A stretch of 64,000 nucleotides of DNA, taken from assembly GCA_965217865.1 (NCBI GenBank), contig CBDCJO010000002.1, positions 768,001 through 832,000 on the forward strand. The letters run 5' to 3'. The number at the start of each line of letters is the position of its first letter. The first letter of the stretch is position 1. The notes beneath the pieces are model-generated. The model was not told the DNA's origin and searched no databases. It worked only from the letters and a program-made list of their open reading frames with translations. A program made the translations under genes and the position numbers. This document shows positions 1 to 64,000 of this stretch, piece after piece. The stretch is from Candidatus Latescibacterota bacterium (GTDB lineage Bacteria > Latescibacterota > UBA2968 > SICM01).

Positions 1-6
1 CTTGCT

Positions 7-2205
7 TCACTCCGTGCGCTTGAATATGAAATATCCCTTCTCCGTCTCCACGACCCGGCTGACCTGCCCGGGCTTCAGACCCTTCACGATTTCGGAAACA
101 GGAGGATCTAAATCCGCGGGGAGGACAAAACCGATGTCACGCCCCGGGAAGGTTTTCCCACTCTCCACGCGTGCGATCAGGGCTTCGCCTTCTTCCTGCG
201 ATAAGACGATGGCCATCGTCAGCCGAATTTTGCCGGCTTTGTGTGCCTTCTCCTCAGCCCGCTGCTTTCCCTCCACGCCCGCAAGCGCAAATTGAAGGGA
301 CTTTACGTGCGGATGGGCGGGCCCCAGCGCCTTCTCCACGATTTCCAATGCCCGCCTGTAAAGGGACTCAGCCCTGGCATGCTTGCCTTGAGCGCTGTAA
401 AGACCGGCCAGGTTGTTCAGGGAGCTTGCCACGTCGGGATGGCTCGGCCCCAGGGCCTTCTCATATATCGCCAGGGCCCTGTTGTAAAGGGGTTCCGCCT
501 CGGCATACCGGTCCTGGGCCCTGTGAAGCTCCGCCAGATTGTTCAGGGTGGTCGCGACGTGGGGATGATCAACGCCCAGGGCTTTTTCAAATATTGATAG
601 TGCCCGATTGTAGAGGGGCTGGGCTTCGTCATACCGGTCCTGGGCCCGGTAATGCCCCGCCAGATTGCCCAGAGAGATCGCCACATCGGAATGTTGGTTG
701 CCCCGGGCTTTTTCCAATATGCCAAGGGCTCGCTTGTACAGGCGTTCCACCTCCTCCTGCTGCTCCAGATCTCTGTAAACTCCCGCCAGGTTGTTCAAAG
801 CGGTCGCCACGCCGGGATGGTCAGGTCCCAGGGTTTTTTTCCTGATGACCAGTGCCCGCTTGTAGAGAGGCTCGGCTTCACCATGGTTGCCCTGAGCCCT
901 GTAAAGTCCCGCCAGGTTGTTCAGAGCCGTTGCCAGGTGAGGGTGGTCGGGTCCCAGGGCTTTCTCCGCCAAAGTTAGTGCCCGCTTGTAGAGAGGCTCG
1001 GCCTCCCCATATCTGCCCTGTGCCCGGTAAAGTCCCGCCAGGTTGACCTGGGAGGCCGCCAACCGGGGATGGTCCGGCCGAAGGAATTTCTCCGCCATTT
1101 TTATGGCCCGCTTGTAAAGGGGCTCGGCTTTCCCATACTGACCCTGGAAAAAATAAAACCCGGCCAGATTGTTCAGTGAGGTCGTCACGTGGGGATGGTC
1201 CGGTCCCAGTCCTTTCTCCACGATGTCCAGGGCCCGTTTGTAAAGGGGCTCGGCCTCCCCATACCGGCCTTGGGCATTATAGAGGTTGGCCAGCCCGCTC
1301 AGGGAAAACGCCACTTCGGGATGGGCCGGCCCCACGGTATTCTCCAGGATTTCCAATGCCCGCTCGTAAAGAGCCTCGGCCTTCTCATACCGGCCTTGGG
1401 CATTATAGAGGTCCCCCAGCCCGCTCAGAGCATACGCCACATCGGGATGGTCGGGCCCCAGGGACTTCTCCGTCACCGAAAGGGACCGCTGATAAAGAGG
1501 TTCGGCCTTCCCATACTGGCCCTGAGAATTATACAAATCCGCCAGGCCGCTCAGTGAGACCGCCACGTGAGGATGATCCGGCCCCAGGGTATTCTCAGAG
1601 ATGCTCAACGCCCGTTCAAATAAAGGCTCCGCTTCGAAATATCGACCCTGCCCCATATATTGCTCCGCCAGGCTGTTCAGAGAAGGTACCAGGGAGGGAT
1701 GCAGCTTCCCCATCGTCTTCTCACGGCTTTTTATCACGCGTTTGAAAAGGGGCTCGGCCTCTTCATATCGGCCCATGGAATCGTAAATTTTCGCCAGGTT
1801 GTTAAGTGCTGTCACCACGAGCGCGTGGTCCGGCTTAAGGACCTCATCCATGATGGCCAAAGCCCTTTTGATCAGTGGCTCGGCTTCAGAATGACGCCCC
1901 TTGCTTATGTAAACCTCCGCCAGCCTGTTCAGAGGGCCCGCTACGTTGGGATGCTGGGGACCAAAGGTCTCCTCCGCCTGCTTCAGCACCTTTTCGGCTA
2001 AAAATTGGGACTTCCCCTCCCCTTCCTTTTCAGACGATTGCGCCTTCACCGATGAAATCAGCCTTCCCGGCCCGGACCAGGACGAGAAAATGAGGATCGG
2101 AGGGAGAAAGGCCAGCCTTATAAGAAAACGTTTCACTTTCGAAATCCCTTCTTCGCGCGACTTTTTGCCGGAACCCTGCCACTTTAAGATTGTGGAGTTC
2201 GGCAC
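7..2205 (-). CDS. Tetratricopeptide-repeat protein (13 x 42-aa kinesin-light-chain-type TPRs) with hydrophobic N-terminal segment and C-terminal parvulin/PpiC-like fragment
   Basis: Repeats of LNNLAxLYxxQGRYxEAEPLYxRALxIxEKxLGPxHP; C-terminal GRDIGFV...LKPGQVSRVVETEKGYFIFK resembles the rotamase motif; true start uncertain. Confidence 0.85.
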   Translation of the reverse strand: MPNSTILKWQGSGKKSREEGISKVKRFLIRLAFLPPILIFSSWSGPGRLISSVKAQSSEKEGEGKSQFLAEKVLKQAEETFGPQHPNVAGPLNRLAEVYISKGRHSEAEPLIKRALAIMDEVLKPDHALVVTALNNLAKIYDSMGRYEEAEPLFKRVIKSREKTMGKLHPSLVPSLNSLAEQYMGQGRYFEAEPLFERALSISENTLGPDHPHVAVSLSGLADLYNSQGQYGKAEPLYQRSLSVTEKSLGPDHPDVAYALSGLGDLYNAQGRYEKAEALYERALEILENTVGPAHPEVAFSLSGLANLYNAQGRYGEAEPLYKRALDIVEKGLGPDHPHVTTSLNNLAGFYFFQGQYGKAEPLYKRAIKMAEKFLRPDHPRLAASQVNLAGLYRAQGRYGEAEPLYKRALTLAEKALGPDHPHLATALNNLAGLYRAQGNHGEAEPLYKRALVIRKKTLGPDHPGVATALNNLAGVYRDLEQQEEVERLYKRALGILEKARGNQHSDVAISLGNLAGHYRAQDRYDEAQPLYNRALSIFEKALGVDHPHVATTLNNLAELHRAQDRYAEAEPLYNRALAIYEKALGPSHPDVASSLNNLAGLYSAQGKHARAESLYRRALEIVEKALGPAHPHVKSLQFALAGVEGKQRAEEKAHKAGKIRLTMAIVLSQEEGEALIARVESGKTFPGRDIGFVLPADLDPPVSEIVKGLKPGQVSRVVETEKGYFIFKRTE

Positions 2206-2255
2206 GTGGATTGAAAAACAATATAACGATGAATCCTCAGGTATCCCTGGGAAAC

Positions 2256-2304
2256 AAAAAAAAACCGCCCTTATCCAAGATGGTTGCGCTTAGATATAGA
2301 GGCG
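2256..2304 (-). terminator. Probable intrinsic terminator downstream of msrP
   Basis: Minus-strand imperfect hairpin (cgcc...ctaag / cttgg...gggcgg) followed by T9. Confidence 0.5.
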
Positions 2305-2361
2305 ACCCGTCAACAACACCCCTCTTATTAATGTAATAGAAAGTGCGTCCTTATTTAATGG

Positions 2362-3375
2362 TCAGGAATATAGCGACGCAACATATTCCTCATAGCCATT
2401 GTAAAGCAAGGTTGCTTTCCACTGCTCTTGATTCAGAGCCAAAAGGAACCGTTCGAATTTCTGAGACCATCGAGGATGAGGCACCTCCGGCTCGACGTTT
2501 GCATGGAAGCTATATTCCTGGGGGACCAGGGCGTTCCAGAAGGTGGGGGGTTGTTCAGCGACGAACTCGATGCGGACGATCGACTTGATGCTTTTAAAAC
2601 CGTATTTCCAGGGGACCACCAACCGGATGGGCGCCCCGTGCTGCCTGGGCAGCCCGTGACCGTATATCCCCACGGCCAGAAGCGTCAGTTCATTCGTCGC
2701 CTCCTCCATGGTCAGGGTTTCGGAGTATGGCCATGGCCACTGGGGGCTATTGAACTGCCCGATGGCCACCCCCGGATTGAGAAAGGAGGTCATCTGGACA
2801 AACCTGGCCTCGGACGTGGGTTCTACAACGTCGATGAGGGCTTTCATCGGAAAACCGGTCCACGGTACGGCGATGGACCAGGCCTCAACACACCGCAGTC
2901 GATAAAGCCTTTCATCTATCGGCATATTTTTTAGAAAAAATTCCAGGTCATAGGTCTCCGGATTTCGGACCAAACCGGTGACCTCCACCTGCCAGGGATC
3001 CAGTGAAAGCTTTTGCGCCAGGTCCTTCACCCCGGTCTTCGAAGTGGTGAATTCATAAAAATTGTTGTACGAAGCGGCGAACGACTCTTCGGTTAGGGGC
3101 CGGTCCAGCATGTTGAAAGCCTGGTTCTGGGGGGAAACGTATGTCCTTAAGGCCGGATCCACCAATTCCGTTTCCGTAGGTTCGGTACCTTCAGCAACAT
3201 CTTTCGCTCCGGCTCCCAGAGGGGAGACGGTGGGATCAAAGATTCTCTCGTAACCACATCCCATCAACAGTCCTGCAGCCCCTATTCCCGCGGACTTCAC
3301 AAACCTCCGGCGGTTCATGTAGACATCCTCGGGTGTGGCCTCTCGCTCGGGAATTTCCCAACCACGCCGTGGCAT
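2362..3375 (-). CDS. msrP: Protein-methionine-sulfoxide reductase catalytic subunit MsrP (YedY, Mo-cofactor)
   Basis: EATPEDVYMNRRRF Tat leader, YNNFYEF, RLRCVEAWS, QHGAPIRLVVPWKYGFKSIKSIV, PHPRWSQ, YNGY. Confidence 0.93.
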   Translation of the reverse strand: MPRRGWEIPEREATPEDVYMNRRRFVKSAGIGAAGLLMGCGYERIFDPTVSPLGAGAKDVAEGTEPTETELVDPALRTYVSPQNQAFNMLDRPLTEESFAASYNNFYEFTTSKTGVKDLAQKLSLDPWQVEVTGLVRNPETYDLEFFLKNMPIDERLYRLRCVEAWSIAVPWTGFPMKALIDVVEPTSEARFVQMTSFLNPGVAIGQFNSPQWPWPYSETLTMEEATNELTLLAVGIYGHGLPRQHGAPIRLVVPWKYGFKSIKSIVRIEFVAEQPPTFWNALVPQEYSFHANVEPEVPHPRWSQKFERFLLALNQEQWKATLLYNGYEEYVASLYS

Positions 3376-3420
3376 CAAACCTCTCCTGGAATTATGTTAG
3401 GACTCTCCGGCTCAATCAAA

Positions 3421-3449
3421 AATGTAATTGATTCTAAAGGGAATGTCAA
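3421..3449 (-). promoter_or_regulatory. sigma70-type promoter of msrP
   Basis: TTGACA-N17-TACATT on the minus strand. Confidence 0.6.
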
Positions 3450-3645
3450 AGATGAATACGGGATGGTGAGCGCCTCGCTTCACCCATAAAGCCTAGTATA
3501 AATGAGAGATTCAATCCCCGTCGAGATCCGGTTTCGGAAAGGCCTTTCCAGCTCGGTTCCTGTCGCGAGCTTCGAGTCGCTCACACGCCCAGACGTTCCG
3601 GAAACACGACCACAGCATACATGGCTACGGCTGAGAAAGGGCATT

Positions 3646-4734
3646 CTACTCATCGATTCGGTAGTGTTCAACCGCGTCTTCGTCTACTTCTATGCCCAGT
3701 CCCGGAGCGTGAGGGATGCGGACATAACCGTCTTCCACTGCGAAGAGGGTGTCGCCTTTGACCAGGGTGTTCAGGGGGACCAGGCCTCTTCAGGTAGCAC
3801 CGGCGGCGTGGTGAACACCAGTTCCTGCATCCGGCAGGTGCGGATGGTGGCGGCTATCTGAAGGGAGCCGACCAGGTTCATGCCGTGCGAACCGTGGAAG
3901 ATGCACGCTATCCCGGATAGTTCGGCCATGCCTGCTATCTTTTTCAGGGTCGTGAAGACGTTGGCACAGTGGGGCTGGATGATATCGAAGGCTTCTCCCT
4001 TGATATATCCCTCGTACACATCCGGTGGTTGATGCTCGCCGCCGGTGATTGCGATATCGGTGCCCGCCCGGAGACGGGCGTGGAGATGGATGTCTCCACG
4101 CGCAAAGGGCTCTTCCAGCCAGGTGGCCTCCACCTCCTCCAGGGCCTTGGCGACTTTCAGGGCGGTCTCGTAATCCCAGGTGGTACCCGGGTTCTCCGCG
4201 GTTCGGTCGACCATGACCTCCATCTTGTCCGGTCTTCCGACCCGTTCGCGGATAAGGCGTATAGGCTTCCACATCTTCCATGGGATCGGGACGCCAGATG
4301 CGGATTTTGACCGCCTTGTACCCGCGTTCGGCGTAGCCCAGCACGTCTTCGGCCTGCTGGCGGGGCGTCACGTCGGACTGATCGGGAGCGCCCGGCCAGA
4401 CGCAGGTCAGGTACAGGAGGATCTTGTCGCGATAGGCCCCCAGCAGGTTGTTCAGGGGCAGGCCGGCGGCTTTTCCTACAATGTCCCAGAGCGCGTTTTC
4501 GCCGCCATACCACTGATCGAGACCCGCTTCGAGATGGCGCTCGATCTGAAACGGGTTTTCGCCCAGTAGGAGTTCGCAGACCGTGTTCGCATCCACCTCC
4601 TTGAAGCCGTACCCCGTGATGCCCTCGTCGGTTCGGATTCGGGTCACACCCGTGGTGTGATAGTATCTCAGTTGACGCTGTTCCTCTGAGATGGGGACTT
4701 CGACACGGAAACTGTCGACGGCTGTGATTTTCAT
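3646..4734 (-). pseudogene. Mandelate racemase/muconate lactonizing enzyme family protein with two frameshifts (~4260, ~3775)
   Basis: MKITAV..RIRTDEGITGYG and GYKAVKIR in one frame; WLEEPF..GGEH..DIIQP in a second; VEDGYVRIPHAPGLGIEVD* in a third; may be sequencing indels. Confidence 0.8.
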
Positions 4735-4813
4735 TTTTCATCAATTCCGGAATTTAGAGGTTGTTCAGGGTGTATATGTTCGTCGAAAGTATTCTAAATT
4801 GGATTGTCTTCGA

Positions 4814-4941
4814 TAGGGGCACGATGCATCGTGCCCTACACAAAATTTTATCGCCCCAATAGATTCCCGATTGCGAGGCGATGCCTCTCCCGGTGATTCG
4901 TCACATCCCTTCGACGGGCGACCACATAAGGTCACCCCTAC
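4814..4941. repeat. GTAG-type REP palindrome doublet
   Basis: TAGGGGCACGATGCATCGTGCCCTAC and GGGCGACCACATAAGGTCACCCCTAC; internal segment shared with 6003-6053 and 6830-6900. Confidence 0.75.
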
Positions 4942-5006
4942 GGGTTATGTCTGACCCCGATCGAATTTTGTCTGTTCGTCAAGCCCCACCGGTCCCCTAC
5001 CCTAAT

Positions 5007-5840
5007 TCACCGTTTGATCGCGACTCCAAACAGGACCGTTTGCCCGGCCGTTGTATTGCAGCCCGCTGCGATGTGAATCAGGTCCAGGCTCAGTTCCAGC
5101 CGGGGGCTTAACCGATAGATTACACCGGGAGAGATCTTGAAGACATTCTGGTCGCCGATCAGGCCCACCTCATCGGTTATAACGCATTTTCCTGAAGTGC
5201 GAATACCCCCCGCAAATCCCTTGATCAGGAAGCGATTCAGGGTGAAACCAGCCTCTAAGAAATAGAACATCTCATTGCTGAAAGCCCCACCGCGGACCCG
5301 GTAACCGACCTCACCTGTCACATATCCCGGGAAGGGATACAGAGACCGCCCGATTAAAAGCCGGACATCCCCATCCAGCTTCCGGCTGCTCAGGGGAACC
5401 CGGGTTCCCTGGGATTCATCGTACCAGAAGGGGACTTTGCCCCCTGCGGCGATCGAGACCACGACCGGTTGGGGGGCGACCAACCATCGAAAACGCGCTT
5501 CAAGGTCACCAAATCCGGATCGCTTCTCGAGTGCGGTCCCATTCTCAAAGATCCGGGTATCGGACAACCTTCTGTATGGCAATGAAGACACGATTGTCAG
5601 CCGGTCAAGGACCCCGTATTCCAGATAGGCCGAGTAGTTGTAATCGGTCAACTCCCCCATTCTGGCTTTCTGAATCCGGTTTCCCATTGCACCGATGTCG
5701 TCTGTGGAATTTAAATAACTCCCCGCGACCTTGAGATAATAACCCCCTTGATCCTGGGTCCACGCGCCGGCGAAGAGCGTAGACGGGAAGCCCAGGCTTA
5801 CGGAACAGGCAAGGAAAACGGGAAATAGGCGGTTTAGCAT
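5007..5840 (-). CDS. Secreted hypothetical protein, probable outer-membrane beta-barrel
   Basis: Signal peptide ending FA-GAWTQ, YLEYGV, GFGDLEARFRW, alternating aromatic strands. Confidence 0.6.
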   Translation of the reverse strand: MLNRLFPVFLACSVSLGFPSTLFAGAWTQDQGGYYLKVAGSYLNSTDDIGAMGNRIQKARMGELTDYNYSAYLEYGVLDRLTIVSSLPYRRLSDTRIFENGTALEKRSGFGDLEARFRWLVAPQPVVVSIAAGGKVPFWYDESQGTRVPLSSRKLDGDVRLLIGRSLYPFPGYVTGEVGYRVRGGAFSNEMFYFLEAGFTLNRFLIKGFAGGIRTSGKCVITDEVGLIGDQNVFKISPGVIYRLSPRLELSLDLIHIAAGCNTTAGQTVLFGVAIKR

Positions 5841-6002
5841 AATTGTCCTATCGTAAATATCTCATCCATTATCTCATCTAAACGTTTAGAAAGGCATAGA
5901 GTTCCAGATCAGAATCGGATTCGGGTTCCAGGAAAAGCATCGCACGCGAATAAATATCCGCGCTATGTATACAAAGTCCGTAGCAGGCGGACTCCCCCCC
6001 AA

Positions 6003-6053
6003 AGTGATTCGTTCACATCCCATCGACGGGCGGACACACAGGTCCGCCCCTAC
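6003..6053. repeat. GTAG-type REP (GGGCGGACACACAGGTCCGCCCCTAC) with shared flank
   Basis: Palindrome ending CCTAC; flank GTGATTCGT-CACATCCC-TCGACGGGCG also at ~4893 and ~6851. Confidence 0.7.
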
Positions 6054-6116
6054 GCCTGACCTCCCCTGCCTTTTGCATTTTCCATTTTGCATTTTTCACC
6101 TTGCATTTTCTTCCCC

Positions 6117-6761
6117 TTACCTCTGACCTCTGACCTCCGACACCCGAGGTGTGTCCTCCCCCAGGACCGGCTTCAGATCCTGTTTCAGTTCGTTCAAGCC
6201 CGCCTGCGAGAGCCCGTCGTAGAAACCCCGGATACGTCCCTGGCGGTCCACCAGGGCAAGTTTCGGACTGTGAAAAAGGGGCTGATTCGAGCTGGGGGGA
6301 TTCTCACCGACCGGAATCTTGAAACCCTTCATGCTCAATTCCCAGATCGCATCACGGGTCCCTGTAAGAAACTTCCAGTGTCCATCGTCCGCTTCGGCCT
6401 GTCTTGCGTACTCCTGCAATACCCCAGGGGTGTCGAATTCCGGGTCCACGGTAAAACTCACAAGCCGAATATCCTCCCACAGAGGGTCTCTTGAAAGCTG
6501 TTCCTGAAGCCTGGCCATGTGGACGGTCTGCAACGGACAGGTCGCGGGACATCGGGTGAAGATAAAATTCGCGATCCAAACCTTATCCAGAAGCTGGTTG
6601 AGACCGAACGCTGTCCCGGTCTGATCAATCAGGGAGAAATCCGGCAACTCAGCGAATACCGGAACCCCCTCCCTACGGACTCCGCTGTTCCTGTTCATCG
6701 ATACCACCAGGAACCCGATCCCGATCAGAACAAGGACGATGGGAAGGAAAAACGATTTCAT
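6117..6761 (-). CDS. SCO1/SenC family copper chaperone
   Basis: N-terminal TM, LPDFSLIDQ, FIFTRCPATCP (CxxxC), SFTVDPEFD, HS motif. Confidence 0.92.
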   Translation of the reverse strand: MKSFFLPIVLVLIGIGFLVVSMNRNSGVRREGVPVFAELPDFSLIDQTGTAFGLNQLLDKVWIANFIFTRCPATCPLQTVHMARLQEQLSRDPLWEDIRLVSFTVDPEFDTPGVLQEYARQAEADDGHWKFLTGTRDAIWELSMKGFKIPVGENPPSSNQPLFHSPKLALVDRQGRIRGFYDGLSQAGLNELKQDLKPVLGEDTPRVSEVRGQR

Positions 6762-6771
6762 TTAAGCCTTT

Positions 6772-6900
6772 GTAAGGGCACGGCATGCCGTGCCCTTACA
6801 ACCAAATATTGTTGTTCCACTCTATTCCAGATTGGGGCGATGCCTCGCCGGTGATTCGTCCGCATCCCATCGATGGGCGACCACATCGGGTCGCCCCGAC
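6772..6900. repeat. GTAG-type REP doublet
   Basis: GTAAGGGCACGGCATGCCGTGCCCTTAC and GGGCGACCACATCGGGTCGCCCCGAC. Confidence 0.75.
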
Positions 6901-6936
6901 GCAAAATCAATTCCATTTTACATTTTCCATTTTCCC

Positions 6937-8670
6937 TCACCCATCCGTCGTCATTGAGAACTCCCGGCCCATTTCGTATCCGTCCAGCCGCTTCAGGGGG
7001 ACCACTCGGAAGTAATCGTCTCCCCTTCCCTTCCATGCCCTCAGGTCTTTGCGATGCCCCATCCGCTTTTGGAAGGCCCACTCGCTTGTCCGAAAGTATC
7101 GATTGAAAGTATCCCAGAAGGCCAGTCCGTCGGCACCCGCTTCATAATAATTGATCGCGATCTCACGGAATGCCCTGGGGGGCATCCGGCGCGGATAAAC
7201 ATCGATATAAATCTTGCTCCTCGGATCACGGGGGAGATCTGTGAATTCGCGTATCTTGGATTGAACCCCCGTACCGTCGTGGTTCCCGTAAACGTGCAAA
7301 TGCGCGACCAGATAGTCCACCAGCCCCTCCTTCAACCAGGTCGGGACATCCAGGGCGTGGAACAGAGATTCCGCCAGACTCGATTGGCCGATCTCCGGAA
7401 GCGCACTGCTTAAGTTGACCGGCACCAGGTAGCAGCTGGGAATGTAGCGGCGCTTGGCTTTTCCGACCTCATCCAGCATCTCTCTGATCTCGCGGAGAAA
7501 CTGTGTGACAAAGCTCGCCCGGGTCCGCCATACCCGCTCGTCGTTGATGGGAACCCGGCGCATGTCCTCACCATATTCCTTCTCAAAGGCCTCGCACACC
7601 GGCTGTTCGTAGTAGGCAAACGGCTGGGAGCGGCTGAACAGGGCGTTCACCCCGTCCGCCTTATAGTCCTCCACCCACTCCCGGAACAACCGCACGTAAA
7701 ACGCGCGCACCTCGGGAAAAGCAAACGACAGGTGGCGAATAGGTTCCCCGTCCGCGTACGTGCATCGCAAGTCGAGATGTTCCGCCATGAACATCCCCCC
7801 GTAATTGGCCATAAGATGTTCCGTCGGCAGCTGCGGACCGGAGAACCGATTCTGGGCAAACAGCTTGACGCCGCATTCGTGCGCCGCCGAGATGGCCTCG
7901 GCAAAAGGATCGATCCCCGAATCGACCAATCCGCGCAAAACCCGCCCCATACCTTCCTGGTCGAAATCCGGCCGGATGAACTCCCCGATTTTTGAAGGGT
8001 AGAACGTGATAGGCCCATAGGCCACAGCATACAGGGCGATGTCGAAATCTGATTCCCTGAGAGGTTCAAACTCCGCGATGAAATCCTCGTGTGTCGTAGG
8101 ACCCCACTGGAAGATGTTTCCTCCATCGTAATTGCCTATCAGCAGTTTGGTTTTCTCCGTGGGAAGCTCCGCCTTCCATGCCTCGAGGGCTTTCGGATCC
8201 ATCGGGACCAACCTCACGTAAACGATGCATGATTCTTCGTGCGACATCGTTCCGCGGGTAGGAGGCGAAAAGATCAGCTCCTGACGGGTCAAGTCCGCGC
8301 ATTTCCAGAAAACCTCCGTCACGTCGAAGGCGGTAAAGACCTTTTCCGGATAGCTTCCGTCCTTTCCGGGATCCGACTCCTCCGGGAGGATTCGGTTGAA
8401 GCCTAAGTCGTCCGAAAGTTTGACGCAGAGCGCACGCTGCTTTTTTTGGCCGTTAAACCCACCGTAATAGATCCCCAGGCGGATCTCGTGCCAACCCTCG
8501 ACTTCGGGATTCAGCGTCAGTGGCGGCGCATCGGTGCCAGGCCGCGTGAACAGCATCACCCCCCTGCCCTCTTCCACTTCGTAATCAACGGCAATCCACG
8601 TTCCGTGGCGGCCATCCCTGCTGATGGCCTCCGAAGGCTCACATCGGGTCAGATCGGAAATCCAGATCAT
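6937..8670 (-). CDS. Hypothetical protein with glycoside-hydrolase-like TIM barrel (GHL10/DUF187-like)
   Basis: LSFAFPEVRAFYV..EWVEDYKADG, DVPTWLKEGLVDY, YEAGADGLAFWD; start placed at the ATG after GGAAGGGG because the upstream ORF extension is the heptamer repeat. Confidence 0.6.
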   Translation of the reverse strand: MIWISDLTRCEPSEAISRDGRHGTWIAVDYEVEEGRGVMLFTRPGTDAPPLTLNPEVEGWHEIRLGIYYGGFNGQKKQRALCVKLSDDLGFNRILPEESDPGKDGSYPEKVFTAFDVTEVFWKCADLTRQELIFSPPTRGTMSHEESCIVYVRLVPMDPKALEAWKAELPTEKTKLLIGNYDGGNIFQWGPTTHEDFIAEFEPLRESDFDIALYAVAYGPITFYPSKIGEFIRPDFDQEGMGRVLRGLVDSGIDPFAEAISAAHECGVKLFAQNRFSGPQLPTEHLMANYGGMFMAEHLDLRCTYADGEPIRHLSFAFPEVRAFYVRLFREWVEDYKADGVNALFSRSQPFAYYEQPVCEAFEKEYGEDMRRVPINDERVWRTRASFVTQFLREIREMLDEVGKAKRRYIPSCYLVPVNLSSALPEIGQSSLAESLFHALDVPTWLKEGLVDYLVAHLHVYGNHDGTGVQSKIREFTDLPRDPRSKIYIDVYPRRMPPRAFREIAINYYEAGADGLAFWDTFNRYFRTSEWAFQKRMGHRKDLRAWKGRGDDYFRVVPLKRLDGYEMGREFSMTTDG

Positions 8671-8683
8671 AATGCCCCTTCCC

Positions 8684-8873
8684 ATTCGTGATTCGTGATT
8701 CGTGATTCGTGATTCGTGATTCGTGATTCGTGATTCGTGATTCGTGATTCGTGATTCGTGATTCGTGATTCGTGATTCGTGATTCGTGATTCGTGATTCG
8801 TGATTCGTGATTCGTTTAATGAATGCAATGAGAATCGTGATTCGTGATTCGTTTAATGAATGCAATGAGAATC
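8684..8873. repeat. (ATTCGTG)n heptamer array: 18 perfect units plus a partial unit, followed by a 37-bp tandem duplication
   Basis: Directly visible; translates as NHESRIT repeats. Confidence 0.97.
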
Positions 8874-8969
8874 TTTTGAGGAATAGTCAAATGTTTTTTT
8901 GAATGGATTTGGATTATTTGCCTTTCCGATCCCCGAATCACGATCCCGGTCGTTTGCACTTACCTCTTC

Positions 8970-10058
8970 TCATTCAAAACTCTGCTTTTCGACCAAATAC
9001 TTCCCCACCGCCTTCTGATTCAGACTGTAGCCCAGTCCCGGCCGATCCGGGACTAAATAGCAGCCATCCTCCAGGACGAAAGGTTCGTTCACCAGTGTGT
9101 CCTCCCAAGCCAGGGGACCGATCATGTCATGGGGCTGGGTCATATGGGGCATGCAGGAGGCCACGTGAAGAGCGATGGCAACACCGGGCCCATAGGCCAC
9201 GGTCTGAGACCAGCCCCCGAGGCCAAGCTGATGGGCAAGGCGGGACCATCCCACGGCCTCGAAAGGGCTTTCCGCCCCGAGGATGGCGTAATCGAGCGCC
9301 TGAGCTTGAAACACATGAACCAGATCTTCGCCCCGGAGGTGATCCCCGATCGGGATCCGGATCGATTCCCGAAGACGACACATTTCGGAATAAGAACCTC
9401 CCTTTGCCGGTCTGGGAATGGGGCTCTCCAGACAGTCGATCCGGTAGCCCTCCAACCGATTGGCAAGCTCCTGCGCGACCCGTACCTCCCGAAGACGCCA
9501 CCGCACGTCGGGCCTCACGATCATTTCTGGCGTGACATTCTGGATGGCCTCCACCCGATCCGTCACGTACCGAATCCGCTTTTCGGGTGTGTCTTCATCC
9601 GGCGTAATGCACTTCATCTTGTAAGCCCGAAAACCATGCTCCCATCCCCACAGGACATCCTGGGCCGTGTGTTCGGCCGTCTTGTAACCCGTGCACTGCG
9701 TGACGAAGATTCGATCCCGGAGACGTCCACCGAGCAACTGCCAGATCGGGACCCTGAGCGCTTGCCCGCGAAGGTCCAGGACGATCTGTTCGAAATACCC
9801 GGGAAACGGAACCTTTGTATCGGGGTGGTTCACCTTCAGAACGTCCTTGCCCGACCAATCCCCTATGGACGTCTTTATCTCAAGCAGGGGTACGTCGGAA
9901 TGCAGCTCGGACAGACCCGTCAAGCCTTCGTCGGTCTCAGCTTCTACCAGATAGCGATCCCGGGTTTGATGTTCCGGTTGGCCATATACGTCGTCCGACC
10001 ACCACCATCGGCGTTCCGGGACATTCACCACATACAGGTTGACGCGAGTAATTTTCAA
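8970..10058 (-). CDS. Mandelate racemase/muconate lactonizing enzyme family protein
   Basis: MKITRV, ETDEGLTGLSE, VPIWQLLGGRLRD, YKMK, LESPI, VPDRPGLG. Confidence 0.88.
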   Translation of the reverse strand: MKITRVNLYVVNVPERRWWWSDDVYGQPEHQTRDRYLVEAETDEGLTGLSELHSDVPLLEIKTSIGDWSGKDVLKVNHPDTKVPFPGYFEQIVLDLRGQALRVPIWQLLGGRLRDRIFVTQCTGYKTAEHTAQDVLWGWEHGFRAYKMKCITPDEDTPEKRIRYVTDRVEAIQNVTPEMIVRPDVRWRLREVRVAQELANRLEGYRIDCLESPIPRPAKGGSYSEMCRLRESIRIPIGDHLRGEDLVHVFQAQALDYAILGAESPFEAVGWSRLAHQLGLGGWSQTVAYGPGVAIALHVASCMPHMTQPHDMIGPLAWEDTLVNEPFVLEDGCYLVPDRPGLGYSLNQKAVGKYLVEKQSFE

Positions 10059-10238
10059 AAAACCCCTCGAACCCGCCGGCGATTGGTCTGATACGCATCC
10101 CCAAATCTACGATCGGGATTGGCGTAAATTAGATCAATATACACCTTGATTCGCCGGGTGTCCAGTCATTAGCGCCTGTCTCATGGAAGGGTCACCGGGG
10201 GACCTCACCCTCCCGCGGAAATTATACCCATAATCGTC

Positions 10239-10267
10239 TTGACAGTCATGTCAGATCTATTTACATT
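10239..10267 (+). promoter_or_regulatory. sigma70 promoter with overlapping palindrome TGACA-N4-TGTCA (possible operator)
   Basis: TTGACA-N17-TACATT, 72 nt upstream of the sulfatase ATG. Confidence 0.6.
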
Positions 10268-10338
10268 CGCGTTTCCAATCGTATTTTTTCTTACCTGGAT
10301 CACCTAATTTGTGACCGCAGATACAGGACCACTAGGTC

Positions 10339-11799
10339 ATGCCCTCACCCAATCTCTTATTCATATTCACCGATCAGCAGCGGTGGGACACCCTGGGTGC
10401 CTACGGCAACCCAAGAATATCGACCCCCCACCTCGACCGGCTGGCCGCAGATTCGATCCTTTTCCGCAAGGCCTACGTATCCCAACCCGTCTGCACGCCT
10501 TCCCGTTCGACCCTGGTGACGGGCCTCTACCCCCATACAAACGGCTGCATCTCCAACAACATCGCCTTGGCCGAGAAGGTACACGCATTCCCGGAGATGA
10601 TGACCGCGGGGAACTACGAAACCGCATACATCGGGAAGTGGCATCTCGGGGACGAGATCTTCCCTCAACACGGTTTTAAACACTGGGAGAGCATCGAGGA
10701 CAATTATTGGAAATTCTACTCGTCCCCCGAGAATATGCCCGTCAATTGCAGCTATTATCATTTCCTGAAGAAGCACGGATTTCAACCCGATGTCCGACAC
10801 GGGGACTTCACCTGTTTTTCCCGGTTCTTCGCAACCCGCGTCCCCGAGGACTACAGCAAGCCGGGTTTCATCGCGGAGGAGACCTGTCGTTTTATCGACG
10901 AGAACCGTTCCAGCCCGTTTATCCTGTTCGTGAATTTCCTCGAACCCCACAGCCCGTTTTTCAGCTGTCTGGATGACCTCTACGATCCCGCGGATGTGAT
11001 TCTGCCATCAAATTTTTGCGCGAACATGACAGAGGATGTCCCGTTAAGGACCCGATTGTCCAGTGAGAGAGCACGTCGCACCGGGGATTCCTGGCCATGG
11101 CCTCTGGAGGACGAAAGCGAATGGCGAAAATTCATCGCCCACTACTGGGGATCCGTCAGTCTGGTGGACAGGAGTGTGGGACGGATCCTTACGACCCTTG
11201 ATAATTGTGACCTGAACCGGAATACGATCGTGGTATTCACGAGCGACCACGGGGACATGATGGGCAGTCACGGAATGATCGAGAAGTCTGTCATGTACGA
11301 GGAAGCCGTCAGGATTCCCTTGATCCTCCGAACACCGCAGCTTGGTTTTGAAAAACGCGTCGTGGATCAACCGATAAGCCAGGTGGATCTGGTACCCACC
11401 CTCCTTAGCATGATGGGTCAGGCCGTCCCGGATCACCTCGAAGGGACGGACCGTTACCCATTCCTCAAAGGCCAGGCCGATTGGGGACTCGAAGATGTGT
11501 TCATGGAGTGGAACGGTACAGCCGCAGATCCCGAACCCGACGAATTTCCGGACCTTGTCTCCCCTGAGCAGATCTCCGCGATCCAGGGCAAACGCGTGCG
11601 AACAGTCCTGACGGGTGATGGCTGGAAGTTCAACTGGAACGAGACCGGAGAACACGAGCTCTATTTCCTGAAAGACGATCCCGGCGAGTTGACCAACCTG
11701 TATTCAGACGAAAAACATACCGCAGTCTTGGCGGACCTTAAGGAGCGTATTCGGAAATGGCAGGACAGGACAGGAGACACGGTAGAAATCGGGGACTAG
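10339..11799 (+). CDS. Formylglycine-dependent sulfatase (Cys-type)
   Basis: PNLLFIFTDQQR, CTPSR..TGLYP, GKWHLG, FTSDHGDMMGSHG. Confidence 0.95.
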   Translation: MPSPNLLFIFTDQQRWDTLGAYGNPRISTPHLDRLAADSILFRKAYVSQPVCTPSRSTLVTGLYPHTNGCISNNIALAEKVHAFPEMMTAGNYETAYIGKWHLGDEIFPQHGFKHWESIEDNYWKFYSSPENMPVNCSYYHFLKKHGFQPDVRHGDFTCFSRFFATRVPEDYSKPGFIAEETCRFIDENRSSPFILFVNFLEPHSPFFSCLDDLYDPADVILPSNFCANMTEDVPLRTRLSSERARRTGDSWPWPLEDESEWRKFIAHYWGSVSLVDRSVGRILTTLDNCDLNRNTIVVFTSDHGDMMGSHGMIEKSVMYEEAVRIPLILRTPQLGFEKRVVDQPISQVDLVPTLLSMMGQAVPDHLEGTDRYPFLKGQADWGLEDVFMEWNGTAADPEPDEFPDLVSPEQISAIQGKRVRTVLTGDGWKFNWNETGEHELYFLKDDPGELTNLYSDEKHTAVLADLKERIRKWQDRTGDTVEIGD

Positions 11800-11976
11800 G
11801 GGTCGGGGAACGTGAGACGTCAGACGTGAGATGTGAAACGTGAAAAGAAGCAGTAGCAGGAAGAGCAAAGGCGGGGGCCAGAGGTCGGAGGTCGGGGAAA
11901 AGCCACGAGGTTTATCGGTTTCTCTTCGTCTTTGGGACAGTTCAAATTAAATATGTCATCCTACTATGTTAAAAGT

Positions 11977-12194
11977 CAAAGGGAATCTACAGATTGTTGC
12001 CTCACCGCTTTCAAACCCAACCAGCCTACTATTCGAGGTCACACGAAGCGCCACAAGTTATCGATCCGGAGGATTTTGGAGAGGATTCGGCACACTGAGC
12101 CACGGAGTAATCTAAAGCTCTTCAAGGATGACAACGCCGTTCCTCCCTCCGGATCGAAAGAGGTGTTTAAAAAGGGTGCGGACAGTCGTTAGGC
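11977..12194 (-). ncRNA. Predicted bridge/seek RNA of the IS110 element
   Basis: ~220-nt non-coding region 3' of the transposase; 12-bp stem 12061-72/12146-57 encloses segments matching both halves of the target. Confidence 0.75.
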
Positions 12195-13259
12195 TTAAAC
12201 CAGTCCCAGCACATAGGGCTCTTTGCGAATCAGGATCCCTCGGAGCCGAATAATTAGAATCCTGGCAATCGCGACAATAGCTCGTTTGGATCCGGCCCGA
12301 GTTTTGATCCGGTCATACTTTTCTCTCATCGCACCATCTTTTTTGATGACTCGCCATGCGGCCTCAACCAACAGGCACCGTAAGCTGGATCTGCCCTGAC
12401 GCGTGATGTGTCCAAACCGGAGGTTTTCCCCACTCGAATATTGTGAAGGCGTTAAGCCTATATAAGCGGCCAACTGATCAGCCTTTCGAAATCGTGCGAC
12501 GTCCTGCAGTTCCAACAGGAGCTCCATGGCACTGATCCAACCGATACCTGGCGTAGAGGTCAGGATCTCCACGCGATCCCGATATCCATCGCTTTTTGAA
12601 AGTTCCTTCAGCAGGTTCGTCTGCTTTTCGATCTGCTCTGACTGGAAGTCGAATTCATTCAGCAAGGTCTGAAAACATTCTTGCTGATACCGATTCTGAA
12701 ACCTGAAGGCTCTCAACTTATCGATAAAGACCTGGCTCCATTTGCCACTCGATTCTCGAGGCAATTCAATCCCATTCACCCGAAGCTCTGCTTTGATCCG
12801 ATTTTGAGTCCGAACCCGATTGCCGATGCACTGACGACGACGCCTGGACACTTGCCGATGCGCACGCTCTTCCACAGTCGGAACATATATGGCCTCTAAC
12901 TGGCCAGACTGTAGGCACTCAGCTAACTTTCCGCTATCCAGACGATCATTTTTCACCCGACTACCAGAGCGTTGAGGAATCAAATGAGGAGGCGTCACCC
13001 GCGCATCTACCCCATATTCGATCAGCCGATCATATACCCAAAACCCAAAATATCCTGCCTCGTAGACGACCGAGATCTGTCCCGCGTCGGAGAACCGGGA
13101 CAACAATCGCTCCAGGTCCTCCCAACGGCCACCAATGTTGTTGGAAAAAAGGACCAAACCATCTTCGGATCGAATGGTCACGTGCCAACTTTTGCGATGA
13201 AGATCGATAACCATAAAAAGACACTTGCCTTTCCAGGCCTGTTTCGAATATCTTCCCAT
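12195..13259 (-). CDS. IS110 family DEDD recombinase/transposase
   Basis: VIDLHRKSW, VYEAGYFG, VKNDRLDS, STPGIG, AYIGLTPSQYSSG, KRAIVAIAR; RBS AGGAGG. Confidence 0.95.
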   Translation of the reverse strand: MGRYSKQAWKGKCLFMVIDLHRKSWHVTIRSEDGLVLFSNNIGGRWEDLERLLSRFSDAGQISVVYEAGYFGFWVYDRLIEYGVDARVTPPHLIPQRSGSRVKNDRLDSGKLAECLQSGQLEAIYVPTVEERAHRQVSRRRRQCIGNRVRTQNRIKAELRVNGIELPRESSGKWSQVFIDKLRAFRFQNRYQQECFQTLLNEFDFQSEQIEKQTNLLKELSKSDGYRDRVEILTSTPGIGWISAMELLLELQDVARFRKADQLAAYIGLTPSQYSSGENLRFGHITRQGRSSLRCLLVEAAWRVIKKDGAMREKYDRIKTRAGSKRAIVAIARILIIRLRGILIRKEPYVLGLV

Positions 13260-13419
13260 CTTGAGCCTCCTGTGAGAGAGAGTTATTGTGAATCTACGGG
13301 ATTTCCAATAAACATATCCTCTCAAGCAGTGAGGCTCAACTACTTTTAACATAGTGACTGAGCCCCTTCACCGCGTTCAGGATAAACTCCGGCGAAGGAT
13401 CTCGATTTATGAGGTTTTT

Positions 13420-14319
13420 ATGGACAACATGTTCTTGAGATGGTGGGGATGCGGGGCGTTCGAGATTATCATGGGCGACGTCAATATCGCCGTAGATCCG
13501 TATCTGTTCGGGGAAAATTTGGAAAAGGCCGAGCCTATCTTCGATTATATCTTCATCAGCCACGAGCACTTCGACCACTGCCATCCCCCGACTCTGCAGA
13601 AGCTCTGCAAAGGGGACCGGTTCAAGAAAATCTTCGTGAACATCGGCTGCCTGACACCCAATGAACCGATCGACAAAAACTACGGAGACGCGGCCTTCGC
13701 TCGAGACCTTCCGATTAACAAACACATCCCGGCGGAGATGATCCAGGTCATCTATCCCAAGTACCTGTCAGACGACGAGCGAAGTTTTCCGGGACCGTTT
13801 GAGGCGGACCTCGGGCCCATCCGCATGGAAGCGGTCGAGAGCGGTGAGAACTCTCGGCCGGACCTGCCGACCTGCGGATACATGATCACCCACACCGAAA
13901 AGAACGTCTCCTTCTATCACATGGGGGACTTGACCAAGAATTTTCCCGCGCTCGAAAACCTGAAAGGCCGGGTGGACTTCCTGGTCCATATGAAACTCGG
14001 GACCCTCATGAAACCGGGGAAAGGTCGCGGAATATGGGATGTCATGTCGGACTTTATCGACATCGTACAACCCCGCTTCTTTATTCCCACACACTACCGG
14101 ACAGACAGCACTTCGGATCCGATACCCCACGGGCACTGGCCCCCGAACCTGACGGATACGAACGCATACTTCGAAGACCTGAGGGATCACATTGGGGACC
14201 GGACCCGGATACTTCCGTTCACAGCCGGAGTTCAATACGAAGTCGAAATGCCCTCAAAGAAGGTCAAGTGGGCGTGGGACTTCTTCAACACCTGGGATGT
14301 CCCACCCTGGAGGGGATAA
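13420..14319 (+). CDS. MBL-fold metallo-hydrolase (UlaG-like)
   Basis: LRWWG, IAVDPY, SHEHFDH, YHMGD, IPTHY. Confidence 0.85.
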   Translation: MDNMFLRWWGCGAFEIIMGDVNIAVDPYLFGENLEKAEPIFDYIFISHEHFDHCHPPTLQKLCKGDRFKKIFVNIGCLTPNEPIDKNYGDAAFARDLPINKHIPAEMIQVIYPKYLSDDERSFPGPFEADLGPIRMEAVESGENSRPDLPTCGYMITHTEKNVSFYHMGDLTKNFPALENLKGRVDFLVHMKLGTLMKPGKGRGIWDVMSDFIDIVQPRFFIPTHYRTDSTSDPIPHGHWPPNLTDTNAYFEDLRDHIGDRTRILPFTAGVQYEVEMPSKKVKWAWDFFNTWDVPPWRG

Positions 14320-14320
14320 G

Positions 14321-15247
14321 ATGGGAGGATGGATTGCGAAAAGCCCCATGCCCACACCGCGGCACGATCTGCAGGCGATCCCCGTCGGAAACCGGATCTA
14401 CGCAATCTCAGGCGGAGACGACATCACCACGGAGGTCGTGGAGATATACGATGTGACCGAGGACCGGTGGACATCGGGACCCGCCATCCCGACCAAAAGA
14501 GGGTGGTCCGGATCTGCCCTCCTGGACGATTTGATCTACATCATCGCGGGCAAAACAATCCAGACCCCGGAGGAAAAATCCCGGACCAGGGATGACGGGA
14601 ATTATACCATCAGGAATACGGTTGAGGTCCTGGACCTGAACAGCGGTATCTGGTTATCCCGGAAACCTCTGAGCGCGTCCAGGGCTGGCCTGGCGGCCAC
14701 GGTTTGCAAAGGAAGGATCTATGCGATCGGCGGAAATACCATGGACAACGAGCAGCGGAACCACGGGACCATCCTGGAAAGAGTTGAAATATACGAACCG
14801 GGTATCGACACGTGGTCCCCGGGGGTGCCCCTCCCCGTGGCTGTTCAGGGACCCGTCGTGACCACGATAGATGATCGGATCTACGTCACCGCAGGAAGAT
14901 CGAACGAGGGGGTATTCCCGGCCTACTGCCTGGTCTTCGACCCGGAGACTCAAAAATGGGGCGACCTGGCCCCCATTCCGACCCCCCGATGCGACCCCGG
15001 TTCCGTTGTTGTAGATCGACGAATCTATACATTCGGAGGATGGGGGCCGAACCGTTATTACGATAACGTCGAAATATACGATATCGACTCGGACACCTGG
15101 TCATCCGATGCACCCCTTCCCGAGAAGAAGGCCTGGATGGGAGCGGCGGCCGTGGGAGATCGGATCTTCGTCATGGGCGGTGCTTATAAAAAGACGGACG
15201 GACCGGGATTCAAGTGGATCGATGACCTTCACGAGTTCGTCATGTAA
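14321..15247 (+). CDS. Kelch-repeat beta-propeller protein
   Basis: Six kelch repeats (IYAIGG..VEIYD..W..PMPTPR). Confidence 0.9.
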   Translation: MGGWIAKSPMPTPRHDLQAIPVGNRIYAISGGDDITTEVVEIYDVTEDRWTSGPAIPTKRGWSGSALLDDLIYIIAGKTIQTPEEKSRTRDDGNYTIRNTVEVLDLNSGIWLSRKPLSASRAGLAATVCKGRIYAIGGNTMDNEQRNHGTILERVEIYEPGIDTWSPGVPLPVAVQGPVVTTIDDRIYVTAGRSNEGVFPAYCLVFDPETQKWGDLAPIPTPRCDPGSVVVDRRIYTFGGWGPNRYYDNVEIYDIDSDTWSSDAPLPEKKAWMGAAAVGDRIFVMGGAYKKTDGPGFKWIDDLHEFVM

Positions 15248-15392
15248 GGCAGGCACGTGATTCGTTAAGAATCGATGCGAAAAATTTTTTGAACGGTCAA
15301 GGATTTTAATCGATAGGATTCGGGCTTTTCCGAGTCACGAGTCACGATCCACGGACCCCGGCTTTTCCGATCCACGGAATAGAGACTTCCTT

Positions 15393-16271
15393 ATGGCTAT
15401 GATTACGATGGGGGATGTCAAGCCCCTCTTCGACGCAACCTCCCTCTTAAGCGATCCGATCCGCTTACAGGATCGCGCTCGCCAGGAGGGATACCTCTAT
15501 TTTAAGGGATTGATCGATCCTCTCCCGATCTTGAAACTCCGACAGCAGATCCTCCAGGTTTGCCTCGAGCAAGGGTGGCTCGACGACGGCTTCCCCCTCG
15601 ACGAAGGCATTGTCAAAAAAGGCGTGTCCTATGTCGAATCCGACACTCCCGATTGGCGTTCCTTCTATTGCGACGTACAGAAACACCATGATTTTCACGC
15701 CCTTGCGCTTCACCCCTCCCTTCTCGATATGTTCGAAAAACTTTTCGGCGAGGGCGTACTCCCTCACAGCCGCAATATTTGTCGGGCGATTTTTCCTGCT
15801 TCGGAAACCTTTACCACACCCCCTCACCAGGATCACTTTCCGATAGGGGGAACCGAAGAGTCCTGGACCGCGTGGATCCCCATTGGGGATTGTGGTGCGG
15901 AGATGGGGGGACTGGCGGTTGCGCCGGGATCTCAACGTCGGGGATTTCTGGAAGTCCATTCCGCTAAGGGCGCGGGGGGGCGTACCGTGGATGTAGAAGC
16001 CGATGCCACCTGGGCAAGCGGGGACATGCTTTGCGGAGACGTGTTGATCTTTCACAGCCTGACGGTTCACCAGGGACGTGACAATCAGACTCCGGATCGG
16101 CTGCGCGTCTCCTGTGACTTCCGATACCAGCCTATGAGCCATCCCGTTCGTGAGGCCTCGCTTCTTCCCCATATGAGGTGGCAAACCTGGGACGAAATTT
16201 ACGAATCGTGGCCCCAAGACGATCCTGTCAGGTATTACTGGAAGGACTGGGATCTGAACGTCGTTCCGTGA
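15393..16271 (+). CDS. Phytanoyl-CoA dioxygenase (PhyH) family Fe/2OG enzyme
   Basis: PPHQD, GGLAVAPGSQ, GDVLIFHSLTVH, RVSCDFRY. Confidence 0.9.
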   Translation: MAMITMGDVKPLFDATSLLSDPIRLQDRARQEGYLYFKGLIDPLPILKLRQQILQVCLEQGWLDDGFPLDEGIVKKGVSYVESDTPDWRSFYCDVQKHHDFHALALHPSLLDMFEKLFGEGVLPHSRNICRAIFPASETFTTPPHQDHFPIGGTEESWTAWIPIGDCGAEMGGLAVAPGSQRRGFLEVHSAKGAGGRTVDVEADATWASGDMLCGDVLIFHSLTVHQGRDNQTPDRLRVSCDFRYQPMSHPVREASLLPHMRWQTWDEIYESWPQDDPVRYYWKDWDLNVVP

Positions 16272-16291
16272 ACGGTCTTTTTAGAGGGACT

Positions 16292-17131
16292 ATGGATTCA
16301 CCGCGTATCGACAATCGGGACTGGTCCGCGTTAACCCTCGGCGAACGCATCCACCAGATCGAAGTCGAGGGTTATCTTTTGATCCCCAACCAGCTGACAC
16401 CCGATCATATCGCTCAATTGAAGGAAGAGACCGCCAAACTGGAAACCTACCACACCGACTACAGCGTTCATCAGAGGGGCCACAAAGAAATGGAGAAGGA
16501 GGCCGGTCTTTTCGTGGATCTGATCGCCCACCCCCCCATGGTGGCCTTCCTGAAAGAACTCTTCGGTGAAGATATCCAGATGTCTCACTATACCTACTCC
16601 CGTTCGGAACCCGGCCATCCCGGCATCAGCTTACACACCGACGGACAACCCTACGGCTCCAAAATCTTCGGCTTCGAGGGCAGCGTTCCCTGCATGGTTC
16701 GTGTCCTCTATTACCTGGATGACCTCACCCCCGACATATCTCCATTTCGTGTGGTGCCGAGGTCACACCTGTCCATGCACCGGGATGGGAATCCGTACAA
16801 ACGCTACAATACTCACCCGGAAGAGGTGATGGTCACGGGTAAAGCCGGCGACGCCGTACTCATCAGTCACACGGTCTTCCACGGCAACTACCCCAACACC
16901 GGAGACAGGCCCCGTGAGATGCTCGCAATCGCCTACCGGCCCGCCTGGGCCGGACCTGTCGATAAAGTGGATGACTGGGATCCCGAACTTGTGGCCACGC
17001 TACCGGAGGCGGTTCGGCCCTTCTTCGGAGACCGCAACTCGCGTGAATGGGATTGGGGGGGTGCGAACAAACCTCCTAACATGACCGACGAAGCTCCGGG
17101 AATCGATCCCAGCCGGTGGGAGAGAAAATAG
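16292..17131 (+). CDS. PhyH family dioxygenase
   Basis: SLHTDG, YYLDDL..FRVVPRSH, GDAVLISHTVFHG. Confidence 0.88.
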   Translation: MDSPRIDNRDWSALTLGERIHQIEVEGYLLIPNQLTPDHIAQLKEETAKLETYHTDYSVHQRGHKEMEKEAGLFVDLIAHPPMVAFLKELFGEDIQMSHYTYSRSEPGHPGISLHTDGQPYGSKIFGFEGSVPCMVRVLYYLDDLTPDISPFRVVPRSHLSMHRDGNPYKRYNTHPEEVMVTGKAGDAVLISHTVFHGNYPNTGDRPREMLAIAYRPAWAGPVDKVDDWDPELVATLPEAVRPFFGDRNSREWDWGGANKPPNMTDEAPGIDPSRWERK

Positions 17132-17359
17132 ATCTGGGAACCAGTGGTCAGGGGTCAGAAGTCGGGGTTAGGAAAAGGAGGTAGCAGGTGGCAGTGGCAG
17201 GAGAGGCATTGAAGATTGAAGATTGAAGATCGAAGAGATCCATATAGCCAAAAAAGTCCTGAGGTTTTCAAATATTCAATTCTCCGATATTCAATGAAGT
17301 TTTAGGGGTCAGGAAAGCGGCTCGAAACTGCTTACGAACGACATCCATATGGAGCTAAC

Positions 17360-18029
17360 ATGAGACTGATCCTGGTGGGGTGTGAATACGCAGGGAAAGA
17401 CCACACTTGCGGAGGAGATCGTGAAGTGGATCGATCGAACAATGGGCGGGGCACGTGGCTTCCACGACCACTTCACCATACCCGACTCGGAGGCTCCGGA
17501 AGAGGTACAGGAGGAAATCCTGGGACTCAGCCCGAAGCTCAAGGAGTCGCTCCAGCGATACATGATTCATTATCACCTTGTCCCCGACTTCTACGGCGAT
17601 CCCGACCATAATTTGGTCGGGTTCCACATCGAAGAAGCGGTTTACGCACCGCTTTACTACGGATACGGTCGAAAGGGTGAACACAGCTACCGGACCCGGT
17701 TCGCAAGGGGTGTCGAGAGAAATATTATGGAAGTCGCCCCGGACACGGTGCTCGTTCTGCTCAGGGCATCCCCCGATGTCATCGCCAGGCGGATGCGGGA
17801 AAATCCCCATCCGCGGCCGGTGGTGAAGGAAGCGGATATCGAACATGTCCTGGAACGGTTTGATGAGGAATTCGGGGTCACACTGATCCGAAGGCGGTTC
17901 ATCCTCGACACCTCCACCGCAACCGTCGATGAGACGCTCCAGGAGTTCGTGACGAAAAACGAGTTATACCTGACCGATTCGGATCGGAGAAGGATTTTGA
18001 CACATCAGGCACTGGTCAAGGGAAATTGA
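17360..18029 (+). CDS. P-loop nucleotide-kinase-like protein; 1-nt frameshift at ~17396
   Basis: MRLILVGCEYAGK joins TTLAEEI across frames; LVLLRASPDVIARR and LDTS motifs. Confidence 0.7.
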
Positions 18030-18176
18030 AGATTGACCATTGAAGATAATTGAAGATTGAAGATTAAAAGACCGTCAAACGTGAGAGATCAGGGGTTAGA
18101 GGTCAGGGTCAGGGAAAGGCAAAGGCCGGGGTAGGAGGAAACTGAAGAATGACATTGACGATTGTGAATCGGAAAC

Positions 18177-18355
18177 GCCCTCATCCCCTGTATCCCCTTC
18201 TCCCGCTTAGCAGGAGAAGGGGACAATGACGTTCATTTCACTTATGTTAAGAATCTCGCCTTTCCCCTTCATTCAATAATCAGATGATTTTGGAACTTCC
18301 CCTCTCCCGGTACCCGGGAGAGGGGTGCCGAGCCTGCGAGGCGGGATGAGGGGGC
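18177..18355. repeat. ~180-bp palindromic dispersed repeat (CCCTCATCCCC..TCTCCC..GGAGAAGGGG / CCCTCTCCC..GGGAGAGGGG..GAGGG)
   Basis: Close copies at 40530-40707 (reverse) and 56147-56346; related element at 24960-25073. Confidence 0.85.
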
Positions 18356-18484
18356 ATAACGGGGCGGTACAATCATCGCGCCTTCTGGATCGACACTGGG
18401 AAATTCTATCCTGTTTTAGGCTTCACTTTTTTTTTGATTTTCCATTTTGCATTTTCCATTTTGCATTTCCATGGGAGTCCTCCG

Positions 18485-19516
18485 ATGAAAATCGCCATCC
18501 TCCACGGTCCCAGAGATCTTCGACTTGAAGAGCAGCCCCTCGACACCCACAACCTGAAACCCGACCAGCTCTGGGTAGAGTCCCTGATCTCCGCCTTCAA
18601 GATCGGCACGGACCGGGGCAACTACGAAGGCGCTGAAGAGGTACCCGGCGCCCCGACCTACCCAAGGTGGGTCGGGGACAGCAACCTGGGCATCGTGCGG
18701 GGCGTTGGCAGTGCGGTAACCCGATTCCAGAAGGGGGACCGGGTGGTCACCCGAAAGCCACACCAGTCCGAGTACCTCATCGAAGAATCCGAGAGCATGG
18801 TGAAAGTCCCGGATGGGGCCGACGACGAGGATGCCGTTTTTTCTCACCTCTACGCCCTGAGTTCCCTCTGTTACCGCAAAGCCCACTTTCAGCCCGGCGA
18901 GAACGTGGCCGTCGTGGGCCTCGGGGTTCTGGGACTGGGGGCCGTTGCCCTCGGACCCTGTTTCGGGGCCCGGGTTGTCGGCCTGGGCAACAGCCCGACC
19001 CGTCTGGATATGGCCAAACGGATGGGGGCCCACGAGGCCTACCCGTCAGACGATCCCGACATGACCGAGAAACTGAACGCCTTCACGGACGGCGTCGGAA
19101 TCGACCTGGTCATCCTCACGGCGAATCCCTGGCCGGCCTTTCGCACCTCCCTACAGATCGTCCGGCCAAACGGCCGCGTCTCCATCGTCAGCCTTCTGGG
19201 CCGCGGAGAGCCTCCTATAGATTTCAACCCCCTCCCTCTGGACCTGTTTTACATCAAAGGCATATCCTTGATCTCCGTGTGCGGACCCCCCGGATATTTA
19301 TATCCGGACCACGGTGTGGGAAACCAAGTGACGGATGACCGCTTCAATCCCGACCGCGCCTGCGCACACGTGCTTTCCCTTATCGCGGATGGACGACTCG
19401 AGCCCAGCCGTCTGATCACCCACCGGTTCCACTACACTGAAATGGTAAAGGCCTACGAGATGGCCTTCAACCGGGAGAAGTCTATGCTCGGGGTCGTGTT
19501 CGAATGGAAGAAGTAA
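18485..19516 (+). CDS. Zinc-binding (MDR family) alcohol dehydrogenase
   Basis: GPRDLRLEE, VGSAVTRFQKGDRV, VVGLGVLG, LITHRF. Confidence 0.88.
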   Translation: MKIAILHGPRDLRLEEQPLDTHNLKPDQLWVESLISAFKIGTDRGNYEGAEEVPGAPTYPRWVGDSNLGIVRGVGSAVTRFQKGDRVVTRKPHQSEYLIEESESMVKVPDGADDEDAVFSHLYALSSLCYRKAHFQPGENVAVVGLGVLGLGAVALGPCFGARVVGLGNSPTRLDMAKRMGAHEAYPSDDPDMTEKLNAFTDGVGIDLVILTANPWPAFRTSLQIVRPNGRVSIVSLLGRGEPPIDFNPLPLDLFYIKGISLISVCGPPGYLYPDHGVGNQVTDDRFNPDRACAHVLSLIADGRLEPSRLITHRFHYTEMVKAYEMAFNREKSMLGVVFEWKK

Positions 19517-19523
19517 ACTTTAG

Positions 19524-20309
19524 ATGAACATGAGAGAGGCCCTGCTCAAATTGGGGGTGACCGATACGACCCTATCGGAGGAGGAAAAGCACTTCCTCGA
19601 TCACAAGGGCTACCTTCCCTTACCGAAGATCCTTTCCGACGATCAGGTCCGGGCATTCGTAAGACGCCTTGAACAGATCGAAGATGACGAGGGAGAAGAA
19701 GCGGGTGAGGAATTTCATCAGGAAGCCGGGACGATCAGACTCAGCGACCTTGTGAACAAGGCGCCCCTGTTCGAGATCTGCTTCACGCATCCCCGTGTGC
19801 TTGCCGCGATTGCCCACGTCCTTATCGACGATTTTAAACTCTCTTCGCTGAACGGCCGGGCGGCAATCCCCGGACACGGACTTCAAGCCTTACACGTGGA
19901 TGGAAGGAATCTGAACCTTCAACGATCGGGGGATACACCGCTTCATCGGGGGGACCACGTCGTTTGCAACTCCATCTGGCTGCTCACAGATTTTACGCCG
20001 GAAAACGGGGCGACCCGTCTGGTGCCGGGAACCCACCTGTCCGGAAAAATGCCGGCTGATTCGATGGACGATCCGACCCGGCCCCACCCGGATGAGATCC
20101 GGCTACACGCTCCTGCGGGCACTGTCGTCATCTTCAATTCCCACACCTGGCACGGAGGTACGTTGAACAAAGGGGATACCCTCCGTCGCGCAATGCATTC
20201 CTACTTTACCCGTCGCCACCTTCCCCAGCAGACGGACCAGCGAAAACACATCCGCCCGGAGAACTACAACCGCCTGAATGAGGCCGCGCAATTTATCCTG
20301 GACGTGTAA
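19524..20309 (+). CDS. PhyH family dioxygenase
   Basis: QALHVD, WLLTDFTPENGATRLVPGTH, FNSHTWHGG. Confidence 0.92.
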   Translation: MNMREALLKLGVTDTTLSEEEKHFLDHKGYLPLPKILSDDQVRAFVRRLEQIEDDEGEEAGEEFHQEAGTIRLSDLVNKAPLFEICFTHPRVLAAIAHVLIDDFKLSSLNGRAAIPGHGLQALHVDGRNLNLQRSGDTPLHRGDHVVCNSIWLLTDFTPENGATRLVPGTHLSGKMPADSMDDPTRPHPDEIRLHAPAGTVVIFNSHTWHGGTLNKGDTLRRAMHSYFTRRHLPQQTDQRKHIRPENYNRLNEAAQFILDV

Positions 20310-20343
20310 ATAATTGTAGATCGATTGCTGCGAGGAACCCGAC

Positions 20344-21564
20344 GTGGAAAAAGACTTGCATCAGAAAATGCGGGAGTGTCACGACCGGATATGGGATCGA
20401 TTCATCCATCCGGAACTCGGCCTGATTTACGACTACGTGTCCAATGATGGCCGTCCCCCGTTCTGGTGGTTGCCCACCGCGGACGAAATCGCCCACCGCT
20501 ATCCCAACCCGCAGGGATGGTCCACCGGTATGGAGGACGGATCACTCAACGGCGGGGTCTATCTTGCCTCAATGGTGACCGCCTATCGCATTACGGGTCG
20601 TGAAGTATACGCAGAGAAAGCCCGAAGATTATACAAAGGCCTGATCCGCACGGCCACGTGCAGTCCGGAGAAAGGGTTCATCGCACGGGCCGTCACATAC
20701 GACAACGCCCACTGGTATCCCGCCTCTTCCGTCGATCAGTATACCTGGTGGATGCACGGCATGTGGGTATACTCCCGCAGCGGAATAGCTGTGGATCAGG
20801 AGATCGATGCCGTCCGCGCCGTCGCCCGGGACGTGTGTGTACGAATGGAGCGGGACGATTGGGAGATCTATCGGGAGGACGGTGAAAAGGCCTACTACCT
20901 GGATATCGGGGCCTTTACCGCGGACCGCAGCACCCGCCTCCTCGAAGTCCTCCGGATCGCCCACGACTTGACCGGTGACGCACATTGGCTGGAAGTGTAT
21001 TACGACAAGGTCCACGAGGAGGACGACCGTCGCCTTCTGAGCGTACAGGATACCGTTGCTTTTTCCCCCACCCCATATACCGTGATCCAGACGGCGGCCT
21101 CCCTCCTGCCTCTGATCGCGCTGGAGTCCGAACAGAACATCAAAAATCAATATATCGCAGCACTCAATGCGTGCGCCCGCGGCATGTGGTACGCGGTTCC
21201 TTCGTGCTATCGATACGAGGCGGAACGAACCCGGAACGCCGATTGGGATCCGGACTGGCGGAAGCGCTATCCCCCCGAGGGATTTCGCAAAGGCGGGCTG
21301 AAGTTCGAACCCCCGGGTTGGGCGTTCGAGGATGAAGTCATCCGCCGTCCCTGCGAGGCCATGATGGTGGTGGCCTACGGGGCCGATACCGATCCGACCA
21401 TGAAACACGGAGTCGTGCGGGACCAGCTGCTCACGGTGATTCGCTGGGCCCTGACGACTTACGACTATGAATATATTCACAGCTATGCGCTCGTCTACGC
21501 CGAGTCTCTCTACTGGCTGGCGATCGAGAAAGGACTCCTCGAAAAAGCAGAGGTTGGGGACTAG
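20344..21564 (+). CDS. Hypothetical protein, possible (alpha/alpha)6 glycosidase-like fold
   Basis: GWSTGMED..GG.YL, KGFIAR, SSVDQY helical pattern; the stop TAG is part of an IS1380 target. Confidence 0.5.
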   Translation: MEKDLHQKMRECHDRIWDRFIHPELGLIYDYVSNDGRPPFWWLPTADEIAHRYPNPQGWSTGMEDGSLNGGVYLASMVTAYRITGREVYAEKARRLYKGLIRTATCSPEKGFIARAVTYDNAHWYPASSVDQYTWWMHGMWVYSRSGIAVDQEIDAVRAVARDVCVRMERDDWEIYREDGEKAYYLDIGAFTADRSTRLLEVLRIAHDLTGDAHWLEVYYDKVHEEDDRRLLSVQDTVAFSPTPYTVIQTAASLLPLIALESEQNIKNQYIAALNACARGMWYAVPSCYRYEAERTRNADWDPDWRKRYPPEGFRKGGLKFEPPGWAFEDEVIRRPCEAMMVVAYGADTDPTMKHGVVRDQLLTVIRWALTTYDYEYIHSYALVYAESLYWLAIEKGLLEKAEVGD

Positions 21565-23364
21565 TCCTAAAATAAGCGAATAGGCTTGTTGAGCGGTGTG
21601 TTATACAAGATTTCGGAGCATTTCAGACTTGTGACTTGGTGGAGATGATGTCTGGGCTGTTTTTGTGATTGTTTCGGCATGCGATTGTCTAATTAACTGA
21701 GTTTGCGGACGTGTTTTAGCCGGGGTGGACGGACTTGTCCCTGTGATGTTACGACGACAGGTGCTGACATGGCAGTCAGGCCGGTTTGAGCCATCTGATT
21801 CTGTTCCAGGCCGGGAAGAAGTCAGTCATCCACCGGTTGTAGCCCAAGACACGATAGATGATCTGTCTTCCCCGGGTCACGATCTGGCAAGGGATCCAGA
21901 TCAGATTCTGGAGGAAGGCGCGAAACTTCATTCTCAGAAGTTGATCGCGACGCTCACGCTTTCGGATCATCAACGCGAACCAGGCTTTGAGGTTCCACGC
22001 CAGGGCGGTCATGACCATGTAAGCCCAGTTGCTCATCAGGTTGTCGACGGGCATCCGCATGGCGTTGACCCCGTTCTTGAGTTGTTCAATCACGTTTTCC
22101 TGATCGCACCGTCGATTGGCCAGCCTCACGATTTCCGCGGCCGTAAGATCTTTTCGGGTGGTAATGTAGAAGAAACAGCGCTTGTCATCGAACAGGGCGT
22201 TTTCGCCGCGTTCGACGCTCAGGTTTTTTTCGAGGATCACGAGTCGACAGGTCTTCCTGCATCGAGCAGGACGATACGAAACCCCGGCAACACGTTCACT
22301 GGCAAGTCGGATGTTTTTGAAGCCGCGCTCCCGGATGATCCGGGCTTTCACGTTCTCGCGTTTCTGTCTCTGGGAGGTTTTGACCTGGTATTTGGGTTGT
22401 CGTTCAAAGGGCTCCCAATCGCTCTGTGACAGGGATTTGGCGATCTTGACCAATCCTCTGTAAGCATCCATGCCGAAGACGAAGTCGACCTTTTCCGACC
22501 AACGATCGAAGTGCCGGGTGAGTGAGAAGCCGGTGTCTCCGCGCAGGCAGATGCGTTTGGCGAAAGGGGCGACCAGCGCGATGGCGCGATCGATCCACTT
22601 TACGGCACCGTCGTGGCTGGGCACATGGCCGGGTCGATTCACAAGAAACAACACCTCCCTGGTGTTCGCCAGAGAGACCACGAGAGGATGGTATCCCCAG
22701 ATACCGTTGTATGACAGGGCCATGCCCTGCTTGCGTTCTCCGAGGGTGGTGGCCAGGGTGCCGTCGATGTCGATGAGGGCTTCTTTGAGTTCGCCCCTGG
22801 CGCGCTTTTTCCAGATCCGGGTGCGCACCCGGTTGATGCAATCCATCAACGTCTCGATATCCGATGGTCGGATCCGGGAGACGCTGAGCGCCCAAAGCGT
22901 TCAGGAACGTGGCATCCTGCCGGCGCAGCTCAATGTCTTCAAGGCGTTGACCACCAACCAGCGCATTGTAGGCGATGTTCAGAACGTGGTCTGATTCGTG
23001 ACAGGGCAAATGCACTTTCAAAAGATGAAGATGACGGTCAATCTCTTTCACCAGCCCAACCCTGCGGACCATGTGGTGAAACGCGCCGATCCCCCCACAC
23101 GTGATCGCCTCGGCCTTCCCACTTATCTCGTAGTGGATGTTTCCCCCAGACATCATAGGCTTGACCTGACTGCACCACTGCTTCCGACGCAAACGACGGA
23201 CAATTCGTGCTTCCCTGTTCCGAAGAATCTTCCTGTATTCTCTCATCTGAAATGCCCCTTTTGATGGCCTCTTTTTGTCTTTCACACTACAACTATAGGC
23301 CTGAAAACTGGGGCATTTCAACTTTTTTCTACTAAAACCAAGAAAAATTCACGCTTGTATAGGG
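21565..23364 (-). mobile_element. IS1380 family IS, copy 1; transposase (21776-23246) broken by a 32-bp deletion at ~22867
   Basis: Near-identical to 40776-42608 and 44375-46207; flanks ACTAG / GCTAG. Confidence 0.95.
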
Positions 23365-23488
23365 GCTAGTTCAAATTTTCCACTTGTATGAAAAAGTTTG
23401 TCCCGGCCGCCTTTTCGATTCCCGAGTCACGAAACACGATCCACGGGTTTTCCGATCCCCGAATCACGAACCACTGAACCCGGACGCT

Positions 23489-24898
23489 CTAGTGAAAAAC
23501 CGATCCGGATAAAAACGGGCGGAATCGTATCGAATATAGGTCGGCGTCTTTGAGCAGGAAGCGCAGTCTCACCGGCTTGCCTGCGAAGGCCCGCACGTCG
23601 GAACCCCCGGACCACCTCACGACGCGCTCGATATCGTCGCCGAAGATCTCCGGGCAGTTGTCGGCTTCGAAGCCGGGTATTGAGCTGCCTTCTTGATCCG
23701 TTATCTCAACGCGAACGCTCCCGGCACCGGATGTGGCATAGTTGATCACCAGCTCCCGTCCGTCGAAGATGAGCGGCCTGGTGAGCAGCTCTCCCCCCCG
23801 GTACAATGCGTTAACCGAGACGAAACCGTCCGTGCGCAGGACGCAGCGCTTCAGATGGACGCTCGGACGGGTGTAGTGCTGGACGATGTAAACGGAGATC
23901 TCATCCGGGGCCGTGGGCAGTAAGCCATAGGCGATCATGTTGGATCGAGCACCCCAGTTGAGCCTTTCGCGTCCGGGCCGGATGAAGGCTTCCATAAAGC
24001 GGCGATCGAAGTGGAGACCGTCACGGCTGGACATAAACATCGCATCCGACAGGCCGTCGGTTTCGTGTTCCGAGACGCCCCTTCGATCAGTTATGAAGCG
24101 TTTGGGGAAGCCGAAGAGGATGTGGGGTGCTCTGAAGTAAGGGGTGATTGAATTGGTGTAGAGGTTCTCGACGGGCGCGTCGCCGAAATCGAGACGCTGG
24201 AGGGGGGTCCAGTTGATGAAATCCTCGGACGTTCGCATCGCAATGCTGCGAACCTTCCCTTTGATCGGGCGGTACCATATCCGGTGGAACATGACATATC
24301 GTTTGCACTCCGGATCCCACCAGGTGCTGAAGTTGCAGTCATAGGCGGAATCCACCCCGTCATATTCATCGATGACAGGCTTCTCCCCGATCAGGTGCCA
24401 TCGAACCGCGTCCGGCGGCCCGAATGCGAATACGGGCTTTTGGTAGCCGTCGCTGGATATGGCCTTGTAGCGCTCTTCTGCCGTACAGTCGGGATTCGTA
24501 TCGAAGAATGCGCCCAGCGCACAGGGCGAGCCGACGCCGTTCCACACGATGTTGTTTCTCGTGGACCCCTCGAATTCGAGGAGATTCAGTTCGGGCTTCT
24601 CCCAGTGGATCCCGTCCCGGCTCCACGCGTAGCAGACGCGTGCCGTGATTCCTCGTTCCCCGAGTCCTCCTCGATAATACATCCTGAAACGATCCTCGTC
24701 TTTGAAGACCGAGACGTAGAAAATCCGGTTCCCCTCCCACGGCCTGTCGTTTTCGAGCACCCTCTCCGCTTTTATGGGCGAATGCAACTTCAAACTCAGG
24801 CCGTCGGTCATCGTGTCGATCAGTACGTCGTCCACGAACAACTCGAGGCGAGAGCCGATGTCAAAAGGCGTGTCCTTGTCTTTTCTCTGCGATTCCAT
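23489..24898 (-). CDS. Putative five-bladed beta-propeller glycoside-hydrolase-like protein
   Basis: LELFVDD, YAWSRDGIHWEKP, SSRDGLHF, LRTDGFVSV, LVINYATSGAGSVRVEI. Confidence 0.6.
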   Translation of the reverse strand: MESQRKDKDTPFDIGSRLELFVDDVLIDTMTDGLSLKLHSPIKAERVLENDRPWEGNRIFYVSVFKDEDRFRMYYRGGLGERGITARVCYAWSRDGIHWEKPELNLLEFEGSTRNNIVWNGVGSPCALGAFFDTNPDCTAEERYKAISSDGYQKPVFAFGPPDAVRWHLIGEKPVIDEYDGVDSAYDCNFSTWWDPECKRYVMFHRIWYRPIKGKVRSIAMRTSEDFINWTPLQRLDFGDAPVENLYTNSITPYFRAPHILFGFPKRFITDRRGVSEHETDGLSDAMFMSSRDGLHFDRRFMEAFIRPGRERLNWGARSNMIAYGLLPTAPDEISVYIVQHYTRPSVHLKRCVLRTDGFVSVNALYRGGELLTRPLIFDGRELVINYATSGAGSVRVEITDQEGSSIPGFEADNCPEIFGDDIERVVRWSGGSDVRAFAGKPVRLRFLLKDADLYSIRFRPFLSGSVFH

Positions 24899-25216
24899 GT
24901 TGTTGGCCCTTTCAAGACACTAAACGTGAAACGTGAGATGTCAAACGTGAGACGTGAAACCTAACCCCCAAGCCCCCTTCCCTAAAGGGAAGGGGGATAT
25001 CGCCTTTATTTTAGCGAAATTTCAAGCCCAATGATCTACCCTCTCCTTTAGGGGAGGGGCCAGGGGAGGGGTCCAAAGAAGGAATTAATAAAAGAAACAG
25101 AGAAGTTGCATATAGATAAAACTAAACGTATTTTTTTCTACTGCTACTGCTACTGCTACTGGACTTGACCCGGTTTCGTGGATACCTTATTACTTGGCAG
25201 AAAGGAGGATGCTACG

Positions 25217-25524
25217 ATGCCGAGGACACATCCGCCGTATCCGCCGGAGTTCAAACGGCAGATGTTATGCGAGCGGGTCGCACGCCTCATGAGTTGTCCC
25301 GTGAGTTCGAGCCGTCCGCCCAGGCGATCCGGAACTGGATGTGGCAGGCCGATCTGGATGCGGGCCGCCGCAGTGATGGTCTGACCACCGAAGAGCGGGA
25401 GGAGATCAGACGACTGCGCCGCGAGAATAGGCAGTTGCGACAGGAGCGGGAGATCCTTGCAAAAGCCGCGGCCTGGTTCGCTCGGGAGACCAACTCGGTG
25501 CCAGGGGAGTCTACGAGTTCGTGA
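25217..25524 (+). pseudogene. IS3 OrfA (HTH), frameshifted near 25265
   Basis: MPRTHPPYPPEFKRQM in one frame; RAGRTPHELSREFEPSAQAIRNW..EILAKAAAWFARE in another. Confidence 0.75.
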
Positions 25525-26381
25525 AAGCCAATCAGGCCTTCTATAAAGTAGCCACGATGTGCCGGGTCCTGGAAGTCTCCACCAGTGGGTACTACGCGTG
25601 GCTCAAGCGGCCGCTGTCGGCACGAGCGCAGGCCGATGTGGCTCTGACGGAACGGATCGTGAAGATTCACAAGTGTTCTGATGGCACCTACGGTGTCCCG
25701 CGCATATACGAGGAGCTTGTAGCCGAGGGGGAGCGGATCGGTCGCAAGCGCGTTGCGCGGTTGATGCGTGCTGCAGGCCTGGAGGGCGTAAGTCGTCGCA
25801 AACGGCATCGAACCACCTACCGTGATCGCGATGGGCGCGTCGCTGCTGACCTGGTCAATCGAGATTTCACGGCTAACGGGCCAGACCAGCTCTGGGTAGC
25901 CGACATCACTTACATCAGTACGTGGGCCGGCTTCCTGTATCTCGCGGTCGTTGTGGACGCCTGGAGCCGCCGCGTCGTTGGCTGGGCGATGGCGACCCAT
26001 CTGCGCGCCGAGCTGGTGCTCGAGGCGTTGAATATGGCGCTCTGGCAACGACAGCCGGAAGCCGTCATCCATCACTCCGACCAGGGATGTCAGTACACCT
26101 CCATTGCCTTCGGTCTACGGTGCCGCAAGGCCGGTGTCCGGCCCTCTATGGGCTCCACCGGTGACTGCTACGACAACGCGTTATGCGAGAGCTTCTTCGC
26201 CACGCTCGAATGCGAACGCCTGGATCGCCGAAACTACCGCACACAGGCCGAAGCCCGGATGTCCGTATTTCAATACATCGAGGGCTGGTACAACTCCCAT
26301 CGGCGACACTCAGCACTCGGATATCTCTCTCCAATGAACTTTGAGCAGACCTCCAGCGCTGTTGCCCATGAAGCCGAATGA
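25521..26381 (+). CDS. IS3 OrfB DDE transposase
   Basis: WVADITY, HHSDQGCQY, DNALCESFF. Confidence 0.95.
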   Translation: MKANQAFYKVATMCRVLEVSTSGYYAWLKRPLSARAQADVALTERIVKIHKCSDGTYGVPRIYEELVAEGERIGRKRVARLMRAAGLEGVSRRKRHRTTYRDRDGRVAADLVNRDFTANGPDQLWVADITYISTWAGFLYLAVVVDAWSRRVVGWAMATHLRAELVLEALNMALWQRQPEAVIHHSDQGCQYTSIAFGLRCRKAGVRPSMGSTGDCYDNALCESFFATLECERLDRRNYRTQAEARMSVFQYIEGWYNSHRRHSALGYLSPMNFEQTSSAVAHEAE

Positions 26382-26515
26382 ATCGCAACTGATAAACCGT
26401 CCGCTAAACCGGGGTAACTCCAACTGCTACTGCTACTGGCATCTGATTTTACACTTTCCACTTTCCATTTTTCATTTTCCATTTCCCGGGTCGGGGGCCG
26501 GGTAGGGAGGAACCG

Positions 26516-27529
26516 ATGTCTCTATCTATGCGCGTGGCCCTGGGCCAGTTCAATGAGCTCACGGACGAAAAGATCTCTTTCATCAAGCAGCTCGGCGCCG
26601 GCGATTTCCTGATGAATCACGCCAGGCTTCCTGGAGAAGTGAAATGGGAGTACGAAGATCTCGCCGCCTTGAAGAAGCGGGGGGACGATGCCGGACTTCG
26701 GCTTATGGCCCTCGAGAACGTGCCGGGCTCATTCTACGATAAGGCTATGCTGGGTCTGCCGGGCAGGGACGACCAGATCGCCAATATGTGCACCACGATC
26801 CGGAACATGGGTCGGGCGGGCATTCCGATCCTGGGCTATCACTTTATGCCGAGCATGGTATGGCGAACCCCGGAGCCTGCCGTCCTCCGCGGTGGTGCCA
26901 CGGCCACCCGTTTCAACATCGCCGAGCGGTCCCGGGGTTCTTCACCGGAAGGGCCTGTCGAGGTACACGCAAACGAGCTCACACACGGCCGTGTCTACAC
27001 GGAGGGGGAGATGTGGGAGAACTATTCCTACTACCTGGAGCGCATCCTGCCGGTCGCCGAAGAAGCGCGCGTGCGGCTGGCGTTGCATCCGGACGACCCG
27101 CCTGTGGAATCCCTCGGGGGGATCGCCCGCATCTTCAAAAGGTTCGATGATTTCAAGCGCGCGATGGATACGTTCGACAGTCCCTATCACGGGCTGGACT
27201 TCTGCATGGGTTGCTGGTCCGAGATGGGTTCACACGAGAATGTCATCCGGGGCATCCGGTATTTCGGTCCTAAGGGGAAGATCATCTACGTTCATTTCCG
27301 CGACGTTCAGGGCCAGGGGGGCTGTTTCAACGAATGCTTCATCGACGAGGGCCAGGTCGATACCTTCGAGGTGGTGAAGACGCTGAAGGAGGTCGGCTTC
27401 GACGGGTTTATGATTACAGATCACGTGCCGAACATCGTGGACGATACGGGCTGGGGCCACCGGGGAAGGGCCCACTGTATCGGCTATATGCAGGCACTGA
27501 TCCAGGTTGTGAATAAGCTTTATTCGTAA
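26516..27529 (+). CDS. uxuA: Mannonate dehydratase family protein
   Basis: ILGYHFMP, LALHPDDPP, GLDFCMG, YVHFRDV, ITDHVP. Confidence 0.8.
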   Translation: MSLSMRVALGQFNELTDEKISFIKQLGAGDFLMNHARLPGEVKWEYEDLAALKKRGDDAGLRLMALENVPGSFYDKAMLGLPGRDDQIANMCTTIRNMGRAGIPILGYHFMPSMVWRTPEPAVLRGGATATRFNIAERSRGSSPEGPVEVHANELTHGRVYTEGEMWENYSYYLERILPVAEEARVRLALHPDDPPVESLGGIARIFKRFDDFKRAMDTFDSPYHGLDFCMGCWSEMGSHENVIRGIRYFGPKGKIIYVHFRDVQGQGGCFNECFIDEGQVDTFEVVKTLKEVGFDGFMITDHVPNIVDDTGWGHRGRAHCIGYMQALIQVVNKLYS

Positions 27530-27717
27530 GATAGGGGGTACTCATCAAAATTGGTTTCGTTGGCCTTGTACCTTTCTCACAAGTTCCCGTTCCTTGCTCA
27601 TTAATATAGGAGCAGCAGAGGAACACCCCGCTCTTTCCATCCCCTGCCTGATACCCCCGAGACCATCTCCGACGTTGAAAAGATGATCAGGAGTCCCCGC
27701 AGACAACAACCGGATGC

Positions 27718-30608
27718 CTATGCGTCGTAGCCCTCAGGCACGCCTATACTCTTTGGGGGAGGAGCCGGGGGAGGGGTGCGCAGTTCTATTTCAACGGGAT
27801 CTATCGACTTCACGTTGGCATTGGGATCAAAGTTGTCCCAGTTGGGGGGGATACCGGGAAAGGGCCCGTCGTAGACATCATGACCCATCTCGGGCACGTT
27901 TTCGGCGCCACTCGGCCTCTGCCCTTGCGAATCCTTCCGGGTCATGGTCCATGGCCCTGGCTACGGTCGACATCATTAGAGGTATGTAACCACCGAAGGT
28001 CACATTGGTGAAGGTGACGTGGGACAGGGTTTCGACTCGAAGGGCCATATCCGTAAAGAAGCTCAACACGTGGTACTTAGCCCATGCCGCATAGATAGGG
28101 TCCTTTGTCAAGTCGTAGGCCATGCCCACGCCCCCTGGGACGCTGTTGCCCCCTGGAGGCCCTCCCCAGCTCGTCCAGTGCCATCCGTTTCCCACGGGCC
28201 AGAGCCTTGGACCGGGGGGTCAGCCATTCCCGGGCCATATCGAGGGTGAAGAAGCCGGATACCGGGACTTCCCAGACCATGTGGTCAGCCTCGGCCAGGA
28301 TGGTCTTTTTCAGGAGATCGCTGTTGAAATGTCGGACCCCTTCGTAGTAGATGGAGAACATAATGCCCCCATGCTGGGCCGGCTGGGAGGACGGTTGTAC
28401 GAAGGCCTCTTCCCCAAGATCGCCGAGGGTCTGGGCAGAGGAAGGGATCAAACCCGGGACGGATTGTGTCTTGAGGAGCCAGTTCAGACTTCGCCGGGCC
28501 AGCCCTCCGTATTTTTCAGCCCAGGTCACGAGGTAGGCCTCGATCACACAGGCGAGTGGGCCGGTGAACTCCCGCTTTCCTCCACCCCGGCGTTCTGTAA
28601 TGATCCCCGCGGGTTCCTGGTTCCGAACGGCCCAGTCCGCGGCCTCGAGGGCGACCTCCAGGAGGCGCCTGTTGCCGGTGAAGTAATAGTGAAGCATGAT
28701 GCCAAGGGTAAGGGTGTGGGAAGGGCTGTGGCCGCCGGACCACTGGTGGGCGCTATGATAATGTATCAAACCCACGTATTCCGGATGGGAAGGGTGAGCG
28801 TGGCAGACGGTCACATCCGCCATCGTCTGGCTGTAGGCGGAGGCCAGGAGGAAATGGCGGCGCTTCGCGGTGCGGACGAAATTGCCCCAGAGCGCCCAGA
28901 CCTGGTCGTTGGCCTCATTGTTGTAGGGCCCTACGTGCTTCAGTCCTTCGATTGGATTTGTGCGGTAATGAAGACGATAGGCAGCTCCTGCACCCGGGCT
29001 GTGTGAACAGACCAGATTCCCGTAGCGCATCATGCCGTATAGCCGACACCGCTCCCTCGGTTCGACGACAAGGGTCTCGACGATCTGGTCCAATGCCGCA
29101 TCCACTTCGGCGAATCGCTCATCCCCCGCGTAGTAATGCGCTCGGGTCGCCTCTGTTCGGTATGTGTATTGAGGATCGGGAGGCGCGATTATCGGTTCCT
29201 GAACACATATTGCGAAGGCCTCAGCCGATTCATCATCGATGGGCTCGGGGGAGAGGCGGAGCCAGAACTCCGTGGTCTTGGCGGCGCCGGTTCCGTCGCT
29301 GGTGTCCGTGTCGTTGTGCGATGCGGGCCGATCGGGTGCGTACTTCCGGACCATCTCCTCGATCCAGGCCGCGTCCTCTTCACTCTGGCAGTTGAAGCTT
29401 TTCAGGTGCAGGGGTGCGGTGGGATTCTCCTGGAGAATGCGTTTGACGGTTTCCTCGTCTCGGGTGGCATCGAATCTGACGGCCGTTTCCTTCCACGGTG
29501 TGGAAAAAACCAGTTTTTCCCCACACGCTGCGGGCCAGATCTGGAGAGAAAGGCCCCGGCTGTCGACGGTGAAGCCTTTCGGATACTCCTGCCAGTGATC
29601 CCGAATGACAAAGAGCGCCGATCCCTCGCGGCCACAAAGGCTTGCCCATCCGCGTGTCTTCTCCCCCTCGCCGAAGGGTTCACCGTCTCGCGTCACCCGG
29701 TAAGAAATATCCGAGTCCTGAAGAAACCTCCCCTCCGCCCATCGCGCCGCCCAGTGCGCCTTATCCTGTCCACCGAACCCCATCCTCAGATCGTCCCCAA
29801 GATCCAGCGGAAAGAACAATCCGACCTCAGAAAACGCCAGAGCATTCGGGTCCTGGTCGAACACAAACGTGTGAAATATCCGCAAATCGTTCCGACCTGC
29901 ATAGGCGTGGATCCGAACCGTATACGGACACAGATGAAGACCATTTTCTGAGGCGTGATATCCCTTCACGCTAACACAGACCCACATCGGGCCGGATTCC
30001 TCCACAATCACCTTCGGAGTCGGACCCGCTCCAAACGAGTCATAGACCTCTCCGTATGTGTCAACCAGATACAGATAGGGCCCCGGATTGCCCCGGAACA
30101 CATCGTGCCAGCCATCCCCCTTCCTGATCCAGCACCCTGAAAGGAAATCTCTGGCGCCCTCGATCGACGCCACCGCCGGTTGTGGGGGGGGAATGAAGGC
30201 GAAGTGAGGTTGTCCCCCCGAATGAGGGAGCCGGAAGTCCAGTCGAAGCCTACCTGTGTCAACCCGGAGGCGTTCCCTGCTCTGTTCCGTCGAAACCCCC
30301 TGTTCCGGTTCAACCGCCTCGACCCCGGGTCCATATTCCAGGAAATATTCTGGTGTTTTATCCACCATCAGATCCGCTTGAAAGTCCACCAGAAGCCACT
30401 TTACGTACTTCATATCCCGGTTCCACGTGGCAAGACACGTAGCTTGCGTGGGGAGGGCCTCTCCTTCGGGGCCCACCGCCCGGACCGGGGACCCACGTTC
30501 GAGGTCTCCGTCCGCGAACGGCACCCCCTGCGTGATCGGCCAGGCCTTTCGATCGACCCCGCCCGGGTTCTCGATCCTTAACTTGATTCGTTTGATTTTC
30601 TTCGGCAC
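27718..30608 (-). pseudogene. PcRGLX/YetA-like polysaccharide-lyase-family protein, copy A (two 1-nt insertions at ~28206 and ~27895)
   Basis: N-terminal PITQGVPFADG..WNRDMKYVKWLLVDF, GAAKTTEFW, YGMMRYGN, HYYFTGNRR toroid; alignment to copies B and C shows the extra C and G. Confidence 0.7.
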
Positions 30609-30764
30609 AATGCTCCTCCAGCTTCTTCCTGTTTTCCTTAAAAAAATCGGAGGGGTTATCGCTGATAGTCGGGGTAAGCGTATTTGTGAAAAATGCCTAG
30701 CTTACATCCCTGAATCCCGCCAGATAGCTTATATCACGGGGATCTTAATATTGCAGAACATGCT

Positions 30765-30828
30765 TGATAACGTTGAAGATCAACATTTTTCGGCCAAGCG
30801 AAAATATGCTGCATCTTCTTGTTAGTGG
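30765..30828 (-). other. attC-type integron cassette recombination site
   Basis: Minus strand CACTAAC-AAGAAGATGCAGCAT...ATGTTGATCTTCAAC-GTTATCA with a bulged G, starting ~15 nt after the GH32 stop. Confidence 0.75.
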
Positions 30829-30843
30829 CGTTTTCAGATCCTG

Positions 30844-32295
30844 TTACCAGACCGGTTTCATTTGCCATGTATCAAGGGATTTCAGTGTACCGCTCCCATT
30901 CTCGGTAAAGACGGAAACGCCGAGGTCCTTTGCTCCGGGGTAGATCACACGAGTGACGCAAGACATGCCGTCATTAACGAAGACTTCCATCACTGACTTG
31001 TCCAGGAATACATGAAGTCGGAAGGCATTCGCTTTACCCCCCAGCGCAACAGGCACCTGGGTGCCCGCTACATTCAAAGTTCCGCTGGCATACCTCAGGG
31101 TGACGGCCTTCTCTCCGTTTTCGCTGCAGCGGAGTTTCAGACCGATAGCTGTAGCATTCCCCTGTTCCAACTCGGCTACGAGTTCCATGGTGTCGCCCTT
31201 GATCTCGTTAAGGCGTTTCGTCTCGTCGACCACGTTCAGATTCTCAATACTGCGGTGTTGCCCGCGCAGTTTCTTGAGTTCAGGTGCCGGGGTCTGGATC
31301 AAGTTCTGCTCTTTGTCGAGACTCAAGATGCGAGGGAGGGAAAGGCTGCCATGCCATCCTCTGCCTTGCTCGAAACCGCTTACCCATCCGAACATAATGC
31401 ACCGTCCTTCGGGGTCCGGAAACGTGTAGGTGGCATATAGCCCTCGAGTCCAGAGGTTAGGGTGCGCCGGGCCGTAGCTGTAATCCACTACTCCTTGTTT
31501 TTCTGTCGTAAATGTCAGCGTCTCTATATCGAAACTGCCAACAAAATACTCCACCCATCTGTATGCCCCATAGATCAGAACCCACCTGCTGCCAAGCTTC
31601 ATGAAGTTGGGGCATTCACCGCTGTCATTGTGCATGATACCGCGATACCGCCATTTGAGCAAGCTGCCATCTTCGGCCTCATAAATTGGTACTACACCCT
31701 TGCCCTTGATCTTGCAGCTGCTCAAAAGCATGAAGGTGCGTCCACCCTCGCGAAAGATGAATGGCATATCCTCTTTGTCGTATGGATGCTCAGGTGCGCC
31801 GTGTCTCTCACGCGTTCTCCAGCTGAGAAAAGGGTTTCCGTTCCATTTTTCCCATTGAATCAGATCGTCGTCACCCAGAACAGCCCAGTGTTCACGTCTA
31901 CCCTCAAACGGAACCATGTTGTAGAAGATGATGGGTGTTCCGGCATCGTTGAAGGCAAGACAACCGGAATTACAGCGTCTTTCTCCCAATTCCCTGGACG
32001 GCCCGAATGCTATCGGGAGATGTTCCCAGTGGACAAGATCCCGGCTGCGAGTATGCCCCCAATGTGTGCCGTCAGCGCCCCATGTGTCGCCGTAGGGATT
32101 GAACTCATAGAACACGTGATAGAATCCCTTGTGAAAAATGATACCTACCGGATCGTTCATCCACTGTGCGGGGGGACGAAAATGGTAGATCGGGCGCGTA
32201 CCGTCTTCCTCTGCGCGGGCGGTCGCGGCGTCTACTGCCGCCATGGCCTTCTCAAGCAGGGCGCTGTCATCCGATCTCGTGCGATTCGTGATCAT
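30844..32295 (-). CDS. Glycoside hydrolase family 32 (beta-fructofuranosidase-like)
   Basis: YHFRPPAQWMNDP, WGHTRSRDLVHW, GECP, LSLPR, FLDKSVMEVF. Confidence 0.92.
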   Translation of the reverse strand: MITNRTRSDDSALLEKAMAAVDAATARAEEDGTRPIYHFRPPAQWMNDPVGIIFHKGFYHVFYEFNPYGDTWGADGTHWGHTRSRDLVHWEHLPIAFGPSRELGERRCNSGCLAFNDAGTPIIFYNMVPFEGRREHWAVLGDDDLIQWEKWNGNPFLSWRTRERHGAPEHPYDKEDMPFIFREGGRTFMLLSSCKIKGKGVVPIYEAEDGSLLKWRYRGIMHNDSGECPNFMKLGSRWVLIYGAYRWVEYFVGSFDIETLTFTTEKQGVVDYSYGPAHPNLWTRGLYATYTFPDPEGRCIMFGWVSGFEQGRGWHGSLSLPRILSLDKEQNLIQTPAPELKKLRGQHRSIENLNVVDETKRLNEIKGDTMELVAELEQGNATAIGLKLRCSENGEKAVTLRYASGTLNVAGTQVPVALGGKANAFRLHVFLDKSVMEVFVNDGMSCVTRVIYPGAKDLGVSVFTENGSGTLKSLDTWQMKPVW

Positions 32296-32314
32296 ACTCT
32301 TTGTATTGTCCTTT

Positions 32315-32369
32315 CACTAACGGTAAAGATAGTATGCGGAGCGCAGTTCCGCATACTATTGTGTTGAAC
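32315..32369 (-). other. Upstream cassette boundary (GTTAGTG core preceded by a 12-bp hairpin, attC-like)
   Basis: GTTAGTG is the exact complement of the downstream CACTAAC; stem ATAGTATGCGGA/TCCGCATACTAT. Confidence 0.6.
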
Positions 32370-32525
32370 AAAGCCGCACCTCCATATCCCTATGGGGATT
32401 CAATGGGTTTCTGTTTGTGTGATCAATCCACCTGCAGGCACTGAGCTATAAGCCTATGCGTCGTAGCCCTCAGGAACGCCGATGCTCCTTGAGGAGGGGC
32501 CGGGGGATGGGTGCGCAGTTCTATT

Positions 32526-35339
32526 TCAAATTTCAACGGGCTCCATCGACTTCACGTTGGCGTTGGGGTCAAAGTCGAGGGGGATGCCGGGAAAGGGCCC
32601 GTCGTAGACCACGTGGCCCATCTCGGCACGTTTCCTGCGCCACTCCGCCTCAGCCTGTGCGAATCCTTCGGGGTCACGGTCCATGGCCCTGGCCACGGTC
32701 GACATTAGCAGAGGTATGTAGCTGCCGAAGGCCACGTTGGTGAACGTGGGGGGCCGGTTTTCGACTCGACGGGCCTTATCCGTAAAGAACGTCAACACGT
32801 GGTACTTGGCCCATGCCGCATAGATGGGGTCCTTTGTCAGGTCATAGGCCACGGCCACATCCGCTGGGATGCCGTAGTTAACCTGAGGTGGTCCTCCCCT
32901 GTTCGTCCAGTGCCATCCGTTTCCCACGGGCCAGAGCTTGGACCGGGGGGGGAGGCATTCCCGGGCCATGTCGAGGGTGAAGAAGCCGGATACAGGTTCT
33001 TCCCAGACCATGTGGTCGGCCTCGGCCAGGATGGTCTTTTTCAGGAGATCGCTGTTGAAATGTCGGACCCCTTCGTAGTAGAGGGTGAACATGACGCCGT
33101 CGTGCTGGGCGGGCTTGGCGCATGGTCGCACTTCGGCCTCATCCCCGAGTTCGCCGAGGGTCAGGGCAGCGTATGGGATCAATCCCGGTTTGGGTTGTGT
33201 CTTGAGGAACCAGTTCAGACTTCGCCGGGCCAGCCCTCCATATTTTTCCGCCCAGGTGGCGAGGTAGGCCTCGATCACACAAACGAGCGGGCCGGTGAAC
33301 TCCCGTTTCCCTCCGCTGCTGCGTTCAGTGATGATCCCTGCGGGCTCCTGGTTTCGGACGGCCCAGTCCGCGGCTTCGAGGGCGACCTCCAGGAGGCGGC
33401 GGTTACCGGTGAAGTAATAGTGGAGCATGATGCCAAGGGTTAGCGTGTGGGAAGGGCTGTGAACGCCGGTCCACTGGTGGGCATTGTGATAATGCATCAA
33501 ACCGATGTATTCGGGATGGGAAGGGTGCGCGTGGCACACGGTCACATCCGCCATCGTCTGGCTGTAGGCGGAGGCGAGGAGGAAATGGTGGCGCTTCGCG
33601 GTGCGCACAAAATTCCCCCAGAGCGACCAGACCTGGTCATTGGTCTCGTTGTTATAGGGACCGACGTATTTCAGGGCCTTCACGGGATCCGTGCGGCAGT
33701 AAAGGTGATAAGATAGGCCGGGACCTCCTGCGTGCGAGCAGACGAGGTTGCCGTAGCGCATCATCCCATAGAGGCGGCATCTCTCCCAGGGCTCCACGAC
33801 CAGCGTCTCGACGAACTGGTCCAGTGCCGCATCCACTTCGGCGAATCGCTCATCCCCCGCGTAATAATGCCCTCGGGTGGCCTCTGTACGGTAAGTGTAT
33901 TCGGGCGGGGGAGGCGCGATTATCGGTTCCTGAACACATATTGCGAAGGCCTCGGCTGATTCATCATCGATGGGCTCGGGGGAGAGGCTAAGCCAGAACT
34001 CAGTGGTCTTGGCGGCGCCGGTTCCGTCTCTTGTTCCCGTGTCGTTGTGCGAGGCAGGCCGATCGGGCGCGTACTTCTCCACCATCTCCTCTATCCACCG
34101 GACATCATCAGTGGTACTGGGGACAAAACTCTTCAGATTCAGCGGAGCGGTCGGATTTCTCTCCAGGATTTGCTTCACCGCGGCTTCATCACGGGAATCC
34201 GCCTTGGCCGGCGGATCCCCCCACAGCCCGTTGAAGAAGACGCAGTCCTCCTTCCAGGCCGTCGAGTAGACCAGCGGTTTCTCATACTCCGAGGGCCAGA
34301 ACTGAACGTCCACACCATCCTGCGTCAACCGATACCCCTTAGGATACTCCTGCCAGAGATCCCGAAGCGCTACTAAGGCCGATGCCCTGCTCCCGCAAAG
34401 GGTCGTCCATCCGCGGGTCTTTTCCCCCTCTCCGAAAGGCTCACCGTCCCGTTCTACCCGATATGAGAGGTCCGAATCCTGAAGGAAATGCCCTTCTTCC
34501 CATCGCGTCGCCCAGTGCGGCCTGTCCTGTCCCCCAAAACTCATCCGCAGGTCGTCCCCCAGGTCCAGAGGAAACCGCATCCCCACCTCCGAAAAGGCTA
34601 GAACCTCCGGATCCTGGTCGAACACAAAGGTATGGAACATCCGCACATCACGCTTCCCAGCATAGAGATGAACCCGCAGCGTAAACGGACAAAGGTGAAT
34701 CCCGTTCTCCGTCGCATGGAATCCTTTCACGCTAACACATACCCGCATGGGTCCCTCCTCTTCCACCTCCACCCTCGGCGTGGGTGCAGCGGTGCAGGAA
34801 TCGTAGACCTGACCCTGCGTGTCCACCAGATATAAATGCGGTCCAGGGTCTCCACGAAACAGATCGTGCCAGCGGTCCTCACTTTTCACCCAGCATCCCG
34901 AGAGAAAGTCCCTCGCACGCTGAAACGACGCCACCGGAGGTCGCGGTTGAGAAGCCGGCACCCGGAAGTCCAGTCGAAGCTCCCCTGTGTCGATACGGAT
35001 GCGTTCCCCGCTCCGCTCCGTCGAAACCCCCTGTTCAGGAGCAACCGCTTTGACACCGGGTCCATATTCCAGGAAATATTCCCCCGTTTTATCCGCCTTC
35101 AGATTCGCTTGAAAGTCCACCAGAAGCCACTTGACGTACTTCATATCCCGATTCCACGTGGCGAGACACGTGGCTTGCGTAGGGAGGGCCTCTCCGTCGG
35201 GGCGCACCGCGCGGACCGGGGACCCGCGTTCGAGATCTCCTTCTGCGAACGGAACCCCCTGCGTGATCGGCCAGGCCTTTCGATCGACCCCGCCCGGGTT
35301 CTCGATCGTTAACTTGATTCGTTTGATCTCCTTCGACAT
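32526..35339 (-). CDS. PcRGLX/YetA-like polysaccharide-lyase-family protein, copy B (937 aa; a 7-bp duplication ATTTCAA removes the last ~20 aa; homology runs to 32454)
   Basis: Full-length paralogue of copy A with the same motifs. Confidence 0.7.
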   Translation of the reverse strand: MSKEIKRIKLTIENPGGVDRKAWPITQGVPFAEGDLERGSPVRAVRPDGEALPTQATCLATWNRDMKYVKWLLVDFQANLKADKTGEYFLEYGPGVKAVAPEQGVSTERSGERIRIDTGELRLDFRVPASQPRPPVASFQRARDFLSGCWVKSEDRWHDLFRGDPGPHLYLVDTQGQVYDSCTAAPTPRVEVEEEGPMRVCVSVKGFHATENGIHLCPFTLRVHLYAGKRDVRMFHTFVFDQDPEVLAFSEVGMRFPLDLGDDLRMSFGGQDRPHWATRWEEGHFLQDSDLSYRVERDGEPFGEGEKTRGWTTLCGSRASALVALRDLWQEYPKGYRLTQDGVDVQFWPSEYEKPLVYSTAWKEDCVFFNGLWGDPPAKADSRDEAAVKQILERNPTAPLNLKSFVPSTTDDVRWIEEMVEKYAPDRPASHNDTGTRDGTGAAKTTEFWLSLSPEPIDDESAEAFAICVQEPIIAPPPPEYTYRTEATRGHYYAGDERFAEVDAALDQFVETLVVEPWERCRLYGMMRYGNLVCSHAGGPGLSYHLYCRTDPVKALKYVGPYNNETNDQVWSLWGNFVRTAKRHHFLLASAYSQTMADVTVCHAHPSHPEYIGLMHYHNAHQWTGVHSPSHTLTLGIMLHYYFTGNRRLLEVALEAADWAVRNQEPAGIITERSSGGKREFTGPLVCVIEAYLATWAEKYGGLARRSLNWFLKTQPKPGLIPYAALTLGELGDEAEVRPCAKPAQHDGVMFTLYYEGVRHFNSDLLKKTILAEADHMVWEEPVSGFFTLDMARECLPPRSKLWPVGNGWHWTNRGGPPQVNYGIPADVAVAYDLTKDPIYAAWAKYHVLTFFTDKARRVENRPPTFTNVAFGSYIPLLMSTVARAMDRDPEGFAQAEAEWRRKRAEMGHVVYDGPFPGIPLDFDPNANVKSMEPVEI

Positions 35340-35423
35340 AATGCTTCCTCCCGATTCTCCCTGTTTTCCTTAAAAAAGGAAGAAATATAGCTTACTTCAC
35401 CTAGCAGGCGCTGAGTTGTAAGC

Positions 35424-36908
35424 CTATGCGTCGTAGCCTTCGGGCACGCCTATGCTCCTTGGAGGCGGGGGCGGTGAAGGGTTGTGCAGTTCTGTTTCAA
35501 CGGGTTCTATCGACTTCACGTTGGCGTTGGGGTCAAAGTTGTCCCAGTTGAGGGGGATGCCGGGAAAGGGTCCGTCGTAGACCGCGTTGCCCATCTCGGC
35601 CCGTTTTCGGCGCCACTCTGCCTCAGCCCTTGCGAATCCTTCCGGGTCATGGTCCATGGCCCTGGCCACGGTCGACATGAGCAGAGGTATGTAACCACCG
35701 AAGATCACATAGGTAAACCTGGCGGGGGACAGGTTTTCGACTCGAAGGGCCATATCCGTGAGGAAGGAAAACACGTGGTACTTAGCCCATGCCGCATAGA
35801 TGGGGTCCTTTGTCAGGTCATAGGCCACGGCCACATCCCCGGCGATGCCGTAGGCATCCCGAGGTCCTCCCCAGCTCGTCCAGTGCCATCCGTTTCCCAC
35901 GGGCCAGAGCTTGGACCGGGGGGTCAGCCATTTCCGAGCCATGTCGAGGGTGAAGAAGCCGGATACCGGTTCCTCCCAGACCATGTGGTCGGCCTCGGCG
36001 AGGATGGTCTTTTTCAGAAGATCATTGCTGAAATGTCGGGCCCCTTCATAATACAAGGAGAACATGATGCCCCCATGCTCGGCCGGCTGGGAGGACGGTT
36101 GCACGAAGGCCTCATCCCCCAGATCGCCGAGGGTCAGGGCTGAGTTCGGGATCAAACCCGGGACGGATTGTGTCTTGAGGAGCCAGTTCAGACTTCGCCG
36201 GGCCAGCCCCCCATATTTTTCAGCCCAAGTCGCGAGGTAGGCCTCGATCACACAAGCGAGAGGGCCGGTGAACTCACGCTTCCCTCCACCGTGGCGTTCA
36301 GAGATGATCCCCGCGGGCTCCTGGTTTCGGACGGCCCAGTCCGCGGCCTCGAGGGCGACATCCAGGAGGCGCCTGTTACCGGTGAAGTAATAGTGAAGCA
36401 TGATGCCGAGGGTAACGGTGTGGGAAGGGCTGTAACCGCCGGTCCACTGGTGGGCGTTATGATAATGCATCAAACCGATGTATTCGGGGTGGGAAGGGTG
36501 CGCGTGGCAGATGGTAACATCCGCCATCGTCTGGCTGTAGGCTGAGGCCAGCAGGAAATGGCGGCGCTTCGCGGTGCGGACAAAATTCCCCCAGAGCGCC
36601 CAGACCTGGTCATTGGCCTCGTTGTTGTAGGGCCCTACGTGCTTCAGTCCCTCAATAGGATCCGTGCGATAGTGAAGACGATAGGCAGCTCCTGGACCTG
36701 CGCTGTGCGAGCAGACGAGGTTGCCGTAGCGCATCATGCCGTAAAGCCGACTCCGCTCCCTGGGTTCGACGACGAGCGTCTCGACGATCTGGTTCAGTGC
36801 TGCATCCACTTCGGCGAATCGCTCATCCCCGGCGTAGTAGTGCCCACGGGTGGCCTCTGTCGTGTATTGAGGTGGGGGAGGAGCGATTATCGGTTCCTGA
36901 ACACATAC
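35424..36908 (-). pseudogene. PcRGLX/YetA-like copy C, 5'-truncated (toroid half only)
   Basis: Homology to A/B starts abruptly at CVQEPIIAP (~36908), just after the upstream gene's stop at 36925. Confidence 0.75.
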
Positions 36909-36924
36909 ATATGGAACTTATGGA

Positions 36925-38206
36925 TCACGAAACCTGAGACATTCTTTCCACCTGCATCCGAAGGGAAAATACCGTGTTTCCCATCGGTCCGCCGCCCGGC
37001 GGTTCGTAGTTCCCGATGTCGTAGATCACGATCAGCTCGTTCTCCCCGATTGCCAGCACCCCTGACATGCCTGTGTTCCCGTGATTGATTCCGAACAGGG
37101 AGGGTTCGGGTACGATGGGGATCCGGTCCAGCCATTCGTCGCCGGTTCCGTCTTCGCTGAAGGTGATGTTGAGGCCCGGGCGCCCGTATGTCATGGCCAC
37201 CACGCCGTTGGGGAGGGTGGTCAACCAGGGAGATACCCCTGCGTTGCTCGAGTATAGCTTGCCCTCGTTGCGTAACGGGTCCAGTCTCCGCACGGGATAG
37301 TAGCGCAGCACCCCAGGGCAGATGATCAGGTCACTCCAGGTTTTCCCCCCGTCGGAAGACTTGCACTGAAGCATCAGCCGGTCTGGCTGGTGATACCCGG
37401 TACGGAACACGGCGAATAGATCGCCGTTTGGAAGCTCTGTTAAGGCCGGTTCCACAAAGGCGGTTACCCCCCGGGTCGCTTCGGACTCGGGAGGCGGCGG
37501 CATTCCAGTGGGCATGCCGACAAAGCTGAAGTTATACCCGCCGTCCGTGCTCCGGAACATCAGGGGAAGGATCCAGGGGGAACCCTTTCGGTCGCGATCC
37601 ATTCCAACTGTCAAAAAGGTCATCAGGCTCCCGTCGGACATGGCCTTGAACGTCCCGCAGTTCTCGAATGAGCCGAGTATTTCGACACCCTCGATCCAGT
37701 TTTCGAAAAGGCTGAGGGAAAGGTCCGCAGGGTAATGGAACATCACGTCGGGTCGGTCCCGCCAGGTCCTTCCGTTGTCGTCGGATTCCCATCGATGTCA
37801 CACCCAGGCCGGGTTCGACAGGGAATACATAGCCCGGCTCTCCGAACGGACACAGGGTTTTGTCTCCCACCGGTGCGGCTCCGCTGCAGAGGACTCCGGG
37901 TAAGGGATCGGACCAGGCGCGTCCGCCTTCGACGGACCGGCAGTGGCAACCCGAGTAGGGCCACCGGTAGTGGGGATAATTCTGCCGGGGGCGGAACTTG
38001 TAAACAGGGTATTTGGCACCCGGGACTTCCACGGGCACGTGCCGGTCGTGCGGAAAATGGCCGTCCGGATGGAGTCCATAATTGGCGAGGATCGTCCCGT
38101 CCGGGGTCACGCCCACGGTGCAGTAGTGGTGCGTGGCCTCTGACATATGGAGGTAGCCTTCGTGTCGATCGATGATGACGGGCTGTTCGTGGTTTATTTT
38201 TAACAC
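36925..38206 (-). CDS. Sialidase-like BNR/Asp-box repeat protein, frameshift at ~37793
   Basis: Asp boxes SVEGGRAW, SDDNGRTW, STDGGYNF, SSDGGKTW, SEDGTGDEW across two frames. Confidence 0.75.
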
Positions 38207-38282
38207 GTGAATCGTCCTCTTTAATTTGCCGGTTGATTTCCAGTTTTAGAACCGCTTGACGCAGGCCACGTATAGCCAATTA

Positions 38283-39626
38283 TCAATTTGCATTTTCCCT
38301 TATCGCCTGGTCCATGATGGTCAACGCCGAGTCCATCTCCTCCGAACTGACGGTCAACGGCGGGGCGATTCTCCAGACACTGCTCAATCCCGGGAAGTTC
38401 ACGATGTTCATGCTGAGGCCCAGTTCGAGGCAGCGACGTGTCACGGCCGAACCGAGTTCGTTATCCGGTTCCCGGGTCTCACGGTCCTTCACGATTTCGA
38501 CACCCCAGAACAGTCCCCGACCCCGCACGTCACCCACCTGAACGTATCGATCCTTTATCTCCTCCAGTCCCGACTTGAGGATCTCTCCCATCCGGGAAGC
38601 CCGCTCGGCGAGTTTCTCGCGTACAAGGACCTCCAGCACGGCCTGGCCCACGGCCGCGGGAAGGGGATCGGACTGGTGGGAGGTCAGATGCAGGAAGCCT
38701 TTCTGATAACAGGTTTCCTCGATTTCGTCGCTCGTGACCGTGGCCGATAGCGGCAACCCGCCCCCGAGGGTCTTGGACAGGGTGAGGATGTCGGGAACGG
38801 CGCCATCCTGCTCGAAGGCGAAGTTCGCACCGCACCGACCCAGGCCGGTCTGGGCTTCATCCAGGATCAGGAGCATCCCGCGCGCCTCGCAGAGTTGTTT
38901 CAGACGTGGGAAGTAACCGGGAGGGGGTAGGATCATCCCTCCGGAGCTGATGATCGGTTCGGCGATAAACGCTGCGAGTGAACCGACGGTCTGGGCGTCG
39001 ATCATCTCGAAACCGGCTTCCAGGCACGTCATGTCGCATCGGTCGACGCAGTGGCGGATCGGACAGCGATAGCAGTCCGGGGCCGGGATGGCCAGGGTTC
39101 CGGGGGAGGACGGGCCGTAGCCTTTGCGCCCCGCCGCATAGGTGCTCGAACCCGCTCCGCCGGTCAGTCCGTGAAACGATCGGGTCAGTCCGACGATCTC
39201 GAAGCGACCGGTCTTCAGCTTCGCGATTCGGAGGGCGGCTTCATTCGATTCGCTGCCGGTGTTCAGGAGCATCACCTTCTGGAGGGATGGCGGCAGCAGG
39301 GAGGCCAGCTCCCGGCACAATTCGATCACGGGCGGGGACAGGAACCAGCTGAACAGGTGGACGACTTCAGCGCAGCTCTTGCGGATCGCGTCGATGATCG
39401 AGGGATGGTTGTGTCCGAGGGTCGAGCACATCTGTCCCGAGGTGAAGTCGAGTATCGGGCGACCGGTCTCGTCGTAGATATAGGACCCCGAAGCACGCTC
39501 GACGATCAGGGGGAGGAAGTCGCCCGCGTAGCGGATCATGTGCCGATTCACGGCTTCCCACGTGCGGCTTTCAGACTCGGGGGAATCTTTATTCGCCCCG
39601 GAACTTTGAATGGGGACGTCCTTCAT
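38283..39626 (-). CDS. Class III PLP aminotransferase, 2,2-dialkylglycine decarboxylase-like
   Basis: LDFTSGQMCSTLGH, DEAQTG, SKTLGGG, TSHQSDPLPAAVG, LSMNIV..GVWR-like RIAPPL. Confidence 0.85.
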   Translation of the reverse strand: MKDVPIQSSGANKDSPESESRTWEAVNRHMIRYAGDFLPLIVERASGSYIYDETGRPILDFTSGQMCSTLGHNHPSIIDAIRKSCAEVVHLFSWFLSPPVIELCRELASLLPPSLQKVMLLNTGSESNEAALRIAKLKTGRFEIVGLTRSFHGLTGGAGSSTYAAGRKGYGPSSPGTLAIPAPDCYRCPIRHCVDRCDMTCLEAGFEMIDAQTVGSLAAFIAEPIISSGGMILPPPGYFPRLKQLCEARGMLLILDEAQTGLGRCGANFAFEQDGAVPDILTLSKTLGGGLPLSATVTSDEIEETCYQKGFLHLTSHQSDPLPAAVGQAVLEVLVREKLAERASRMGEILKSGLEEIKDRYVQVGDVRGRGLFWGVEIVKDRETREPDNELGSAVTRRCLELGLSMNIVNFPGLSSVWRIAPPLTVSSEEMDSALTIMDQAIRENAN

Positions 39627-39663
39627 CACAGGCCTAATCGGTGAGCCCTTCGAATCGTCATGT

Positions 39664-40407
39664 CTAAGGCCTTCCGTTTTTCTTGAACCATTCCTCGAAT
39701 TCTTCCAGCTTCCCTTCGAAAAAGATAAGCGCGCCTTCGATTTCCCTTCGATCCCCCGGTTCCAGATCGGGGAAGCACGGGTCTGCGTGCATGCAGGGAT
39801 GAGCCGGATTCGACCATAATCGGCCGGTGTGCTCGAACCATGTCATGGCGGCCAGCAGGTTGGACTCGTTCGACCGCGTTGCGATGACGGGCATCGCGGT
39901 TTCGCCATTGCGGTGATCGCATCCCGCCTGGATTTTGGTCCATCCGAGATCGGCCTGTCGGACGTACTTGTTGGCGGTAGTGCACTCGGAAAACTCCTTC
40001 AGGCCTCTCAGATAAGAACAGGTCTGTGTGCGGATGTTCCGCAACGCGACGTCGCTTCCGTTGTGGATGTCCAGGCGAAGGGAAACGGTGATGTCGTCCC
40101 GTTTCTCGATCGTTACCCCGAAGTCGACTCCGTTGGGGAGTTCTCTCTTGAAGGATATTCCCTCCGGGGTGATTGACCAGGGTACTTTCGGAAGGTCTGG
40201 AAACGAAGGTGTGTATCTGAGATTGATGTGGCTCAGATAGAAGTTGCCCGCTTCACAGATGACGGTCTCGGGAAGATCGAGCCAGAGGTAATACTGGCTA
40301 GGCCAAGGAGGGCTGATCCACGCGATATGCTCCCAGGGACATTGGGGGCGCCATTGTCCGGGAAGGATCAGGAAATCTTTAACGAACATTCCATCGGTGT
40401 CGGGCAT
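39664..40407 (-). CDS. Hypothetical protein
   Basis: 247-codon ORF co-oriented with its neighbours; WSNPAHPCMHADP motif. Confidence 0.65.
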   Translation of the reverse strand: MPDTDGMFVKDFLILPGQWRPQCPWEHIAWISPPWPSQYYLWLDLPETVICEAGNFYLSHINLRYTPSFPDLPKVPWSITPEGISFKRELPNGVDFGVTIEKRDDITVSLRLDIHNGSDVALRNIRTQTCSYLRGLKEFSECTTANKYVRQADLGWTKIQAGCDHRNGETAMPVIATRSNESNLLAAMTWFEHTGRLWSNPAHPCMHADPCFPDLEPGDRREIEGALIFFEGKLEEFEEWFKKNGRP

Positions 40408-40529
40408 TATGAGGGAAATGGAAAATGCAAAGTGCAAAAGGAAAGGTCGTGGTCAAAAGCAGTGGATCAGGCCTGAGAATACAGTATGGGTTCCGAAGTA
40501 TTCTACTGGATTTTTGGAACGCCATTGCT

Positions 40530-40707
40530 CCCTCACCCCGCCTCGCAAGCTCGGCACCCCTCTCCCGGGTGCCGGGAGAGGGGAAGGTCGAAAATGATCT
40601 AACTAATTGTTTAATGAAGGGAAAGACGAGATCCTTATACATAGAAAATGAATGTCATCGTCCCCTTCTCCTGCTAAGCGGGAGAAGGAGATACAGGGGA
40701 TGAGGGA
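40530..40707. repeat. Palindromic dispersed repeat (same family as 18177-18355)
   Basis: Reverse-complement match to 18177-18355. Confidence 0.85.
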
Positions 40708-40775
40708 GTTAGAACTGACATCCTTCGCCTGGAAGCGGTACCAAATTCAAGGCTAATTCTGTACACGACACTAGT

Positions 40776-42608
40776 CCCTATACAAGCGTGAATTTTTCTT
40801 GGTTTTAGTAGAAAAAAGTTGAAATGCCCCAGTTTTCAGGCCTATAGTTGTAGTATGAAAGACAAAAAGAGGCCATCAAAAAGGGGCATTTCAGATGAGA
40901 GAATACAGGAAGATTCTTCGGAACAGGGAAGCACGAATTGTCCGTCGTTTGCGTCGGAAGCAGTGGTGCAGTCAGGTCAAGCCTATGATGTCTGGGGGAA
41001 ACATCCACTACGAGATAAGTGGGAAGGCCGAGGCGATCACGTGTGGGGGGATCGGCGCGTTTCACCACATGGTCCGCAGGGTTGGGCTGGTGAAAGAGAT
41101 TGACCGTCATCTTCATCTTTTGAAAGTGCATTTGCCCTGTCACGAATCAGACCACGTTCTGAACATCGCCTACAATGCGCTGGTTGGTGGTCAACGCCTT
41201 GAAGACATTGAGCTGCGCCGGCAGGATGCCACGTTCCTGAACGCTTTGGGCGCTCAGCGTCTCCCGGATCCGACCACAGCAGGCGACTTTACACGTCGTT
41301 TCCGGCCATCGGATATCGAGACGTTGATGGATTGCATCAACCGGGTGCGCACCCGGATCTGGAAAAAGCGCGCCAGGGGCGAACTCAAAGAAGCCCTCAT
41401 CGACATCGACGGCACCCTGGCCACCACCCTCGGAGAACGCAAGCAGGGCATGGCCCTGTCATACAACGGTATCTGGGGATACCATCCTCTCGTGGTCTCT
41501 CTGGCGAACACCAGGGAGGTGTTGTTTCTTGTGAATCGACCCGGCCATGTGCCCAGCCACGACGGTGCCGTAAAGTGGATCGATCGCGCCATCGCGCTGG
41601 TCGCCCCTTTCGCCAAACGCATCTGCCTGCGCGGAGACACCGGCTTCTCACTCACCCGGCACTTCGATCGTTGGTCGGAAAAGGTCGACTTCGTCTTCGG
41701 CATGGATGCTTACAGAGGATTGGTCAAGATCGCCAAATCCCTGTCACAGAGCGATTGGGAGCCCTTTGAACGACAACCCAAATACCAGGTCAAAACCTCC
41801 CAGAGACAGAAACGCGAGAACGTGAAAGCCCGGATCATCCGGGAGCGCGGCTTCAAAAACATCCGACTTGCCAGTGAACGTGTTGCCGGGGTTTCGTATC
41901 GTCCTGCTCGATGCAGGAAGACCTGTCGACTCGTGATCCTCGAAAAAAACCTGAGCGTCGAACGCGGCGAAAACGCCCTGTTCGATGACAAGCGCTGTTT
42001 CTTCTACATTACCACCCGAAAAGATCTTACGGCCGCGGAAATCGTGAGGCTGGCCAATCGACGGTGCGATCAGGAAAACGTGATTGAACAACTCAAGAAC
42101 GGGGTCAACGCCATGCGGATGCCCGTCGACAACCTGATGAGCAACTGGGCTTACATGGTCATGACCGCCCTGGCGTGGAACCTCAAAGCCTGGTTCGCGT
42201 TGATGATCCGAAAGCGTGAGCGTCGCGATCAACTTCTGAGAATGAAGTTTCGCGCCTTCCTCCAGAATCTGATCTGGATCCCTTGCCAGATCGTGACCCG
42301 GGGAAGACAGATCATCTATCGTGTCTTGGGCTACAACCGGTGGATGACTGACTTCTTCCCGGCCTGGAACAGAATCAGATGGCTCAAACCGGCCTGACTG
42401 CCATGTCAGCACCTGTCGTCGTAACATCACAGGGACAAGTCCGTCCACCCCGGCTAAAACACGTCCGCAAACTCAGTTAATTAGACAATCGCATGCCGAA
42501 ACAATCACAAAAACAGCCCAGACATCATCTCCACCAAGTCACAAGTCTGAAATGCTCCGAAATCTTGTATAACACACCGCTCAACAAGCCTATTCGCTTA
42601 TTTTAGGA
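40776..42608 (+). mobile_element. IS1380 family IS, copy 2 (1833 bp; intact 500-aa transposase 40895-42397)
   Basis: IDIDGT, GYHPL, LRGDTGF, RCDQENVIEQLK; flanks read CCTAG / ACTAG in the orientation of copies 1 and 3. Confidence 0.95.
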
Positions 42609-43317
42609 CTAGGTAGGTCGCTACGCCGACATTTATCGTGATATCCGCTCGATTCTCGCCATCGTCGAAAGGCTGCTCCCGGATTTTACCTTTCAATCGA
42701 TCCGCGAATATCTCCGCGCCAACCCGGTTGGCGTGATCCAAGAGGACAACGAATTCGTCCCCCCCGTAGCGCGTAACGACGTCTTCTTTTCGGGCCATCT
42801 TAATCGTCCGCGCTACAATTTCTTTGAGCACGAAATCTCCGAAGATATGGCCGTGGGTGTCGTTTGTCCGCTTAAACCGGTCGACGTCGAACATGACGCA
42901 CGTGAAGGTATGACCGTGCCTTCGAGAAAGAGCGATTTTCTCCCGGATGATTTTGTCCATGTACCTGCGATTGTAAATCCCCGTTAATTCATCGACTACG
43001 GATAACGCGGTCGCGGTGTGGAGTTGATTCCGCAGGCGGTCGTAACCGGCTTTGAACCTGAGGATCGATCTGACACGGGCCGAGAATTCCCTCGGATTGA
43101 CAGGCTTGACGAGATAGTCAACCGCACCCAATTCAAATCCCTTCACCTTTTCTGAAACCTCGTTTTGGGATGAGACGAGCAAGACAGGGACTTCGATCCG
43201 ATTCTGAAGGAGCGTGCTGAGGACTTCATAGCCGTCTTCGTCGGGCAAGTGGGGGTCCAGAATCACAAGGTCGTGCTCCTTCGACTGAGTGATTTTTTTC
43301 CCCCTTTCTCCGTCCCC
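42609..43317 (-). pseudogene. 3' part of a response-regulator receiver-GGDEF diguanylate cyclase; 5' end displaced to 54345-54442, 3' end cut at IS1380
   Basis: DLVILD..PDEDG, GAVDYLVKP, DELTGIYNRR, FDVDRFK, RYGGDEF; ends at GVATY without the ADxALYxAK motif. Confidence 0.9.
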
Positions 43318-44374
43318 ATATGATCCTCTCCCCGGAGCCATTCTCTGTTCGTCAGTCATAACTTCCGCGCCGATGTCCTGGCCCTGGAGCGGGAGAGGGA
43401 GGGTTGCTTGATGAAATCATCGGTGGCGGCGCGGGGTTGTGAACGCGCAGCAGTTCAAGATATGCGCCTGGGCATGGAACCCCGAACTCCAGTGGGGGCT
43501 CGGCTGTCGCCCCAATTTGCCGTCTGTCCGTGTGGGACAGTGGCGTGAGACAGTGGCGATCGCCTCCGACCTTTCAAGTCCTTCTCCGGGAAACAGATCG
43601 CCAGGTTTTGAGGGCGCAAGGTGGCTCATGGCGATTGAGGGATGACAACTTGTGGAATTTGATTCCGTTGGGAGATTTCTGGCGTGGGTCAGTGGCGAGC
43701 TCGAGACAGCGTTGAGGGCACAGATCCGGCCCGTGTGCGACTTTCTTTCTGAATCCGGGAAAAAGGGAGGGGGACGCGACCTCCACAAAACGGGCGGCAC
43801 GGCACAGACGGCACGTGGGCGCTTGTCGCCTCCAGACGACTATCTCCGCGGCTTCTATGACCTCTTGGCGATGATCCAGGCACCCTGCTTCATGCTCCAA
43901 TACACTCACAGCGCAGTTGTTTCCGTCTCGGACACTGAGATGCAATTACTTGAATGGCTCCACGAGAAGATCCGAAACGACTTCGAGCACTTCATGCCAA
44001 AGACCCTACGCGTATCCTCCAAGGCACCTTTATGTCGTCGATAAACCTTTCGACAGAGCTCTGCTATTTCCGAACTGCTCACGACGTGTTCGACAAGGCC
44101 GGCCGCGTCGGCCCCGGTCCTAGACACATCGTGCGTTGTCCTCGATCCGGCTGTTCTGAGAGCATCATATGAAGTTTACAAAGTCGAAGCGTTTTCGCTT
44201 CAACTCAGCCAAAAATGATTGGCCTTCGTCGTTCAGCGTTTTTTCGCGCCACACTTGATAGATCAGAAGCCAGAAGCGGTCCTGCTCTCGGATCTCCATA
44301 CCCTTCAGATTGTCCGTCCGTTTTCGTATCGCATCCCGAATACTCTTAATTCGGTGGTGTTTTGCGTACTCTAG

Positions 44375-46207
44375 TCCTAAAATAAGCGAATAGGCTTGTT
44401 GAGCGGTGTGTTATACAAGATTTCGGAGCATTTCAGACTTGTGACTTGGTGGAGATGATGTCTGGGCTGTTTTTGTGATTGTTTCGGCATGCGATTGTCT
44501 AATTAACTGAGTTTGCGGACGTGTTTTAGCCGGGGTGGACGGACTTGTCCCTGTGATGTTACGACGACAGGTGCTGACATGGCAGTCAGGCCGGTTTGAG
44601 CCATCTGATTCTGTTCCAGGCCGGGAAGAAGTCAGTCATCCACCGGTTGTAGCCCAAGACACGATAGATGATCTGTCTTCCCCGGGTCACGATCTGGCAG
44701 GGGATCCAGATCAGATTCTGGAGGAAGGCGCGAAACTCCATTCTCAGAAGTTGATCGCGACGCTCACGCTTTCGGATCATCAACGCGAACCAGGCTTTGA
44801 GGTTCCACGCCAGGGCGGTCATGACCATGTAAGCCCAGTTGCTCATCAGGTTGTCGACGGGCATCCGCATGGCGTTGACCCCGTTCTTGAGTTGTTCAAT
44901 CACGTTTTCCTGATCGCACCGTCGATTGGCCAGCCTCACGATTTCCGCGGCCGTAAGATCTTTTCGGGTGGTAATGTAGAAGAAATAGCGCTTGTCATCG
45001 AACAGGGCGTTTTCGCCGCGTTCGACGCTCAGGTTCTTTTCGAGGATCACGAGTCGACAGGTCTTCCTGCATCGAGCAGGACGATACGAAACCCCGGCAA
45101 CACGTTCACTGGCAAGTCGGATGTTTTTGAAGCCGCGCTCCCGGATGATCCGGGCTTTCACGTTCTCGCGTTTCTGTCTCTGGGAGGTCTTGACCTGGTA
45201 TTTGGGTTGTCGTTCAAAGGGCTCCCAATCGCTCTGTGACAGGGATTTGGCGATCTTGACCAATCCTCTGTAAGCATCCATGCCGAAGACGAAGTCGACC
45301 TTTTCCGACCAACGATCGAAGTGCCGGGTGAGTGAGAAGCCGGTGTCTCCGCGCAGGCAGATGCGTTTGGCGAAAGGGGCGACCAGCGCGATGGCGCGAT
45401 CGATCCACTTTACGGCACCGTCGTGGCTGGGCACATGGCCGGGTCGATTCACAAGAAACAACACCTCCCTGGTGTTCGCCAGAGAGACCACGAGAGGATG
45501 GTATCCCCAGATACCGTTGTATGACAGGGCCATGCCCTGCTTGCGTTCTCCGAGAGTGGTGGCCAGGGTGCCGTCGATGTCGATGAGGGCTTCTTTGAGT
45601 TCGCCCCTGGCGCGCTTTTTCCAGATCCGGGTGCGCACCCGGTTGATGCAATCCATCAACGTCTCGATATCCGATGGCCGGAAACGACGTGTAAAGTCGC
45701 CTGCTGTGGTCGGATCCGGGAGACGCTGAGCGCCCAAAGCGTTCAGGAACGTGGCATCCTGCCGGCGCAGCTCAATGTCTTCAAGGCGTTGACCACCAAC
45801 CAGCGCATTGTAGGCGATGTTCAGAACGTGGTCTGATTCGTGATAGGGCAAATGCACTTTCAAAAGATGAAGATGACGGTCAATCTCTTTCACCAGCCCA
45901 ACCCTGCGGACCAGGTGGTGAAACGCGCCGGTCCCCCCACACGTGATCGCCTCGGCCTTCCCACTCATCTCGTAGTGGATGTTTCCCCCAGACATCATAG
46001 GCTTGACCTGACTGCACCACTGCTTCCGACGCAAACGACGGACAATTCGTGCTTCCCTGTTCCGAAGAATCTTCCTGTATTCTCTCATCTGAAATGCCCC
46101 TTTTTGATGGCCTCTTTTTGTCTTTCATACTACAACTATAGGCCTGAAAACTGGGGCATTTCAACTTTTTTCTACTAAAACCAAGAAAAATTCACGCTTG
46201 TATAGGG
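44375..46207 (-). mobile_element. IS1380 family IS, copy 3 (intact transposase 44586-46088), perfect TCTAG duplication
   Basis: TCTAG at 44370-74 and 46208-12. Confidence 0.95.
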
Positions 46208-46212
46208 TCTAG

Positions 46213-46404
46213 TGTCGTGTCCCGGAAATTCCTTCAATAATTTCTCGGATAGCGGTCTGTAAACCCTGAACGGAGCGAAGGATCTCTATGTCCCGAACTA
46301 TCAGACAGTTGGTGCGTTCTTCGCTCGCTCGCTCTCGATCAAAATGACAGCCACCGCTACGTTTTTGGAGACTTTCTTTTGTAAGGAACTTCTGGGACAC
46401 GACA
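46213..46404. mobile_element. 192-bp MITE with 22-bp TIRs and CTAG target duplication, containing a REP-like pair
   Basis: TGTCGTGTCCCGGAAATTCCTT vs revcomp TGTCGTGTCCCAGAAGTTCCTT; CTAG at 46209-12 and 46405-08. Confidence 0.85.
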
Positions 46405-47748
46405 CTAGCAGCAACACCTCTGAGAGACAGTCATCAATTTTGATGACCTCTTGGAGCTTGTTCTCCGCCATATCGAACTGCAGGTCATATTTGAGCGAGT
46501 AAAACAAGGCATGGGCGATGGCATCCGAATAAACCCTCTTAATTCCAATCTCCAGGAGCTGTTCGATGAACTCAAGAATGACTTTCTCGATTCCATCATA
46601 GCGATGCTTGCAGAACACATGTTTGTCCAGTAATGGGGCAAGATATGGATATAGCAGCGCCAAGTTGACAGCCTGCTGAACGAAGAGACGCTTAGTTCGT
46701 CTATCAAGACGTGGAGGCACCATCTTGATGGCGTAGTTCAAAACGGCATGGGTCTCCGCTCCGTGCGTTAGCTTCAGTGCCAAGTCCAGGAGCGAGCGAA
46801 CCGTTCTGAAGCGAACGGTTTCGTCTTCTGCTGGCCATTGGAAGTTTTCCAACTCTCGAATCCAGTCTTTTTCGATTGGAAGTGGCATGGGCATGATTTC
46901 AGTCTTACTTCCGTTCAGAACAAGCTCGTATTTGCGCAACTGCATCCCGAGTTCACGGATGAAATCCTCAGCTTCGTTGTGAGTTTTCGCGTAAAAGGTG
47001 TAATCATCAATATAGCGTCTAAATCGCTTGTATCCCTTCTGGAGCATCTCATGGTCAATCCTGGTCAGTATTATCTCGGAGACGACGTTGGATGTGTGCG
47101 GCCCGATCAAGAGCCCATTGGTCTGTCCATCTCGGGTACCCTGAGTGGACTTGTCCACAAGATTTCCCTCCAACAAGAGCGAGTGTTTCTTTTTAGATTT
47201 TTGACGCCCATGCAGTGCCCATGGGATCGAGTGGGTGTAGATGCTGTGAAAGCAATTCGATATGTCAGTACGAGCGACATAATGTGCGCCGGTCCTTTTG
47301 CGAATGTCCGCTTCTTCGTTCTCGGAGTGTTCCTTTCCTTTGTAATTCATCTGAAAAACACGCCGACTTGACGTTTTTCGAACAAAGATACGGCTCACCG
47401 GTGTCTCCGGTTCCGCGCAGTGCTTTTTGATTTTCGCCCAATGCCGCTTCAGAGCCAGACACTGGACAATATAGCTTTCAGGATGGGGGACCCCCATCTG
47501 ACGAGGAAGGTTGGTGTGATATAACGATTCGTAGTGAATAAAATCGTGTTTTACCTTCTTAAGGAAATCAGCCAACCTGTTCGCGTCGTTTTCCGTTGTT
47601 AGCGATATAAGGTTTTTCGTTACATGGCCTGAAAGCCCTTCGGAGGTAAAGCATGGCGGAAGATTCTCACTGAATAAGCCATGGTCAACCAAGCCCATGA
47701 ATGCCTTGTCCGCTGAAAGGCCGAGCCCCGTTGTTTGTTGCTTTACCA

Positions 47749-48592
47749 TTACACTTTGCTACGCTCCTTCCACAGGCGGACCGTGAAGCGGTGCTCCTCC
47801 TCGATCAGGTCGGGTTCGGTGCCGTTATGCGCTCGCATTCCCGGAATAATCTTGTTCCTCACCCCCATGCCGCGAGCGTCGACATATCCGTAGTCGCGCA
47901 TGATATTGACGAGTGTCTGATTGCGCGCGTAACGCATGCCCAACTTCATTCCCTCGGGCGTCACCGTGTTGGGTAATCTGCCAGGGCTCTGGACCTCTAG
48001 ACGGTCAGAGTAGATGGCCAGCATGACGTCGGTCCCCGCAATGCTGTAGTCGCGGTGGGCGAGTGCGTTCACCACGGCTTCCCGAATCACACTTTCCGGG
48101 TATTCCCAGCCGTCGATCCTCCGAGCGCCTTCGAGACGGGCCATTGGCGTCGTGTTGCGACGGACGAGGTCCCATGCCTGCTCGACGAGGCCAGCTTCGA
48201 CCATGGATCCGTCCGCGGCTCTCAGCGGAACCATGGGGCCGTACAGGTTCTCATCGGCGCGGGTCGCGTAATCGGGTTGAGTGCCCGGAAAACAGACCGC
48301 GCGAATGCCCGTTTGCGGCATGTACCTGTTCGGCGCTCTTCCGAAGAGAAGCAGGCCATCGATAGTCGCGACGAGTTGCCTGCGGACACGGTCATCAATT
48401 CAACATTTCGCAATAACGTCTCCCAGCCGCCGAGATCGCCGGGACAGTCGCGTCGAAAACTTGGGTCAGGTAATCGCGCAGACGACGAGACTCGAAAGCG
48501 TCGAAGTTGGCGCATGGCACCGGCTTCAAGCCGTACCGCAAGCGGCCCGACGCTTGGTACATTCTCTCAAGTTCCTCCCGGCTCGCTTCCCT
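47749..48592 (-). pseudogene. RecG-C/HATPase_c_4-type ATP-binding protein remnant, translationally coupled (TAATG) to the RT
   Basis: YPESVIREAVVNALAHRDYS, DRLEVQSPG, ARN..GMG; upstream part frameshifted, N-terminus missing. Confidence 0.75.
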
Positions 48593-48769
48593 AGGCGGAA
48601 GCCCTCCAGGCGGTCGATGGCGAGCATGCGGGATCAGGGTTCGTCGAAGGAGAGCATCTCCCCGTACACGGCGCCCCAGGCGCCCACTGTGGCGTTTCAC
48701 GCGCGGGTCCGGAGGCCCATGGGCGGACAGACGCGCCTGTGTGGCCACGTCGGCGAGCGGGTCGGTAGG

Positions 48770-49200
48770 CGTGTAAGATAGAAGTGGACGTTTAGGTGTT
48801 TCGGCAACCAGCGGTCGATCTTGGGCTTGTGGGTGTTCAGGTTGTCCAGGATGACGTGAATTTCCTGATCCGGGTAGTCCGCGACGAGTTCGTTCATAAA
48901 GCTTAGAAACTGCCGTCGTCTGCGTCACTTGAAGTGACCGGTTTTGACCAGACCGGTCGCCACGTTCAGGGCGGTGAACAAAGTGGTCGTATCATTCGTT
49001 TATACTCGTGGTTGAAGCCCGTCAGCGCTTTGCCATTGGGCAGTTTGAGCCATCCCTGGGCGCGTTCCAGCGCCTGGATTGCGGGCTTCTCGTCTACGCA
49101 GACAACGACGGCGTCTCGGGCGGATCCAGATACAGGCCCACGATTGGCGGCGGCCTTTGGGACGAACTCGGGGTCCGTGCTGATACAAAAGCTCCGGCGT
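48770..49200 (-). pseudogene. IS630 family transposase fragment
   Basis: ISTDPEF, VCVDEKPAIQALER, HEYKR, IHVILDNLNTHK. Confidence 0.85.
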
Positions 49201-49678
49201 CTGGCCAGAGAGTCCAGAGCGCTGCACACTGCGGTCATGGCTCCTGGATAGTCGTTTTGGCCGTGCCGTTCGTAGGCAGTACGCAGCGACTGCCTGACTT
49301 CCTCGCCGAAATCATCGGATGCCTCCTCGACCTGAAACTCAGATGGTCGCAGTTGTCCATCCAGGACGGTCCAGCCAAACCGTTGTGTGCATTCCAATAC
49401 CTTGTCGCCGAGGTCTGGATTCATTTCCAAAAGGGCAGCGATGAGTTTCCGAATCGCCTCAGTGGGTTCGTTCGCCTTCTCGATCGGGTCGCCAACGGCA
49501 TCGAGTAGTTCGCCCTTGGAAGCTCCCCCCTCTCATGGATAGACCGCTGCTGCAGATGGGAAAGCTTCTCTACTGGGAGCCCGGACGTTGCGACAAGATC
49601 CTTGATCATCGCGAATGTACATCCGTCTTTCACTGTCGGGCGTAAACATCGCCATATCTTATGAAGATCTTCCTCCAT
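49200..49678 (-). pseudogene. Hypothetical cassette-like ORF, frameshifted and truncated by IS630
   Basis: RBS GGAGGAG + ATG directly after the attC-like site; reading continues in a second frame. Confidence 0.5.
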
Positions 49679-49688
49679 TCTCTCCTCC

Positions 49689-49748
49689 ACATACCGTTCA
49701 ACATCAGATGCGGCGCATAGCGCCGTCTGCTGCATGCTGTTGTTGGGC
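49689..49748 (-). other. attC-like site
   Basis: GCCCAAC-AACAGCATGCAGCAGACGGCGC..GCGCCGCATCTGATGTTGAAC-GGTATGT (R' degenerate). Confidence 0.65.
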
Positions 49749-49911
49749 GAACTGTGATTCACTCATTCAGCCAGCCGAAAGTCCAGAACACGTATCTCTG
49801 TTTCCGTCGTGAGATTCCGTACTTCCCCTGCTTCCCCACGTCCTCTTTGCCGCGAACGCTTGGCGAGATTGCCACCGATTGGGCCGCGTATCGGCGATAC
49901 AAAAAGATCGT

Positions 49912-50090
49912 TGCGGCAAGCGCTCTGATCTGGCGCACGCTGATGGTCGCTGAAAAACGCTTCCGACGACTCAACGCACCCCATCTGCTAAAGGATGTCT
50001 ACGCACAGCACCACCGCAAAAACAAGATCACTATCGACTCGGGGAAGAAGCTGGCCGCCTGACCTTTTTACACACCTCTTGACGAGAGCT
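49912..50090 (+). pseudogene. IS256 family 3' remnant with terminal repeat
   Basis: ALIWRTLMVAEKRFRRLNAPHLL; end TTTTACACACCTCTTGAC. Confidence 0.7.
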
Positions 50091-50256
50091 CGTCTTGTCC
50101 TCCGATGTGCGAGTCACGGTTGTTTTGCTTTACACTATCACCATGATCGCATGCTCGGAGGATTTTTGCTACCAGTTTCTTAAACCGATTTTGGACAGGT
50201 GTGATTAAATACGATTTCTTACCTCACCCGCGCCGGCTTTCCGAAGCAGTCCTCCA

Positions 50257-50553
50257 TCAGGCCCCCTCCAGGACGTTCTTCAGTTTTTCCTCAAGGCCGG
50301 ATAACTCTGACTTAAGGCCATCGATGCGGACCTTCAGAGATACCACACGCGGTACACCCCCCAAATCCTGAGATCCGGTTTTCATCCCTTCGTAAATCTC
50401 TTCACCCATCTCGGCGAATCTTGCCCGAAGGCGTCTTCGGGTTGCGAGGATCTCCACCCGAACCCTAAAGGCCCGAACCAACACGCCCGCCCGTTCTTTC
50501 GCGTTCCTGAAACGCGATCTGATGTGCTCTGTCATCTCGGGCTTTGTCAGCAT
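50257..50553 (-). CDS. Small coiled-coil hypothetical protein
   Basis: RBS GGAGGG, 98 codons, heptad pattern. Confidence 0.55.
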   Translation of the reverse strand: MLTKPEMTEHIRSRFRNAKERAGVLVRAFRVRVEILATRRRLRARFAEMGEEIYEGMKTGSQDLGGVPRVVSLKVRIDGLKSELSGLEEKLKNVLEGA

Positions 50554-50928
50554 ATCGATCCCCTCCTTTTCACAACTCGATTTTTCGATCAACCCCCCTT
50601 CCCAATCGCCCTGATCAGAATTTAGGTGGGCGAAGGATCCATTTAATATACACTGCTGTCCAAGATAAATCAGAATGGGCCTTTTTTGGACAAGTAAGTG
50701 ACTGTTTTTACACAATGCCCTCTGGCAGACTGAAATCCAGGTTGCACTGGCCAAAGATGCTGTCCAAAAGCTGGATGGTCCGAAAGATCGGGCCTTTCAT
50801 TGCACAACACATCCCGAAAAGCTGGGATTCAGGCGATTCGAAGAGGACCTGGTGGTTCGGGCACGGTCTTTGATCGCCTATCTGATCCAAATTCTGTCCA
50901 AAGAAAAAACCGATTTTGGACAAGTATG

Positions 50929-50956
50929 ATATGACATAATGGATATTAGGTCAATA
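50929..50956. other. dif-like (XerC/D) 28-bp site
   Basis: ATATGACATAA-TGGATA-TTAGGTCAATA, 11-6-11 layout. Confidence 0.4.
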
Positions 50957-51044
50957 GCGAAACGACGGCGGGTGGGAAAAGCTGGACTGATCTTGGAAAG
51001 CGGGGACGGGGGGACGATGTCCCGCCGGGTACGGAAGGGGGCTG

Positions 51045-51473
51045 CTACTTCTCCTGCCGGGCGACGAGTTGCGCCCACATCGCGCGCTGGTGGCTCCAGT
51101 GCGGGACACGAGTGATGGGACGGACGTCTTTCTCTCGGATGGGATCGCGTCCCATTAGTGTGTGAGGCAGGAAGAGCAACGCCTCCTGAATGTCGGGCGC
51201 GAGGTTGAGCAGGTTCATGATCTGCGTGATCCGGGCCCGCGTCACGTAGCCGAGGCGCGCCAGGTCCGCGTAGTCCCGCACTTCGCCGCGCCGGACCAGA
51301 CCGTCGAAACGGATGGCCAGAGCCATGAGCCTCGAGATGCGCGGCACGTTCCCCGGTTCGACGCTTGGGTCCGGGTGCTTGCCGTTGCTGCGGTCGTTGG
51401 CGGGCTGGAAGGTGAAGGAGACTTCCAGCGGACTCGGCCTCGTGGTCGCGGCGTCGTATGCGAGGTCTCTCAT
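51045..51473 (-). CDS. Small HTH-like protein of the type found downstream of DUF2924-LSR genes
   Basis: RLMALAIRFDGLVRRGEVRDYADLARLGYVTRARITQIMNLLNLAPDIQEALL; ATGA overlap. Confidence 0.75.
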   Translation of the reverse strand: MRDLAYDAATTRPSPLEVSFTFQPANDRSNGKHPDPSVEPGNVPRISRLMALAIRFDGLVRRGEVRDYADLARLGYVTRARITQIMNLLNLAPDIQEALLFLPHTLMGRDPIREKDVRPITRVPHWSHQRAMWAQLVARQEK

Positions 51474-51868
51474 GCCGTGTCCTCCGCGCCGGTGACGGCC
51501 GCCTCGGTGCAGAGGGCCTTGATGCCCAGGGAGCGAAAAGCCACGGTCACCGTGCCGTCACGCCCGTCGTAGCCGATCCGCTCAACCAGTACCCGGATGA
51601 TGCGCGACTGCTCACGGGGCGACAGCGACTCCCAGATCGGATCGAAGTGGGCCAGGGCCTGGGACAACTCGCCTTCGCCGACGGCCTCCCGTTCCAGCGC
51701 AATGACCTCCTCCCGAATGGCGGTTACGAGTTGTTCCGAACTGCGGATTCGATCCTGCAGGTCGGCTAGCTGATCGGTCGTGGACCGGCCGTTTCCGGGC
51801 TGGAACGTGAAGGACACTTCCAGGGGTCCGGGTCCGGCCCGGGTCGCATCGGATGCGCGACCGCTCAT
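51470..51868 (-). CDS. Chimeric ORF: N-terminus of the HTH protein fused to a second copy of the LSR C-terminus
   Basis: PLEVSFTFQP shared with the 51045 ORF; ALEREAV..FDP.W..L.PREQ..ER.GYDGRDGTVTV shared with the LSR. Confidence 0.7.
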   Translation of the reverse strand: MSGRASDATRAGPGPLEVSFTFQPGNGRSTTDQLADLQDRIRSSEQLVTAIREEVIALEREAVGEGELSQALAHFDPIWESLSPREQSRIIRVLVERIGYDGRDGTVTVAFRSLGIKALCTEAAVTGAEDTA

Positions 51869-53280
51869 CGCATGACCTCCTGGCCGTCGAGACCCGCCTT
51901 CCGGCACAGCGCCTCGATGCCGGGTGGGCGAAAGGTGACGGTCACCGTGCCGTCCCGTCCGTCGTAGCCGACCCGCTCGATGAGCAGCCGGAGTCTCCGG
52001 GCCTGCTCCCGCGGGGCCAGCGCCGTCCAGACCGGGTCGAAGACCTCCAGGGCCCGGGCCAGGTCGCTTTCATCCACGGCTTCCCGCTCAAGAGCGGGAG
52101 CCTCTTCCCGGAGAGCGGTCAGCCGCTGTTCCCGCGCTTTGGCCACCGTGGCCGCCACGGCCTGTTCGTTCATCCCGGTGCCGCGGACGTGCTCCACCAC
52201 CGCGGTTTCGATCTGGTGGGCGTTGAGGGACCTGCCCGGACACGACGACCGGCCCCGCTGCCGGGCATTCCGGCAGACGTAATACCGGTAGCGCTTTCCG
52301 TTCCTGCCGGTACAGACGTGCGCCATGCCCGTCCCGCACGGTGTGCAGGACAGCAACCCCTTGAGCAACGCTTCGTATTTGTTGCGCACCTCCCTGCCTC
52401 CGGTGCGGGCGTTCGTGCGGAGCGCGTCCTGGACCCGCTGCCACAGGCCGGCGTCAACCAGGGCGTCGTGTTCCCCCTCATAGAGGGCGCCCTTGTACCG
52501 GACCTTCCCCGCATAGATGACGTTGGTCAGCAGCCGGTGCAGGCTGTTCTTCGTGAAGGGCTTGCCGCCTCGCTCGATGCCTTTCCTGGTCGTCCAGCGT
52601 TTCGTGAGCCATCCCCGGCGGTCGATCTCCCGGACGACCGGGATCAAGGCCTTGTGGTCCAGGTAGAGGTGATGGATCGCCCGGACCCGCGCCGCTTCCT
52701 CCGCGTTGACGATCAGCCGCCCGCCCCCAGGGGCCACGTCATACCCCAGCACCGGCAGACCCCCGACCCACTTTCCCTTGCGCCGCGCCGCCGACATCTT
52801 GTCCCGGGTGCGCTCGGAGATGATCTCCCGCTCGAACTGGGCGAATGACAGCAGGATGTTCAAGGTGAGCCGCCCCATCGAGCTGGTCGTGTTGAACTGC
52901 TGCGTGACAGAGACGAAGCTCACCCCGTGCCGGTCGAACCGCTCCATGATGCGGGCGAAGTCCAGCAGCGACCGGCTCAGCCGGTCCACCTTGTAGACCA
53001 CCACGCAGTCGATCGCGCCGGCCTCGATGCCGGTCAGGAGCCGTTCGAGTGCGGGCCGCTCCATGTTCCCGCCGGTGAAGCCGCCGTCGTCGTAGCGTCC
53101 GGCAAGGCAGACCCAGCCCTCCTGTTGCCGGCTGGCGATGCAGGCCTCGGCCGATTCCCGTTGAGCGTCCAGGCTGTTGAAGGCCTGCTCGAGTCCCTCA
53201 TCGGTGGACTTGCGCGTGTAGATGGCGCAGCGGAGGGTCCCGGTTCCATTGGAGGACGATGCCGGGATGGTTCCGCTCAT
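51865..53280 (-). CDS. Large serine recombinase (resolvase + recombinase + zinc ribbon)
   Basis: YTRKST catalytic Ser, DDGGFTGGNMERPAL, VYKVDRLSR, FAQFERE, CTPC..YYVC..C. Confidence 0.95.
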   Translation of the reverse strand: MSGTIPASSSNGTGTLRCAIYTRKSTDEGLEQAFNSLDAQRESAEACIASRQQEGWVCLAGRYDDGGFTGGNMERPALERLLTGIEAGAIDCVVVYKVDRLSRSLLDFARIMERFDRHGVSFVSVTQQFNTTSSMGRLTLNILLSFAQFEREIISERTRDKMSAARRKGKWVGGLPVLGYDVAPGGGRLIVNAEEAARVRAIHHLYLDHKALIPVVREIDRRGWLTKRWTTRKGIERGGKPFTKNSLHRLLTNVIYAGKVRYKGALYEGEHDALVDAGLWQRVQDALRTNARTGGREVRNKYEALLKGLLSCTPCGTGMAHVCTGRNGKRYRYYVCRNARQRGRSSCPGRSLNAHQIETAVVEHVRGTGMNEQAVAATVAKAREQRLTALREEAPALEREAVDESDLARALEVFDPVWTALAPREQARRLRLLIERVGYDGRDGTVTVTFRPPGIEALCRKAGLDGQEVMR

Positions 53281-53813
53281 GCGTTCCCCTTTCCGGATCC
53301 ACGGCTGTGGTTCCGCCTCTTTCCCCGGGTAAGCCCGAAGAAGGCAAAGCCGTTCCATTGGCTGCCGGTGACCTGCCGGGCGATGGCGGAGAGAGACCGG
53401 TAGCGGCGTTCCTCGAACGCGAAGCCGTCATCGAGCACCTGCACCACCAGGTCGCGGCCCTGGAAGGTGCGTACCAGAAGCGTCCCCGGCAGGGGCAGCC
53501 GCCGGTCCCGCGAGGGCGACAGGCGACCGGCCGTCGTCCGCGCCTGCTCCGCCGCCGTGCCCGGCCTGCTCCGGTCCCGCGGGGCGCGCAGTCTCAGGTC
53601 CGCATCGTTGGCCAGTTCCCCGGCGCGCCGCCGGGCCCGCTCCGAGAGGCCGCCCTCGGCCAGGGCCTGCAGACGCCAGGAGATCCGCTTGCGCAGGAAC
53701 GCCTTGTGGTACGAGCGGGTTTCCTCCCCGAAGACCTCGAGGTACTTCTCCCGCAGTTCACCCACCGTCATCCGGGAGAGCCCCTGAATCTGTTGAACCG
53801 TGCCGGCTTCCAT
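53277..53813 (-). CDS. DUF2924 domain protein
   Basis: ELREKY.EVFG..FLRKRISWRLQ..EGGL, PGTLLVR.FQG, YRSLSAIARQVTGSQWNGFAFFGL; RBS GGAGG. Confidence 0.9.
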   Translation of the reverse strand: MEAGTVQQIQGLSRMTVGELREKYLEVFGEETRSYHKAFLRKRISWRLQALAEGGLSERARRRAGELANDADLRLRAPRDRSRPGTAAEQARTTAGRLSPSRDRRLPLPGTLLVRTFQGRDLVVQVLDDGFAFEERRYRSLSAIARQVTGSQWNGFAFFGLTRGKRRNHSRGSGKGNA

Positions 53814-54264
53814 ACGGAATCCTCCCTTCCCTTGGGGATATAAAGCCCTTAACCTTTTCAATATGAACGACTTGTGTGGCCGGCATGTCAAGTCGTTTCT
53901 GCCCAATGTCCCAGATTCTTCGGACGGCTACTGGCGGCTGTTCCGGAAACGCGGGAAGCCCTGCGCCAGGAGCGAGGCGAGGGAGAGTCTCGTCGAGCGA
54001 GTCAGGAAGGGGGTCGAGGTCAGGCTCCAAGGAGGATGCTTGCCGGAGGAATTTCCGAAACGTCGAAACCGGCCGTCCGGATGCAATCGGGCTGTTAAAC
54101 AAGGCCGACTGAAAAAACAGAGAATCGGAGAATCCGGAGGAGATATCTCTGCTCAAGCGGGCGCAACCCCACGGTTGTGCTTGCAATCCCGGGGGGAGCG
54201 CTTCGAAACAGAGAATTTGCAGAGAGGGGGGAAGATGGCATAAGCGTTTGTGAATACGGCAGAA

Positions 54265-54299
54265 ACGACAAAACCCCGAAGGGGTTGCCCCACGGGGTC
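54265..54299 (-). terminator. Terminator-like hairpin just inside the element's right junction
   Basis: Minus strand GACCCCG..CGGGGTTTTGTCGTTT, in the direction of the interrupted host gene. Confidence 0.5.
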
Positions 54300-54344
54300 T
54301 GGCGTTAACGGACGACCGCCTAAGTTGGCGGATGGGAATATGGC

Positions 54345-54442
54345 TCCCCGGCCGTCACGACCTCCATTCCATCGGTTTGAAGGGTCGCTTGAATTGAGGA
54401 CTGAGTATGTTCATCCTGGTCGATTACGACCACCCTTGCCAT
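54345..54442 (-). pseudogene. 5' part (32 codons) of the receiver-GGDEF gene
   Basis: RBS GGAGG; MARVVVIDQDEHTQSSIQATLQTDGMEVVTAG = receiver beta1-alpha1-beta2. Confidence 0.85.
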
Positions 54443-54609
54443 TGGGCCCCTCCCGTGCTCCTGGAGTTTTGACCGTTTCTTCTTTTGATAATTCAACAAA
54501 CTTCGTTTGGATCCTGGCTTTACGGATTCCAAGAATCAGAAGACCAGACTCTCCGCTCATGCCGTTTAAGTTGACCAGAGGATCGCTCCGTCAGGGTGTC
54601 CTTTCAATG

Positions 54610-55023
54610 TCACTTCCTCTTCTTGGGTGCGGTTTTTTTCAAGCCCGTTCCCTGTTCGGTGGATGTGGATGAAGCCTTTTCGGGGAGGTCATAATTTGCT
54701 TCGCTCAAAGATAGGCTTCCAGAAAGCATGGTGCGTATCTGCTGATCGGTCGCCTTAAGCCCATCCAGTTCTTTTGAAAGTTCCTCAACTTTGTGTGAGT
54801 TGGCCCGAAGCCTTGCATTTTCGACCTTGAGCGTTTCCATCGATGCGCTCCAGGTCTTTAGATGCCAGACGGCCAAGCCGCCAAACACTGTCATGATCAT
54901 GCCGACACCCACAAACACGACCATGATTTTCAGGAGGAGCGAACTAATCTTAAGTTCATGTGTCCGGGAGCCATCGTCCGGCACGATTAGAATGGAATAG
55001 GTCTTTACTCGTTTTTGAAGCAT
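54610..55023 (-). CDS. Membrane-anchored coiled-coil protein resembling the N-terminus of M23 peptidases
   Basis: YSILIVPDD..T..LKIS, TM helix, coiled coil; no M23 domain. Confidence 0.55.
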   Translation of the reverse strand: MLQKRVKTYSILIVPDDGSRTHELKISSLLLKIMVVFVGVGMIMTVFGGLAVWHLKTWSASMETLKVENARLRANSHKVEELSKELDGLKATDQQIRTMLSGSLSLSEANYDLPEKASSTSTEQGTGLKKTAPKKRK

Positions 55024-55106
55024 AGTTCACCGTTTCAGGCAGCATCCATGAATTGCGCTTTCTCAGTTCGGGGATACCGCGAGAGGAGATCGAGGCCAAC
55101 GCAAAC

Positions 55107-55856
55107 TTATACGTCGAAGCCTGAGATGGTTCCCTCGTGTATCTCGATATCCTCCCGTTTTCTGATTCGATCGACCTGACCATCACGAAGGTCGACGACC
55201 CTGTCCGATGCGACGAGCATCTTATGATCGTGGGTGTTGGTTACGATGGTCGATCCGCTTTCAGCGTTCAACTGCTTGAGGAGTTCGATAATTTCGGTAC
55301 CCGTTCTCAGGTCCAGATTGCCGGTGGGTTCGTCAGCCAAGATGAGCGCGGGATCATTGGCGATGGCTCGGGCGATGGCAACGCGTTGCTGTTGCCCCCC
55401 GGATAGCTCGAAAGGTTTATGATGGAGGCGGTCCCCCAGGCCCACCTGTTCGAGCTTGACCCCGGATTTTTCGGTGTATTCTGATTTGGACATACCGGCG
55501 AAGACCATCGGCAAGGCGACATTCTCCAGGGCGGTCATAACCGGGATGAGGTTGAAAGACTGGAAGATGTAACCTATGTTGTGACATCGGAGATATGCGA
55601 CCTGACGTTGGTCAAGGGTGCTCATATCGATGTTGTGAATGAGGACATTCCCCGAAGATGGCCTGTCGAGGGCTCCGATCATGTTAAATAGCGTGGTCTT
55701 TCCCGATCCGGAAGGGCCCATGATCGAAAGATATTCTCCCTGTTCGATCGTCAGATGAATCCCCTTCAAGGCATCCAGCCGTATGTCCCCCATGACATAT
55801 GTCTTCCAAACGTCGTGGACTTCGACGATGAGATTCCCGTTGGATATCTCTCCCAT
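55107..55856 (-). CDS. ABC transporter ATP-binding protein (LolD/MacB-like)
   Basis: GPSGSGKTT, LSGGQQQRVAIARA, LADEPTGNLD, THD. Confidence 0.93.
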   Translation of the reverse strand: MGEISNGNLIVEVHDVWKTYVMGDIRLDALKGIHLTIEQGEYLSIMGPSGSGKTTLFNMIGALDRPSSGNVLIHNIDMSTLDQRQVAYLRCHNIGYIFQSFNLIPVMTALENVALPMVFAGMSKSEYTEKSGVKLEQVGLGDRLHHKPFELSGGQQQRVAIARAIANDPALILADEPTGNLDLRTGTEIIELLKQLNAESGSTIVTNTHDHKMLVASDRVVDLRDGQVDRIRKREDIEIHEGTISGFDV

Positions 55857-55916
55857 CTCTTATCTCCAGTCAAAATTCGAGTCGGATCGGTTGGGTAAGA
55901 TCGTTTAACAGGGCAA

Positions 55917-55945
55917 AATCTATTTAACTTTGGGGACAAAGTCAA
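55917..55945 (-). promoter_or_regulatory. sigma70-type promoter
   Basis: TTGACT-N17-TAGATT. Confidence 0.55.
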
Positions 55946-56146
55946 AGAAAAAAGGGGGCGCAAAAGGAAACGGGAGGTGAGGGTCAGGGCAAGAAGTCAG
56001 AGGTCGGAGGTCAGGGGTCAGGGAAAGGCAGTAGCAGGTGGCAGTGGCGGGGAGAGCAGGGCAGTAGCATAAGCCCAGGCTGATCTTTTTGCAACTCCCT
56101 CGTCCCCTTCTGTTTGGATTTGGATGTTCTTTTTTTCTTTGGTTAA

Positions 56147-56346
56147 CGCCCTCATCCCCTTTATCCCCTTTTCCCGCCCTTCGACAGGCTCAGGACCAGC
56201 TTAGCAGGAGAAGGGGACGATGACATTAATTTCGCTATATATATTAAGAATCTCGTCTTTTCCTTCAAAAACAATCAGATCATTTCGATCTCCCCTCTCC
56301 CGGCACCCGGGAGAGGGGTGCCGAGATTGCGAGGCGGGGTGAGGGA
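56147..56346. repeat. Palindromic dispersed repeat with an inserted CCCTTCGACAGGCTCAGG REP motif
   Basis: Matches 18177-18355 apart from the ~20-bp insert. Confidence 0.8.
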
Positions 56347-56431
56347 GCCCGACGGCGTTCATTGGGTTCAGAAGCTGAGAATACAGTTTGACTTTCGAAA
56401 CAATCCACTGATCCGTTATCGAACTCCTTTC

Positions 56432-57631
56432 CTACCGAGTCGATGGTTTTCCTCGTTGATCCTGACCGAGGGACCCCGGTTGGTTGATTCGGATGAACCG
56501 GGAGAGGATAAGGGCGACGACGGAGAGCGCGACTCCCAATGAGAATATCGTTTCGTATCCTGCGGTTATCCAGAGATAGCCGCCGATGAGGGGCACAGTG
56601 ACCGCCGCGATATGGTTCATGGTAACTCCCATTGAAAGCGTTGGTCTCAAATCCCCCGGGTCGGTGATCTTGCTGATGTACGTGGTGGTGGACATGGATA
56701 GCAGGAGGAAGAGGGAATCGAGGACGTAGAGAACACATAAGGGTCCCACGGAGTGGAAGGTGGCAAATCCGAGGAAAACCAGACCCATCTGGGTATAATT
56801 CAACGTGAGGGAAGTGCGTTCTCCGAAGCGATCTATGAACCGGCCGACGTGAGGCCCGAGAATAAAGGCCAGCATATTGTTTATTAAAGCAAGGATGGCG
56901 ATCTGTTTCACACCGACGTGATAGACCTTAACGAGTGTAAAGGCTGCGAACGTGTTGAAGATCACCCGCCTACAGCCATCGAGAACATGGAGTCCATAGA
57001 ACAGGCCGTACTTCTTCTTCAGGATAAACCTGTCGGGAATATAGTTGCCAACAGTTCGGTCCATTGCGAATAATCCTATGGCACCGGCGGCGCCGACTAC
57101 TCCGGCAAGGGCGTATATATGATGGTACCCAATGGAATCGGCAAAGAGATAGACGACCCCGATTCCGAATAGGGTAGCCACCGCACCCACGCTGCGAATC
57201 TGACCGAGTCTCCGGCCACGCTCGTGTTTGCCTGCCAGGCTGAGGTTGATCGTCTCAGCAAGCGGGTACCAGGTGTGAAATCCGATGCTCCAGATGAAAG
57301 AGTAGAGGATGAGGACGGGGACTGTCGAGACTTGGGAATAACCTACGAAACCCGTCCCAAATATGAGCAAGGATAAGCCCGCCATCCGCGTTTCGGGGAA
57401 CCTGACGATCAGTCCTCCGATGAGTACGCCCAGCAGGCCGGGAATTTCGCGGATGGATTCCAGTATTCCGAGATGATGAGGAAGGAGCCCTAGTTGTTCC
57501 ACCGCGAAATTGTTGAAGACCGAAAAGTGGACCCCAAAGGTGAAACTTATACAGAATACTCCGGCAGCGAAGCGCAAAAATTGGCCACGAATCCTTGGGG
57601 GTTGCGACTGTTCCCGCTGGCGTGTGGTCAT
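56432..57631 (-). CDS. MFS transporter
   Basis: ~12 hydrophobic segments, GRFIDRFGER motif. Confidence 0.88.
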   Translation of the reverse strand: MTTRQREQSQPPRIRGQFLRFAAGVFCISFTFGVHFSVFNNFAVEQLGLLPHHLGILESIREIPGLLGVLIGGLIVRFPETRMAGLSLLIFGTGFVGYSQVSTVPVLILYSFIWSIGFHTWYPLAETINLSLAGKHERGRRLGQIRSVGAVATLFGIGVVYLFADSIGYHHIYALAGVVGAAGAIGLFAMDRTVGNYIPDRFILKKKYGLFYGLHVLDGCRRVIFNTFAAFTLVKVYHVGVKQIAILALINNMLAFILGPHVGRFIDRFGERTSLTLNYTQMGLVFLGFATFHSVGPLCVLYVLDSLFLLLSMSTTTYISKITDPGDLRPTLSMGVTMNHIAAVTVPLIGGYLWITAGYETIFSLGVALSVVALILSRFIRINQPGSLGQDQRGKPSTR

Positions 57632-57748
57632 AAGGACAGACCGTCGGTTGGCTAAAGATTCCTCTTTGCGGCGTCAGGTTCCGGGGGGCATTCTGATGGG
57701 GTGTGACCTGGACGGTTTGGGGTTTCCGAGTTAGACCGCACGGTCAAT

Positions 57749-57782
57749 AAAAAACCGAAACCTGTCTATCAGATTTCGGTTT
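57749..57782 (-). terminator. Intrinsic terminator
   Basis: AAACCGAAA..TTTCGGTTT hairpin with T-run on the minus strand. Confidence 0.7.
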
Positions 57783-57811
57783 ACGATCGGTGAGGGACTT
57801 GGAATTCTCCT

Positions 57812-58321
57812 TTACCGCAAGGCCTTCCTATATGCCTCACCTTTCAGGACATAGTCCCGGGTGCCCTCCCTCATACGGTGGATGTCATCTTCGTTCAACT
57901 CCCGGATGATCTTGGCGGGAATTCCAACTGCAAGGGATCGTTCCGGGATTTCCTGACCTTCTTTGACGACCGCACCGGCAGCGATTAAGGCTTCGCGGCC
58001 GATTTTTGCGCCATTCAGGAGGATTGCGCCCATTCCAACGACCACACCTTCAGCGACAGAGCATCCGTGCAGTATGGCACGGTGGCCGACGGTTACCCTG
58101 TCCCCGACGATACAGGGAAAACCGGTGTCGACGTGAAGGATCGCTCCGTCCTGTATGTTTGTCTCTCGACCGATGACGATCCGGTCGTTGTCTCCGCGAA
58201 GGACGGCGTTGAACCATATCGAGGAACGATCACCAATCCGGACGCGCCCGATGAGCCTGACACCATCCGCGACGAAGACGGTTTGGGGGACTTCGGGTGA
58301 GAAGTTTTCGTATGAGATCAT
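57812..58321 (-). CDS. Gamma carbonic anhydrase family protein
   Basis: SIWFNAVLRGD, TNIQDG..H, TVGH..LHGC hexapeptide repeats. Confidence 0.93.
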   Translation of the reverse strand: MISYENFSPEVPQTVFVADGVRLIGRVRIGDRSSIWFNAVLRGDNDRIVIGRETNIQDGAILHVDTGFPCIVGDRVTVGHRAILHGCSVAEGVVVGMGAILLNGAKIGREALIAAGAVVKEGQEIPERSLAVGIPAKIIRELNEDDIHRMREGTRDYVLKGEAYRKALR

Positions 58322-58357
58322 TATTTATCTTCGATCCGGAATGGGATCAAAAGGAAG

Positions 58358-59446
58358 TCAACGGCCCTTCTTTTTTTTTCCTTCTTTCGAACGATCCTTA
58401 TCCGGCCCCAGGGTAAATTCTCCTCCTCGCTGACCCCCGCCTCCCCCACTTATGATGCCGGAGATGAACCCAAAGGCTCCCAAGACGGAAGCCCCCCACA
58501 GGACGCTTTCTCCAACGGAGCCGTTGTTTTGCCATCCGAAGAGCGCCCCGAGAAGCGCGCCTGAAAGGACACCGCTTAAAGTAAGCCTCAACGCGTTGGA
58601 CGCCCTTCTGCTGCCGCCGGAGGAGTTAAATCGAACCACGGCGATATCATCCACCGGAACCTTCCGGGTCTCGATGTCCGTCTCCAACATGACAGACTCA
58701 CCGTCAAAGGTGGGGACGACTTCCCCACGAACCTGTTGACCGTCTTTGAGCGTGAGCTGGATTTGGGATCTTCGTGTGACGTGGTAAAAGGGTGTTATCA
58801 CTTGAAAGACCGTCTCCCGGTCAGTATATTGTGGATATTTCGACTCTTCATCTGAGCTGGAGTTCTTGGAAAGCTTGTAAGTGCCCCGCTTAATTTCCTC
58901 GTAGTGGTCGATGAAGTTTCGAATGTATTTCAATGAATATTTTTTCCGGAGTCGCAAAACCCTATTCTGGGTGTTTGTATCCGGACCGTGGGTGAGCTTG
59001 ACGGCCACGGAACTGTCGGGGAGCTGAATAAAGGTGGCGGACTTGAAACCCAGGACGGGTAGCTGGAGGGGCCGGATGAGGTTGGACTTGAAAAATGTTT
59101 CTCCCTGAAAGATTCCGTAATAGTTGCGCTCGGCGAGGTCTATGTGGGGTCCGATTTTTTCGCTTATGATAATAATCCTTCCCTGGATCTGTTTGTGGCG
59201 GACGATGCTCCACCCTTCGTCACTCCCCCTACCGCCTCCCACTATTTTGATAATTCCGCGGTTTTTCTTTTCATCTCCAGAGTCGATCCCCTCGTCTCCG
59301 TTACCCGTGTAGCGGGCTGCAAATTGAGAGTCGTCTTGGGTTGAATCAGACGCCGCTGGGTCACCCGCATAAACCCGATGGGGGCCGATGCTCGCCAGGA
59401 TAAAACTCATAAGCGTCAGTAATGTCACCAGCTTGTGAAATAACAT
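58358..59446 (-). CDS. Secreted/membrane hypothetical protein
   Basis: Signal peptide, C-terminal Gly-rich TM hairpin; promoter TTGACA-N17-TAGATT at 59470-59498. Confidence 0.6.
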   Translation of the reverse strand: MLFHKLVTLLTLMSFILASIGPHRVYAGDPAASDSTQDDSQFAARYTGNGDEGIDSGDEKKNRGIIKIVGGGRGSDEGWSIVRHKQIQGRIIIISEKIGPHIDLAERNYYGIFQGETFFKSNLIRPLQLPVLGFKSATFIQLPDSSVAVKLTHGPDTNTQNRVLRLRKKYSLKYIRNFIDHYEEIKRGTYKLSKNSSSDEESKYPQYTDRETVFQVITPFYHVTRRSQIQLTLKDGQQVRGEVVPTFDGESVMLETDIETRKVPVDDIAVVRFNSSGGSRRASNALRLTLSGVLSGALLGALFGWQNNGSVGESVLWGASVLGAFGFISGIISGGGGGQRGGEFTLGPDKDRSKEGKKKKGR

Positions 59447-59590
59447 GACGTTGTCCTCCAATCAACGGCAATCTAAGAGAATCCCTATGGGATGTCAAGC
59501 GAAAGCCGAATCATCGATAAATATCCCGGCGCTCACTTCTTTTACGATTCGCCCCCCCATCCGTTCCGAGTTTTAATTCGAGGTGGAGTT

Positions 59591-60559
59591 ATGAACCGTG
59601 TGATACTGGACATGGACCCCGGCGTGGATGATGCGCTGGCTATCCTGCTATCCCTGAACTCCCCGGAATTTGACGTCATTGGTATCTCAACGGTGAGCGG
59701 AAATGTCGGGGTGGAATTATGCACCCGGAACGCCCTCCGGGTCCTAACACTGGTCGGACGCACGGACATTCCGGTTCATTCCGGGATGTCTCGGCCTTTA
59801 AAAAGGATGCCGATAAGGGCGGAGTTGATCCACGGGATGGGGGGGTTGGGGGACGCGGACCCTCCGGAGGCTGACTGTGCCGTCGAATCCGGGGATGCGG
59901 TGGGGTATCTTGTGGGAAGGTTGAACGACGAGTCGGGGGAGATTCTTTTGATCGCAACGGGGCCCGCGACGAACCTTGCCCAGGCGGAGAGAAGATCACC
60001 CGGTATTCTTAAAAAAGCACGCCGGGTGATCCTCATGGGGGGGGCGGTGCGAGAGGGGGGAAATGCAACCCCCACTGGGGAGTTTAACTTCGTAGCCGAT
60101 CCGCACGCAGCGCAGGAAGTACTTCGTTCCGGGGGGGACATCTTGCTTGTCCCACTGGACGTAACACATCGTTGTCTCCTGACGGAACCGGCGATCCGGA
60201 GGTTGGCGGATCAGAGGAACGTTGTGTCTGAATTCGTCTTAAAGGCCACAGCGCCATGCCGGGCATACATGAAAAAAGCGGAAGGCGTGGAGGGGATTCA
60301 TCTTCACGATCCCCTCGCCGTGGGCGTTGGGATCGATCCAACCCTATGTGACACGGAGGTCATGCGGGTCGAAGTGGAGACAGAGGGGGAACTTACGGCA
60401 GGACAGGTTGTTGTTGACCGGAGACAGCTTCTTGACAAGAACAGGAACGTTGGCGTGGACACAAAGGTCTGTGTGAGAGTGGACCGGGCCAGGTTTTTAG
60501 ATCTATTCCTTGATCGGGTTGGAGGGGAAACCCTACCCCGCACCCCCACCGGAATATAG
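59591..60559 (+). CDS. Nucleoside hydrolase (IUNH family)
   Basis: DMDPGVDDA, TVSGN, TGPATN, MGG..GN..EFN..DP, LHDP. Confidence 0.93.
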   Translation: MNRVILDMDPGVDDALAILLSLNSPEFDVIGISTVSGNVGVELCTRNALRVLTLVGRTDIPVHSGMSRPLKRMPIRAELIHGMGGLGDADPPEADCAVESGDAVGYLVGRLNDESGEILLIATGPATNLAQAERRSPGILKKARRVILMGGAVREGGNATPTGEFNFVADPHAAQEVLRSGGDILLVPLDVTHRCLLTEPAIRRLADQRNVVSEFVLKATAPCRAYMKKAEGVEGIHLHDPLAVGVGIDPTLCDTEVMRVEVETEGELTAGQVVVDRRQLLDKNRNVGVDTKVCVRVDRARFLDLFLDRVGGETLPRTPTGI

Positions 60560-60655
60560 AATACAGAAGTCAGAAGATAATCAAAAGCGTCAAAGTTGGG
60601 GAACGTCGGAGGTTGAAGTGCATCACTCCAACCTCCAACCGATAATCCCCAATTT

Positions 60656-60892
60656 TTACGAGGCCTTTTTCAATCCTTCTTCCGGGGTTTGGTCAGCCTC
60701 CATCTGGAGGGCACTTTGCAATAGCTCGTTCGCCCGGCCTTTGAGGTCCAGGGCGTCTTTTTCGAACTTTGCCAGCTGGTCCATCAGATCATCAAACTCG
60801 ATTCGGGATTCAAACATCGGACAGTGAACCAGTTTCACTGTGATCGGTTGCTTGCAACTCTTGCTGCACTTCATGCAGAGGGCTGTAAACAT
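60656..60892 (-). CDS. Small Cys-rich hypothetical protein
   Basis: CxxCxxxC..C followed by a coiled coil. Confidence 0.55.
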   Translation of the reverse strand: MFTALCMKCSKSCKQPITVKLVHCPMFESRIEFDDLMDQLAKFEKDALDLKGRANELLQSALQMEADQTPEEGLKKAS

Positions 60893-60952
60893 GAACACCT
60901 TTCGTGAATCCAGGGGGAGAAAAACGGCCCATCCTTCTGCTATTTTGTCACG

Positions 60953-61948
60953 TCATTGTGATTCCTCCTTTAGATTGGTCCTTTCCAGAATCTCTTTCAA
61001 GTTTTCAACCGTAAGGTTCCCTCCACTAAGGATCAGGACGATCTTCTTTCCGGCGAGTTGATCCCGCATGTTTAAGGCCGCGGCCAGAGGAGCGGCTCCG
61101 GCGCCTTCAGCCAGGTTATGGGTGGCTTTGAGCATGAGCAGGATGGCTCGTTCAATCTGTTCGTCGCTGACGAGTTGGATGTCATCGACGAGGTCCATGA
61201 TGATCGAGAGCGGGAGTTCGAACGGGATGCGGGTGGCCAGGCCCTCGGAGGAGGTGGCTGCTCTTTCTGTGTGGACGATTTTCCCGGCCTTGTACGAGAG
61301 ATAGACGGAAGGCGCACCTTCCGCCTGCACTCCGACGACCTGAGTTTTCGGGTTGATGGTCTTCGCGACGATGGCGTTTCCACTGACCGAAGACCCGCCG
61401 CCGATGGGAATGATCATGACGTCTGGATTCGGAAGGTCCTCGAAGATTTCAAGGGCCATGGTGCCCACGCCCGCGATCAGGTGGGGTTCATTCCCTGAGT
61501 TGATGAATACGGCTCCCTTTTGTCGGGCATAGTCCTCCGCAAAAATGCGGGTTTCGTCAAAGTCCGATCCGTGATACACGATTTCTGCGCCCAGGTTTTG
61601 GACAGCGGCTGCCTTGTCGGGGTTTGAGTGTTCGGGCATCAGGATATCAGCACGTACCCCGAAAAGACCTCCGGCGAAGGCGATGGATTGTGCGTGGTTT
61701 CCCGTGGATGCCGTGACGACCCCTGCCTTTCTTTCCTCCGGGGTCAGGTGGTGGAGTCGATTGATCCCGCCTCTGACCTTAAAAGCGCCGACGAGATGGT
61801 GGTTCTCGAACTTGACATAAACGTCCGCATTGAGCTTTTTTCCAAGGACGGAGCAGCGGTGCAGGGGGGTCTTCAGGAGATAGCGAGAAACCACTCCCCG
61901 AGCCGTCAGGACATCTTGAAAGGTCGGTCGTTCCCAACGATCTGTCAA
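60953..61948 (-). CDS. PLP-dependent threonine/serine dehydratase family protein
   Basis: VKFEN..GAFKVRG, ASTGNHAQ, PIGGG, EGAGAA, LSGGN. Confidence 0.9.
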   Translation of the reverse strand: MTDRWERPTFQDVLTARGVVSRYLLKTPLHRCSVLGKKLNADVYVKFENHHLVGAFKVRGGINRLHHLTPEERKAGVVTASTGNHAQSIAFAGGLFGVRADILMPEHSNPDKAAAVQNLGAEIVYHGSDFDETRIFAEDYARQKGAVFINSGNEPHLIAGVGTMALEIFEDLPNPDVMIIPIGGGSSVSGNAIVAKTINPKTQVVGVQAEGAPSVYLSYKAGKIVHTERAATSSEGLATRIPFELPLSIIMDLVDDIQLVSDEQIERAILLMLKATHNLAEGAGAAPLAAALNMRDQLAGKKIVLILSGGNLTVENLKEILERTNLKEESQ

Positions 61949-61952
61949 ATCG

Positions 61953-62294
61953 CTAATCCGCAGAAGACGGGCTGCTGATGGTGGACTCGTATATCTTCAT
62001 CGCGTTGATGATATCGGCGACGAGCTTCCCGATTACTGGGATATCTACGAAGTAAGAAAGAATTTGGATCCCAAGGCTGAGGAAGATTGCCGCAATCACG
62101 GTCGCCCCGATGGCGAACCCTACGCCTCGAGAGATTCCGAGTACAACGTTAAAGAAGATGACCTGGCGGGGTTTGGCATAGTACTCAGCCAGGCTCTTAA
62201 CCTCCATATGTTCTAACTGTGTGACCAGCTCACCGAGCCGGCCGATCAGGTGCTTCTGCGGAAGGTCGGGTCTGTCTTTTTTTTCGTCTTCCAT
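61953..62294 (-). CDS. DUF5665-like membrane protein
   Basis: P.QVIFFNVVLGISRGVGFAIGATV, IPVIG. Confidence 0.7.
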   Translation of the reverse strand: MEDEKKDRPDLPQKHLIGRLGELVTQLEHMEVKSLAEYYAKPRQVIFFNVVLGISRGVGFAIGATVIAAIFLSLGIQILSYFVDIPVIGKLVADIINAMKIYESTISSPSSAD

Positions 62295-62332
62295 ATCAGC
62301 TCTGTCCTCAGGACGGGTTTTAAACCCGACCG

Positions 62333-64000
62333 TTATTTCCTTTCCCCTGCTCCGAGTATCTCCTCCAGGTAGGATTCATCGACAAGGACCTCCCGGGCTT
62401 TGCTGCCGTCGAATGGTCCGATGATGCCCGTCATCTCAAGCTCATCGACCAACCGGGCAGCCCGGGCATAACCCACCTTCAATCGCCTTTGAAAAAGGGA
62501 TGCAGAGGCTTGCTGATGCATGACGGCGAGTTTAAGAGCCTCATCGTAGAGGGAATCGCGTTCTCGGTCGTCGAAACCGGTCTCCTCTGCCTTGGGTGTC
62601 AAGTCAATCGTCTCCGGGGCCACCCCCTGGGATTTGATGGCATCGACCATCCGCTCGGTTTCCTCGGTGGAGAGATAGGCCCCGTGTACCCGAAGCGGTT
62701 CTGGCTGCCCGGGAGGGAGGTAGAGCATGTCCCCCCGCCCGAGAAGCTTTTCCGCCCCTGATGAGTCGAGAATGGTTCGGGAGTCGATCTTTGAGGCCAC
62801 CTGAAAGGCGATGCGCGCAGGGAAGTTCGCTTTGATCAATCCCGTAACGACATTGACGGAAGGACGCTGTGTGGCCACGATAAGATGGATGCCGACCGCC
62901 CGGGCCATTTGCGCCAATCTACATAATGCTTCCTCAATATCCGCCGGGGCAGTCATCATGAGGTCGGCCAGCTCATCGATGATGACGACGATGTAGGGCA
63001 ACGGTCGGGGGATCTCGCCGTACTCATCGCTTCTCCCACGGGTGAGCAACCCCTTGACTCGGAGGTTGAAGTCATTGATATTGCGAACGCCGACCCGGGC
63101 GAGTCTCTGATAGCGCTCTTCCATCTCACCGACAGTCCACTTGAGGGCTTCGGACGCCTTCTTAGGATCCGTGACCACGGGGGTGAGGAGGTGCGGGATA
63201 TCGTTGTATGCCGAAAGTTCCAGGAATTTCGGGTCGATCAAGACAAGCTTGACCTCATCCGGCATCGCCTTGAACAGGAGGCTGGAAATCAAGACATTTA
63301 TGCAGACGGACTTTCCGGCGCCTGTTGCCCCTGCAATCAGAAGGTGCGGCATTTTGCCCAGGTCTGCACAGTATGGGTCGCCGAAGACGGTTTTGCCGAG
63401 CGCGAGGAGAAGCCGTGATGAGGATTTCTGGAATTCCGGGCTTCCTATGATCTCCTTGAAATAGACGATAGCGGGTTCTGCGTTGGGAATCTCGATACCC
63501 ACAGCACTCTTGCCCGGGATCGGAGCCTGGATCCGAATGCTTCGGGCTTTCATGGTCAACGCAAGGTCGTCGGACAGGGTGACGATGCGATTTACCTTCA
63601 CCCCGGGTGGGGGTTCGACCTCGAAGCTTGTGATCACCGGTCCGGGGGTGACCTGAAGAATACGACCCTCGATCCCGAAGTTAAAAAGGCTGGTTTCTAG
63701 TTTTTGCGCTTCGGCGATCAAGGACTCCCGCTCTGCTTGATTTTGTCCCTCGGGTGGGTCCTCCATCAGTTCGATCGAAGGCAAGTCATAAACCGACCCC
63801 GTCTTTTCAGGGGGTGCGTTTGATTCAAGGGGGTCTCCCGGAGCACCGATGTCCGAGATATCAGCAGATTGCGTTTCCAGAGGGCTTTCGTGTAAACGAT
63901 CGGGTGGGTTTTCAAGAATTTCGTCCTCCACGGAACGGACTCCCCCATGCTCAAATCCGACGGATCGCGGCTCCGGAATATCGGTGTCTCTCAAGGGGCC
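62333..64000 (-). CDS. ftsK: DNA translocase FtsK (C-terminal part; runs off the window)
   Basis: PHLLIAGATGAGKS, IIDELADLMM, ATQRPSV, GAEKLLGRGDML, gamma domain QRRLKVGYARAAR. Confidence 0.97.
   Translation of the reverse strand, partial: GPLRDTDIPEPRSVGFEHGGVRSVEDEILENPPDRLHESPLETQSADISDIGAPGDPLESNAPPEKTGSVYDLPSIELMEDPPEGQNQAERESLIAEAQKLETSLFNFGIEGRILQVTPGPVITSFEVEPPPGVKVNRIVTLSDDLALTMKARSIRIQAPIPGKSAVGIEIPNAEPAIVYFKEIIGSPEFQKSSSRLLLALGKTVFGDPYCADLGKMPHLLIAGATGAGKSVCINVLISSLLFKAMPDEVKLVLIDPKFLELSAYNDIPHLLTPVVTDPKKASEALKWTVGEMEERYQRLARVGVRNINDFNLRVKGLLTRGRSDEYGEIPRPLPYIVVIIDELADLMMTAPADIEEALCRLAQMARAVGIHLIVATQRPSVNVVTGLIKANFPARIAFQVASKIDSRTILDSSGAEKLLGRGDMLYLPPGQPEPLRVHGAYLSTEETERMVDAIKSQGVAPETIDLTPKAEETGFDDRERDSLYDEALKLAVMHQQASASLFQRRLKVGYARAARLVDELEMTGIIGPFDGSKAREVLVDESYLEEILGAGERK

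Follow-up and report, generated by a model that had tools for sequence, protein, structure and literature searches.

Structure of the element and its insertion site

Positions are given in the window, the whole 64,000-nt stretch of DNA that was analysed, unless prefixed C1: or C2:, which refer to this genome (G000). Window positions 11961-13359 contain an intact IS110-family element with the layout of the IS1111 group, and its gene lies on the minus strand. The element spans from a CT at its right end (11961-11962) to a CT at its left end (13358-13359), a short core that is repeated at both boundaries without an ordinary target duplication. A previous reading of this DNA, made from the letters alone (hereafter the sequence-only reading), named this a CT core; the name holds for the strand opposite the transposase but not for the coding strand, where the core is AG, as at both ends of nearly all relatives. 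Excision of the element in silico leaves ATGTCATC-CT-GAGCCCC...GAAGGATCTC. Here ATGTCATC, the left target, is the left half of an interrupted TGTC-tagged palindromic repeat (11953-11960, plus strand), and the rest of that repeat follows the element (13360-13403, plus strand). A contig of run X6 represents the empty allele: it jumps from 11960 to 13358 (1397 nt, two letters fitting either side), which independently confirms the boundaries. The empty site, the core positions, the guide matches described below and the CTACTAT at 12026-12032 were all found where the sequence-only reading had placed them.

A perfect 11-bp sub-terminal inverted repeat is located 7 nt from the left end and 3 nt from the right end. 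On the minus strand, the right end (11963-11976) is made of the 3-nt extension and the repeat, perfect over 14 bp when taken together, and the left end (13342-13357) carries the repeat (13352-13342) after an extension of 7 nt, core included. The same repeat is imperfect in most relatives, matching ungapped at 5-7 of 11 positions in 22 of 30 clusters (clusters are defined below). Non-coding sequence amounts to 232 nt 3' of the gene and 100 nt 5' of it, with a ribosome-binding site AGGAGG (13266-13271, minus strand) before the ATG at 13259.

Joining the computed ends produces TTGACT, 17 nt and TATGTT, reproducing the circle junction that had been claimed. The -35 hexamer of this predicted junction promoter lies at 11974-11979 and the -10 hexamer, inside the left end, at 13353-13348 (both minus strand); the promoter pattern is kept in 25 of 30 clusters of relatives. 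No circle junction was found among the contigs of eight public runs, although contigs cannot show its absence. A promoter-like site reading outward from the integrated right end (11979-11950) was rejected as within chance (one found versus 2.1 expected). A search of window 9000-16000 against Rfam, with E up to 1, returned no match.

The recombinase

The gene (12195-13259, minus strand) encodes a 354-aa IS110-family recombinase (PF01548 and PF02371; NF033542, 210.6 bits against a cut-off of 140). Both the RuvC-like DEDD domain and the Tnp domain with its catalytic serine are present: D19, E67, D105 and D108 are all in place, and S276 aligns with the serine of the 'YESG' motif of IS621/ISCro4. 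The IS1111 motif GL-P----S(t)G occurs as GLTPSQYSSG, in a protein just over the quoted length of 330-350 aa. The profile match to IS621/ISCro4 reaches only E 2e-19 to 7e-21. The best named relative in the plasmid collection is ISSso6, at 34.8% identity, and IS4321/IS5075 stand at about 23%. By its layout and motif the element appears to belong to the IS1111 group, and by identity it is distant from the classical members of that group.

One residue sets this recombinase apart. Position 17, two residues before the first catalytic aspartate, is Gly in 59 of 60 aligned proteins and Val in this one only. The same letters for Val17 are present in contigs of runs X1 and X2, so the substitution is not an assembly error. 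Both full genomic copies carry Val17, which suggests, without showing it, that the protein is active. Relatives with Gly17 are represented by one fragment in this genome and also occur in runs X3, X4 and X9; this assembly has no intact Gly17 copy.

Copies in the genome and the target repeat family

The genome holds two full copies of the element, different at one base (12116, in a loop), together with two fragments of a 93-94% relative (C1:573371-573891 and C2:3576158-3576860). These fragments, the first of which has another insertion sequence beside it, resemble pieces of a disrupted Gly17 copy. The sequence-only reading had raised the question of whether other copies insert in the same REP. 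The second full copy does: it sits in the same repeat family with the same 10-nt flank, and both full copies lie behind ATATGTCATC and before GAG, continued as GAGTC at the second copy.

A third right flank, CT-GAGCG, is joined to the left end of the element in runs X2, X4 and X9 (three of four runs, two studies). It matches a repeat-like site at C2:3380983 that is empty in this genome. Assuming the left flank of this genome, no more than 4 of 7 letters at the third site fit the 5' target guide. The fragment at C2:3576158-3576860 and run X9 have a 3' target guide that differs by one base and is an exact fit to GAGCG.

In the genome, TGTCATCCTGAGC occurs 16 times, compared with 0.32 expected. 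Matches to the first arm of the repeat are accompanied by the second arm in 37 of 91 cases in the genome and in 0 of 46 in a shuffled genome. The 14-letter target has 6 exact genome matches, 3 of them without a second arm as defined here, and 28 matches within one mismatch, of which 19 fall in two-armed repeats. According to these target counts, the repeat family is modest and most of its members are unoccupied. Another sub-type of repeat, CCTGAGCGGAGTTCC...GTCGAAGG, has an AT-rich leader and is found at 17 genome sites (e.g., C2:3380983, C2:767854, and C1:12396), and one of its members is the probable third insertion site.

The target is a multi-copy TGTC-tagged hairpin whose stem begins with AT and which is linked to a small GIY-YIG gene. 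More specifically, about nine TGTC-tagged repeats cluster at C2:2605890-2607107 around a 111-aa single-domain GIY-YIG gene (C2:2606604-2606822), and this cluster around an Ssn-like gene is the likely source of the family. A common TGTC tag, an AT stem start, a short loop and a linked GIY-YIG gene are shared with CGTC/TGTC-tagged REPs and with the NTS-like repeats of Ssn nucleases (PMC3733652; PMC11893778). Unlike those repeats as they are described there, the stem here is interrupted by three mismatched bases at its centre and frequently contains a long insert. The term 'IS110' is absent from the text of both papers.

Relatives of the element

The protein search yielded 1310 homologues at E up to 1e-60, from which 96 loci were fetched. 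Two partial copies, 15 loci in which the donor-loop anchor was absent and 2 that were mis-anchored were removed, leaving 77 non-coding regions, grouped into 43 clusters at 80% identity. One representative per cluster entered the tests, each covariation test using the clusters with the needed flank (30-37). Locus L079 was excluded from the 5' donor-guide test, and L088 from the consensus fold and the second tree; a quick tree was used. The ends are uniform among relatives: an AG core (coding strand), a left end AG-Y-N-ACTATG and a right end CATAG-N-AG. The protein profile matched 3 of 167 other genomes of the phylum, and a DNA search with the non-coding region found no match in 60 other genomes of the class. 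No relative was found on viral contigs; five viral matches to the end pattern were dropped as chance since no recombinase accompanied them.

Some relatives occupy quite different sites. In L001/L016 and L030, which account for 3 of the 12 loci that have a GTT flank and for two independent sites, the insertion point falls precisely within the GTTAG box of attC-like hairpins. Their left flanks end in GTT before the AG core, and the guide ACGUUAG is common to several other relatives. This position in the GTTAG box differs from the ISKpn4-type site as quoted in PMC13604230. Six copies in genome G051 (L107-L110), at 58% identity, form an element of 1581-1582 nt with a right end of about 420 nt, which contains additional hairpins and, after the guide RNA, a segment in duplicate; some of these copies are in tandem arrays of a larger repeat. 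At L003:1880-1990, a second donor-loop-like segment (CUCGGAU...CACGAAUAGCAG) lies just past the right end, perhaps the remnant of another copy.

Target guides covary with the flanking DNA

On the minus strand of the 3' non-coding region, the candidate 5' target guide UGUCAUCCU (12133-12125) is identical to the left target plus core and lies upstream, in the RNA, of the 3' target guide GGCUCAG (12101-12095), the complement of CT-GAGCC, which is followed by a U at 12094 (12094-12101 in all; complement of the donor A at 13357). The match to the complement of the coding strand is thus 5' of the other target match in the RNA, as in the IS1111 group. The chance expectations for the three matches in the 232-nt region (the two target guides and CTACTAT) are 0.0013, 0.013, and 0.012.

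Comparison of each guide with the flank of its own element gives 140 of 180 matching letters for the 5' target guide (30 clusters; shuffles 54.7 ± 6.9) and 146 of 170 for the 3' target guide (34 clusters; shuffles 51.7 ± 7.2), while neighbouring guide registers give only 31-50 matches. The signal extends about 7-8 letters beyond the core for the 5' guide and 5 letters for the 3' guide. That the matches are chance is a proposition to which we give almost no credence: each match is short and the fold of the single sequence is unremarkable, but expected counts of 0.0013 and 0.013 and, above all, the register-specific covariation of the target guides with their own flanks across 30-34 clusters refute it.

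In the 42-cluster consensus fold, both target guides are unpaired between covarying helices. A conserved covarying helix (12146-12135 with its 3' arm 12082-12092, minus strand, many pair types per column) closes the target-binding loop around them, and an inner hairpin (12103-12124, minus strand), weak in this copy, appears in the family consensus. The sequence-only reading enclosed the guides in a 12-bp stem (12061-12072 with 12146-12157). In this copy the stem is a perfect inverted repeat; its 3' arm (12061-12072, minus strand) is a conserved segment, but in the family consensus this arm closes the donor loop instead, through mostly invariant pairs, so the 12-bp stem need not be the conserved closing helix. 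The same reading named, as grounds for refuting it, guide segments that are base-paired and do not covary with targets in homologues. The guides do covary with their flanks and are unpaired in the consensus, but when this RNA is folded alone GGCUC is paired (probability 0.98-1.0), as are three letters of the other target guide, which counts in part against that reading. Overall, the non-coding region folds no better than shuffles (z -1.0).

The register of the 5' target guide is itself variable. In the window element, L005 and the six G051 copies, an additional base separates this guide from the inner hairpin, compared with most relatives; in the shifted register, 7 of 8 letters match in five of the G051 copies and 6 of 8 in one. 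Elements with the shifted register fall in one branch (SH-aLRT 89, quick tree), in which L036 keeps the usual register and L039 is ambiguous. In L005 (84% identical) the guides have changed, and the sibling repeat that it occupies fits the changed guides.

Donor guides and a candidate handshake base

The sequence-only reading did not clearly identify a second donor guide. It is located at 12060-12056 (minus strand), where the 5' donor guide UAACU reads the left end TGACT (13355-13359) with one mismatch in this element, the A at 12059. The 3' donor guide AUAGUAG reads the right end plus core and is followed by a candidate handshake G at 12025, the complement of the target C at 11960 (12025-12032, minus strand). 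Between the two guides lies the inner hairpin of the donor-binding loop (12034-12055, minus strand), which has covarying pairs in the 42-cluster consensus.

Both donor guides follow the ends of their own elements. In 34 of 35 clusters (13.2 in shuffles) the variable letter of AUAG-N-AG tracks the right end, changing with it between C, T and G. Agreement of column 12059 with the left end is complete, at 37 of 37 cluster representatives (28.0 in shuffles), of which only 5 carry the rarer states; the window element, whose cluster is represented by L005, is the exception with A where G is needed. At column 12058, 26 of 37 match the left end and 10 more form a G-T wobble. The donor matches extend only 3-5 letters past the core and are partly paired in the consensus fold.

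The position equivalent to 12025 was named the donor-loop handshake guide in IS621 by Hiraizumi et al. (PMC11208158; PMC13626964). In our family, letter 12025 agrees with the target letter next to the core in 29 of 35 clusters (12.9 in shuffles) and, when every locus is counted, in 46 of 60; four clusters have a fixed base there despite variation in the target base. On the tree, letter 12025 and the target base each change 9 times, with only 1-4 independent pairs and no significant sign test; too few independent contrasts are available for this covariation to be significant. The target-loop handshake position shows no signal with the donor (15/37 versus 13.0) and leans to the target (17/35 versus 9.0), which is not the IS621 pattern. 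The second handshake letters show no signal either (10/35 versus 9.2 and 3/37 versus 4.9). In the window element, both handshake positions are in the insertion-favouring state.

Proposed mechanism and alternative explanations

Based on the observed anatomy and boundaries, the empty allele, the second copy and the family-wide covariation of target and donor guides, we consider it highly probable that the element and its predicted two-loop bridge (seek) RNA guide insertion at the CT cores of TGTCATCCTGAGC repeats. The earlier proposal of a programmable recombinase aimed at the REP family of this genome gains support from the second copy in the same family and from the guide covariation. By analogy with IS621, ISEc11 and ISPa11, the element would excise as a circle, the joined ends of which would form a promoter that transcribes the gene through into the RNA. 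The 3' structured region, likely transcribed, would be the two-loop bridge (seek) RNA, with four segments that match the landing site and the element's own ends. The target loop would then open both strands of the repeat and the donor loop both strands of the junction (dual-strand R-loops), and strand exchange linked to Ser276 at the CT core would result in insertion in one orientation. G12025 would likely pair with the target only after strand exchange (the handshake), a timing that would favour insertion over excision.

A different reading of the RNA is that the target loop (about 12146-12082) is the sole active part, in the form of a short processed RNA, with the protein reading the ends at the sub-terminal repeats and the donor matches being incidental or a relic. 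It has a precedent in ISEc11, for which an 82-nt RNA with target matches only supported movement (PMC11187229), and it would account for donor matches that are so short, partly paired in the consensus and in one case mismatched here. We regard it as quite improbable, given that the variable letter of the 3' donor guide and column 12059 track the right and left ends in 34/35 and 37/37 clusters, respectively, and that in CazIS110-1 the full-length RNA is needed for both excision and integration (10.1101/2025.10.25.684509). Somewhat less improbable, though still unlikely, is that the RNA is as we describe and that Val17, together with the mismatch at 12059, cripples the recombinase, the copies having been either mobilised in trans by a relative with Gly17 or moved shortly before the substitution arose. 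The near-invariance of Gly17 so close to a catalytic residue and the existence of Gly17 relatives (the genome fragment; runs X3, X4 and X9) speak for this possibility; against it, both full copies have Val17, at different sites and one base apart, and an intact Gly17 copy is missing from the assembly.

The role of the repeat divides us evenly. The guides may aim at a plain 14-letter word, landing in repeats being a by-product in which hairpin or repeat biology is not involved. Relatives with the same scaffold use unrelated words, some of them attC-like, half of the exact 14-mer matches lack the second arm, and the third insertion site belongs to another repeat sub-type. On the other hand, this repeat superfamily hosts both genomic copies as well as L005, and two-armed repeats make up 19 of the 28 sites within one mismatch. 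The plain-word reading is compatible with the bridge mechanism, recognition being probably by sequence and the repeat probably supplying safe intergenic sites.

Whether RNAs of the IS1111 type read the donor as well (bridge model) or the target only (seek model) is a live disagreement. Donor guides that covary with the ends, and one base that covaries with the target, support the bridge model for this family, as judged from sequence comparison. With this element the candidate programmable recombinases gain a further member, whose closest named counterpart is about 35% identical. Every guide position is mapped, so it is cheap to test, and the covariation yields three single-base rescue tests.

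Comparison with known systems

Recombinases guided by bridge RNAs were described as a class in 2024, and ISPpu9 reportedly resides in REPs. Durrant et al. (PMC11208160) predicted bridge RNAs within the right end for 93% of IS1111 elements and presented six elements, including ISCARN28 and ISPa11, with predicted target and donor guides. Siddiquee et al. reported the guide order of IS1111 seekRNAs as reversed and left a different mechanism open (PMC11187229). ISPa11 targets a REP of Pseudomonas aeruginosa, and natural re-targeting is documented (PMC11187229). Handshake bases have been described for IS621 (PMC11208158; PMC13626964) and for IS110 orthologues.

Our element resembles ISPa11 in its 3' non-coding region, in sub-terminal repeats 7 and 3 nt from the ends, in a predicted junction promoter, in two target matches with the coding-strand complement first, and in a REP target (PMC11187229). 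ISPa11 as described there differs in repeat class and guides, and here the donor guides and a candidate handshake base are resolved by covariation. With IS621/ISCro4 the element shares the DEDD residues and catalytic serine, the CT core and, as a candidate, the donor-loop handshake base, and IS621 also targets a REP (PMC11208160; PMC11208158; PMC13626964). In IS621, as presented in those papers, the RNA is 5' of the gene and the CT core is on the coding strand, whereas here the RNA is 3' and the core on the opposite strand; furthermore, the left donor guide here has only about 3 letters plus core, and the target-loop handshake signal is absent in the family. The ISSso6/ISCARN28 group has the same YEAG...KTDRRD type of recombinase motif (rows of the Durrant et al. 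supplement; source data of Siddiquee et al.), but ISSso6 is only about 35% identical and, in the stretch compared, its ends do not have the AG-T-N-ACTATG / CATAG-N-AG pattern. The short family motifs had no match in the readable parts of the Durrant et al. supplements. In the literature searched, no paper connected IS1111 with the donor-binding loop of a bridge RNA.

On the window plus strand, the guides are ordered left target, right target, left donor, right donor, around a CT core, the same order as in IS621. The same core, four-guide order and candidate donor-loop handshake on the opposite strand suggest that the reversed order is an orientation effect. We are therefore moderately inclined to view elements with the IS1111 layout as inverted bridge machines of the IS621 type, the "reversed guide order" of seekRNAs reflecting orientation and not another mechanism. 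In the same reading, this family would constitute a ready natural library of re-targeted guides (repeats, attC-like sites, and others), within which the sub-branch with the left target guide shifted by one base follows GIY-YIG-linked repeats. Earlier publications already cover the bridge mechanism and, for elements of the IS1111 type, the 3' RNA, as well as REP targeting and natural re-targeting; the family-level covariation of donor guides and handshake base is the only part that goes slightly beyond the publications consulted.

Neighbouring sequence

Two repeat tracts lie on the same side of the element. Short degenerate direct repeats follow the sulfatase gene at window 11800-11900; the contigs of several runs meet or part there, which suggests that the repeat tract is variable. 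Further away, at window 8684-8815, a perfect 7-bp tandem repeat (ATTCGTG, 18.9 copies) is found before the gene at 6937-8865 and, if translated, encodes ITNHESR repeats.

Follow-up and report, generated by a model that had tools for sequence, protein, structure and literature searches.

An 11-kb serine-recombinase island splits a signalling-enzyme gene, probably as a stray insertion of a family that appears to target tRNA 3' ends

A stretch of 64,000 nucleotides from a Candidatus Latescibacterota genome (the window; its genome is called G000 below) contains two fragments of a receiver-GGDEF gene on either side of an element that encodes a large serine recombinase (LSR) and a DUF2924 protein. 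This arrangement raises the question whether the element is a regulated switch for c-di-GMP synthesis or a mobile island that inserted in a gene by accident. The pieces of the interrupted gene and their neighbour are:

54345..54442, minus strand: 5' piece of the receiver-GGDEF (cyclase) gene, first 32 codons, which aligns with the G001 and G002 orthologues
42609..43312, minus strand: middle piece of the cyclase gene, with the remaining receiver and GGDEF positions 2–132 of 161, ending at CTAG
40776..42607, plus strand: IS1380 copy at the second cyclase break, outside the element

An 11-kb mobile island truly splits this signalling-enzyme gene. A preliminary description had assigned the two fragments to one gene, and comparison with the intact G001 orthologue confirmed this: the rejoined frame aligns over residues 1–266 with 59.7% identity and two gap positions, neither of them at the junction, and the genes upstream of the cyclase are syntenic in G001 and G002. 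Excision of 11,032 bp leaves a single open frame of 270 codons. The proposed word at both junctions (TCCCC at 43313–17 and 54345–49, or GGGGA) and the in-frame rejoining are exact. When both ends were compared by BLAST with the other copies in the genome, the alignments halted at window positions 43313 and 54349, and independent short-read contigs back the cyclase junctions.

The predicted empty site exists in nature. Its joint (43312 to 54345, skipping 11,032 bp) was found in contigs of three out of four runs (X3, X8 and X9, from three studies), and the site is also empty in G001. Other strains carry the whole cyclase allele: in X8 a single contig of 6,963 bp runs across both cyclase breaks, and the contigs of X3 and X8 continue into the part of the gene that is displaced in the window. 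Since the empty alleles bear private substitutions, and the second break is missing from those of X3 and X8, they look ancestral rather than like products of excision. The contig from X2 ends at 43317. The second break lies 700 bp downstream of the first, and the last 34 codons of the gene are located at G000:C2:1653407 and below, 843 kb away; the 3' end was thus displaced and not, as first described, removed by IS1380. With this second break and a distant 3' end, excision of the element alone would yield an incomplete cyclase gene.

The ends of the element are defined by the following features:

54345..54346, minus strand: attL crossover dinucleotide GA (left junction), its place within the 5-bp word taken from other targets
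43313..43314, minus strand: attR crossover dinucleotide GA (right junction)
54010..54344, minus strand: conserved "A" end, about 260–340 bp common to 38 copies
43315..43800, minus strand: "B" end, its final 50 bp common to 38 ends, with GGTT 25 nt ahead of the core

The A end begins with GCCA, which completes the tRNA CCA end at the usual target. It contains TTAAC words at 54309 and 54099 and hairpins at 54316–54331 and 54264–54306; the latter, kept in related ends, is the terminator-like hairpin that had been noticed just inside the junction. The crossover core is 2 bp long and varies with the target. Empty cas1 and the intact version of a small gene of the element share GA alone with the element end, and ten right ends of relatives have GA, CT or GC as the core, 25 nt after GGTT. 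The initially suggested 5-bp GGGGA core is present as a word at both junctions, but only its GA is conserved.

We found 55 end sites of this family in G000 (58 profile hits minus three weak ones at C2:2635143, 3205851 and 3570867). They comprise 30 B-A, 6 b-A and 2 host-A junctions, together with sites that are followed by a 175-bp mini unit (9) or by other DNA (8); 36 of the 55 join units head to tail, in the arrangement predicted for attP. The imbalance between two host-A and eight B/b-other junctions is unexplained by simple insertion. The circle junction predicted from the window occurs 30 times in the chromosome, and with the empty site in other strains this makes the candidate attB/attP pair usable. 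The sites occur in both orientations along roughly 1.3 Mb. Both cas1 and the small gene of the element contain stray ends. Whichever enzyme was responsible, the candidate targets in this one genome include tRNA-Asn, the cyclase, cas1, the small gene and two to three further flanks. A pattern for the A end gave 37 matches in G000 and at most 7 in each of 167 other genomes, although this pattern derives mostly from G000 and favours it.

Related loci point to the usual target. In 20 of 80 metagenome loci (the identical L034 and L055 counted once), a tRNA-Asn is found no more than 3 kb upstream of DUF2924, with no other tRNA in that interval; this holds for 15 of the 48 loci that have at least 1 kb of upstream sequence. 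Among 42 A ends located 0.3–1.4 kb upstream of DUF2924, 29 come after the 3' sequence of a tRNA-Asn and the other 13 after different DNA, in several cases the right end of an element. The A-end neighbours in relatives are tRNA-Asn, -Met, -Val and tmRNA, and a separate DUF2924 subfamily is located at tmRNA. A search for related loci returned one locus in genome contigs, four distant plasmid records and one phage record. When A ends were compared, matches at query positions 390–480 were disregarded because they fall outside the conserved A end. Judged from these neighbourhoods, the normal target of the family appears to be the 3' end of a tRNA. The cyclase site is not tRNA-like: its score is matched or beaten by 18% of 997,563 GA sites, which leaves a tRNA-like pseudo-site unsupported and speaks against the cyclase as a meaningful target.

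Our preferred reading, to which we assign a probability of roughly 0.82, is that the element is an island of a DUF2924- and LSR-encoding family found elsewhere at tRNA 3' ends, and that its insertion in the cyclase is a recent, stray, inactivating event and no switch. In the mechanism we propose, the recombinase would cut at the 2 bp that precede the tRNA discriminator base, and the incoming A end would restore the CCA end and thereby create a fresh target. Successive rounds would pile islands head to tail, and the stacked junctions would occasionally recombine with almost any GA site.

Which enzyme made this insertion is less clear. The window contains:

51865..53280, minus strand: large serine recombinase of 471 aa with its catalytic motif at 53220
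51470..51907, minus strand: partial duplicate with the second half of the coiled coil and the recombinase C-terminus

The recombinase has Resolvase, Recombinase and zinc-ribbon domains with the catalytic serine motif. An in-frame loss at 52125/52126 has removed 59 residues of the coiled coil, out of about 87 hairpin residues, and left a stub. This hairpin after the zinc ribbon is retained in 103 of 109 measurable homologues, and the predicted fold of an intact homologue resembles solved integrases; the missing part is predicted to be the arm that controls direction. All nine of the genome's own copies that span the region carry the 59-residue loss, and no intact copy of this subfamily was found among them. 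The odds that the shortened recombinase itself made the insertion seem to us about even. In favour of its authorship, the three full recombinase copies differ from each other by a dS of 0.04–0.05, whereas one empty-site strain is nearly identical in sequence to the window, and an intact subfamily copy is missing from the genome.

Almost as probable, at slightly below even odds, is that the arrays and the insertion came from an intact recombinase, since lost or only passing through, and that the shortened copies are dead passengers. Two half-coiled-coil fragments in the genome prove that an intact version once existed, the majority of copies are fragmentary, and published deletion mutants are described as poor at integration between molecules. 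The shortened copies also have a raised dN/dS (0.27–0.44, compared to 0.09–0.17 for intact pairs) and four changes at columns invariant across 57 homologues, including columns of the zinc domain, which suggests that they may be decaying. This account has to contend with a dN/dS that has stayed under 1 (0.22–0.28 in the catalytic domain; two pairs were tested, with Fisher p of 0.001 and 0.013), with the lack of an intact form among the nine spanning copies and with the distribution of the shortened form over five 90% clusters.

More tentatively, and on balance we think it unlikely, the natural in-frame loss of the arm could have relaxed an island integrase that was specific for tRNAs. Independent of any directionality factor, the enzyme would promiscuously join any pair of its own sites, and almost any GA, and so would have built, and would shuffle, more than 1 Mb of defence-rich islands in this lineage. 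If so, the cyclase and cas1 would be collateral hits, and the enzyme would be a natural parallel of engineered coiled-coil deletions and mark a path from integrase to transposon-like enzyme. Among relatives, 2 of 10 right ends also seem off-target and short stacks are present, so that the deletion is needed for neither. The shortened recombinase, the dozens of junctions and the paired filled and empty alleles constitute a natural test of the coiled-coil directionality model.

We consider it rather improbable that many of the 55 sites are IS-driven duplicates or mixed-strain assembly copies instead of separate recombination events. Repeats are plentiful in the genome, some 40 IS1380 hits among them, a pair of cas1 junctions shows no difference over 400 bp, and certain flanks are more than 98% identical across 1–2 kb. 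Furthermore, G000 has a contamination rating of 9.3%, and a 6-kb segment turns up twice, once where contigs join and once at 3.29 Mb; some sites may therefore be assembly duplicates. Wholesale duplication is at odds with most A ends, which part ways after 260–340 bp and differ by 5–15% within that stretch, with the common strand of 35 of 47 neighbouring pairs, and with the short-read support for the cyclase junctions.

The proposal that the element is a regulated gene-interrupting element, excision of which turns on c-di-GMP synthesis, now seems very improbable and should be abandoned. The skin, SPbeta and fdxN elements have fixed targets and developmentally timed excision. Like them, the window element is a serine-recombinase element within a gene whose frame is exactly restored by excision at the shared core; its catalytic motifs are intact, and XisF is among the best NCBIfam hits of its recombinase (135 bits, cut-off 375). 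However, any recombinase with a 2-bp core would restore its target on excision, the normal target is a tRNA and the one here incidental, and the cyclase has two breaks. The switch is largely refuted by the second of these breaks and by the empty alleles, which come from three studies and from G001. Contigs from X1 contain no empty joint and bridge the filled right junction; contigs lose rare variants, and rare excision would be compatible with this result.

An 8-bp inverted repeat had been put forward as a feature of attP, but its arm is private to the window copy: among 38 B-type ends, one carries ATGGCTCC and 33 carry ATGGTTCC. The 30-site consensus is at its most symmetric in a 6-bp inverted repeat with GA at its centre. 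Both junctions of the window copy also contain a second 8-bp word, 16 bp inward; crossover there would make attP perfectly symmetric but shift the reading frame of the gene. We reject it because every other copy places the end at 43313, the arm is private and the joint of the natural empty site leaves out exactly 11,032 bp.

Tandem serine-recombinase islands are already known from Dehalococcoides and from SCC; what is new is that one genome holds 55 end sites, that strays have hit cas1 and a gene of the element itself, and that 59 residues of the recombinase arm have been lost. SCC elements (CcrA/B/C) form tandem composite islands at rlmH. The present family resembles them in its tandem composites, its relaxed site pairing and its best NCBIfam hit, CcrB (154 bits). 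Unlike SCC, it has one recombinase and a tRNA target with no rlmH, and its scores of 154, 115 and 110 bits are far under the cut-offs of 900, 900 and 700 (CcrA/B, CcrC). Activity of CcrA/B on attP × attP is cited in PMC3783163.

The ssrA islands of Dehalococcoides with DsiB, for which accretion was proposed (McMurdie et al. 2011, PMC3146451), likewise combine a CcrB-like serine recombinase with tandem islands at a structural-RNA 3' end and many units that lack an integration module. As described there, they target ssrA with a 20-bp direct repeat, dsiB overlaps attL, all lie within 100 kb, and the module includes a second small recombinase DsiA, ParB and Mom, which is not so here. In the present family the target is tRNA-Asn, the core consists of 2 bp plus NCCA, the recombinase gene sits some 1 kb in from the end and is accompanied by DUF2924 and a small gene, and sites of either orientation extend across about 1.3 Mb.

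Deletion of coiled-coil residues 342–416 makes the Listeria innocua integrase promiscuous and inefficient, according to PMC3783163 and PMC5499577. There too the helical hairpin after the zinc ribbon was removed; the loss reported here is natural, leaves a stub and is known from sequence. Relaxed targets with a dinucleotide core in common, as here, are described for multi-targeting recombinases, Cp36 for example (Durrant et al., PMC10083194). DUF4368, reported in 63% of that clade, was absent from the window recombinase in a domain search, and the DUF2924-linked family has one dominant target class. The supplement text of that paper names neither DUF2924 (PF11149) nor diguanylate or tRNA-Asn, although its full recombinase table may be elsewhere.

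In the literature searched, the DUF2924-recombinase module is mentioned solely in three papers on Wolbachia. In phage WO, DUF2924 adjoins the recombinase (PMC10299305, PMC11376236) and att sites have been mapped (PMC9203015), so that the earlier statement that no att sites were known for DUF2924-linked LSRs was too strong. Both systems place DUF2924 beside a large serine recombinase and insert in protein-coding genes, the recombinases being compared by description. The WO prophages are reported to target a chelatase gene or intergenic DNA, with neither a tRNA target nor stacks in these accounts. The window provides base-exact attB, attP, attL and attR sites for a recombinase module whose distribution is very wide (6,486 DUF2924 clusters). 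Since most bacteria have the tRNA-Asn target, integration and the role of DUF2924 are directly testable.

The remaining features of the element are:

53277..53813, minus strand: DUF2924 protein, 178 aa, with a helical N-terminal and a RAMA-like C-terminal part (PF11149, 151 bits)
51045..51473, minus strand: small conserved gene downstream of the recombinase
50257..50754, minus strand: ORF in common with the copy at C2:3.488 Mb
47749..48321, minus strand: cargo fragment with a RecG-C-terminal/HATPase_c_4 domain
46301..47749, minus strand: cargo, Drt4-like anti-phage reverse transcriptase (PADLOC Drt4, 460 bits)
44376..46207, minus strand: IS1380 copy within the element

The small gene encodes a product that we take to be helix-turn-helix-like; Pfam gave no family for this gene, for 50257–50754 and 43652–44044, or for the gene hit at C2:115582. 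A model of the DUF2924 protein (mean pLDDT 72.5, pTM 0.35) had no Foldseek match at E ≤ 0.001 and weak RAMA-type rows alone (MPND-DNA, CcrM), and an atlas search gave no hit beyond PF11149. The phage WO literature describes DUF2924 as partly RAMA (PMC10299305, PMC11376236, PMC11342252). The protein probably serves the recombination as an accessory DNA-binding factor. The Drt4-like cargo scored 407 bits with NCBIfam, under the cut-off of 450, and its C-terminus enters a 200-bp inverted-repeat element (46209–46408).

The preliminary description held that the 11-kb island with DUF2924 and a large serine recombinase interrupts a receiver-GGDEF gene and that its removal restores the frame. The 5-bp word GGGGA (TCCCC) does recur at both junctions (43313-17 and 54345-49), and taking out 11,032 bp leaves a single open frame of 270 codons that aligns end-to-end with an intact receiver-GGDEF orthologue in genome G001 (59.7% over 268 columns), with no gap at the junction. 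Two genes upstream of the cyclase are syntenic in G001 and in a second genome, G002. The middle piece of the cyclase matches only positions 2-132 of the 161 in the GGDEF model and stops at a CTAG adjoining IS1380. As had been described, the 3' end is absent beside IS1380, but it was not removed: the missing 34 codons start at a CTAG 843 kb away (G000:C2:1653407-20, in the window's own genome), where they adjoin another multi-copy insertion sequence.

To compare strains we used contigs of four sequencing runs from four studies, which cannot reveal rare excision. The predicted empty site, the joint 43312->54345, is present in contigs of runs X3, X8 and X9 and not in those of X1. One 6,963-bp contig of X8 spans it with 8 differences in 693 bp, and the X9 empty site has 15 differences. 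In X3 and X8 the gene runs on beyond 42609 into the displaced 3' end, and therefore the cyclase is whole there. The X3 allele varies within the 5-bp word and has GGA alone in common. An X1 contig equals the window sequence across the right junction, with 33 letters on the element side; the X1 left-junction contig has fewer than 31. We read the empty alleles as ancestral. The element is real and its att sites are exact. With the cyclase broken a second time, tRNA as the family target, and empty and whole alleles elsewhere, we conclude that it is not the c-di-GMP switch once envisaged. Ahead of the cyclase start, X8 and X9 are missing 114 bp (window 54495-54610) in what is likely the promoter region.

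Features referred to in the text

window 40776-42607, 44376-46207 and 21566-23364: IS1380 copies (about 40 matches in G000)
window 46301-47749: Drt4-like reverse transcriptase whose C-terminus has been replaced (second copy at C2:450831)
G000:C2:115407, 295665, 342116, 457438, 525797, 626388, 2468689, 3528948 and 3719029: nine near-identical 175-bp mini units
G000:C2:252265, 377106 and 3312907: fusions of a right end with the last (3') third of cas1 (empty site at C2:607799)
G000:C2:1831061 and 1881720: the second DUF2924-recombinase subfamily (complete coiled coil), located at tmRNA and repeated in tandem 50 kb further along

The IS1380 copies of the window lie at CTAG sites, and two stand where a 200-bp inverted-repeat element (46209-46408) ends. 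Since contigs of X1 and X3 skip 44370-46405, alleles without the inserted elements exist.

Profile searches of G000 for end sites gave 58 matches, of which 55 were kept and three weak ones dropped. In 30 of the 55 the right end (B) is joined to the conserved left end (A, the DUF2924 side), and these B-A junctions are the circle junction that had been predicted. At six sites A is preceded by a variant right end (b), nine stand before a 175-bp mini unit, and eight are right ends before other DNA. At the remaining two the A end follows host DNA, namely tRNA-Asn (C1:620045) and the cyclase. The sites fall in C2:1-630 kb (30), 3.17-3.78 Mb (16), 2.43-2.51 Mb (4), C1 (2), the cyclase locus (2) and 1.40 Mb (1), with none found by these searches in 4.0-5.7 Mb. 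C1 overlaps at its end with the beginning of C2, an arrangement that would put the largest cluster directly after tRNA-Asn, but the overlap recurs at 3.29 Mb. Full recombinase genes of the window subfamily number only three in G000. The mini units, gene-free with a core at either side, may be the family's smallest mobile unit. Across all sites of this genome, non-element DNA faces eight right ends but only two left ends, an imbalance that one-sided deletions beginning at chromosomal junctions could explain. At G000:C2:574650 a right end is followed by GCCA and three short repeats like the 3' end of tRNA-Asn, and the tRNA-Asn stack may finish here.

Three right-end junctions lie inside cas1 (Pfam Cas1), probably from one event, and another right end lies inside the element's own small gene. 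The uninterrupted cas1 and small gene have only GA in common with the element end. The uninterrupted cas1 adjoins a CRISPR array. The A end follows tRNA-Asn in five relatives (G013, G036, G039, G041, G056) and tRNA-Met or -Val in G007, G013 and G126. The second subfamily, 47% identical, follows tmRNA, and in G027 too it lies at tmRNA. A tRNA lies within 3 kb upstream of DUF2924 in 20/80 metagenome loci, every one tRNA-Asn(GTT), and a recombinase follows DUF2924 in 58 of the 61 with enough flank. In ten right ends from relatives, GA, CT, GC or CG stands exactly 25 nt past a GGTT word; eight run on with NCCA and two do not. At the cyclase, the left arm of the site does not resemble tRNA. The 8-bp inverted repeat proposed earlier is private to the window copy, and the site consensus is symmetric about GA. 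In right ends GGTT and the core are 24-25 nt apart, against 19 nt for the GGTT of the tRNA T arm, a difference that seems close to the 5-bp attP/attB shift of the zinc-domain motif in the accessible text of PMC3783163.

The three full recombinases measure 457 residues from the first strand, versus 515-517 in close homologues. Zinc ribbon and C-terminal motif, whose distance is measurable in 109 of 120 homologues (not in 11), are 156-162 residues apart in 103 homologues, 81 in one and 103 in five; each of these five shares 90% identity or more with the window copy. All six remnants in G000 that span the coiled-coil region are likewise shortened. In a model of the intact homologue P0126, helices 369-415 and 423-455 form a hairpin that aligns in sequence with the L. 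innocua integrase coiled coil; the deletion in the shortened copies takes out ~383-441 of this region. A 68% identical homologue, P0222, has a different and larger coiled-coil deletion. Engineered mutants in which the coiled coil is deleted are no longer directional and are inefficient at integration, according to the available parts of PMC5499577 and PMC3783163; the loss here, in contrast, is natural. Among shortened copies dN/dS is 0.27-0.44 at dS 0.04-0.05, below 1 yet above that of intact pairs (0.09-0.17), and four changes fall at invariant columns; the enzyme may therefore be active and sloppy, or decaying. We put the odds that it is active at about even.

Beside the anatomy, ends, targets, stacks, polymorphism and deletion observed here, we infer that the recombinase would cut before the discriminator base, that the A end would regenerate the target, and that islands would pile up by accretion, with stray recombination at GA sites. 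The cyclase insertion would be recent, the IS-linked rearrangement having come after or before it. Tandem serine-recombinase islands at ssrA are already described (PMC3146451, in part), and in phage WO DUF2924 is paired with a recombinase with mapped att sites (PMC9203015, PMC10299305 and PMC11376236, as far as accessible). In the literature searched, which covered few subscription papers, we found no description of the tRNA-Asn DUF2924-recombinase family or its att sites, nor of a natural coiled-coil deletion of a recombinase. What is new is a variant of the tandem serine-recombinase islands, with an unusual recombinase.

DUF2924 is described as partly RAMA (PMC11342252, in the text available), and 17 of 76 aligned members gave weak RAMA matches (best E 3.7e-4). 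It is likely a DNA-binding accessory protein. TTAAC words recur within the A end at depths of ~36 nt and ~246 nt (window 54309 and 54099), as they do in related ends of metagenome loci L071-L150, and TTAAC also occurs in the tRNA-Asn anticodon arm, ~32-37 nt ahead of the core. These words are candidate DUF2924 binding sites. For cargo, we scanned the 87 longest low-copy ORFs out of 220 candidates in ~420 kb of site-bearing regions; 37 had PADLOC matches at E<=1e-20, a count for these regions alone, and some of the matches are generic. The 37 include type I, II and III restriction-modification, Avs2, QatA, AriAB and Cas3.
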